From the sequence record NZ_CP049261.1: a stretch of DNA of 64,000 bases. One strand, written 5' to 3'. The position numbers and the translations under genes are program-made. Positions 1 through 64,000 of the stretch are shown here, piece after piece. Origin of the DNA: a plasmid. Under the pieces are notes generated by a model. That model saw only the letters and a list, made by a program, of their open reading frames with translations, was not told where the DNA came from and did no database searches. Position 1 is the stretch's first letter; every line of letters starts with the position of its first letter.

Positions 1-843
1 GGCACGGGCGGGATCGAGCTGGCGCTCACGCGTCAGGTAGTGACGCAGCCGTTTCACCGCGCCGGACTCCGCGGCCACCCAGGCGCGAAACGCCCCTGCC
101 CCGCCAGCACGCTGCCAGATGAGCGTTTCTTCGTCGTCATCTTCGGTCACCTGCGCCGACACCTGCCCGCTTACGGGTAACGTCGCGGCGTCTTTCACCG
201 CTTCCAGCAGGCGCTCGCCATGCGCCGCGTTTTCATCACGCGCCAGCCAGTGAATATCGGCAAAGGGGTAACGCAGCGGCTGGATATCCTGCGCCAGCGG
301 CACTTCCAGAAACGCCTGGACGCGCGGCGGCGCAGGCTGGCGCGCGAGCTGTTCAAGGATGCCGAGCGCGGCGGGCAGCGCGGTTTCATCGGCCACCAGC
401 AGCGCCTGACGAAGGGCGTCGTCAGTGCTCCATTCATAGCCGCCGCTGTCGCCAGGGAAATCACGATCCGGCGCGACGACTTGCAGCGTATCGCCTGGTG
501 CTGCGTTCATCGCCCAGCGCGACGCCGGGCCGTTGTCGCCATGAAGGACGAACTCGACATCCAGCTCGCACGCCTCTCTGCGCAGCGCGCGCAGCGTGTA
601 GGTGCGCATAAAAGGCCGCCGCTCGCGCGGCAGCGCCAGATAATCCTGATACCAGCTGTCGCTCACCGGCAGCCGGGCGGTGTTGCCGTCGGGTCTGGCG
701 AACATCAGCTTGATGCGCTGATCGGGCGCTTCATGTTTCATGTGCGCCACGTCCGGACCGGTAAACACGCAGCGCAGCAGCGAAGGGGTGACAGCAATGC
801 GACGGCGCAGCGTCACGTTAAAAATGCGGTAACTGGCGGTCAT
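1..843 (-). CDS. siderophore-interacting protein (SIP/FAD-binding-9, ViuB/YqjH-like ferric-siderophore reductase); 3' end outside window
   Basis: Manual translation from ATG 843-841: MTASYRIFNVTLRRRIAVTPSLLRCVFTGPDVAHMKHEAPDQRIKLMF...GGYEWSTDDALRQALLVADETALPA...; no stop before window start; ATGA overlap with upstream MFS stop. Confidence 0.8.
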   Translation of the reverse strand, partial: MTASYRIFNVTLRRRIAVTPSLLRCVFTGPDVAHMKHEAPDQRIKLMFARPDGNTARLPVSDSWYQDYLALPRERRPFMRTYTLRALRREACELDVEFVLHGDNGPASRWAMNAAPGDTLQVVAPDRDFPGDSGGYEWSTDDALRQALLVADETALPAALGILEQLARQPAPPRVQAFLEVPLAQDIQPLRYPFADIHWLARDENAAHGERLLEAVKDAATLPVSGQVSAQVTEDDDEETLIWQRAGGAGAFRAWVAAESGAVKRLRHYLTRERQLDPARA

Positions 844-2070
844 ACGGCAGGCTCCTGCGGCGCGGCGTGACGCCAGACGCCGATGCTTAACAGTAAAAAC
901 AGCGCGGCGGCGATAAAGGCGGCAGCAATCAGCATGTGCTCGCCAAACCAGAGAGAAATCACCGGCACCAGCAGGGCGCTGGCACCGTAACCGAGCGTGT
1001 GGCTGGTGGCGATAACCCCCGCGCCTTTACCGGTGGTGAGACGGTCATTCAGCAACACCTGATAGCCAGGCGTCGCCATCGCCGCGCCGAAAGAGGTCAC
1101 GGCGATACCGGCGTAAAAGGCAATAAGCCCCGGCAGGATCATCAGCAGCAGACCGGCGGCCATCAGTACCGCCGCCGCCAGCAGCAGCGCGCGCGGCTGA
1201 AGGCGCTGCGGGCGCACCACCAGGAACTGCGCCAGCAGCGTGCTCGCCGCCGCCAGGCTTAACAGCAGCGCCACGTGATGGCTAACGGCACGGAGATCGC
1301 CATGAAACAGCGGCCTCAGATGCGGCGACAGGCCGAGCTGCATCAGGCTGATCGCGGCGGCCAGCAGTAACGCGAGCAAAAGGAAAGGCAGCATATCCGC
1401 ACGCAGGCGCGCCGACTGGTGCGCCACGGGCGCAAGCGGCGGATCGTTATGCTGGCGCGCCACCAGCAGCAGCGCGATAAAGGGCGCGAGCGCCATCAGC
1501 CAGAGCGGCATCTGCGGGTGGACGCTCAGCGCGGCGGCGGCCAGCGGCGGGCCGATAAGACGCCCGCAGCTCAGCCCGGAACTGATGGAAGCAAGCGCCG
1601 CGAGCCGGTGCTCCATGCCCGCCCGCTGCATGGCCCACGTCTGCGCGGCGGGCACCATGCCGGAAACCGTCAGGCCGTAAAGCGCGCGCGAGACAATCAG
1701 CCCGGCAAGCCCTGAGGCAGCGCCGACCACGCCGCGCGCCATCCCCAGACCACCAGCGCCATCACGGCGAAACTCAGCAGATAGCCGCCGAGCGCCGCCA
1801 CGACCACAAATTTACAGCCACGTATTTCCGTCTGGCGTCCCCACCAGGGCGATCCGGCAGAAACAGCATCGAGCCGAACATTAGCAGGCCGGCCCAGACG
1901 GAGAGCGACAGTCCCGTCATCTGCACCAGTTGGGGTAACACCACCAGCAAACCATTCTGCCCGATCCCGAGCAGACCCGCGCACAGCGCCAGCGGCCAGA
2001 GCGATTGTCCTGTGCGGCGGCGTGTACAGCGTGAGAAGAAGCATCCATAAGCAGGTAAATATATTGTCAA
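840..2070 (-). CDS. shiF: MFS transporter, ShiF-like (divergent from iucA), frameshifted near 1745-1775
   Basis: ORFs 840..1742 and 1774..2070 are the C- and N-terminal parts of one 12-TM MFS protein (LLGIGQNGLLVVLPQLV...); position divergent from iucA as in SHI-2/pColV. Confidence 0.6.
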
Positions 2071-2140
2071 TAAAGATGAGGGAATTATGAATTAATGAAA
2101 ACAAATATTGCAAAATAGTTGCCACTGTAAATAGAATCCC

Positions 2141-2166
2141 TATCATAACGATAATCATTATCAACA
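2141..2166. promoter_or_regulatory. Fur box in divergent shiF/iucA promoter
   Basis: GATAATCATTATC at 2150-2162 in an AT-rich 110-bp intergenic region, 20 bp upstream of iucA ATG. Confidence 0.7.
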
Positions 2167-2181
2167 AAGGATGTGTTTGTT

Positions 2182-3914
2182 ATGGTTTCCCTGCCCCGCC
2201 CTGCCGCGACAGATGTTGCGGCTCAGTGTTTTCTTAACGCGCTGCTGCGTGAAACCGGGACTGGCAACTGATCCCCGGCGCATTACCGCAGGAGCCGGCG
2301 CAGATCCATTTACCGCTCTCTGAGACGCAGGCAATCCGCATTGCGCTGCGCTACTTCTCCCGACGCAACATCATCAGTATCTGTTTCCGGCAATGCTGGT
2401 GGCAAGCGATAACGATAGCTGCGAAGCCGTTGATTTCACGCAGCTTGTCGACCTCATTCTGGCGAAGCCCGCCGTAAAAGGCGAACTGACCGATGACGTG
2501 CTGGCCCGTTTTGCGCGCCGCGTTCAGGAGAGCCACCGCCATACCTGGCAGGCGATTGAACTGCGTCACGACTGGGCCACGCTTCGCGCGCAGCCGCTCA
2601 ACTTTGCAGAGGCTGAACAGGCGCTGCTGGTCGGGCATGCGTTTCACCCGGCACCGAAATCGCACGAGCCGTTTAATGAGACCGAAGCCCGCCGCTATCT
2701 GCCGGATTTCGCGCCACGCTTTCCGCTGCGCTGGTTTGCGGTGAATAAGGCGTATGTGGCAGGCGAGAGCCTGGCGTTAAATCTGCGTACGCGTCTGCTG
2801 CGTTTTCGCGGCCCAGAGCGCGCCTGCGCTGCTTGAGCTCTTTACCGATACACGCTGGCTGGTGCCGATGCACCCGTGGCAGGCCGAGTATCTGCTCGCG
2901 CAACCCGGGTGCCAGGCGCTGGTGAGAAGGGCGAGCTTACCGATCTGGGCGAAGCGGGCGCGCCGTGGCTGCCGACCAGTTCATCGCGTTCGCTTTACAG
3001 CGAACCAATAACGACATGATCAAATTCTCGCTCAGCGTGCGCCTCACCAACTCGGTGCGCACGCTGTCGGTGAAAGAAGTGAAACGCGGCATGCGTCTGG
3101 CGCGGATGGCGCAGACTCCCGCTGGCAGGCGTTGCAGGCGCGCTACCCGACGATGCGCGTCATGCAGGAAGATGGCTGGGTGGGCCTTTGCGACACGCAG
3201 GGACTATTCAGGAAGAGAGCCTGATGGCGCTGCGCGTCAATCTGCTGTTCGACACGCCAGAAACACAGACCAACGTGCTGGTGAGCCTGACTCAGGCCGC
3301 GCCGGACGGCGGCGACAGCCTGCTGGCCTGCGCCGTGCGCCGCCTCAGTGAACGCCTCAGCCTGCCGCTCGCACAGGCGGCGCGCTGCTGGGTGCAGGCG
3401 TACTGCGAACGCATTCTGCTGCCGCTTTTCAGCGCCGAAGCCGATTACGGCCTGGTGCTGCTGGCGCATCAGCAAAACATTCTGGTGGAGATGCAGCAGG
3501 ATCTGCCGGTCGGCCTGATTTATCGCGACTGTCAGGGCAGCGGGTTCACCGATGGCGCGCTGCTGTGGCTTGCGGAGGCCGGCGAGCCGGAAGCGGAAAA
3601 CCGCTTCAGCGAAGCCCAGCTGCTGCGCTACTTCCCGTATTACCTGCTGGTGAATTCCACGCTGGCGGTGACCGCCGCGCTGGGTGCCGCCGGGTTGAGA
3701 GCGAAGAAAACCTGATGGCGCTGGTGCGTGACGCGCTCGCGCAACTGCGAGCCACCGCGCGCGACACCCGCTGTCTCGATTATGTGCTGGAGAGCCGCCA
3801 CTGGAACTGCAAGGGCAACTTCTTCTGCTATCTGCACGATCACAATGAAAACACCATCGCCGACCGGCGGTCATCTACTTTAACTTCGACAATCCGTTGC
3901 AGGAGCACGCATGA
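2182..3914 (+). CDS. iucA: aerobactin synthase IucA (IucA/IucC family), several frameshifts
   Basis: MVSLPRPAATDVAAQCFLNALL..., GHAFHPAPKSHEPF, MHPWQAEYLL, LLAHQQNILVEMQ, end NFDNPLQEHA; segments in three frames; one indel at C-run ~2358-2362. Confidence 0.85.
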
Positions 3915-4856
3915 TGCCTGAAGCGCACATTGTTCATGACGGTTACGGTTTTCGCTGCGCGACGCTCAATCTGGCGCTGCCGCTGACCCTCGGGCTTGAC
4001 GGCAGCGCCGTACTGCATCATCCGGGCGACGTGCCAGACGGGTGGCTGGCGGCCGCTCTCGATCAGTTGTTTGTCGCGGCGCCTGCCCTCACGGGCATTA
4101 CGCTGCCGTGGCGCAGTGGCGCGATGAGCCGCAGGCGCAGGCGCTGTTTGACGCCGTGCAGTGCGATTATCTGGCGCGCGACACGTTCTGGCAGCTGCCG
4201 CTGTGGCTGCGCGGCGAACGCATCGCCGCACGTGCGGGAATACAGTTTGACGAGACGCGCCAGCTCGCGTTCCCGGCGCGTCCGCCGCGCCAGAAGGCGA
4301 CGTCTATCGCCGCTACGATCCGCAAATCAAACGCATGCTCAGTTTCCGCGTGGCGGATGTGTCGCAGATGCGGAGCGTTTACCCGCTGGATGAACGCGCC
4401 GCGCGTGAACGCCTTCTGGGAGATGGCCGGGCCGCAGGCGGAGCAGGAAAAATATCTGCGTAAGCAGCTCGACGCGACGTACTGCTACCCGCTGATCGGC
4501 TGCTTCGACGACGAACCTTTCGGCTATTTGAAATTTACTGGGCTGCGGAAGACCGTATCGGCCGCCACTACCGCTGGCAGCCGTTCGATCGCGGGCTGCA
4601 CATGCTGGTCGGCGAAGAGCAGTGGCGCGGCGCGCAGTACATCCGCAGCTGGCTGCGCGGGCTCAGCCACTATCTGTGGCTGGACGAGCCGCGCACGCAG
4701 CGTCTGGTGGCGGAACCGCGCTTCGATAACCAGCGTCTGTTCCGCCATCTGCCGGTCGCCGGTTTTGAAACCGTGAAAGAGTTCGATTTCCCGCACAAGC
4801 GCTCGCGGCTGGTGATGAGCCAGCGCAGCCGTTTCTTCAGCGAGGTGGGACTATGA
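3911..4856 (+). CDS. iucB: N6-hydroxylysine O-acetyltransferase IucB, frameshifted
   Basis: MMPEAHIVHDGYGFRC...PLIGCFDDEPFGYL...LVGEEQWRGAQYIRSWLRG...FDFPHKRSRLVMS; ATGA overlaps with iucA and iucC. Confidence 0.85.
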
Positions 4857-6591
4857 CGGCCTTGCTTTGGGAGCGCGTAAACCGCGAGATGGTGGCGAAA
4901 ATGCTCGCCGAGCTGGAATATGAACGCACGCTGACGGCGCAGGAGACAGACGCAGAACGCTGGACGATTGCGCTTGGCGATGAGACCTGGACATTTGACG
5001 CGAAGCGCGGCATCTGGGGCTGGCTGCATATCAACCGGCGACGCTCGCAAACGAAAGCGGCAGCGCCATTGAGGCTGAAAGCGCCCTGCGCCAGCTGGCC
5101 GTGTGCTGAAAATGAGCGATGCGCAGACGGCGGAGCATCTCGAAGATCTCTATGCCACGCTCAGGGGCGATATGCAGTTGCTCCAGGCTCGTGAAGGCTA
5201 AACGCCGACGCGCTTGTCGATATGGATCCGGATGAACTGCAGTGCCTGATGTCAGGCCATCCGAAATTTATCTTCAACAAAGGGCGTCGCGGCTGGGGCT
5301 GGATGCGCTGAAGGCTTACGCGCCGGAATACCGTGGCCGTTTTCGCCTGCACTGGGTGGCGGTACGCCGTGACCTGATGATCTGGAGCAGCGACGCCGAC
5401 TGCGACATCAATAACCTGCTGGCAAGCGCGATGGACGACAGCGAACGCCAGCGTTTTACCCGTTACTGGCAGGCGCTCACTCTGGATGACCACTGGCTGC
5501 CGGTGCCGCTGCATCCGTGGCAGTGGCAGCAGAAAATCGCCCTGCATTTCCTGCCGCAGCTGGCGCGTGGTGAAATTATCGATCTCGGCGTGTTTGGCGA
5601 TGAATACATCGCCCAGCAGTCGCTGCGCACGCTGACCAACGTCAGTCGCCGCTCGGCGTTCGATATCAAACTGCCGCTCACCATTTACAACACCTCCTGC
5701 TATCGCGGCATTCCCGGCAAATACATCGCCGCGGGCCGCTCGCCTCGCGCTGGCTGCAACAGCAGTTCGCCGCTGATAAAACGCTGCTGGCACTGGGCGC
5801 GCAGATCCTCGGCGAGCCTGCGGCCGGTTACGTGACCCACACGGGCTACGCTGCCCTGCAAACCGCGCCCTATCGCTATCAGGAGATGTTTGGCGTGATC
5901 TGGCGGGAAAACCCCTCCTGCTGGCTGCGCCCTGGCGAACAGGCCGTGCTAATGCCGCGCTGATGGAAACCGACAACGCGGGCCGTCCGCTGATTGACGC
6001 GTGGATCGCCCGCTCGGGCCTGAGCGCCGAAGCGTGGCTTTCACAGCTCTTCCGCGTGGTTGTTATTCCTTTTATCACTTGTTGTGCCGCTACGGCGTGG
6101 CGATGATCGCCCACGGCCAGAACGTGACGCTGGTGATGAAAGACCATGTGCCGCAGCGCATTCTGCTGAAGGATTTCCAGGGCGATATGCGTCTTGTGGA
6201 TGAAACGTTCCCGGAAATGGAGAGCCTGCCCGAGCCGGTCAAAGCCGTCACGGCGCGCCTTTCTGCTGATTACATTATTCACGATTTACAGACCGGGCAT
6301 TTTGTTACGGTGCTGCGTTTTGTTTCGCGCCTGACTGAACAATGCGGCGTCAGCGAAACCCGGTTCTATCGCCTGCTCGCGGACGTGCTGCAGGACTATA
6401 TGGCCGCGCACCCGGAGATGGCGGCGCGCTTCGCGCTGTTTGATCTCTTTAAACCGCAGATCATTCGCGTGGTGCTGAACCCGGTAAAGCTCACTTTCTC
6501 AGAGCATGACGGCGGCAGCCGCATGTTGCCCAATTACCTCACCGATCTTGATAACCCGCTGTATCTGGTCACCAGGGAGACCGCATCATGA
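4853..6591 (+). CDS. iucC: aerobactin synthase IucC, frameshifted
   Basis: MTALLWERVNREMVAKMLAELEYE..., HPWQWQQKIALHF, LPLTIYNTSCYRGIPGKYIAAG, YHLLCRYGVAMIAHGQNVTLVMKD...NPLYLVTRE. Confidence 0.85.
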
Positions 6592-7905
6592 AAACGTACG
6601 ATTTCATCGGCATTGGCATCGGCCCGTTCAATCTCAGCATCGCCGCGCTCGCCGAAGGCTTGACGGCTTCAGCTCGCTGTTTCTTGAACGCAAACCGCAC
6701 TTCTCCTGGCATCCGGCATGATGGTGCCGGACTGCCATATGCAGACCAGTTTCCTGAAAGATCTGGTCAGCGCGGTGGAGCCAACCAACCGTTACAGTTT
6801 TCTGAATTACCTGGTGCAGCGTAAAAAGTTTTACCGTTTCCTGACCACCGAACAGCGCACGGTGTCCGCGAAGAGTTCGCCGATTACCTCTGCTGGGCGG
6901 CGGATAACCTGAGCAATCTGTCGTTCAGCCAGCAGGTGCAGCAGGTGAGTTTTAACGAGGCCAGCGGGCTGTTTGAAGTGGTGACCCAGCGCGATCGTTT
7001 CTTCGCACGCCACGTCTGCATGGGCATCGGCAAACAGATTAACCTGCCCGACTGTGTGCCGGCGCAGAACGACAGTTGCTTCCACGCCAGCGAAATGATG
7101 CTGCGTACGCCATCGCTTGCCGGTAAGCGCGTCACGGTCGTTGGCGGCGGCCAGAGCGGCGCCGATCTGTTCCTGAATATTTTCCGCGGCGAGTGGGCCA
7201 GCCCGCGGCACTGAACTGGGTGTCGCGCCGCAACAATTACAACGCGCTCGATGAAGCCGCGTTCGCGAATGAATATTTCACGCCGGAATACCTTGAAAGC
7301 TTTGCCACGCTCGATGAGAAAACGCGCTGCGATCTGCTCGCCGAACAGAAGATGACGTCTGACGGCGTGACCTGCGAATCGCTGCTCGCTATCTATCGCG
7401 CCATGTACCACCGCTTTGAAGTGCTGCGTGAAAAACCCTGGGCGCAGCTGCTGCCGTCGCGCTCGGTCACCCGCGTGACGTCACAGGCGCAGGGCCAGCG
7501 TCTGTCGCTGCGCCATCATCTGGACGGCGGCCAGGAAACGCTGGATACCGATGTGGTGATTTTCGCGACCGGCTATCGCCCTGCCCGTCCGGCGTTCCTC
7601 GCCCGCTGGCGCATCGGCTGGAGCTGGACGAACGCGAAGGCTTCCGGGTTAATACCGATTTCACGCTGGCGTGGAACGGCCCCGGCGCAAACCATCTTTT
7701 TGCCGTCAATGCCGGGATGCACAGCCTCGGCATTGCGGAACCCCAGCTCAGCCTGATGGCCTGGCGGGCCGCGCGCATTCTCAATGTCGCGCACCCTGAT
7801 GCGCCGTTTGAACTGAGCACCACCCCTGGCGTGATCCAGTGGCTTTCCCGGCCGGAAACGGTCACCCGCCAGGTTTCTCAACCTGTAAACAGCACTGACT
7901 ACTAA
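6588..7905 (+). CDS. iucD: L-lysine N6-monooxygenase IucD, frameshifted
   Basis: MKTYDFIGIGIGPFNLSIAAL, HFSWHPAMMVPDCHMQTSFLKDLVSAV, VVGGGQSGADLF, GIAEPQLSLMAWRAARILN. Confidence 0.85.
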
Positions 7906-7927
7906 CAGACTCAGGAACATCATAACA

Positions 7928-10119
7928 ATGAAGCGTCATCATCTTTGGGTATTGAATCCTTGTTTACTTGCCATGATTTCTGCCTCCGCCTGGGGGGCAC
8001 CGCAGAAAGAAGAGACGCTGGTGGTTGCCGCCAGCCGTACCGGACACAGCGCGGCGGATATGGCACAGACCACGTGGGTTATCGAACAGGCTGACATTGA
8101 ACAGCAGGTTCAGGGCGGTAAAGAGTTAAAAGAAGTGCTGGCACAGCTGATCCCCGGCATGGATGTCAGCAGTCAGGGGCGCACCAATTACGGCATGAAC
8201 ATGCGTGGCCGCTCCATGATGGTGATGGTTGACGGCGTGCGTCTGAACTCCTCACGCAGCGACAGCCGCCAGCTGGATTCCATCGATCCGTTTAACATTG
8301 AGCGCATCGAAGTTATCTCCGGTGCGACCTCGCTGTACGGCGGTGGCAGCACCGGCGGTCTTATCAATATCGTGACCAAAAAAGGCCAGCCGGAGACGCA
8401 GGTTGAGTTCCAGACCGGGATGAAAACCGCTTTAACAGCCATAACGATCATGACGAAAATATGGCGGCAGCGGTGAGCGGCGGCAATGACAATGCCTCCG
8501 GGCGTCTGTCCGTCGCCTATCAGCGCTATGGCGGCTGGTACGACGGTAACGGCGATGAATCCATTATCGATAACACCCAGACCGGCCTGCAGTATTCTGA
8601 CCGACTGGACGTGATGGGCACCGGCACGCTCAATATTGATGATCACCAGCAGCTGCAGCTCACCACGCAATACTACAAAAGCCAGTCCGACGGTAAACAC
8701 GGCCTGTTCCTCGGCGAGAATTTCTCAGCGGTCACCGGCAACGGCACCGCCTACAACAAAGGCAATCTGGATTCAGACCGTCTGCCCGGCACTGAACGCC
8801 ACCTGATTAATCTGCAGTATTCAAATTCTGATGCCTGGGCCAGGATCTGGTCGCACAGATTTACTACCGCGATGAGAGCCTGACCTATTACCCGTTCCCG
8901 ACGCTGAACGGCGATAAAACGCGGGTAACCAGCATTGGTGCCTCACAGCAGAAAACGGATTTCTGGGGCGGCAAACTCACAGTCAACAGCAAGCCGCTGG
9001 ATTCCCTTTCTCTGACCTATGGTGTGGATGCCGAGCATGAAACCTTTAATGCCAACCAGCAGTTTTTCGATCTGAATAAAGCGGCCGCCAGCGGCGGCAT
9101 GAAGCTTGATAACGCATATAACGTCGGGCGCTACCCGGATTACAGCATTACGAACCTGGCTCCGTTCCTGCAGGCAAGTTATGACATCGATGCGATCACG
9201 TTAAGCGGCGGTGTGCGCTATCAGTACACCGAGAATAAGGTCGATGATTTTGTCGGTTATACCCAGCAGCAGGGCATCGCCACCGGTAAAGCGACGTCTG
9301 CGGATGCCGTGCCGGGCGGCAAAACGGATTACAACAATCTGCTGTTTAACGCCGGTATTCTCGGCCACCTGAGTGAACGTCAGCAGCTGTGGTTTAACTT
9401 CTCACAGGGGTTCGAACTGCCCGATCTCGCCAAATATTATGGCTCCGGCACCTATCGTCTTGAGAATGGCCACTACCGTTTGCTCAAAAGCGTTAACGTG
9501 AATGACTCGCGTCTGGACGGTATTAAAGTCGACAGCTATGAGCTCGGCTGGCGTTACACCGGCGATAACCTGCGTACCCAGCTCGCGGCGTACTACTCGG
9601 TTTCTGACAAGACCATTAACATTAACAAGACCGATATGACCATCACCCTGGATGACGACAAGCGTCGTATCTATGGGCTTGAAGGCCAGGTCGATTACTT
9701 CTTCAGTGACAGCGCGTGGAGCACCGGCGCGAACTTTAACGCCATCAAATCGGAAACCCGCGTGGACGGCGACTGGAAAAAGCTGACGGTCGACAGCGCC
9801 AGCCGTCTAAAGTCAGCGCCTGGGTTAACTGGGCACCGGATAACTGGACCCTGCGCCTGCAGAGCACCCAGACATTCGATGTGTCTGATGATGCCGGTAA
9901 GAAAATCGACGGCTATAACACGATGGACTTTATCGGCAGCTATGCGCTCCCGGTCGGTAAAATCGCGTTCAGTGTCGAAAACCTGCTGGATAAGGATTAC
10001 ACCACCGTCTGGGTCAGCGCGCGCCAGGATTGTACAGTCCGACTTATGGCTCACCGGATCTCTATACCTACAAAGGCCGCGGTCGTACGTTTGGCCTGAA
10101 TTATTCCGTTCTGTTCTGA
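7928..10119 (+). CDS. iutA: TonB-dependent ferric aerobactin receptor IutA, frameshifted
   Basis: Signal peptide, TonB box region, MAQTTWVIEQADIEQQVQGGKELK, plug domain, C-terminal GRGRTFGLNYSVLF; multiple frames. Confidence 0.85.
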
Positions 10120-10136
10120 TTACCGCCACACCACAC

Positions 10137-10164
10137 AGGCCGCCTGAGCGCGGCCTTTTTTATT
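10137..10164 (+). terminator. rho-independent terminator after iutA
   Basis: AGGCCGC-CTGAGC-GCGGCCT hairpin followed by TTTTTTATT. Confidence 0.7.
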
Positions 10165-10369
10165 GCCGCTTTCTGAAGATGTCTCGCAAAAACGCGCTCG
10201 CCGGCAGGGCTCACCGTAGTGGTTATTGATTTCCGTTCTTTCCGTGTTGTGTGCCTTAGCTTTTGGCTGATAACTCTTCCCGAACTACCTGAAACGATCT
10301 TCTTTTCCCGTCATTTGGGCTTTTCTGCCTTCGCCGTCCGCTGAAATTTCTGGCAGGAAAGGCGTCATA

Positions 10370-10635
10370 AGCATGGCGATTTCACCGTGAAATAATTCAT
10401 AAATACCATTTAAAATCAAATACTTAACCTCATAATCAGCGTGGCGAAATGCGTGAAATTTCAGTACGTGCGGCAGCAGACGTTAACACATCCACTGTAG
10501 AGAGCAGGCGAACAAGTCAGAGGCGATGCTGTGGAATAAAGAAAGGCGAGGCGAATAGTGGCGATTTCACCGTGAAATCCGTTCAGGAAAAAACGTTATT
10601 TCAGGGCGTTAACGGTGAAATCACCATGGCGAGCA
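10370..10635. promoter_or_regulatory. parS: P1-type parS centromere array (boxA ATTTCAC / boxB TCGCCA) with IHF-like site
   Basis: TGGCGATTTCACCGTGAAAT at 10374-10393 and 10559-10578; inverted copy ACGGTGAAATCACCATGGCGA 10612-10632; degenerate copy 10442-10459; AATCAAATACTTA (WATCAANNNNTTR) 10413-10426; directly downstream of parB. Confidence 0.75.
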
Positions 10636-10645
10636 GGCAGCCCGC

Positions 10646-11614
10646 TCAGGAGAGATGCTTCTTCAGAACGCTTTCAATGGCCTGGTCGAGTTCATCCTGT
10701 ACGTCACGCGACAGGCGGTTGAACTCATAGCTGAAGAGTCGTCCTTTAGTGCGCTTACGGGCGAAACGGTCTTTATCAGAGAAACGCCAGAGCGGGGAAA
10801 TAACCGCTTTGTCTTTCGGGCCCGGCGACGTGAGCAGCTCCCCTTCACGCGCGATAATGCGCATGATGCGGTTCTTCACTTCATCTTCCGCCAGATCGGT
10901 GTCTGATAGTACGATATCCACTTCACTGGCGATGGAATCGGTCAGTGTTTTCAGTGCGATGTCATTTTTCAGCAGCGTTTCTTCGACAGCGCTCAGCGTT
11001 TTATAGTCGCTGAATGTCAGCTCGGACTGAACCGGGAAGAACGCCAGCAATTCAGCACAGACCGACGCCGCCTGTAAAGCGCGGGTGACTTTAGCCTGCG
11101 ACAGCCCTTCCTGCTCGGCTATCTCTTTCTGACTCAGGCCTGCGTTTTTCAGCGCCATCAGCCGCAATCCGATTTCACGGATGTTGTGCTCTTTTGCCGT
11201 CTGGATATCTTTGGCGAGCTTGCGCGCCTCTTCTGATGTCAGCGCCGCTTCCGTCACCAGTACAGTCAGACCAGTATGACAGATGAGTGCCGCTGCACGA
11301 CGGCGGGAGCCGTCCAGAATTTCAATACGGTCACCCGCTTTCACGCCAATCGCCGGAAAGAACTGCTGGAATTTCAGCGTGCGGGTGATATCGCGCAGCG
11401 ATTCCGGCGTCAGCGCTGACTGCTCGCGCCCGTTGGTTTCCTGACGAACGAAGGTTTTTTCCGCCACATCCGCAGGCGCGACGCTTTCCAGCCGGAAGGT
11501 GGCTTTACGCCCGGAACTGAGTACAAACACTGACGTGAAAGTTTCAGCGTCCGTGCTCTCTTTAAACGGGGAATGGGTGAGTGTACGGCCAATCGTGACT
11601 CTTTTTGTGCTCAT
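10646..11614 (-). CDS. parB: plasmid partition protein ParB (P1 ParB family)
   Basis: MSTKRVTIGRTL...ILDGSRRRAAAL...GLSQKEIAEQEGLSQAKVTRALQAA...RFARKRTKGRLFSYEFNRLS, closely parallel to phage P1 ParB. Confidence 0.9.
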   Translation of the reverse strand: MSTKRVTIGRTLTHSPFKESTDAETFTSVFVLSSGRKATFRLESVAPADVAEKTFVRQETNGREQSALTPESLRDITRTLKFQQFFPAIGVKAGDRIEILDGSRRRAAALICHTGLTVLVTEAALTSEEARKLAKDIQTAKEHNIREIGLRLMALKNAGLSQKEIAEQEGLSQAKVTRALQAASVCAELLAFFPVQSELTFSDYKTLSAVEETLLKNDIALKTLTDSIASEVDIVLSDTDLAEDEVKNRIMRIIAREGELLTSPGPKDKAVISPLWRFSDKDRFARKRTKGRLFSYEFNRLSRDVQDELDQAIESVLKKHLS

Positions 11615-11621
11615 AGTATTC

Positions 11622-12820
11622 TCAGCTCATACGAATAAATTCAATGCGATCAAAAACCGCTTTGGCGAAATCTTCAGCCGCGGCACGCGCATTTTTCAGC
11701 GCCTCGCTGCTGCCGATGTAAGTGGCGGGGTTTGCGGAAATCACCGTATCAAATGACTCTCCGCAGCGCTCAAAGCCGTCCAGGCGGGGCAGGGCGACAT
11801 CCAGCATATCGCCGCCGAAAATCTCCTTGGCGAGGCTGTGGCAGAGCTTGTGGTCGGCCTTGTTGAGCAGCTTCGACATAAAGCCGATGTTTTTCTGCAG
11901 TCTCACCCGACAGCCGGACTCTTCGATCAGCGCGATGAGCTCCGGCAGACGCGTCAGGTATTTGAGCGTCGAGTGGAAATCTACCTGCGCAGGTGGCACC
12001 GGTGTAAACAGAACGTCCGAGGCGGCAATCGCGTTCATCAGGAACGCGTCCAGATGCGGGCCGCTGTCGACAAAGATAAAGTCGTAGTCTCTGGCAATCT
12101 TATCGATGATGTTCTGGCGCAGGACACCATAAATACTGGTGCCCGGCAGATGCTCCGCACAGAGCTCTTCCCAGCGAGAGGCGATAAAGGCGTCTTCAAT
12201 AGAAGCTGGCATCACATCCACGCCCGGCACAATCGACGGCACAATAAATTCTTCCAGCAGTTCTTCACGCGACACATTCTGCAGCATGGCCTGCGCGCTG
12301 GTGGTATCGACAGTGCCGACCGCGCGGGTGTGATTAAGGAACATGGTTGCGGAAGACTGCGGATCGAGATCGACCACCAGAATGCGCAGATCTTCAAACA
12401 GCAGGTGAGGATGCACACGGAGCGCATGGGCAAGGGAAACCGTGGAAACCGTTTTGGAGACGCCGCCTTTCAGATTACCAACAAAAATGGTGAACGCTTC
12501 ATCATGACGGTCGCGGTATTTAGGCACGCCACGGTGATGGTAGAGATCGATAATATTCTGAACGGACATCGCATACTTGGTGGAAGAGCCCGCCGCGCGT
12601 TTATCAAAGACGTATCCGTTTGCTTCCATCTCACTGACGGCGTAATCAACGCTGGCGCGGGTCAGTCGCGGAAGTTTGGCCAGTGCCGCTTTGGCGTAGA
12701 CCTGATAGAAGGTGTTTTCCTGAAGCTCATCTTTCTGATGCTGGATCTGCTCGGTCAGCCGAGAAGCATTCTTTCTGAACGTTCGGCAACTTTCGTTAAC
12801 TGCTGCTCATTATCCATCAT
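11622..12820 (-). CDS. parA: partition ATPase ParA (P1 ParA family, N-terminal HTH), frameshift near 12755
   Basis: MMDNEQQLTKVAERSERML then shift to ...NTFYQVYAKAALAKLPRLTRASVDYAVSEMEANGYVFDKR...VGNLKGGVSKT (deviant Walker A)...; near-collinear with P1 ParA. Confidence 0.85.
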
Positions 12821-13039
12821 AACACTCACTGTATGCAGGATTTATTAATTTAAACGAAAATACAGCATAAAAGTCAGGTAGTAAACATAAATGTTGTACT
12901 TGTGTGCGCGTGTTCAAATCGCTGACGTCATAAGAGGTTAGTGCCAGAATCAGCAGCGCTCACCGCAAAAACGAACGTGCGTCAGCCGTTCGTTTGAGGA
13001 AGCGCAAAAGAGCGGAGGTTAAATGGGGCGTGGGATGCA

Positions 13040-13130
13040 TATGACATGATTTTATCCACAGGCCAGATCTAAGTTTTCGATCCAGATAAGATCCCTTATA
13101 TGATCCTTAAAGATCCCTTTTCTGAATTTC
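13040..13130. other. oriR-like origin segment: DnaA box plus GATC cluster
   Basis: TTATCCACA at 13041-13049; five GATC sites in 60 bp (13064-13125); AT-rich. Confidence 0.65.
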
Positions 13131-13149
13131 TTAATACGATCAGAAGGTT

Positions 13150-13270
13150 GCGGCAGTTTCTAACCACTATAGCGAGCAGAACATCCACTGAAGCGAGCCG
13201 GATAACCACTGTAGCGAGGAGAGTAACGGCTGAAGAGAGTGCCTGGCATCCACTGTAGCGAGTAAAACGC
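13150..13270 (+). repeat. RepA iteron cluster 1 (about 5 copies, consensus near ATCCACTGTAGCGAGTAAA)
   Basis: Direct repeats AACCACTATAGCGAG, CATCCACTGAAGCGAG, ACCACTGTAGCGAG, CATCCACTGTAGCGAG about 22-24 bp apart. Confidence 0.7.
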
Positions 13271-13444
13271 AGGACTTTTCCATGACGGCCCTCTCTTTAT
13301 AACTGACTGTATTAAAAAGGGTTTCACCTTCTTCTTGTCAAGTTACTCCTGCGCATCAACATGTTTATTCACAGAGTCAGTACGTCTTTTATGTCTGGCT
13401 GCGGGTGACTGTAACAGACTGACATGCTCCTGTATGCGTTCGGG

Positions 13445-13642
13445 CTATCCACTATAGCGAGTAAATGACTGGATCCTGTCACGCTATCAACTAAAACAAC
13501 CACTACGGAGAGTAAATAACCACTGTAGTGAGCAAACATCCACTGTGGAGAGTAAACAGCGCGGATAAGCATGTGACATATCCACTATGGTGAGTGATAC
13601 TCTCACTGGCGAAGATAATAACCACTATGGTGAGTAAGCACC
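13445..13642 (+). repeat. RepA iteron cluster 2 (about 6 copies) overlapping repA promoter and start
   Basis: TATCCACTATAGCGAG, AACCACTACGGAGAG, CCACTGTAGTGAG, ATCCACTGTGGAGAG, ATCCACTATGGTGAG, AACCACTATGGTGAG. Confidence 0.7.
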
Positions 13643-14682
13643 GGTATTCAGGACAGGAGACCCCGCACGTGGCTGATGAAGAGAACATCAATATCAACGA
13701 TGCCTTCAGTGAACTGGATCGTAAAACCGGCGAAGTGGTCACGCTGATGCCGAACCGTAACAACACGGTACAGCCGGTCGCGCTGATGCGCCTTGGCCTG
13801 TTTGTCCCGACGCTGAAATCCACCGCCCGTGGCCGTAAAGGGCAGATGTCCTCGATGGATGTGACAGAAGAGCTGAAACAGCTCTCGCTCGTTAAATCTG
13901 AAGGCTACGAGAATATCAAAATCACCGGTGCCCGCCTGGACATGGATAACGACTTCAAAACCTGGGTCGGGATCATCCATGCTTTCGCCAAATACAACGT
14001 GCTTGGCGACAGCGTGACGCTGCCGTTTGTGGAGTTCGTGAAGCTGTGCGGTATTCCTTCGGCGCGTTCGTCGGCAAAGCTGCGTAAACGTCTTGATGCC
14101 TCGCTGACCCGTATCGCCACTAATACCATCTCCTTCAGCAATAAAGAAGGGGAGTATTACGTCACGCACCTGGTGCAGTCCGCCAAGTACAGTGCCAAAA
14201 AGGATGAAGTGACGCTGCAGGCCGATCCGAAAATCTTTGAGCTATACCAGTTCGATAAAAAAGTTCTGCTGCAGCTGCGGGCCATTAATGAGCTGTCGCG
14301 TAAGGAATCGGCTCAGGCGCTGTATACGTTTATTGAGAGCTTGCCGCCTAACCCTGCGCCTGTCTCCCTTGCACGCCTGCGCGCGCGCCTGAATCTCACC
14401 TCCCGCACCATCACGCAGAACTCCACCGTGCGTAAGGCGATGGAGCAGCTCAAGGAGATTGGCTATCTCGATTACACCGAGATCAAGCGCGGGCGGGTAG
14501 TCTACTTTCATATCCACTACAGAAGGCCAAAACTTCGCCCACAAAGCCTGCCAGGCGCGCTGCCTGCCGGTGACGAGTTGCCGGTAGAAAACAGCGCTGT
14601 ACCGGAAGAGCAGGGCGAAATGGTGATGCTGACCAAAGAAGAGCTGGCGCTGCTGGAAAAAATCCGTAAAGGCCAGATCTGA
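13627..14682 (+). CDS. repA: replication initiator RepA (P1/IncY family); start uncertain (GTG 13594 or ATG 13627)
   Basis: [17 protein letters not shown]...[22 protein letters not shown]...[27 protein letters not shown]...IGYLDYTE matches P1 RepA blocks. Confidence 0.85.
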
Positions 14683-14830
14683 ATATCCACTGTAGTGAGT
14701 ACGGCATGTGGAGATTTTACTCTTATGCTCGCTACAGTGGATTTTGCTATCTATAGTGGATGTTACTCTCCTTAGTGGATGTTTCACGCCTGTATACTCT
14801 CTACAGTGGATACAAAGCTCATGTGCCACA
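14683..14830 (-). repeat. incA-like iteron cluster downstream of repA (1 direct and about 4 inverted copies)
   Basis: ATATCCACTGTAGTGAG (direct) then CGCTACAGTGGAT, CTATAGTGGATG, CTTAGTGGATG, CTCTACAGTGGATA (inverted). Confidence 0.65.
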
Positions 14831-14860
14831 TTGGATCCTGAAACACCGTGAATAATCTGG

Positions 14861-14880
14861 CGATTTCAGCGTGAAACTCT
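14861..14880. promoter_or_regulatory. additional parS-like boxA/boxB site
   Basis: TGGCGATTTCAGCGTGAAAC, one or two mismatches to the 10374 copy. Confidence 0.5.
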
Positions 14881-15050
14881 GATTCTTAATTCTGTAAAAA
14901 CAGCGAGTTAGAGGTAAAAGAGCGTGGCGAGTGATTACCTTCATAATTTTCCGCGAGTCTTCTGTCTTTTCCATAACGGAAACAGGGGGCCTTTACCGTT
15001 TTAGCATGGCGGTCTGTGACCGGAACCGCTTTTTTGCAGGGAATGACGTT

Positions 15051-15667
15051 ATGAATCTTCTCCTTATCCGTCATGCCGAAACAGAATGGAACCGTGGCGG
15101 GCTCATTCAGGGCATCATGACAGCGCGCTGACGGCGCGTGGCTTGCAGGAAACCACAGCGCTCCTGACTGCTCTGGCGCACGAATTCCCCTCTGTTGACG
15201 CGGTGTACACATCTCCCGCGGGCCGCGCGCGCCATATGGGTGACGCCATCGCGAGCCATTTTCGCTGCCCACTCTCTGTTGAGCCTCTATTACGTGAGCA
15301 GGCGTTTGGTGATTACGAAGGCCTGTCGCGGGTGCAGTTGCAGCGAGATGAGCCTCTCAGCGCAGAAGCGCTGTTTTCAACTGATGCGTTATTTACGCCG
15401 CCCGGCGGTGAATCGCTCGCGTATGCCGCGCAGCGTCTTCTGTCTTTCATCCAGAATGATCTCGCCGCAACCTCACACGCAACCTGCTGCGTCGTGACGC
15501 ACGGGCATATCCTTCAGGGCGCGCTGGCGCTCCTCAAAGACGGCAATATCGATAACTTCCCGCGCTATGCGCAGCCTAACGCCAGCTATGCGCGGTTAAC
15601 GTTTACGGCGGACCGCTGCGACGTCATTCAGTGGGGCATCGCGACCCATTTGCGACACCTGTCATAA
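15051..15667 (+). CDS. histidine phosphatase family protein (phosphoglycerate-mutase-like), frameshift near 15110
   Basis: MNLLLIRHAETEWN (RHG catalytic motif) then shift to ...TARGLQETTALLTAL...VTHGHIL. Confidence 0.7.
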
Positions 15668-15765
15668 ACGCCGAAAACTTTCGCCGCTCTTAAGTCTTCC
15701 TTAAGATTAATCCTATAACTTCACTCTGGATCCTGCCCCTGTCGGGCCGTACCGGAGCACACTCT

Positions 15766-16533
15766 ATGCAAAACACTACCTCTGCGCTCAGCAAAGTTCC
15801 TGCCGTCACCGCCGCGTTCTGGCTGACGAAAATCGCCGCGACCACGCTGGGTGAAACCGGCGGCGATGCGGTCACGATGTCCATGGATCTCGGTTATCTC
15901 ACCGGCACGCTCATCTTCGCGGCGATCTTCCTCGCAGCGGTGGTCGTGCAGATCCGCCATCACAGCTTTAATAAGTGGATCTACTGGTTCACGGTGGTCG
16001 CCACCACGACGGTCGGCACCACGCTTGCAGATTTCGCCGACCGCTCATTAGGTATCGGTTATCTCGGCGGTACGGTGTTGTTGAGTAGTCTGCTGGTGCT
16101 TTCGCTGCTGGTCTGGCGCGTGACATGCGGCACTATTGCCGTGGATTCGGTTAACAGCGTGCGTACCGAAAGCTTCTACTGGGTGACGATTATGTTCTCC
16201 CAGACGCTTGGCACGGCGCTCGGCGACTGGACAGCAGACAGTGAAGGCTTCGGTTATGACGGCGGCATCCTGCTGTTCGTGGGCGCACTGGCGGTTATCT
16301 GGCTCGCGAGCCGCTTTACCTCGATTTCGCGCACCGTGCTGTTCTGGGCTGCATTTATCCTCACCCGTCCACTCGGCGCGGTGGTGGGCGATTTCCTCGA
16401 TAAACCCATCGCCAAAGGCGGTCTTGAGCTCAGCCGTTACGGCGCATCTGCCACACTGGTAGGAATGATTCTGGTCTGCCTGTGGGTCTTCCCGCATCGC
16501 GCAGCGCTGAAAAAACGCGCACCGGTATTCTGA
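15766..16533 (+). CDS. membrane-anchored protein with four internal repeats (COG4705-like)
   Basis: 255 aa; repeated FWLTKIAATTLGETGGD / YWVTIMFSQTLGTALGD units, hydrophobic. Confidence 0.55.
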   Translation: MQNTTSALSKVPAVTAAFWLTKIAATTLGETGGDAVTMSMDLGYLTGTLIFAAIFLAAVVVQIRHHSFNKWIYWFTVVATTTVGTTLADFADRSLGIGYLGGTVLLSSLLVLSLLVWRVTCGTIAVDSVNSVRTESFYWVTIMFSQTLGTALGDWTADSEGFGYDGGILLFVGALAVIWLASRFTSISRTVLFWAAFILTRPLGAVVGDFLDKPIAKGGLELSRYGASATLVGMILVCLWVFPHRAALKKRAPVF

Positions 16534-16656
16534 GTTCTTCCTTCTTACCCGCGGCACGCGCCGCGGGTTCTCCTCTCTGTTTTTCCTTTCACAACGGTTT
16601 TGCCCTCGCTGCCCTGTGCCGTACACTGTCTCTTAGTACACATGCAGGAAGCTCAA

Positions 16657-17715
16657 ATGACACATTACTGGTGGAAAGATTTACACGATCGTAATGACGC
16701 CTGGCTGGGGCTTGCGCTGACGGTAAAGGGCGAAACGCCCCCAGGCCTGGCGCTGGAGATGCTGAGCGGACATCACGGACGCATGGCGTTGCAGCTGCGC
16801 GGCGAAACGCTTTTCTGGGCTTCGATGCTGAAAGATTATTCCGGCGTCTGGCTCGTCACCAACCGTGAGCATCCCGATCAGCAAAATTTGCTGCCGCCGG
16901 TGCGCTCTGAGGACATTGAAGCCATCAAACGCAAGGGTGACGGCGCGTGGACGGGCGAGTGGTGCCGCTATTTCGCGCGTCAGCTGATGGATTCTCCCGC
17001 GCCGCTGCTGGCGCCGCGCGACTGGCTGTTGCGCCCGATGCTGCCCGCGAAACGCCAGTCGTCATACCTGCGCAACACCACGCCCGACATCGACCAGTGG
17101 TATTTCAAAACGCCCCCCAGCGCAGGCGACTGGAGTGTGGACTGGGCGCTTTATGGCGAAGATTTTCGCTCGCTCACTGACCCGGAGCACGTCCGGCTGG
17201 TGGACTGGTGGTGGGGCGGCCATCTGCTGATGGGCCGTTATCCGGTTGATCCGCACGCCGGGCGTCTTAAGTGGTGGCGTAAAAAATGCCGCGAGGGCGC
17301 GCTGCCGCCGGTGCTGGTCTGGTATGTCGCCGGGCTGGCGTCTTATATCGTGCTGGACGGCCATTATCGCCTGCACGCCGCGATGGAAGAGGGCATCCCG
17401 CCGTCATTCCTGGTGCTGAGCGAATACGCCGAGCGGGAGTTCCCGGCGGACGAGGCGCAGCGCGAGCGGGTGCAGCGGGCGCTGGCGTTACAGCAGGCGA
17501 ACAATCCGGGCTGCAATATTGATGGCATTAATCAGACGTTAATTAATCTGTGGGACCGGCGTTATCTTTACGCCGAAACGCACAGCCGCGCCACGCTCGG
17601 CAACGGCGAAGGCTGGGCGCGTGAGGTTACGGCTTATCTGCGTCGCCACGGGCAGACGACGTATCTGGAGAATGTCCTTAACGGCACGGAAAACCCGGTC
17701 GACGACGCCGGGTGA
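16657..17715 (+). CDS. hypothetical Trp-rich protein with C-terminal ParB/Srx-like DGHYR motif
   Basis: 353 aa from ATG 16657 with AGGAAG SD; ...VLVWYVAGLASYIVLDGHYRLHAAMEEGIPPSFLVL (17347-17400) resembles the ParB nuclease-fold core. Confidence 0.5.
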   Translation: MTHYWWKDLHDRNDAWLGLALTVKGETPPGLALEMLSGHHGRMALQLRGETLFWASMLKDYSGVWLVTNREHPDQQNLLPPVRSEDIEAIKRKGDGAWTGEWCRYFARQLMDSPAPLLAPRDWLLRPMLPAKRQSSYLRNTTPDIDQWYFKTPPSAGDWSVDWALYGEDFRSLTDPEHVRLVDWWWGGHLLMGRYPVDPHAGRLKWWRKKCREGALPPVLVWYVAGLASYIVLDGHYRLHAAMEEGIPPSFLVLSEYAEREFPADEAQRERVQRALALQQANNPGCNIDGINQTLINLWDRRYLYAETHSRATLGNGEGWAREVTAYLRRHGQTTYLENVLNGTENPVDDAG

Positions 17716-17716
17716 A

Positions 17717-18249
17717 GGCTTACAACGCGCGCCACTCGTCGTGAGCCAGAGTGTACAGCAGGCTCGGCGGCACGTTATCAACATCATGGATCTCACGCAC
17801 GTAGCGCAATCCTGCGTGCGTCAGCACTTTGCGAGACGCCAGATGATTGCTGCGCACTACCGCAGAGACTGCCTCAAGCGCCCGATCTTCAAACCCATAG
17901 CGAACGGCGAAGCGGGCGAACTCTGTCGCCAGCCCCTGTCCCACGCCTGCGTCGCAAAACGGTAGCCGAGATTATTAATCTCCGTGTCCGCATAGCGGCG
18001 GATGCTCAGCCCGCCAAAACCGATAGTCTCATCGGGTGCGGTGGTTAACGCGATGCGCCAGTTCCCAAAACCATAAGCCTGCCAGTGCGTCAGCCAGCGA
18101 TCCATCACACCTTCCGCGTGCGCGCGGTTGGGGTACGGCCCCGCCGGGTTAAATGTATTGGTCGCCGGATCGCCGTAAATCCGGAATAAATCGTCCACAT
18201 CTCTCTCTGTGACCGGCCGCAGCCGCAGACGCGCCGTCTCTGCAAACAT
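17717..18249 (-). CDS. GNAT family N-acetyltransferase (RimJ/RimL-like), frameshift near 17940
   Basis: MFAETARLRLRPVTERDVDDLFRIYGDP... then shifted C-terminus ...GQGLATEFARFAVRYGFEDRALEAVSAVV...NHLASRKVLTHAGLRY. Confidence 0.7.
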
Positions 18250-18545
18250 AAGTATTTCCTCATAATTGCGTTGCCTCTGTTATAGCGCAGATGCGGGTAC
18301 AGAACGACTTCCCCTCCGCCAGGAGCACAAAGCATGACGCCGGAAGGCGATTTGACAGCTGAATAATCCGCGAGTTTGGTTTTACGCAGACGAATTGGCG
18401 ACGAGGATTAAGTCTCTGAACGTTCGTTAAAAAATGGTTTATGGTTAAAGCGTTAAGAGAATATATCGGGCTTACACAGTGACGCGCCGCCACCGGCCTC
18501 CTGTATTTACGCGTGTCGCAGGGCGATCACGAAAAAGGAAGAGTA

Positions 18546-19754
18546 ATGAGTGCGGAAGTCACCCTGCCCGTCGGGCAGCAGAACAGGAATATTTTTCGGC
18601 TGGCGACGGCCCAGGCGCTCGCGGGCGCGAACTCGGTGGTGTTTTACGCGACCGGCGCGATTGTCGGCGACGCGATGGCGCCGGATCAGGCGCTGGCGAC
18701 GCTGCCGCTGACGATTTTCGTTGTCGGGATGGCCGCGCTGATCCTGCCTTTTGGCGTGCTTGCCCGCCGTTATGGCCGCCGCGCGGCGTTTATGGCGGGC
18801 ACCAGTACGGGCGTGCTGACCGGACTGACGGCGGCTCTGGCCGTGGTGCTCGGCTCCTTCTGGCTCTTTTGCATCGCCGGGTTTATGAGCGGCGCGTATG
18901 CCGCCGTCGCGGTTTCATTTCGCTTTGCGGCCACCGATGGCGTGGCGCGCGAACGGCGAGCAAGGGCGCTGTCGCTGGTGATGGGCGGCGGCGTGGCGGC
19001 AGGCATTGTCGGGCCGATGCTGGTCAACGGCACGATGGATCTCTGGCCGCCCTATACCTTTGCCGCCACATACCTTGCCCAGGCGCTGGTGGCGGCGGTG
19101 TCCGCGGTGGTGCTCTGGGGCGTAAAAGCGCCCGATCCGGTCGCGCCTGAACATCAGGTACGCGGACGACCGCTTCGTGACATCGTGCGCCAGCCGGGCT
19201 TCAGCCGCACCGTATTCAGCGGCGCGGTGGCGTATATGGTGATGAATTTTCTGATGACCGCCACGCCGCTGTCGATGCATATGCATGGCCTTTCACTCCA
19301 GGATGCGAACCTGGGCATTCAGTGGCATGTCATTGCCATGTACGCGCCGGGTTTCTTTACCGGCAAGCTGATTACCCGTTTTGGTGCCACGCGCATCGCC
19401 GCACTGGGGCTTGCGATCTCGGCGCTTTCTGTCGCGGCGGGCCTTGCCGGAACGGCGGTCGGGCACTACTGGCTGTTGCTCATTTTGCTCGGTGTTGGCT
19501 GGAATTTCGGTTTTACCGGCGCGTCGGCGCAAATCCTCGACTATCACCGCCCGGAGGAGAAAACCCGTGTGCAATCGCTGAATGATTTTGTGGTATTTGG
19601 CGTGATGATCGTGGGCTCGTTTTCTTCTGGTGCCCTGCTGACGCTGGTTGGCTGGAACGCCGTGCTGTGGTGCTCGCTGGTGCCGCTGGTCGTCGCCATG
19701 ATAGCGCTGCTGGCTGAAAAGCGGCGAGCGGCGGCGTCATTAAACCGTTATTAG
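18546..19754 (+). CDS. MFS transporter
   Basis: 12 predicted TM segments; ATG 18546 after AAGGAAG SD. Confidence 0.75.
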   Translation: MSAEVTLPVGQQNRNIFRLATAQALAGANSVVFYATGAIVGDAMAPDQALATLPLTIFVVGMAALILPFGVLARRYGRRAAFMAGTSTGVLTGLTAALAVVLGSFWLFCIAGFMSGAYAAVAVSFRFAATDGVARERRARALSLVMGGGVAAGIVGPMLVNGTMDLWPPYTFAATYLAQALVAAVSAVVLWGVKAPDPVAPEHQVRGRPLRDIVRQPGFSRTVFSGAVAYMVMNFLMTATPLSMHMHGLSLQDANLGIQWHVIAMYAPGFFTGKLITRFGATRIAALGLAISALSVAAGLAGTAVGHYWLLLILLGVGWNFGFTGASAQILDYHRPEEKTRVQSLNDFVVFGVMIVGSFSSGALLTLVGWNAVLWCSLVPLVVAMIALLAEKRRAAASLNRY

Positions 19755-20069
19755 CCTATATTGCGCCAGGCGATCGGCGCTGGCGCAATATAACATCACG
19801 CGATTTTATTAGCCCGCGAATAATAAAGCCACAAAATAAAGTGAAACGCCCGAAGCGTAGCGGTAGCGGGTAAGTGCCATAAGCAAATTCTTTACGGGCA
19901 GAAATATTGCAAACTTACTACTATCGTCAGCTATTTTAAAAGCTTGAGAGATTTTTTGCTGAACCTGCCATATTTCAGAGTCATCTGCAGCGTCGGTTGA
20001 ATACCTATATCTACAGGGATATTCTTTACGCGCATTTTTAATGTGCGTAAAAATTTAATGGAATAATAT

Positions 20070-21008
20070 ATGAATAAGAAACTTATTGTCGTGGCGATGA
20101 TAGCTGCCTCCGGCTCGGCGAATGCCGCTTCTTCTGTAACACTGATGCCGGATTTTTCTGCGCAAAGCGTGGCTGTCTCCACATCACTGGGGATGCTGGC
20201 AGGGGAGTCGAAAGAATTTGTATATGACTCCAGTACAGGTCGTAAAATCAGTCAGCTGAACTGGAAAATTAAAAATAATCTCATCCTTAAAGGCGATGTT
20301 TCCTGGGATGCATGGCCTTTCCTGACCCTGAATGCGCGCGGCTGGACAACCCTGAGTTCTGGTAACGGGCATATGGAAGATTATGACTGGCAAAAAGAAG
20401 ATCAGTCTCACTGGACCGACCGTTCGCGCCATCCTGATACCGATCTGAATTATGCCAATGAATATGATTTAAACCTGAAAGGCTGGGTACTGAAAGGGGA
20501 TGATTATAAAGTCGGCGTTATGGCCGGTTATCAACAAACCCGTTTCAGCTGGACCGCCTATGGCGGCTCCTTTAACTATGCGAATGGCAATGATGTTGGC
20601 AGCTTCCCGAACGGTGCCCGCGGTATCGGTTACCAGCAGAAATACAGCATGCCGTATATTGGCCTGACCGGTCAGTATCGTTATCAGGACTTTGAAGTGA
20701 ACGCGCAGTTTAAATTCAGCGACTGGGTGACCGCGAAGGATAACGACGAGCATTATATGCGCGATCTGACGTTCCGTGAAAAAGCTAACGACTCCCGTTA
20801 CTATGGCCTCGCCGTTGATGCCGGTTATTATGTGCTCCCGAATACGAAACTTTTCGCTGAGTTCAGCTATAACCGCTATGAGGAAGGGAAAAGCGGTACG
20901 CAGATGATTAATAACGCGACCGGAACGTCTTTTTCGGATAATGGCGATGCCGCCGGCCTGCAAAACAAAAACTATACAATTACCGCAGGTCTTCAGTACC
21001 GTTTCTGA
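20070..21008 (+). CDS. omptin family outer-membrane protease (OmpT/PgtE/Pla-like)
   Basis: Signal peptide; [54 protein letters not shown]-terminal LQYRF; AT-rich upstream. Confidence 0.9.
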
Positions 21009-21019
21009 TGCCGTTAAAA

Positions 21020-21045
21020 AACCCGCTGCCGGCGGGTTTTTTTCA
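21020..21045 (+). terminator. rho-independent terminator after omptin gene
   Basis: CCCGCTGCCGGCGGG hairpin plus TTTTTTT. Confidence 0.75.
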
Positions 21046-21256
21046 CACATAACCTGTACCGATAACCTCGTCAACATTTCTTAATCCCTTTCCTCGTGGC
21101 TGTTCCCCGCTAAAACTGCACGCTTCTGAAGAATATCCTCAATCGATATGTGGATCAGAAAGCGAACTTCCATCATGCTATATTTCGTCAGGCGACTGGC
21201 GCTGGCGAAAGGCGATTTTTCTGCCGACAATACTTATTTCAAAAGGATCCATTGAG

Positions 21257-21799
21257 ATGAAACTGAGCGCGCTGTTTATCGCCTCTCTGCTCATGGCGGG
21301 CTATGTCTGTGCCGGCCAGGCTGTTCCCGTAGCGCTGAAAGATGGCCCGAACACGCTGGATATCAATCAGGATGGCGCGAACGATCTGATTTTCAGCGCC
21401 ACCTATGACAATAATACCTCCCACCCCAGCAGCACGCTGACGGTTTATATTCAGAAAGACCACGCCTGGCTGATTGTTCCGGTGCCGGATGACGATGGCT
21501 TTACGTGGAGCGATTTTCGGCTGTCCGCCTCAACCACGAAAATCAGCGGCTATGAACCGTATCAGGTTAATCATATTTTTTATCTGGTCCGGGCGGTGAA
21601 AATGGCAGAGTCTTCAGAAAGTACTGATTTAACCGATGCCACGAAAGTGAAGTTCACGCGCTACCGGATAGCCAGTAATACCGCCGATCCGGGCGTCGCG
21701 GCCTTTTTCTGGCAGCCGTCCGGCAGTTACGTGACGGACGCCGCTTACAGCGATGTGGACGAGGCTTTTCGCACACTGAATATGGATAAATTTCTTTGA
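21257..21799 (+). CDS. hypothetical exported protein (signal peptide)
   Basis: MKLSALFIASLLMAGYVCAGQA signal peptide; 180 aa; no recognisable domain. Confidence 0.5.
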   Translation: MKLSALFIASLLMAGYVCAGQAVPVALKDGPNTLDINQDGANDLIFSATYDNNTSHPSSTLTVYIQKDHAWLIVPVPDDDGFTWSDFRLSASTTKISGYEPYQVNHIFYLVRAVKMAESSESTDLTDATKVKFTRYRIASNTADPGVAAFFWQPSGSYVTDAAYSDVDEAFRTLNMDKFL

Positions 21800-22335
21800 A
21801 GCGGCGGGCGGCGCTGGCCATGCTCCTCATCAGTACGAACAGTATGGCGCAGCAGGCCGCGCCTTATCGTGCGCTGCTACAGCAGGCGCTCAACGCCCGG
21901 TCGCTGTGTCTTGGCGAAACGGCCTGGCCGGTAACAAGCCGCGCGGGCGCTGATGCCTGGCTGCACGCCCGGATGGCAGCGCTGGTGGATGCCGGGCTTG
22001 TCTTGAGCAGGCGCGAAGGCTCTCAAAAAACCTGGGCGCTGACGCCCAAAGGGCGCGCGGAATTTCACCGGCATCACGATTTCTGCTACGGAAAAATGCG
22101 CGTCAAAACGCTGGAGGTTAAGCCGCAGCGCGATGGCATCCATGCGACCTTCACGTATGATATTCCAGCGCTGCCGCAATGGGCTAAGACGCCCGCTCTG
22201 CGTATGGCGGATTCAGAGCTGGATAATCTCATCAGCGGTATCGATAAGGTGCATTATCAGGCCATTTTTATTCGCGGGGATAATGGCAAACTCCGGCTCG
22301 TCCGCGGGCCAGAACCGCTGGATTTACTTTACTGA
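21796..22335 (+). CDS. hypothetical exported protein, translationally coupled (TTG start overlapping stop)
   Basis: MKRRAALAMLLISTNSMAQQ signal peptide; TTGA overlap with upstream gene. Confidence 0.45.
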   Translation: MKRRAALAMLLISTNSMAQQAAPYRALLQQALNARSLCLGETAWPVTSRAGADAWLHARMAALVDAGLVLSRREGSQKTWALTPKGRAEFHRHHDFCYGKMRVKTLEVKPQRDGIHATFTYDIPALPQWAKTPALRMADSELDNLISGIDKVHYQAIFIRGDNGKLRLVRGPEPLDLLY

Positions 22336-22367
22336 TCGCATAACACGTACTGCACCCGAGACCCGAC

Positions 22368-32685: not shown

Positions 32686-33171
32686 ATGAACAGGGATACG
32701 CTGGTTACGTTGCTGAAATATAAGCGTTGGGCCGATGCCGGAACGCTGGCGTCCGTCAAAGCCGTTGACGCCACGGCGCACCCGGAGAAGCGTCGCCTGA
32801 TGCAGCGGCTGATGAACCATATTTATGTGGTCGACCGCATTTTTCAGGCCAACCTGACGGGACAGGCGCACGGCTATACGGCGCTCAATACCCCGGAAAC
32901 GCCGGATGTTGAAACACTGGAAACGACAATGCGCGACTGTGTGGACGGGTATATCGCCCACGTGAGCGCGATGAGCGAGGCGGATTTCGATGAGACCATT
33001 CGCTTTCGGTTTACCGACGGTAGCCACGGCGAGATGAAAGCGCTTGATATGCTGAACCATATGCTTTTCCACGGCACCTATCACCGGGGCGCGGTCGGCT
33101 GGCTGGTTGCCGAATGCGGCGGCGTCGCGTTTAAGGATGTGCTGACGGTTTTCCTGCGCGATCATGCGTGA
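32686..33171 (+). CDS. DinB/YfiT-like metal-dependent hydrolase family protein
   Basis: 161 aa, four-helix bundle with His triad pattern (H..H..H). Confidence 0.65.
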   Translation: MNRDTLVTLLKYKRWADAGTLASVKAVDATAHPEKRRLMQRLMNHIYVVDRIFQANLTGQAHGYTALNTPETPDVETLETTMRDCVDGYIAHVSAMSEADFDETIRFRFTDGSHGEMKALDMLNHMLFHGTYHRGAVGWLVAECGGVAFKDVLTVFLRDHA

Positions 33172-33211
33172 TCCCAGGCCGCCCAACGGGGCGGCCACAG
33201 ACTTACCGATG

Positions 33212-34122
33212 TTATTCAGCGGCCGCGGTTTCCGCCTCTGTCGTCACGCGTTTACCGATATCTTTCAGCTGTGAATACTTTTCCAGCAGTTGCGGCGCAT
33301 CATCCAGACTCGTGACAAACATCCACATATACGTCATGACCGAATAGATATGCCCGGCGTTGATCGCGGCTGAGTGCGTCATCATCATCACCGTAAAGCT
33401 GAACAGCAGCGCGGCCAGCACGCCAATGGTGAAATATCCCATCGCTTCACGATCCGAAAGCGTGATGCGAAGCCTCGCCAGCAGCTGGTAATGCCGCTGC
33501 AGGGCGCGCGGCGCGGCGTGCGACACCATATCGATCTCTTTTTCAAGCCGGTTATTGAGCCTGCCGTAAAGCGCCTCATTGCGCCGGGTAAACCGCGTCA
33601 GAAAGCAGGCCAGCACGGCCAGGATGCCGAGACACGCCATCCCCGTCCAGAACTCAATCAGCAGCAGCATCACGGCGGCACCGGCCATGGACGCCACAGA
33701 GGTTATCAGCGTCGGCAGATGCAGCTCGAAGAAATCGACAAACTCTCTGGAGAGCGCGACCCGCGCCGCAATCGTCGAATGGTTAAGGCTTTTCTGCCGC
33801 TGCGCCAGCACCACCGAGACGGCGAGGCCCGCATAAATACGGGCGAACGTGCGCGTATCGACACTACGCCGCGTCGCGCCCAGCAGCCAGATAAACAGCA
33901 CCATCAGGCCGTAGAGCATCGCGTTCCAGACGTTGCCTGCCAGAATCGCGTTAATGCAGATCCCCGCCAGCACCGGGTAGAGCAGGTATGTGACGTTCTC
34001 GGCGATCACCAGAAAGAAGGTAAAAAGAGCTTTTTGCGGTGGCGTCGCGCCAGCGTTTTCAGCGTGCCGGCGGCGCTGGCAGTGGCAGGTGAGGTCGGGA
34101 TATTTACGCTGTGCGTCTTCAT
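33212..34122 (-). CDS. membrane protein, six-TM ABC-transporter-TMD-like; frameshift near 34010
   Basis: MKTHSVNIPTSPATASAAGTLKTLARRHRKKLF then shift to MIAENVTYLLYPVLAG... Confidence 0.5.
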
Positions 34123-34150
34123 GATTTCTGTTAATCTTCAGTTAGAGCAT

Positions 34151-34183
34151 TTGCTCAAGTGGGGTGGGATGCTATTTGAGCAA
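34151..34183. promoter_or_regulatory. putative TetR operator (TTGCTCAA-N17-TTGAGCAA) in divergent promoter
   Basis: Perfect 8-bp inverted repeat spanning the tetR start codon at 34169. Confidence 0.55.
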
Positions 34184-34780
34184 CTGCTCAAAGTCAATCA
34201 GAGAAAAGCAGAGCGGGCCTTTGTGAAAGAGAAAATCATTAATGCGGCGATCGCCTTGTTCATTGAACAGGGCATTGAAAACGTCAAAACGCGCGATCTG
34301 ACGGAGCATCTGGGCATTTCGCGCAGCCATATCTATCACTATTTCAAAAACTGGCAGGCGCTGTGCGTGGAGTCGATTTCCACGTTTCTTGAGAATGAAC
34401 TGAATGAATTTGTCTTGCGGACGGCATCGTTGCCCGCCCGCGAAAGGCTGAAAGCGTTTATCGAAGGGGTGATTTCCACCACGCCGGACCCGACCGCGAA
34501 GCTGTACGGCTCGCTGTGGCAGCTCGCGGCCCATAATGCTGAGTATGCGCAGTTAATGGAATCGATACTCGCGCGCTGGCATGACGCGCTGGTGGATATT
34601 CTCGCGGCGGGCGCGCAGGAAGGCGTGTTTCGCCCTGTCAATACCGCGCGTTTCGCAAGGCAGCTCGACGCCATGCTGTTCGGCTACAGCGATCATCTCT
34701 ACACGCTGCCTTCTGATGACGCGCTCCGCCAGGCACAGGACGATATCGACGATTTTATCGGACAGAATTTGCTGGTGTAG
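34169..34780 (+). CDS. TetR/AcrR family transcriptional regulator
   Basis: N-terminal HTH KTRDLTEHLGISRSHIYHYFKNW. Confidence 0.85.
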   Translation: MLFEQLLKVNQRKAERAFVKEKIINAAIALFIEQGIENVKTRDLTEHLGISRSHIYHYFKNWQALCVESISTFLENELNEFVLRTASLPARERLKAFIEGVISTTPDPTAKLYGSLWQLAAHNAEYAQLMESILARWHDALVDILAAGAQEGVFRPVNTARFARQLDAMLFGYSDHLYTLPSDDALRQAQDDIDDFIGQNLLV

Positions 34781-35078
34781 CGGTGCCGGTCGCTTTCCAT
34801 AAGCGGGCCTGAGGGTTGTGAAAATTCGGTAAACATGCACGTTCACACTCAGGCCTTTGTCACAAAACGGAAAACTGGCATTTTTTCATCCGGGCCTGTT
34901 CCCGTTCTGGGTGTGATTGTTAAATCTTTGTATATAAAAGCGCTATGGCTAACCGCTAAGCGATTGATGCATAAAACGCATCGGACGATGCGTTTATTAC
35001 GCTTATTACCTCGATATTTCTGTTCCAGTCTTCAGTAAGAGACGCAACCACAAGCGTTAATGACAACTGGAGACATCA

Positions 35079-36385
35079 ATGCATTCCGCTACCTCACCTG
35101 TAAACACCCGTTCCCGGATCGGCGCTATTTTGCGCGTCACGTCCGGCAACTTTCTGGAGCAGTTTGATTTTTTCCTGTTCGGCTTTTATGCCACCTACAT
35201 CGCGCACACGTTCTTCCCGGCGAGCAGTGAGTTCGCCTCGCTGATGATGACGTTTGCGGTGTTTGGCGCAGGCTTTCTGATGCGCCCCATCGGCGCGATA
35301 GTGCTGGGCGCGTACATCGATAAAGTGGGCCGCCGCAAAGGGCTGATTATGACGCTCTCTATCATGGCGGCGGGCACCTTTCTGATTGTGCTGATCCCGT
35401 CTTATGAGGCCATCGGGCTGTGGGCGCCGCTGTTCGTGCTGATTGGCCGCCTGTTACAGGGCTTTTCTGCCGGTGCGGAGCTCGGCGGCGTGTCGGTGTA
35501 TCTCGCCGAAATCGCGACGCCGGGGCGCAAAGGCTTTTACACCAGCTGGCAGTCAGGCAGCCAGCAGGTCGCCATTATGGTGGCGGCGGCAATGGGCTTT
35601 GCCCTCAACGCGGCGCTGGATCAGTCGGCCATCAGCAGCTGGGCTGGCGGCTCCCGTTCCTCTTTGGTTGCCTGATTGTGCCGTTTATTTTCGTGCTGCG
35701 GCGCAAGCTTGAAGAGACGCAGGAGTTCAGCGCGCGCCGTCACCATCTCGACATGAAACAGGTGTTCCGCATGCTGCTGACCCACTGGCCGGTGGTTGTC
35801 GCGGGCATGATGATGGTGGCAATGACCACCACGGCGTTTTATCTCATCACCGTGTATGCGCCCACCTTCGGCAAAAAAGTGCTGATGCTGAGCGCCTCGG
35901 ACAGCCTGCTGGTGACGCTGCTGGTGGCGATTTCCAACTTCTTCTGGCTGCCGGTGGGTGGCGCGCTTTCTGACCGTTTCGGGCGTAAACCAGTGCTGAT
36001 TGCCATGACGCTGCTGGCGCTGGCCACCGCGTATCCGGCGCTGATGATGCTGGCCGCGTCACCTGGCTTTTCCATGATGCTGGGCGTGTTGCTGTGGCTC
36101 TCTTTTCTGTATGGCCTGTACAACGGCGCGATGATCCCGGCGCTCACTGAAATCATGCCCGCCGAGGTGCGTGTCGCTGGTTTTTCGCTCGCCTACAGCC
36201 TCGCGACGGCGATTTTCGGCGGCTTTACGCCGGTGATTTCCACGGCGCTGATTGAGTACACCGGCGACAAAGCCTCACCCGGCTACTGGATGAGCTTTGC
36301 CGCGCTCTGCGCGCTGCTGGCGACGCTCTACCTTTACCGCCGCAGTACCATGACATTACAGACCGCAGGACGCCGCCATGCATAA
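35079..36385 (+). CDS. MFS transporter, metabolite:H+ symporter (MHS) family, frameshift near 35650
   Basis: [13 protein letters not shown]...[10 protein letters not shown]...[34 protein letters not shown] then second frame. Confidence 0.75.
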
Positions 36386-37184
36386 GAGAATGACGACATG
36401 GATAGCCGCGCTGACGCTCTTACCGTTAAGCAGTGTGGCGCTGGCACAGGAAATTACGGTGATGATTTCAGGCGGCTTTAAGGCGGCGCTGGAACAGCTC
36501 CGCCCAGGATATGAAACGCAGAGCGGCAACCAGATTGTGATCGTTCCCGGCCCGTCGATGGGCAAAACGCCGCAGGCGATCCCGAACCGGCTGGCGCGCG
36601 GCGAAAAGGCGGATGTGGTGATCATGGTGGGCGACGCCCTGACCAGCCTTGAAAAAGCGGGGCGTACCGCGCCGGGGTCGCGCACGGAGCTTGCGGATTC
36701 TCCCATCGGCATGGTGGTAAAGCAGGGCGCGCCGGTGCCCGTGATAAACACCCCGGACGCGCTGCGCCAGACGCTGCTGCAGGCCCGTTCGATTGCCTAT
36801 TCCGACAGCGCCAGCGGTCGCTATGTCAGTACGACGTTGTTTAAAAAACTGGGGATAGAGGCGCAGGTGGAGACCCGCGCGCGGATGGTGGAGCGCATTC
36901 CGGTGGCGTCAGAAGTGGCGAAAGGGAAGTATGCCGTGGGGTTTCAGCAGGTCAGCGAACTGCTGCCGGAGCCCGGCGTGACGTTTGTCGGCGAGTTGCC
37001 TGACAGCGTGCAGTACATCACCCGTTTTGCGGGCGCGGTAACGAACAACGCGGCGCATGCCGCCGAAGGCCGCGCGCTGCTGGCGTTTCTGGCGTCACCC
37101 GACGCGCAAAAGGTGGTACGCGCCACCGGCATGCGGTCGGTCGCGCAAAAAGCGCCGGTCAGGCTGGCGGATACTGTTCAGTGA
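36378..37184 (+). CDS. periplasmic substrate-binding protein (ModA-like type-2 fold), orphan
   Basis: Signal peptide [23 protein letters not shown]; 8-bp overlap with MFS gene; no ABC permease or ATPase nearby. Confidence 0.6.
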   Translation: MHKRMTTWIAALTLLPLSSVALAQEITVMISGGFKAALEQLRPGYETQSGNQIVIVPGPSMGKTPQAIPNRLARGEKADVVIMVGDALTSLEKAGRTAPGSRTELADSPIGMVVKQGAPVPVINTPDALRQTLLQARSIAYSDSASGRYVSTTLFKKLGIEAQVETRARMVERIPVASEVAKGKYAVGFQQVSELLPEPGVTFVGELPDSVQYITRFAGAVTNNAAHAAEGRALLAFLASPDAQKVVRATGMRSVAQKAPVRLADTVQ

Positions 37185-38058
37185 TGAGCTTTTCGAGTTC
37201 CGCTGCCACGTAAGACTGAATACGCCCGCTGCGGCGTATCAGCCCCACGCTGCGTGTGACGACCGGATCGACAAGCCGCAGCGGCACCAGAACGGAGTGC
37301 CCCGCCACAGGCATTGACATTGCTGGTACCGCGGCGATGCCAATGCCGGCTTCCACCATGCCAAGCACCGTTGTGACATGGCGGGTTTCACAAATACTTG
37401 GACGCGCGGGCGTAATGTGCCCCAGCGCCTGATCGAGCAGGGTACGGTTCCCGGAGACTTTATCCAGACTGATATAATCCTGCTCAAAATACGCCTTCCA
37501 GGTGAGCTGCGTTTTTTTCGCGAGCGGATGATCGCGCCGACAGGCTGCCACGTAGACATCCTCCACCAGCGGCACAAACTCAATGTGCGGCGGCAGGTTT
37601 CTGCCAAAACAGATGCCGAAATCGGCCTGACCGCTGCTGACGGCGTCGATAACATTGCCGACGCTGCTGTCGATGAGTTTGATGCGCACGCGCGGGTAGC
37701 GTGCCTGAAACTGACGGATAATGTCCGGCATAAAGTAATACGCGCCCGACGGCACCGTCGCGACGGTGACAAGCCCCGTGCGTTCCTGGCTCGCCTGCTG
37801 AATATCCGCCAGCACCGCTTCGACATTCGCCAGCAGCTGTTCTGAGCGCTCGGCAAAACTCTGCCCGTAGAGCGTCAACGCCACGCGCCGGGTGGTGCGG
37901 TCAAAGAGCCGCGCGCCGAGCGCTGTCTCCAGCTTTTCAATGCGGCGGCTGAGCGCCGATTGCGACAGGCAGATGGACTCCGCCGCGAGCCGGAAACTGC
38001 CGTACTCCATTAATGCGCGAAACGCATAGATATCGTTCAGGTCAAAGTTTACAGGCAT
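37159..38058 (-). CDS. LysR family transcriptional regulator
   Basis: N-terminal HTH FRALMEYGSFRLAAESICLSQSALSRRIEKLE. Confidence 0.9.
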   Translation of the reverse strand: MPVNFDLNDIYAFRALMEYGSFRLAAESICLSQSALSRRIEKLETALGARLFDRTTRRVALTLYGQSFAERSEQLLANVEAVLADIQQASQERTGLVTVATVPSGAYYFMPDIIRQFQARYPRVRIKLIDSSVGNVIDAVSSGQADFGICFGRNLPPHIEFVPLVEDVYVAACRRDHPLAKKTQLTWKAYFEQDYISLDKVSGNRTLLDQALGHITPARPSICETRHVTTVLGMVEAGIGIAAVPAMSMPVAGHSVLVPLRLVDPVVTRSVGLIRRSGRIQSYVAAELEKLITEQYPPA

Positions 38059-38193
38059 GGCAGCGGCATCCTTTCAGCGTCTCACAGCGACATTATAAAG
38101 CGGCGTTTATCATTCACGCTTTTTATCATAGATGACGTGCGGGCGTTTCTGAAAGCCGATACCGTGAGGTGAGCCGCCTCCGCAGGCCATCGC

Positions 38194-38514
38194 TTACAGA
38201 TGCTGTGCCTCGACGCCCTGGAGAATTTCTTTGATCTCAAAGAAATCATTCCAGAACGGCGTATCGCGCAGCGCTTCGGTAAAGCCCTGCCAGACGGCAT
38301 GGTTTGCGGCCTCCCAGATCCAGATATCGGAAATCCGCGCAGAGTAAAATTCGGTATCGAAATAGCGCAGCCTGAGCGCGCCCTCATATTGCGTGAGTAA
38401 AGGCGCAAGGTGCGTGGCGATATTACGCTGGCGTTCGTCGGCGCTGGCATCAAGCCAGCTACGGTTGGCTTTCACCAGCATAAACAGCGTGACGGTCTCT
38501 GGTGCGGTATTCAT
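38194..38514 (-). CDS. darcynin-like small protein (DUF3303), tentative
   Basis: MNTAPETVTLFMLVKANRSWLD..., about 106 aa, next to a LysR gene. Confidence 0.45.
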   Translation of the reverse strand: MNTAPETVTLFMLVKANRSWLDASADERQRNIATHLAPLLTQYEGALRLRYFDTEFYSARISDIWIWEAANHAVWQGFTEALRDTPFWNDFFEIKEILQGVEAQHL

Positions 38515-38609
38515 AACGCTCTCCCTGAAAACTATTAATGCTTGTAGATGTTGTGTTAAGACGACGCCGTTATGATATCGGGACACGTTATATTCAGGGA
38601 CTCGCGTTT

Positions 38610-39200
38610 ATGTATGCCATTCAGCCGCCGCTGACACCGCGTAAAGCGCCGCGCCAGGCGCGTTCACGCGCGCTGGTGGAGGCGATTATCGAGGCGACGG
38701 CTCGCATTTTCGAGCGCGAGGGCGCGGCGGCCTGCACGACGAATGCCGTCGCGGAAATCGCAGGCGTCAGCATCGGCTCGCTGTATCAGTATTTCCCGAA
38801 CCGTCACGCCTTAACGGCGGCGCTGGTGGCGCGCGAACATGAATCGCTGCTTTCGGCCATGCAGCACGCAGCGGCGCGTCCCGATCCGGCGGATCGTCTT
38901 TCAGGCATGGTTGACGCAGCTGTGGATTATGAGTTTGCACGGCCCGCGCTTGCACGCACGCTGGATTTGCAGGAGGCAGCGCCGGAATTTCAGGCGCATC
39001 AGCAGGCGATGCTGGCCACGCTTCATCGCTGTGTTGCAACGGCGCTTGAAGAGAGTGAGACCACGGCATGGGATGTCATCGCGCTGGTGCAGGGCATGAT
39101 CGCGATGGCCATCGCGCGAGGCGAGAGCTCGCCGGCTGCGCTGAAGCGCCGCATTCACCGCGCCGCCTTTGGTTATCTCGGCTGGGCTGCGCCTGATTAA
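38610..39200 (+). CDS. TetR family transcriptional regulator
   Basis: HTH TTNAVAEIAGVSIGSLYQYFPNRHAL. Confidence 0.85.
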   Translation: MYAIQPPLTPRKAPRQARSRALVEAIIEATARIFEREGAAACTTNAVAEIAGVSIGSLYQYFPNRHALTAALVAREHESLLSAMQHAAARPDPADRLSGMVDAAVDYEFARPALARTLDLQEAAPEFQAHQQAMLATLHRCVATALEESETTAWDVIALVQGMIAMAIARGESSPAALKRRIHRAAFGYLGWAAPD

Positions 39201-39221
39201 GCATTTAATAAAGGAGAAAAC

Positions 39222-39533
39222 ATGATAGTCAGAACCTGGCATGGCTGCGTGCCGCTGGAACACGCCGACGGCTTTGCCGCGCATTTACAGAAAACCGGCG
39301 TGGAGCATTCGCAGCGCACTGCCGGTAACCGTGGCGCGTTTGTCCGTCAGGAAATACAGGGCGATCGGGCGCATTTTTTCCTGGCAACCTACTGGGAAGA
39401 TCTGAACGCCGTGAAGGCGTTTGCAGGTGAGGATTATCAGGTGGCGGTGACCTACCCTGACGATGAACAGTTTGAGCTGCTCTCCGATCCGTGGGTGTTT
39501 CAGCATGAAGTTGAGACCATTGCGGCGCTGTAA
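39222..39533 (+). CDS. small ABM/Dabb-like protein (hypothetical)
   Basis: 103 aa, follows TetR gene after a 21-bp gap. Confidence 0.4.
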   Translation: MIVRTWHGCVPLEHADGFAAHLQKTGVEHSQRTAGNRGAFVRQEIQGDRAHFFLATYWEDLNAVKAFAGEDYQVAVTYPDDEQFELLSDPWVFQHEVETIAAL

Positions 39534-39567
39534 TCCATTCTTTTCGCCGCGTTGTACTGATAAGCGG

Positions 39568-40308
39568 TCAGCGGCCATTCACCGGTGAGACCGCCATAAA
39601 ATGGCTGGCGAGTGTGCCCTTCTCAAGCCGGTGCACCATCAGCGCGGGCGGATCGAAGACCGCAGGCACGTGCGAGCCACCCAGCCATAACGGGTTCGCC
39701 GGGCAGACCGAACCGCAGATGTACGCCGGAATACCGGCCAGCATTCCCGCCGCCGGGCGGTGAACGTGCCCTGTGGCAATCGCGAGCGGTTTTGCCGGGT
39801 GATGGCGCAACAGCGCGCCGAGCGCCTGCGCGTCGCGGCACGCCGCCGCATCCATCGAGGGAATGCCGCTCATAAATACATGATGATGCAGAAAAAGCAG
39901 CGTCTGTCGTCCGCCTGCCTGATCCAGTTGATGCGCCAGCCAGTCGAGATGCGCGGCCACGCTGCCCGCCGCACTTCCATCCACGGTAGAATCCAGTCCA
40001 ATCACGCGAAGCGCAGGCGTATCCACAACCGCATGCAGCGGCCCTTCCTGCGCCAGCGAAGGCCAGACCGCGCGCATGGCGGCGCAGTCATCAGAATTTC
40101 CCGGCAGGATAAGCGTCCGGCAGGGCAATGTTTCCAGCCGCGCCGCAATGGCGCTATAACCGTCGCGCCAGTGGTCGTCGGTGAGATCACCGCTTATCAC
40201 CAGCACATCGGGTTCGAGCGGCGTAAGCCACGCCAGGGCGTTGTCAAAACGCGCCAGATTATCGTTATCCGGTGCGGCGTGAATATCTGAAAGCTGCGCG
40301 ATTATCAA
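39568..40308 (-). CDS. metallophosphoesterase (CpdA/GpdQ-like)
   Basis: DIH, GDLTD, GNSD, HHH motifs in calcineurin-like order. Confidence 0.8.
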   Translation of the reverse strand: MIIAQLSDIHAAPDNDNLARFDNALAWLTPLEPDVLVISGDLTDDHWRDGYSAIAARLETLPCRTLILPGNSDDCAAMRAVWPSLAQEGPLHAVVDTPALRVIGLDSTVDGSAAGSVAAHLDWLAHQLDQAGGRQTLLFLHHHVFMSGIPSMDAAACRDAQALGALLRHHPAKPLAIATGHVHRPAAGMLAGIPAYICGSVCPANPLWLGGSHVPAVFDPPALMVHRLEKGTLASHFMAVSPVNGR

Positions 40309-40441
40309 GAATTGCTCTTCTGTCTTATCGGTTTGGCCGTGAAATGATGATAGAAGAAGGAGGGGAAAGGTGTCACAAAGAAAAAAGCCAGCCGAAGTGA
40401 GAGACGGGCTGGCTTTTAAAAGAAGGAATACAACGTCAGGA

Positions 40442-40720
40442 TCAGATGTCGTCTACGGTATGGTCGACAACGATTTCCAGCGTTTTGCGCACGACGTCAG
40501 CCATCACCACGTCATCCGTGGTTTCCAGCACGCCAATGAGCTGCAGAATAATCGCTTTATGCGTCAGGTGACCGTCGGTCGCAAGAATGTTGCTCACAAC
40601 CGCGCCCAGCAGTGCGGCTTCCTGCGCCAGCATATCGCCGGCGTTACGAAAGTATTCAGACAGTGCCGTGTCGGGCAGATCCGCCTGTAAATCAATGGGG
40701 TTAAGCATCACCTGGCTCAT
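40442..40720 (-). CDS. ariR: biofilm/acid-resistance regulator AriR (YmgB family)
   Basis: MSQVMLNPIDLQADLPDTALSEYFRNAGDMLAQEAALLGAVVSNILATDGH...ADVVRKTLEIVVDHTVDDI aligns with E. coli AriR. Confidence 0.85.
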   Translation of the reverse strand: MSQVMLNPIDLQADLPDTALSEYFRNAGDMLAQEAALLGAVVSNILATDGHLTHKAIILQLIGVLETTDDVVMADVVRKTLEIVVDHTVDDI

Positions 40721-40757
40721 GTACTGGCACCGTTTTAATTGAAAGTTGCTGATGTAG

Positions 40758-41057
40758 TCAGTGTTTTTTACTGCTGTCCGGCGACGCACTCTCGCCAAAC
40801 AGCGAATGGACGTTATCGCCGCTCCATTCTTTACGCTCACGCGTGCCGTTACGCCGTCCGGAAACCGCCGTCGCGCTGATTTCGGTGATGACACGGGCAA
40901 TGGCCTCACGTCGACCGGGATCAGACTCGCTGGTTTCCATCGAGCGCAAACGCGCAATCAGTACCCGCATATTGATCGGGCCTTTTTCTCTCAGCAGAGA
41001 CAGTACTGCCTCTCCGATGATTTCATCTGTCAGTTGATCTTTTTCACTTCTGTTCAT
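40758..41057 (-). CDS. ymgA: YmgA family protein
   Basis: MNRSEKDQLTDEIIGEAVLSLLREKGPINMRVLIARL...; same operon order as E. coli ycgZ-ymgA-ariR. Confidence 0.75.
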   Translation of the reverse strand: MNRSEKDQLTDEIIGEAVLSLLREKGPINMRVLIARLRSMETSESDPGRREAIARVITEISATAVSGRRNGTRERKEWSGDNVHSLFGESASPDSSKKH

Positions 41058-41226
41058 AAATGCGTCTCTGAATGCCGCATGTCCCGCGCCACACGCGCGG
41101 GATACAACTTCTTTCCGGTGGCGTCCTGCCACTGAAAATTGTCAGGCTGTGCTAAGGCCTGCCATATCCCTCCGCCACAATTGTCTTAATCATCAGGAAA
41201 CGGTTCGGTGAAAGAACGCCCTGGTG

Positions 41227-41466
41227 TTAGCGATCAAAAAGCAGACCGATCAGCGTTTGATAGTGACTTTCTTCTTCAACGCTGGACGCCATTTCAAGAC
41301 GACTAAGCAATTTGGTGCAAATACTTTTTTTATTCAGGAGACGACCATCGCGCAGGATCTCTACGACGATTTGCCCTAATGTTTCTTGCTGAGTCGGCAG
41401 AGCCGCTTTATCAAAGTATCGGGCAATGGCATTAGCTGTATCCGGAATGTAACCGTTCTGACGCAT
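41227..41466 (-). CDS. ycgZ: YcgZ family protein
   Basis: MRQNGYIPDTANAIARYFDKAALPTQQETLGQIVVEILRDGRLLNKKSICTKLL closely matches E. coli YcgZ. Confidence 0.85.
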   Translation of the reverse strand: MRQNGYIPDTANAIARYFDKAALPTQQETLGQIVVEILRDGRLLNKKSICTKLLSRLEMASSVEEESHYQTLIGLLFDR

Positions 41467-41863
41467 ATGTCACTCCTGTTAAAATTTCGTAACTACGCAA
41501 GGAATAGTTAGCAGTATACTAATTACGTGAATCTTGTACACCGTTATTGTATAAGTTAGCGATCTTTTTTTGCGCAAATAATAACTAGTTCATTAATTTC
41601 ATGTGGTTACAGTAAAATTTATTTTTAGCTTTTGGTCTGAAATTGTACTTATTATGCATCCTGGCGTGCAAAATATGCCGTTTTGCCTTGTACAAGGCGG
41701 GATGGACGTAACCATTTTGTAAAAACCTGTACAGAAACCCACCTGAGCCTCAGTCGCTAAAATCCTTACCTGACTCATTATTTGTCTCTTTATAGACATC
41801 ACTGCAAGACGCCCGGCAGGTCATCTGTTAAGGTGGCTGCTTATTCACCTATTCACAGGATGC

Positions 41864-43084
41864 ATGATGCTCACAACCATAATTTATCGCAGCCATATCT
41901 GCGACGACGTTCCGGTCACCGTGCTGGAAGAGATGGTGGATGCAGCGAATAACAAAAATGGCCAGGCCGACGTGACCGGCATTCTGCTCTTTAACGGCCG
42001 CCACTTTTTCCAGCTGCTGGAAGGCCCGGAAGAAGGGGTTAAAGCTATCTATCGCGCCATTTGCGCGGATACGCGTCATTACAATCTGGTGGAGCTGCTG
42101 TGCGACTACGCGCCGTCGCGTCGCTTCGGTAAATCGGGTATGGAACTCTTTGATTTACGGGATTATGAGCGTGACGAAGTGCTCCAGCATGTGCTGGATA
42201 AAGGCACCTCGAAATACCAGCTGGTGTACGGCGACCGCGCGCTGCAGTTCTTCCAGACGTTTGTCGAAGCCACTGAAAAAGAAAACTATTTTGAGATCCC
42301 GCCGGGTGACAGCTGGGATTTCATCATCGAAGACGACGGCGTTCAGGCGCCCGCGTCTGTCAGCGCGCGTACCGATTGTACCTTCGCGTTTCAGCCGATT
42401 ATCGACCCGCTCTCCCGCGAAGTGGTCTCGCTGGAGGCGCTGCTGCGTACCCCTGACGGCGCGCCGCCGCAGACGTTTTTTGAAGGTCTGGAAGGCGAAG
42501 CGCTGTATGAGGCCGATCTGAAGAGCAAGAAAACGGCGTTTGAAATCGCCGGCGCGCTGAATATTGGCCAGCAGACGCTGTGCGTAAACCTGCAGCCGAT
42601 GACCCTGGTGAAAATCCCTGGCGCGGTGGAGTTTCTGGTACAGGAGATCCACGCCAACGGGCTGGTGCCGGATCAGGTGATTGTTGAGTTTACCGAAAGC
42701 GAAGTGATTTCCCGTCTCGATGAGTTTACCGGTGCGATTCGCCAGCTAAAAGCGGCGGGGCTGCGCGTGGCGATTGACCACTTTGGTGCCGGTTTCGCCG
42801 GGCTGTTGCTGCTGGCGCAGTTCCAGCCAGACCGCATCAAAATCAACCGCGAGCTTATTCGCGATGTGCATAAGAGCGGCCCGCGACAGGCCATTGTGCA
42901 GGCGCTGATCAAATGCTGCGCGTCGCTGGAAATCGCGATTTCTGCCGTGGGCGTGGAGAAAGCCGAAGAGTGGATGTGGCTCGAATCCGCAGGCATTACG
43001 CTCTTCCAGGGGCATCTTTTCGCAAAACCAGCGCTCGGTGGCATTCCTGCCGTCGCCTGGCCTGAAAAAAAGTTCGGCTTGTAA
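41864..43084 (+). CDS. bluF: BLUF-EAL blue-light sensor BluF (YcgF)
   Basis: N-terminal BLUF (IYRSHICDDV...VTGILLFNGRHFFQLLEG) plus C-terminal EAL-like domain. Confidence 0.85.
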   Translation: MMLTTIIYRSHICDDVPVTVLEEMVDAANNKNGQADVTGILLFNGRHFFQLLEGPEEGVKAIYRAICADTRHYNLVELLCDYAPSRRFGKSGMELFDLRDYERDEVLQHVLDKGTSKYQLVYGDRALQFFQTFVEATEKENYFEIPPGDSWDFIIEDDGVQAPASVSARTDCTFAFQPIIDPLSREVVSLEALLRTPDGAPPQTFFEGLEGEALYEADLKSKKTAFEIAGALNIGQQTLCVNLQPMTLVKIPGAVEFLVQEIHANGLVPDQVIVEFTESEVISRLDEFTGAIRQLKAAGLRVAIDHFGAGFAGLLLLAQFQPDRIKINRELIRDVHKSGPRQAIVQALIKCCASLEIAISAVGVEKAEEWMWLESAGITLFQGHLFAKPALGGIPAVAWPEKKFGL

Positions 43085-43318
43085 CGGTTTGACCTTCTCT
43101 CTGGCGCATGTCAAAGCCGCATGCGCCATCTCTCTGTGATTTAATGCATTTTATGTACACTTTTTTGTTGCCCGCAGCACGTTGAATTCATACCCTTATC
43201 AACCAGACGGCTCTTAAATTAACTTCACGGTTGTACAATTATTAAAAATTGTACAAGCTAAGGGGAGTTAACTTTTTGAGAGATTCCTGTGTCGGTTTTG
43301 ATCGTGAGTGAAGATCCT

Positions 43319-44062
43319 ATGGCGTTTTACAGCATTGGCGAGATAGCAGAACGGTGCGGGATCAACCCCGTGACGCTACGCGCCTGGCAGCGGCGCTATG
43401 GCCTGCTAAAACCTCAACGCAGCGAAGGCGGCCACCGCCAGTTTGATGAAGATGACATTCAGCGTATCGAAGAGATTAAACGCTGGATCAAAAGCGGCGT
43501 GCCGGTCGGCAAAGTGAAAGCGCTGCTGGATAAAGATGTCGTGGTGGGGCCGGAAGCGTGGAATGTGGTGCAGGAAGAGATGATGGGCGTGGTGCGCCAG
43601 GCGCGGCCGGCGACGCTGCGAGCCAAAATCACCGCGCTGGTGCGTGAAAACGCCGTGGACGGGCTTATCGATAACGTCTTTCTGCCGGTACGCCATCGGT
43701 TAAGCCTCGATCAATACACCGCACCGTCGATGCGCAGCATGATGGATGGCGCGCTTATCGAATACGCCACGCTGTTTCTGGCCGAAGCGCGCAAAAAAAC
43801 CACCAAAGAAGCGCTGCTGATGGGCTGGGGCAATGTGGATCGCGCCCGCCTGTGGCTGGAAGCCTGCCGTCTGGCGCACCAGGGCTGGCATATTGATTTA
43901 CTCGCCGAGCCGCTCGATTTGCCGCACCCGGAGCTCTTTCCCAATCAGCACTTTTTCGTCTGGACTGACGAGCCGCTCAACGCTGAGCAGCAGGAGCGCG
44001 CCGCGCACTGGAAGGCGCAGGGTTACGCCATTACTTTCCTGACCGGGAATAAATCCGCGTAA
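43319..44062 (+). CDS. bluR: MerR-family repressor BluR (YcgE)
   Basis: [57 protein letters not shown]. Confidence 0.85.
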
Positions 44063-44093
44063 CGGTAAACATGTCGGTCATTCACTGAACCGC

Positions 44094-44126
44094 AAAAAGC
44101 CCGGCACCGGCCGGGCTTTTTGTTGC
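44094..44126. terminator. bidirectional rho-independent terminator between bluR and MCP gene
   Basis: AAAAAGCCCGGCACCGGCCGGGCTTTTTGTT. Confidence 0.7.
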
Positions 44127-44140
44127 GCTTAGAACAGCGC

Positions 44141-46051
44141 TCAGAACGTTTCCCAGCTTCCCGCGCCATCGACAGCCAGCGTCCTTGAAGGAACCATCGC
44201 CGGTCGCGCGACTGGTTTTTTCACAATGGCGTCGCCCAGTTTGAAGCGCGAGATAAGCTGCGACAGTTCGCCCGCCTGCTGTTCGAGCGACGCGGCGGCG
44301 GCAGAAGATTCCTGTACCAGCGCGGCGTTCTGTTGCGTGGTGGAATCCAGTTCGCTGACGGCCTTGCTTATCTGGTCGATACCGCGGCTCTGCTCATCCG
44401 AAGCGTGAGAGATTTCCGTCATGATCCCGCTGACGCCCTCGACGGAGGAGACGATATCCTTCATGGTGGCGCCCGCTTTGTTGGCCATTGCAGAGCCAGA
44501 ACTGACGCGGTCTACCGATTCCTGAATCAGGTTTTCAATCTCTTTCGCCGCCTGTGCGCTGCGGCTCGCCAGCGTTCTGACTTCACCGGCGACCACCGCG
44601 AACCCGCGACCCTGTTCGCCCGCCCGGGCGGCTTCCACAGCGGCATTCAGCGCCAGAATATTGGTCTGGAAGGAGATGCCATTGATGACGGTGATGATAT
44701 CTTTGATCTTGTTTGAGCTGTCGGTAATGGTCTGCATGGTTTCGACCACATCCCAGACAATTTGCCCGCCGCTGCGCGCATTCTGCGCGGCGGTGTTCGC
44801 CAGCGTGCTGGCCTCGCGGGCGTTATCGGCATTACGTTTCACGGTTGAGGTTAACTCTTCCATGCTGGCCGCGGTTTCCACGACGGCTGCCGACTGCTCT
44901 TCGGTACGCGACGCCAGATCGGTGTTGCCGATGGAAATCTGTGAAGACGCCGAGGCGACATACACCACTGACTCTTTAATCTGGGTAATCAGCTCACGCA
45001 GTCTCAGGTTCATGGTCGCCATCGCGGCGCTCAGACGGCCCAGTTCATCGGTGGAGCTCGCTTCAATCTCCGCGGTCAGATCGCCTGCGGCGATTCGCTC
45101 GGCAACGCTCAGGTTATAGCGGATTTGCGACGTCATCTGACGCGTAATCAGCCAGGCGATGAACAGGCCGATAACCACCGAGCAGAGCGCGACAATCAGC
45201 ACGATATAGATAACATGGGCGATTTTGGCACTGCTTTTATCCGCCTGAAGCTGCGCCAGCTCTGCGGTGGCGCTATTGAGCTTGTCGGCAACGAGCGTCA
45301 TGTTATCCGCGCCGCCTTTTGCGTTTTTCAGCGCGAGGCTGTAGGCATTGACCGCGCTGTCGAGTGTACTGAACGCTGACTGCAACGCGGTAACGGAACC
45401 CGCGAGAGGGGAGGTGGCGTCACTGTTGAGGCTGGCGAGTAAAGCAAGCGCCTGCTGTGTGTCAGCCGTAAATTGCTGCTGCCCGCTGACGCCGCGTGAT
45501 GAAACGACAACGCCCGCGTCTGAGCGAATTTTCTCAATAAAATAGAGCAGATTAGCACTGCTTTTCGACAGTGACTCGCTGTTACGCAAGGTTTTCGTGA
45601 CTTCATCAAAAACGGGCTGTTGGGCCGCGGCCAGCACGTTTTTGCTCTGCTCAATGCTGGCGCTTTCAAGGCTGATAAAATTGCTGCGCGCCTCGCTGTA
45701 CTCTTTTACCCGTGAGCCCAGCGCCTCAAATAACACACCAGCGTCTTGTTCCCAGGTAAATTTATCGCCTTCTTTGATTTTTTCCGCCATTTTATTAATG
45801 GCAGCCAGATTCGCCTGGGCCGCTTTATCGTCATGGGTTAACTGATAAGTGAGACGGTTGCGTCTGGCGGTATTGAGATCGTTATTAATCTGATTAACCA
45901 GTTGCTCTTTATCAGAATGCTCGCTGATAGCCGAAAGCTGTTTAATATTAATGGCAGAGGAGATGATGATAACGCCAACTAATACTGAAAAACCGCCAAA
46001 TAATTTCGCTGCTACGGAAAGATTTTTAAAAATACCGGGTTTGCCTGTCAT
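44141..46051 (-). CDS. methyl-accepting chemotaxis protein
   Basis: N-terminal TM, periplasmic ligand domain, HAMP, conserved MCP signalling domain. Confidence 0.9.
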
Positions 46052-46483
46052 TGTTGATTCCTCAGCTGCTCATCATAATGATATCACCCGTTCCGACGCC
46101 GCCTTCGGGCGCGCCGCAAGCGTGCGCGTGCTTTTAACGCGTCGGGCCAGTTATAGTCTGTTTAATCCATAAGTGTTATCGGCAGGTTATTAGTGTTTAT
46201 GCAGGATATATCTTTAATCTTTTTTACGTTTCAGATAAATCAATGGGTTGGTTATTTTTCTTATTCTGTGTTTGTGACGAAACTAACAATTTGAGAACGG
46301 TGTGGCGTTATTTTTCAATGCTTTTCATAATAACCATAAGCCTGCTCAGAATATTGACTGGTGGCGGATTTATTAGCAGGCTAATTCAGCTGAGAAAACA
46401 TCCGATAAAAAGCTTTTGAGGACAAATGGCGCTGCGCCTGGCGGGTAAACTGGAGACGCATTCATTATTCATTCGAGGTGGAT

Positions 46484-46869
46484 ATGTCTTTTACTCATAT
46501 GCGTATCGCAAGGCCAGTCACCAGCCTGGAAACTTCTTTCCGGCTCTGGTCGCAGGGGCTCGGCCTTGTACGACTGGGAGAATTTACCGATCACGCAGGC
46601 TTCAGCGGCGTGATGCTGGGCGCAAGGATTTGCCCTGGCACCTGGAATTTACGGTATGCCTCGATAGTCCTGTTATACCGTCGCCCGGCCATGAAGATCT
46701 GCTGGTGCTCTATTACCCTGAGCACGACGAATGGCAGCGCGTATGCCGCTCGCTTGAAGAAGTTGGGTTTATCCGCACGCCCTCTTTTAACCCTTACTGG
46801 GATATGAACGGGCAAACCTGGATGGACCATGATGGTTATCGTGTAGTGGTGCAAAATCAGGCGTGGTAA
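46484..46869 (+). CDS. VOC/glyoxalase family protein, frameshift near 46620
   Basis: MSFTHMRIARPVTSLETSFRLWSQGLGL... then second frame ...GFIRTPSFNPYWDMNGQTWMDHDGYRVVVQN. Confidence 0.55.
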
Positions 46870-46906
46870 TGCGTTCTGCACTGTCGCATCAGTAATCAGT
46901 CACACA

Positions 46907-47422
46907 CTAAAGCGATAACCTCATGGCGCACCGGCTGTCACGCGCAAAGCCGTGCGCGGCTTCTTCATCAAGCAGACGTGCCAGCGCGTCCGGCATATCT
47001 GCTTCTGAAATCACGCTAAACCCCAGACGCGCATAAAACGGCTGATTCCACGGCACGTTTCGGAAGGTGGTAAGCGTCAGCGCGGTGAGCTGTTTTTCCC
47101 GTGCATGGCGAATGGCGTCGGCCATCAGCCTTTTCCCAAGCCCCATTCCCTGACAATCGCGCTTTACCGCCACGCCCAGAATGTGCAGCGCGCCGTCAAT
47201 ATAATCGCCGTTAATAAACCCGACGGGAGCGTCATTCGCATTGACCACCACGGCGGAATAGCCGCGCTCACACAACCGGCGATGTAAATCGTCGGGCTGA
47301 ACGCCATCGGTCGCCACCCAGGCGAGCGCCGGGATCGTCTCAAAGGCGCTGTCTGCCGAGCGCTCAATGGCTGCCAGGCTTGCGATATCGTTGATTACGG
47401 TCTTTCTGATTCTAAATGTCAT
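46907..47422 (-). CDS. GNAT family N-acetyltransferase
   Basis: acetyl-CoA-binding motif QGMGLGKRLM. Confidence 0.85.
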   Translation of the reverse strand: MTFRIRKTVINDIASLAAIERSADSAFETIPALAWVATDGVQPDDLHRRLCERGYSAVVVNANDAPVGFINGDYIDGALHILGVAVKRDCQGMGLGKRLMADAIRHAREKQLTALTLTTFRNVPWNQPFYARLGFSVISEADMPDALARLLDEEAAHGFARDSRCAMRLSL

Positions 47423-47523
47423 TTCGGGCTCCCTGTTATGCCGTATCCATATTTCGCCCGCGGGCGAAGCATCGTTTCTTCATCACTTTACACTGCAACA
47501 ACATTCCGTGATGGAGAAAGCCC

Positions 47524-47847
47524 ATGATAGCCGTTTTATTTGAAGCGCAGGCGCTGCCAGAGGCGCAGCAACGTTATTTTGAACTCGCCGCCGCGCTGAA
47601 GCCGCTGCTGGCGGATGCGCCAGGTTTTATCGACCTTGAGCGGTTTCAGAGCCTCACCGCGCCCGAGAGAATTCTCTCGCTCTCCTGGTGGGAAAGCGAA
47701 GCGGCGGTGCGGGCGTGGAAAGGCAACCTGATGCATCAGGCCGCGCAGCAGGAAGGACGGGAACATATTTTTGCCCATTATCGTATCCGCGTGGCGCAGG
47801 TGCTCCGCGACTATTCCTCTGAGACAAAGGATAACTCACATGTATGA
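47524..47847 (+). CDS. antibiotic biosynthesis monooxygenase (ABM) family protein
   Basis: 107 aa, Dabb fold pattern. Confidence 0.7.
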
Positions 47848-48238
47848 TATCCACGTGATCATCAGTAACACGCCGGGCGCGCTGGCGACGCTCGGGACGC
47901 TGCTTGGTAAAAATGGCGTCGGCCTTGAAGGCGGCGGCGTGTTTTCACTGGCGCAGGAAAGCCATGCGCATTTTCTGGTGGAAGAGGGCGAAACGGCACG
48001 GCGCGTGTTGCAGGACGCCGGGTTTACGGTGCAAAACGTCACCCGTCCGCTTATCCGTAAACTGTCGCAGGCACGACCGGGCGAACTTGGCGAGATAGCC
48101 CGCGCGCTCGCCGAAGGCGGCGTGAATATTCTTGTGCAGTACAGCGATCACGCGAACCGGTTGATTCTTGTCACCGATAATCCTGAACAGGCAGAAAAGG
48201 TAACCAGACCATGGGCAATCCCGGACGACACCCCCTGA
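47840..48238 (+). CDS. hypothetical ACT-like small protein
   Basis: [23 protein letters not shown]...; 8-bp overlap with ABM gene. Confidence 0.4.
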
Positions 48239-48936
48239 CAGACGCCGACACCGCGCCGGAGCTTGGACAGGCGATGTCGGGCGTCGCGGCGGCGATGGCC
48301 GATCCGTCGCGCGTGGCGATGTTGTGCGCGCTGATGGATGGCCGGGCGTGGACGGCGACAGAGCTTAGCGCGGTGGCGGATATCGCGCCGTCCACCGCGA
48401 GCGCGCATCTCGCGCGGCTGCTCAGCCACGGTCTGGTGGTTTGCCTTTCTCAGGGGCGGCATCGCTACTACCGGCTGGCGGGCCATGAGATCGCCGGGCT
48501 GCTGGAGACGCTGATGGGCGTCTCCATGAATCCACAGCGCCAGCCAGTGTCCAGCACACCCGGACATTTACGCCAGGCGCGCACCTGCTATGACCATCTG
48601 GCGGGCGAGCTCGCCGTGCAGCTCTACGCGTTTATGCTGGAGGAAAAATGGCTGACGCCGGACGGCAATGCGCTCACCGAACGCGGGCGCGAGCGTTTTA
48701 CGGCGCTTGGCGTACCGCTTAATCCAAAGCCCCGGCGCAAAGCGTGCTGCCCGTGTCTCGACTGGAGCGAACGGCGTTATCACCTGGGCGGTGATGCCGG
48801 TGCGGCGCTACTGACGCTCTTTTTACAGGAAGGCTGGCTTCTGAGAACGCCAGGCTACCGGGAAGTGACCGTCACCGCCGCCGGGCGCGCTGCGCTGCAA
48901 CGCGTCTTCGCTGTTAATGGCGCGGTAACAGTCTGA
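48211..48936 (+). CDS. ArsR/SmtB-like winged-helix regulator with C-terminal extension
   Basis: [46 protein letters not shown]; alternative start 48274. Confidence 0.65.
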
Positions 48937-49017
48937 AAACCGCACGATAATTCATCGTCCCGTCATGCAAACACTATACTTATCAGCCTTGGACCATCGC
49001 TAAATGAGGAACCACTG

Positions 49018-49839
49018 ATGAGCACGATCAAGACGCAGGACGGCACGCAGATCTATTACAAAGACTGGGGCGCAGGCAAACCGGTGCTGTTCAGCCACGG
49101 CTGGCCGCTGGATGCAGACATGTGGGACAGCCAGATGAATTTTCTGGCTGAGCGCGGCTACCGCGTGATTGCGTTTGACCGTCGCGGCTTCGGGCGTTCC
49201 GATCAGCCGTGGAACGGTTATGACTACGACACTTTTGCGTCTGACATCAACGACCTCATTGAGGCGCTGGATCTTCACGATGTCACGCTGGTGGGCTTCT
49301 CCATGGGCGGCGGCGATGTGGCGCGCTATATCGGCAACTACGGCACGTCGCGCATTGCGGCGCTGGTGCTGCTGGGTGCGGTGACGCCGGTGTTCGGTAA
49401 AATCGGCGATTACAGCCAGGGCGTGGATCTCTCTGTTTTTGAAGGTATTCGCGATGGCCTGCGTAAAGATCGCGCGCAGTTTATCAGTGATTTCGCCGCG
49501 ACGTTCTACGGCACCAACGCAGGCCAGACGGTGTCGGAAGGCGTACTGACCCAGACGCTGAATATCGCGCTGCTGGCCTCGCTGAAAGGGACTATCGACT
49601 GCGTGACCGCCTTCTCGGAAACCGACTTCCGCGGCGACCTGCAAAAAGTGGATGTGCCGACGCTGGTCATTCACGGCAGCAACGACCAGGTCGTGCCGTT
49701 TGAATCCACCGGTAAAGTGGCGGCGGAAATGATTGCGAACGCGGAACTGAAAGTATACGACAACGGCCCGCACGGCTTTGCTGTGACCCATCAGGACCAG
49801 CTGAACGACGATCTGCTGGCGTTCCTGAAATCCCTGTAA
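49018..49839 (+). CDS. alpha/beta hydrolase (non-haem chloroperoxidase-like)
   Basis: GWPLDADMW, nucleophile elbow GFSMGGG, C-terminal His. Confidence 0.85.
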   Translation: MSTIKTQDGTQIYYKDWGAGKPVLFSHGWPLDADMWDSQMNFLAERGYRVIAFDRRGFGRSDQPWNGYDYDTFASDINDLIEALDLHDVTLVGFSMGGGDVARYIGNYGTSRIAALVLLGAVTPVFGKIGDYSQGVDLSVFEGIRDGLRKDRAQFISDFAATFYGTNAGQTVSEGVLTQTLNIALLASLKGTIDCVTAFSETDFRGDLQKVDVPTLVIHGSNDQVVPFESTGKVAAEMIANAELKVYDNGPHGFAVTHQDQLNDDLLAFLKSL

Positions 49840-49885
49840 GACAGCTCTGGCTGGCCGGTTTTCCGGCCAGCGTATCACTGCGGCG

Positions 49886-51262
49886 TTACGCCTCCCCGGA
49901 GGCCTCTTTTCCCACCAGCAGCGTGGTTAACACGAACGATATCACCAGCGCCATAACGACGCCTGCCAGCGCAAAGATAAAATACGGGCCGATATAGGCG
50001 GGCAGGCTGAAAATACTCGACAGAATGTAACCGTACAGCCGTACGCCAAAGAACGCGATAAACGCTGAGGCCAGCGAGCTTGCGATCGTTGCGGAGATAA
50101 ACGCTTTTTTATAGCGCGTCAGGACGCCAAACAGCGCGGGTTCAGTAATGCCCAGCAGCGCGGAGATGGCCGCGGACAACGTGACGGTTTTCTCGTGGCG
50201 TGTTTTATTCAGGCGCCAGATGGCAAATGTCGAGCCAGCAATCGCCATATTCGCCATAAACATCATCGGCATCAGCATGTCATAGCCGCGATCGCTGAAG
50301 TTTTGCAGCGCAATTGGCGTCATGGCGTGGTGCATCCCGGTCAGGACGGCCACCGGGCGGATCGCGCCCACAATCAGCCCGGCGAAACTCGCCGAGACAC
50401 TAAAGAGCCCTTCGATAAACAGCGCCAGCCCTTTGCCAAGCCAGATACCAATCGGGCCTATCACCACCAGCGCCGCCAGCGCGCCAATAAACAGGGTTAA
50501 CGTGGGCGTAAACACGGTTTTCAGCACGTCAGGCATGATGTGGTCGACCCAGCGGTAGATGTAGCTCAACGCCAGGACAGAGAAAATCACCGGAATGACG
50601 CTTGCCGAATAGTTAAACACCGAGACCGGAATGGCATTGAGCAGCCAGAGCGCGCTGACCGCGCCTTCCTGGTGCGTCGCCAGCGCTTTGGCAGCCTCAA
50701 TCAGCGACGGATACATCAGGCACGCGGCGACAGCAGCCGCCAGATACTCATTGACCTTAAAGATTCTGGCGGCAGAGACTGCAAGCAAAAAGGGCAGAAA
50801 GTAAAAGACGCCGCTGGCGATAAGATCGATGATCACGACCGTATCGCTTTTGGCGGAAACCACTTTCAGGGCGACTAAGCCTGCCAGCAAGCCCTTGATC
50901 ATCCCGGCTCCGGCAATTGCCGGCACAATCGGGCCGAACACGCCAGAGACCGTATCCATAAAGAGCGATACCAGGCCTTTGCGTCCTTTGGCGGGCGTCG
51001 TGGCGGCTGCGGGTTTATCGCCCAGCGCGCTGAGCATTTGTTCGTACCAGCTATTCACCTTCGGCCCGATGATGACCTGAAACTGATCGCTCTGAAGCTG
51101 TGCGCCCAGCACGCCGGGGAGCTTTTTAATCGCAGTCTGATCGACTTTATCATCATCAACTAAATCGAAGCGCAGCCGCGTCATGCAGTGCCAGACTTTA
51201 TTAATATTCCCCTGGCCGCCGACCAGACGAATAATATTATTAATGGCTTCTTGCGTCCCCAT
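49886..51262 (-). CDS. PTS transporter subunit EIIBC
   Basis: N-terminal EIIB cysteine motif (NKVWHCMTRLRF) then EIIC membrane domain. Confidence 0.85.
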   Translation of the reverse strand: MGTQEAINNIIRLVGGQGNINKVWHCMTRLRFDLVDDDKVDQTAIKKLPGVLGAQLQSDQFQVIIGPKVNSWYEQMLSALGDKPAAATTPAKGRKGLVSLFMDTVSGVFGPIVPAIAGAGMIKGLLAGLVALKVVSAKSDTVVIIDLIASGVFYFLPFLLAVSAARIFKVNEYLAAAVAACLMYPSLIEAAKALATHQEGAVSALWLLNAIPVSVFNYSASVIPVIFSVLALSYIYRWVDHIMPDVLKTVFTPTLTLFIGALAALVVIGPIGIWLGKGLALFIEGLFSVSASFAGLIVGAIRPVAVLTGMHHAMTPIALQNFSDRGYDMLMPMMFMANMAIAGSTFAIWRLNKTRHEKTVTLSAAISALLGITEPALFGVLTRYKKAFISATIASSLASAFIAFFGVRLYGYILSSIFSLPAYIGPYFIFALAGVVMALVISFVLTTLLVGKEASGEA

Positions 51263-51541
51263 AATGACTCCTGCCGAATGTTGTTGTCGTTTTAATGGTC
51301 CTGTGAAGGATAATTAAACCTTTTTGACAAAACAAACCAATAAAAGTTGATTCTGCTCACATCTTTGCTTCTGGTGTGGATTGAAAGCAGTGTAATGGTA
51401 AAATTGGTATGGTTTATTGGTGCTTTTAAAAAGAAATTACTGACCAAAATAAATAGTCAAAAAAAGGGTTTACCCGCCATTATTTTTAAGGTCATGATAT
51501 TGACATTCCGTATTTCCATAGCGCTGCAAAGGAGTGATTTC

Positions 51542-52741
51542 GTGACGCCTGTGAACATCAAAAATATCGAATGTTTTATCACCCGCCCGGACAGGCATAA
51601 CCTGGTGACGGTTCGCGTGACGACCGACCAGGGCGTGACGGGGCACGGCTGCGCCACGTTCCAGCAGCGCCCGCTCGCTGTTAAAACGCTGGTGGAGGAG
51701 TATTTACAGCCGCTGCTGACGGGCCGTGATGCGAACAATATCGAAGATCTGTGGCAGATGATGAACGTCAACGCCTACTGGCGTAACGGCCCGGTGATGA
51801 ACAACGCAATATCGGGCGTGGATATGGCGCTGTGGGATATTAAAAGCCAGCTCGCCGGTATGCCGCTGTACCAGCTTTTCGGCGGTAAATCCCGTGACGC
51901 GATCCCGGCATACAGCCACGCCAGCGGCGACACGCTGGACGCGCTTTTTGCGTCCGTGGATGCGCTCATCGAACAGGGATATCGCCATATTCGCTGCCAG
52001 CTCGGTTTTTACGGCGGCACGCCTTCCGGCCTGCACGCGCCGGAAAACCCGACGCCCGGCGCGTGGTTCGATCAGCAGGAATATATGCGCAATACCGTCG
52101 ATATGTTCCGCGCGCTGCGTGAGAAATATGGCTGGAGCCTGCATTTTCTGCATGATGTTCACGAGCGTCTGTTCCCGCAGCAGGCCATACAGCTTGCGAA
52201 ACAACTGGAGCCTTACCAGCCCTATTTTATTGAAGATATTCTGCCTCCCCAGCAGAGCGCCTGGCTTGAACAGGTACGCCAGCATAGCTGCGTGCCGCTG
52301 GCGATGGGCGAGCTCTTTAATAACCCAAGTGAATGGCACGATCTGATCGTCAACCGCCGTATCGATTTTATCCGCTGCCACGTTTCGCAAATCGGCGGGA
52401 TCACCCCGGCACTGAAGCTTGCGCATCTGTGCCAGGCGTTCGGTGTGCGTCTCGCGTGGCATGGCCCGGGCGATATGACCCCGATTGGCGTGGCGGTGAA
52501 CACGCATTTAAACATTCATCTGCATAACGCGGCGATTCAGGAATTTATTCCGCGCTCGGCCATGACCGATCGGGTTTTCCCCGGCGCGCCGGAGGTGAAA
52601 GACGGGTTTATCTATCCGCCGGTCAATGCCGGCATCGGCGTCGGATTTAACGAGGCGCTGGCGCAGGCGCATCCGGTGATGTATCGCCCGCATGAATGGA
52701 CACAAAGCCGCCTGCCGGACGGCACGCTTCACACGCCCTGA
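51542..52741 (+). CDS. enolase-superfamily D-mannonate dehydratase family protein (ManD/RspA-like), GTG start
   Basis: [36 protein letters not shown]...[26 protein letters not shown]...; AGGAG SD before GTG. Confidence 0.8.
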
Positions 52742-53448
52742 TGCTGGCGGCGGGTCAGCGTGTCGCGGTTATACGGAATGACATAGGTGCAGGTGTAGTT
52801 GATATCAATAATATCGCTCACCTCAAACACGCGACCGCCTTCCAGAATGCCTCTATTGTTAATATGCATCGCCGGGCTGCCTTTCTTGCAGCCCAGCAGT
52901 ATCGCCTGTTCGCGGCCCACGCTCACGGCGCGGTAGGTGGTCAGCAGGTGCGAAATCGTCAGCCCTTTACTCAGCACATATTGCTGAATGGAATGCTCAA
53001 TCACCTGTTGGTTAAGGTCAGGAAAATCCGCCGCCGGCATGCTGGAGATTTCCAGCTGAACCGGCGCGTCGTCGACATAGCGCAGGCGGCAAAAATGCCA
53101 GATGAAGCTCTCCTCACTAATGCCGAAAATCTGCTGCGCCGCTTTGTCCGGGCGCTTTTTATGCAGGCTAATCATCCGGTAGCGAATTTGATCGAAGCGT
53201 TTTTCGGTAATCGAGTTATACACCAGCGGATTACTGCGCGCCTGCTCGTTGATCCAGGCGCCTGAGCCCTGAACAATCCGCACCACGCCGATGCTCACCA
53301 GCTTTTCCAGCGCCTGGCGAATGGTAAAACGCGAGACGCCATATTCTTCCGCTAACTGCCGTTCCGGCGACAGCTTCCGCGGGCCAGTCGTAGTGTCCTG
53401 GTAAATTTTGCTGAGCAGATCCTGAGTCACAAACTCTGTTTTATTCAT
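52729..53448 (-). CDS. GntR family regulator (HutC/UTRA subfamily)
   Basis: [28 protein letters not shown]. Confidence 0.8.
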
Positions 53449-53642
53449 TATCTTTACCTGCATAACGTCGGCGGGGCGCGGGTCAAGCGTATCATTTAGC
53501 GGCGTTTTTTTCAGTCTGCCGGAAGGAAAGCTGTGTGGTGAATCGCTGCGGGTAAGCGTGAGGCAGGGGCTGCCCGGAAGCAAAAAACAGAAAAGTCATT
53601 CCACATGAGCGGCATGCGGAATGACTTTAACATCAGGACTTA

Positions 53643-53936
53643 TCAGCCATATTTACGCGCAAAGTTTTCATCGGTATCACACAGATAAATGATGAACTCG
53701 ACAAACGCGATAATCGAAGGAATAAAGGTCCAGCAGAAGATGAGATAAAGTAAGCCCTGGCCGATTTTACCTAAATAGAATTTATGTGCTCCGAAACCGC
53801 CCAGGAAAAATGCGAGTAACGCGGCGCTGATTCTGTTTTTATTCCCGCCAGTGAATTGCGTCGCACCGCACTGCGGGCAGGCTCTGGCCGATTCATGAAT
53901 TTCTTTCCCGCACCCGCGGCAAAACACCATCGACAT
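53643..53936 (-). CDS. zinc-ribbon plus TM2-domain small membrane protein
   Basis: CRGCGKEI...CPQCG ribbon; TM2-like ALLAFFLGGFGAHKFYLGK. Confidence 0.6.
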   Translation of the reverse strand: MSMVFCRGCGKEIHESARACPQCGATQFTGGNKNRISAALLAFFLGGFGAHKFYLGKIGQGLLYLIFCWTFIPSIIAFVEFIIYLCDTDENFARKYG

Positions 53937-54074
53937 TTTGGTATCCTTATTGTCGTTATTGATTTCTACGAAACGATTGCTGTTCAGCGCAATAATACGC
54001 TTTTAGTGCATTAAGAGATAACCCTAAATAACGGGCTGAACGGCACTTATTCAGTGCGATCGAAAAGAGGCATC

Positions 54075-54422
54075 ATGTTACTGGAAAGGCTCACTACGCT
54101 CGAACAAAGCCTGCATGGCGACCAGCGCCGCGACCCCGCCTGGCTTGAATACCTGCTTCACCCGCAGTTTTGCGAGGTGACACGCTCCGGTGTCCTGGTC
54201 AATCGGGATGAAACAATTGATGCGCTGACACAGGAAACCGGCACCGCGTTTATTGTGAGCGATGGTTTTTCGCTGCTGTCGGTAAACGCCGGTAGCGCTA
54301 TTCTGCGCTACCGCACGTGTACGGCCGAAGGCCATCGTCCGGCATGGCGCGCGTCGCACTGGGTAAAAGTGGACGAAGCCCGCTGGCAGCTTATTTTTCA
54401 TCAGGGCACGCCTGCCGTCTGA
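54075..54422 (+). CDS. NTF2-like/DUF4440 protein
   Basis: 115 aa. Confidence 0.5.
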   Translation: MLLERLTTLEQSLHGDQRRDPAWLEYLLHPQFCEVTRSGVLVNRDETIDALTQETGTAFIVSDGFSLLSVNAGSAILRYRTCTAEGHRPAWRASHWVKVDEARWQLIFHQGTPAV

Positions 54423-54571
54423 ACATTATCCGTCATGTTACCGTTAACGGTGTGAGCCTGTACTCCGCACGGTTAAATTATTGTCACCAGACGGGCGTAA
54501 GCCCCTCCAGAAACGGCCGCCGATACCGATAACCCCTGAAGCCATGTTGGTGATTTCCGGGGAACCGTTTC

Positions 54572-64000: not shown

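Follow-up and report, generated by a model that had tools for sequence, protein, structure and literature searches.

The P1 centromere, parS, is the textbook example of a bipartite site bent by IHF, and it is always drawn as a single site. The 64,000-nucleotide stretch of plasmid DNA analysed here (record NZ_CP049261.1; hereafter referred to as the window) carries an interval, at 10370 to 10640, in which boxA and boxB motifs, an IHF consensus and an iteron of the replication initiator RepA lie close together. This arrangement raises the question of how many P1-type centromere sites these elements make up, how the sites are placed with respect to the replicon, and what initiator-binding sites might do among them.

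The window is a virulence-type, pESA3-like RepFIB plasmid of Cronobacter sakazakii. The segment from 10100 to 12900 shares 95–97% identity with C. sakazakii pESA3-like IncFIB plasmids and 86–90% identity with plasmids of other Cronobacter species, and a distant blastn search against plasmids detected no homology of the intergenic DNA outside Cronobacter. A phage origin was considered and rejected: the par region had no match in a megablast search against phage genomes, and we therefore regard the window as a plasmid and not as a P1-like prophage. The genes and replication elements around the interval are as follows.

ends near 10119, plus strand: TonB-dependent siderophore receptor gene, with a terminator at 10137–10156
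10646–11614, minus strand: parB, 322 residues, Pfam PF08775 'ParB family' (E 1e-42)
11622 to about 12820, minus strand: parA, type Ia ATPase with an N-terminal HTH (Pfam AAA_31 and HTH_54)
13052 and 13066–13138: origin features upstream of repA, a DnaA box and six GATC sites, respectively
13161–14812, plus strand: RepFIB-type replicon with 15 iterons around repA
13161–13266, 13446–13638 and 14684–14812: iteron arrays of four, six and five iterons, respectively
about 13627–14682, plus strand: repA, Rep3 family (Pfam Rep3_N and Rep3_C)

The par and rep genes together form a 4.6-kb module, both halves of which have counterparts in P1. ParB shares 57% identity with P1 ParB and 42% with P7 ParB, and it has the C-terminal domain of the P1 protein. 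Its residues 136 to 321 match the crystal structure of the P1 ParB–parS complex (PDB 1ZX4/2NTZ; E 7e-69), and its Asp282 aligns with the specificity residue Asp288 of P1 ParB. Between RepA and P1 RepA, identity is 48% (E 4e-91). In the window, a 1-bp deletion at about 12758 disrupts the parA reading frame; the gene is otherwise 97.5% identical to the intact 399-residue gene of NZ_CP104109.1, and the single gap between them falls in a G/C run.

We read the region on the minus strand, the direction of the par genes, and set it beside P1 parS (from K02380). The flagged interval is composed of two complete, tandem P1-type parS sites, and a third site is located beyond the replicon.

10559–10632, minus strand: parS1, canonical P1-type site, beginning 14 nt past the parB stop codon
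10559–10578, parS1 boxA2-boxA3-boxB2; 10579–10614, 36-nt spacer; 10599–10611, IHF-register core; 10615–10621, boxA1; 10627–10632, boxB1
10374–10459, minus strand: parS2, second complete site, 185 bp downstream of parS1
10374–10393, parS2 right arm; 10414–10426, IHF consensus; 10442–10447, boxB1; 10453–10459, outer boxA
14858–14930, minus strand: parS3, complete site, 45 nt past the last iteron downstream of repA
14858–14877, parS3 right arm; 14898–14910, IHF core AAACAGCGAGTTA; 14925–14930, boxB1

All three sites align box for box with P1 parS, and in each right arm the inverted boxA heptamers run directly into a boxB hexamer (ATTTCANNNTGAAAT-CGCCA). The underlying 20-mer, TGGCGATTTCACCGTGAAAT, occurs exactly at 10374–10393 and 10559–10578 and with two mismatches at 14858–14877; shuffled sequences give an expectation of 0 copies at up to three mismatches. 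The window has 17 exact boxA heptamers, six of which are located between 10379 and 10621. The distance between boxB1 and the right arm is 48 nt in parS1, 48 nt in parS2 and 47 nt in parS3. On the minus strand, parS1 reads TCGCCA-5-ATTTCAC-36 nt-ATTTCACgGTGAAATCGCCA, and thus has the order and spacings of P1 parS (boxB1, 5 nt, boxA1, 36 nt, boxA2, g, boxA3, boxB2).

The sites differ in their left arms. A boxA1 located five nucleotides inside boxB1 is present in parS1 only; the left arm of parS2 is swapped, with a perfect boxA outside boxB1 and a degenerate inner boxA1 position, and parS3 lacks a clear boxA1. A boxA4 following boxB2 is absent from parS1, parS2 and parS3. In P1, ParB binding requires only A2-A3 and B2 (PMC10999674), and the missing boxA1 and boxA4 therefore do not disqualify parS2 and parS3. 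The affinity of ParB for these two sites could be low, judging from the non-canonical boxA1 of both and the 47-nt distance in parS3. The third site has the same orientation as parS1 and parS2 and does not adjoin parB, being located 4.2 kb upstream of it, beyond repA. With the tandem pair after parB and parS3 beyond the replicon, the entire 4.6-kb par–rep module is enclosed between parS sites.

The IHF consensus WATCAANNNNTTR has an exact match at 10414–10426, inside parS2. Exact matches number 2 in the 64 kb, compared with 1.3 expected, so the consensus by itself is not significant and its register is what counts. The predicted IHF cores occupy spacer positions 21 to 33 from the right arm in all three sites, with 2, 0 and 2 mismatches to the consensus in parS1, parS2 and parS3, respectively. 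The P1 core (AAACAGTCAGTTA) is located in the same register, 21 to 33, and this proven site also has two mismatches to the consensus. A boxA-like heptamer, ATTTCAG (10598–10604), overlaps the spacer core of parS1, which may therefore be a ParB site and not an IHF site.

A small hypothetical ORF is annotated over parS2 in two relatives; we treated it as spurious, because it is unannotated in other species and the window contains no ORF of at least 50 residues on that strand. A scan for promoters and terminators returned only the receptor-gene terminator (10137–10156) and two weak promoter-like matches in the AT-rich parS2 spacer, and the 10000–15200 segment had no Rfam match to a structured RNA at E values up to 1.

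To relate the sites to their surroundings, we aligned eight Cronobacter plasmids representing seven species (the window, another C. sakazakii plasmid and plasmids of six further species). The elements of the interval, and the DNA between them, had the following proportions of invariant columns.

parS1 right arm: 20/20
parS1 boxA1: 7/7
parS1 IHF-register core: 10/13
gap between parS1 and the iteron, 10509–10558: 2/50
orphan iteron, 10489–10505: 12/17
gap between the iteron and parS2, 10460–10488: 5/29
parS2 outer boxA: 6/7
parS2 boxB1: 6/6
parS2 IHF core: 8/13
parS2 right arm: 16/20
downstream flank, 10319–10373: 0/55

Conservation across the seven Cronobacter species is thus confined to the boxes, IHF cores and iterons; the DNA between them has 0–17% invariant columns. 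A similar pattern is seen at the third site: the boxB1, core and right arm of parS3 are kept in six Cronobacter relatives, Franconibacter and Phytobacter, with diverged flanks, and the parS3 arm is also kept in Tolumonas. A complete 126-kb relative has exactly three right arms, as here, and no others. The distance between parS1 and parS2 ranges from 172 to 188 bp across Cronobacter species. A fixed helical phasing of the two sites was rejected on this ground, and the variable distance also argues against a single co-wrapped or otherwise rigid joint complex on parS1 and parS2.

The Cronobacter comparisons were drawn from PLSDB plasmids. For the wider family, we surveyed 80 loci with ParB relatives of 50–77% identity, one per species, a scan that returned no Cronobacter locus. 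Defining a complete site as a right arm with a matching boxB 44–52 nt upstream, we identified 89 such sites in the 80 loci. The boxB1 distance is 48 nt in 76 of these 89 sites and 47 nt in a further 10, and an IHF core with no more than two mismatches is present at the fixed register in 75/89, compared with a mode of six mismatches for arms lacking boxB1. At least two complete parS sites are present in 25/80 loci, and exactly one in 22/80. The megaplasmids of Pantoea and Erwinia mostly have two sites, commonly separated by about 210–220 bp; in Serratia sp. H1w there are three, spaced by about 154 bp. A single site is found in P1-like and Klebsiella-type elements. In the nearest outgroups, Franconibacter and Phytobacter, one site follows parB and an equivalent of parS3 is present, which indicates that the duplication giving rise to the Cronobacter parS2 was probably independent of that in Pantoea. 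The multi-site state thus appears to have arisen independently in Cronobacter, in Pantoea and Erwinia, and in Serratia, and the replicons that carry it are often large plasmids or megaplasmids.

The swapped left arm of parS2 and the iteron between the tandem sites set Cronobacter apart from other genera. The parS2-type outer boxA matches at no more than one mismatch in just 2 of 87 complete sites of other genera; it is exact in all the Cronobacter parS2 sites that were scored, those of the window and of five relatives. An iteron between tandem sites was detected by a k-mer test in five of the six Cronobacter relatives tested, as well as in the window. In C. turicensis, the k-mer test gave no tandem pair; the iteron is there all the same, as found by a separate comparison. 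Orphan iterons as a general trait of tandem parS sites were rejected, as they are absent in 40 tandem pairs of other genera. Among these 40 pairs, that of Erwinia sp. S63 had one weak 9-mer match, which is partial only.

Residue 288 of P1 ParB has been named the determinant of boxB specificity (PMC10999674), and in the family this residue and boxB vary together: Asp is paired with TCGCCA (Asp282 in the window), Asn with TCTCCA and His with TCCCCA (Cronobacter phage JK004); P7 ParB has Arg at this position. In the two Asn loci with several sites, both from Serratia (L039 and L065), TCTCCA is found in all but one of the five tandem copies, the exception being the third L065 copy, with TCCCCA. 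The extra sites thus largely track the specificity of their own ParB. This covariation and the conservation of the sites lend indirect support to specific binding by the cognate ParB and to centromere activity.

For scoring iterons, a matrix was derived from the 15 copies that surround repA, whose own scores range from 20.8 to 33.2 bits. Two isolated matches lie near the tandem sites and flank parS2.

10489–10508, plus strand: orphan iteron between parS1 and parS2, CATCCACTGTAGAGAGCAGG
10206–10225, minus strand: second orphan iteron, between parS2 and the siderophore receptor terminator, TAACCACTACGGTGAGC

The first of these had been proposed as an orphan RepA iteron at 10488–10506, and the proposal holds: at 10489–10508 it scores 27.1 bits, a value within that range and higher than the 20.0 bits reached by the best of 30 shuffled windows. 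It is present in seven of seven Cronobacter relatives. The second, which the first-pass annotation missed together with parS3 (14858–14930), scores 20.9 bits over its core (10209–10225) on a 17-nt core matrix with a training range of 21.6–28.1 bits. It forms a conserved island in eight of eight plasmids, with a 1-bp deletion in C. universalis, and the DNA around it is barely alignable. The conservation of these islands over seven to eight plasmids supports selection on the orphan iterons, and RepA is the most likely ligand of both. The distance from the 10489–10508 iteron to parS2 is 45–50 nt across species, steadier than the parS1–parS2 distance, which hints that this iteron belongs with parS2. 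In the complete 126-kb relative, a third high-scoring orphan iteron is located about 11 kb away within hipA, outside the window.

A second replication origin at 10200–10500, built from the iteron, the IHF site and the AT-rich DNA, was rejected, as this segment has no DnaA box or GATC cluster; both are located at 13052–13138. The orphan iterons are single sites 2.7–3 kb from the origin; because they are isolated and have no DnaA box or GATC cluster nearby, they are not part of an origin.

Taken as a whole, the locus is likely to be a multi-site P1-type centromere that brackets its replicon, in which iterons occupied by RepA serve as barriers to ParB, as handcuffing partners, or as both. In P1, IHF bends the spacer, and a ParB dimer bridges the arms, its HTH domains binding boxA and its dimerised C-terminal domain binding boxB (PMC10999674). 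By analogy, an IHF-induced bend in each of the present sites would allow one ParB dimer to bridge both arms; each parS would nucleate the loading and spreading of ParB, and ParA would move the resulting ParB–parS complex. With three nucleation sites, the partition complex would be larger or more robust and would enclose the origin as well. On chromosomes, parS sites are likewise clustered around oriC.

For the iterons, we prefer a role as barriers, in which RepA bound to the orphan iterons and to the arrays on either side of repA would block ParB spreading, so that ParB would be concentrated at parS and excluded from the siderophore operon, the origin and repA. The 10206–10225 iteron would shield the siderophore operon, and the arrays at 13161–13266 and 14684–14812 would shield the origin and repA from ParB loaded at parS1 and parS3; parS2 would then sit in a 264-bp compartment fenced by iterons. 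In P1 and F, complexes of RepA or RepE with iterons are established barriers that limit how far ParB spreads (PMC6238139, PMC7725951, PMC3688505), and a P1 iteron array has been employed as a ParB roadblock (PMC3688505). A point against the barrier reading is that the published roadblocks are arrays of five iterons and not a single one (PMC3688505).

The orphan iterons may, in addition, be extra sites for handcuffing or titration in copy-number control, a role that would not exclude that of a barrier. The pairing of P1 iterons by handcuffing is established and is cited in PMC3688505. Given the 48% identity of RepA to P1 RepA, the model protein for this reaction, the rep and par loci could plausibly be handcuffed to each other. 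Literature support for a roadblock role is at least equal to that for handcuffing (PMC6238139, PMC3688505). Against any role of the interleaved iterons, related genera with tandem parS sites manage without them, and the pairing of an iteron with parS could be a historical by-product of duplicating the iteron–parS3 junction.

The interleaving is reciprocal, with a complete parS next to the copy-control iterons and RepA iterons on both sides of another parS, and it might couple replication control to partition both physically and in regulation. ParB at parS3 and parS2 would compete with RepA or be fenced by it, and ParB bridging would bring the orphan iterons to the origin, so that assembly of the partition complex would tune handcuffing and copy number while RepA shaped the centromere. 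We offer this extension only tentatively and consider it rather improbable.

A related reading makes the extra sites mainly regulatory, with ParB at parS3 and parS2 modulating RepA–iteron interactions or silencing neighbouring genes, for which ParB2 on Vibrio cholerae chromosome II and KorB on RK2 are precedents. Consistent with it, parS3 adjoins the downstream iteron array, at a distance of 43–46 nt in Cronobacter, Phytobacter and Tolumonas and of about 100 nt in Franconibacter, and two of the three orphan iterons of the 126-kb relative lie within 170 bp of parS2. Moreover, the spreading of ParB from a centromere into replication-control sites has precedent (PMC3688505). We judge this regulatory reading, which is drawn from position, unlikely.

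The first-pass annotation had read the interval as one expanded centromere, with at least three independent boxA/boxB repeats, an accessory IHF site and an iteron that handcuffs par to the origin. Its elements are real. The 20-bp element is indeed identical at 10374 and 10559, although the additional two-mismatch copy at 14858–14877 had escaped notice, and the broader view is correct that this parS region belongs to the P1 family and exceeds P1 in its number of units for ParB binding. What changes is the nature of the units. The supposed inverted copy at 10612–10632 does overlap a stretch (10609–10628) that is 89–90% complementary to the 20-mer, but it represents the boxA1/boxB1 left arm of parS1; similarly, the supposed degenerate copy at 10442 is found as TGGCGAAATGCGTGAAAT at 10442–10459, but it is the left arm of parS2 and no independent copy. 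The IHF site, placed at 10413–10426, is an exact match one base further on (10414–10426), and it is the predicted bend site of parS2, in the P1 register, and not an accessory. Because the left arms lie 48 nt away, at the P1 position, and the IHF core is in the P1 register, these elements are the arms of two complete bipartite sites and not four repeats. In favour of the handcuffing part of this model, RepA is a P1 RepA homologue and P1 iterons pair in this way; on the other side, handcuffing is here indistinguishable from a roadblock or from simple titration, and one or two iterons would add little to the 15 of the replicon. We therefore regard the expanded-repeat model with handcuffing as doubtful.

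Finally, it is very improbable that parS1 is the sole working centromere and that parS2, parS3 and the orphan iterons are decaying, functionless relics of duplication or rearrangement: P1 and many relatives do work with a single site (as the 22/80 loci with exactly one complete site illustrate), boxA1 is degenerate in parS2 and parS3 and boxA4 is absent, and the parS-then-iteron layout recurs in the same relative orientation at parS3 and parS2, as fits a duplication, but neutral relics would be expected to decay along with the DNA around them, and the flanks (0/55, 2/50 and 5/29 invariant columns) have diverged around a parS2 boxB1 (6/6), right arm (16/20) and iteron (12/17) that are conserved over seven species, the arm, boxB1 spacing and IHF core of parS3 are kept in three genera, and tandem complete sites arose repeatedly, in Pantoea/Erwinia, Serratia and Cronobacter.

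A comparison of this multi-site, replicon-bracketing centromere with known systems places it in the P1par family (P1, P7, pMT1 and pWR100, and Pantoea pPagL15_1). As in these systems, parS directly follows parB in a type Ia parAB operon, and the sites share the boxA2-boxA3-boxB2 right arm, a boxB1 48 nt away and, as predicted from sequence, the IHF register; the boxB sequence TCGCCA and the Asp specificity residue are those of P1 (PMC10999674). By contrast, there are here three complete sites instead of one, one of the three being located beyond the replicon; parS2 has a boxA outside boxB1, boxA4 is missing and RepA iterons are interleaved with the sites. Furthermore, rep and par are transcribed divergently here, whereas they are in series in P1. 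The replicon resembles that of P1, with its incA and incC iterons, in the RepA homologue (48%), the iteron arrays flanking repA and an oriR-like combination of DnaA box and GATC cluster; it differs in an iteron sequence unrelated to that of P1 and in the single iterons around a centromere site, outside the replicon.

On V. cholerae chromosome II, parS2-B adjoins the rctA 39-mer, and thus a centromere likewise lies beside initiator-binding control sites of an iteron-type replicon. Initiator-bound sites on this chromosome are natural roadblocks to ParB spreading (PMC3688505). However, its ParB belongs to another family, its parS has no IHF site, boxA or boxB, and its initiator is RctB; moreover, the coupling of replication and partition is experimental there, whereas here it is inferred from position alone. 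Several ParB nucleation sites per replicon are also found in F, in the 12 tandem 43-bp repeats of sopC, and in N15, whose centromere sites are scattered. The F and N15 sites are short, simple inverted repeats for SopB-type proteins, whereas those described here are bipartite, 74–86 bp long and predicted to be bent by IHF. On F, the spread of SopB is restricted by RepE at the iterons of incC and ori2 (PMC6238139, PMC7725951).

The literature searched, which did not extend to the primary papers on the P1par family, contained one P1-type parS outside P1, and it is a single site (PMC10999674). The arrangement of three IHF-type sites bracketing a replicon, with a swapped arm and interleaved parS sites and iterons, is provisionally, therefore, an apparently undescribed one. 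The individual parts are textbook, and it is their arrangement that seems to be new.

Collectively, our findings revise the textbook picture of a single-site P1-type centromere, as close P1par relatives have two or three complete sites, with at least two in 25 of the 80 species-level loci. From the boxB sequence TCGCCA and Asp282, pESA3-type virulence plasmids are predicted to be incompatible in partition with plasmids and phages of P1 specificity. The Cronobacter locus, with defined sites within a few kilobases, offers a compact natural test bed for the link between copying and segregation, and, if the coupling reading were true, it would be a plasmid counterpart of the ParB2–rctA circuit of V. 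cholerae chromosome II.

A third complete P1-type parS is predicted 45 nt past the iterons downstream of repA and is kept in Cronobacter, Franconibacter and Phytobacter. Because this site, parS3, sits beyond the repA iterons, the whole par–rep module is bracketed by predicted parS sites. Within and beside this module, we assigned the following features:

10206–10225, minus strand: second orphan RepA iteron (predicted), conserved, between parS2 and the receptor-gene terminator
13052: DnaA box of the origin
13066–13138: six GATC sites, after the DnaA box
after the GATC sites, within 13052–13270: four iterons
13365: second DnaA box, ahead of six further iterons
14858–14930: parS3
16600–17715, plus strand: open reading frame (ORF) of 371 aa, about 1.7 kb from parS3

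The origin (13052–13270) is organized like P1 oriR, and the six iterons that follow the second DnaA box overlap the repA start. The iteron at 10206–10225 is oriented opposite to the orphan iteron at 10489. A further orphan iteron with a high score, TATCCACTGTGGAGAGT (26.6 bits), is located outside the window at 21793–21809 of NZ_CP104109.1, the closest plasmid and a complete one, where it lies within the hipA toxin gene, about 11 kb from parS2. The counterpart of the 371-aa ORF in a relative is annotated as 'ParB/Srx family N-terminal domain-containing protein'; a Pfam search of the ORF at E 0.001 gave no match, and no such gene is annotated beside repA in C. malonaticus, C. universalis or Cronobacter sp. 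JZ38.

A comparison with NZ_CP104109.1 revealed eight 1-bp deletions in 9.2 kb of the window (7194, 7601, 8428, 8836, 9802, 10010, 12758 and 15109), all eight of which are located in short G or C runs. The parA frame is broken by such a deletion, so that 335 aa are read instead of 399 aa, and the TonB-dependent receptor gene is cut into several ORFs. Such a pattern suggests that homopolymers were misread in sequencing, and not that these genes are true pseudogenes.

Small hypothetical proteins are annotated across the parS2 region in two relatives (L004, 3368–3595; L007, 3105–3320). Since no conserved ORF covers this region in other species or in the window, these proteins are probably an annotation artefact across the centromere.

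At least two complete parS sites occur in 25 of the 80 P1par-family loci, indicating that tandem sites are common in the family; examples include the Pantoea/Erwinia loci (L014–L062) and two Serratia loci (L039 and L065). The Pantoea/Erwinia loci mostly have two complete sites, often spaced 210–220 bp apart, and Serratia sp. H1w has three with a spacing of about 154 bp, in which boxB is TCTCCA in two sites and TCCCCA in one. In addition, single palindromic arms that are flanked by boxB on both sides (TGGCG-ATTTCAGNCTGAAAT-CGCCA) occur in Pantoea megaplasmids, several kb away from parB (for example, at +8060 in L046, +8035 in L052, +3100 in L050 and +4145 in L041, relative to the parB end), at which both the left-arm boxB1 and the IHF core are absent.

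The P1-like Cronobacter phage JK004 has a single parS (L003, 2507–2590). This site carries the boxB TCCCCA, and JK004 ParB has a His residue at the specificity position (equivalent to P1 ParB Asp288), whereas the pESA3-type plasmid combines TCGCCA with Asp. Because both boxB and the ParB specificity residue differ, JK004 should, judging from these sequences, be partition-compatible with a pESA3-type plasmid.
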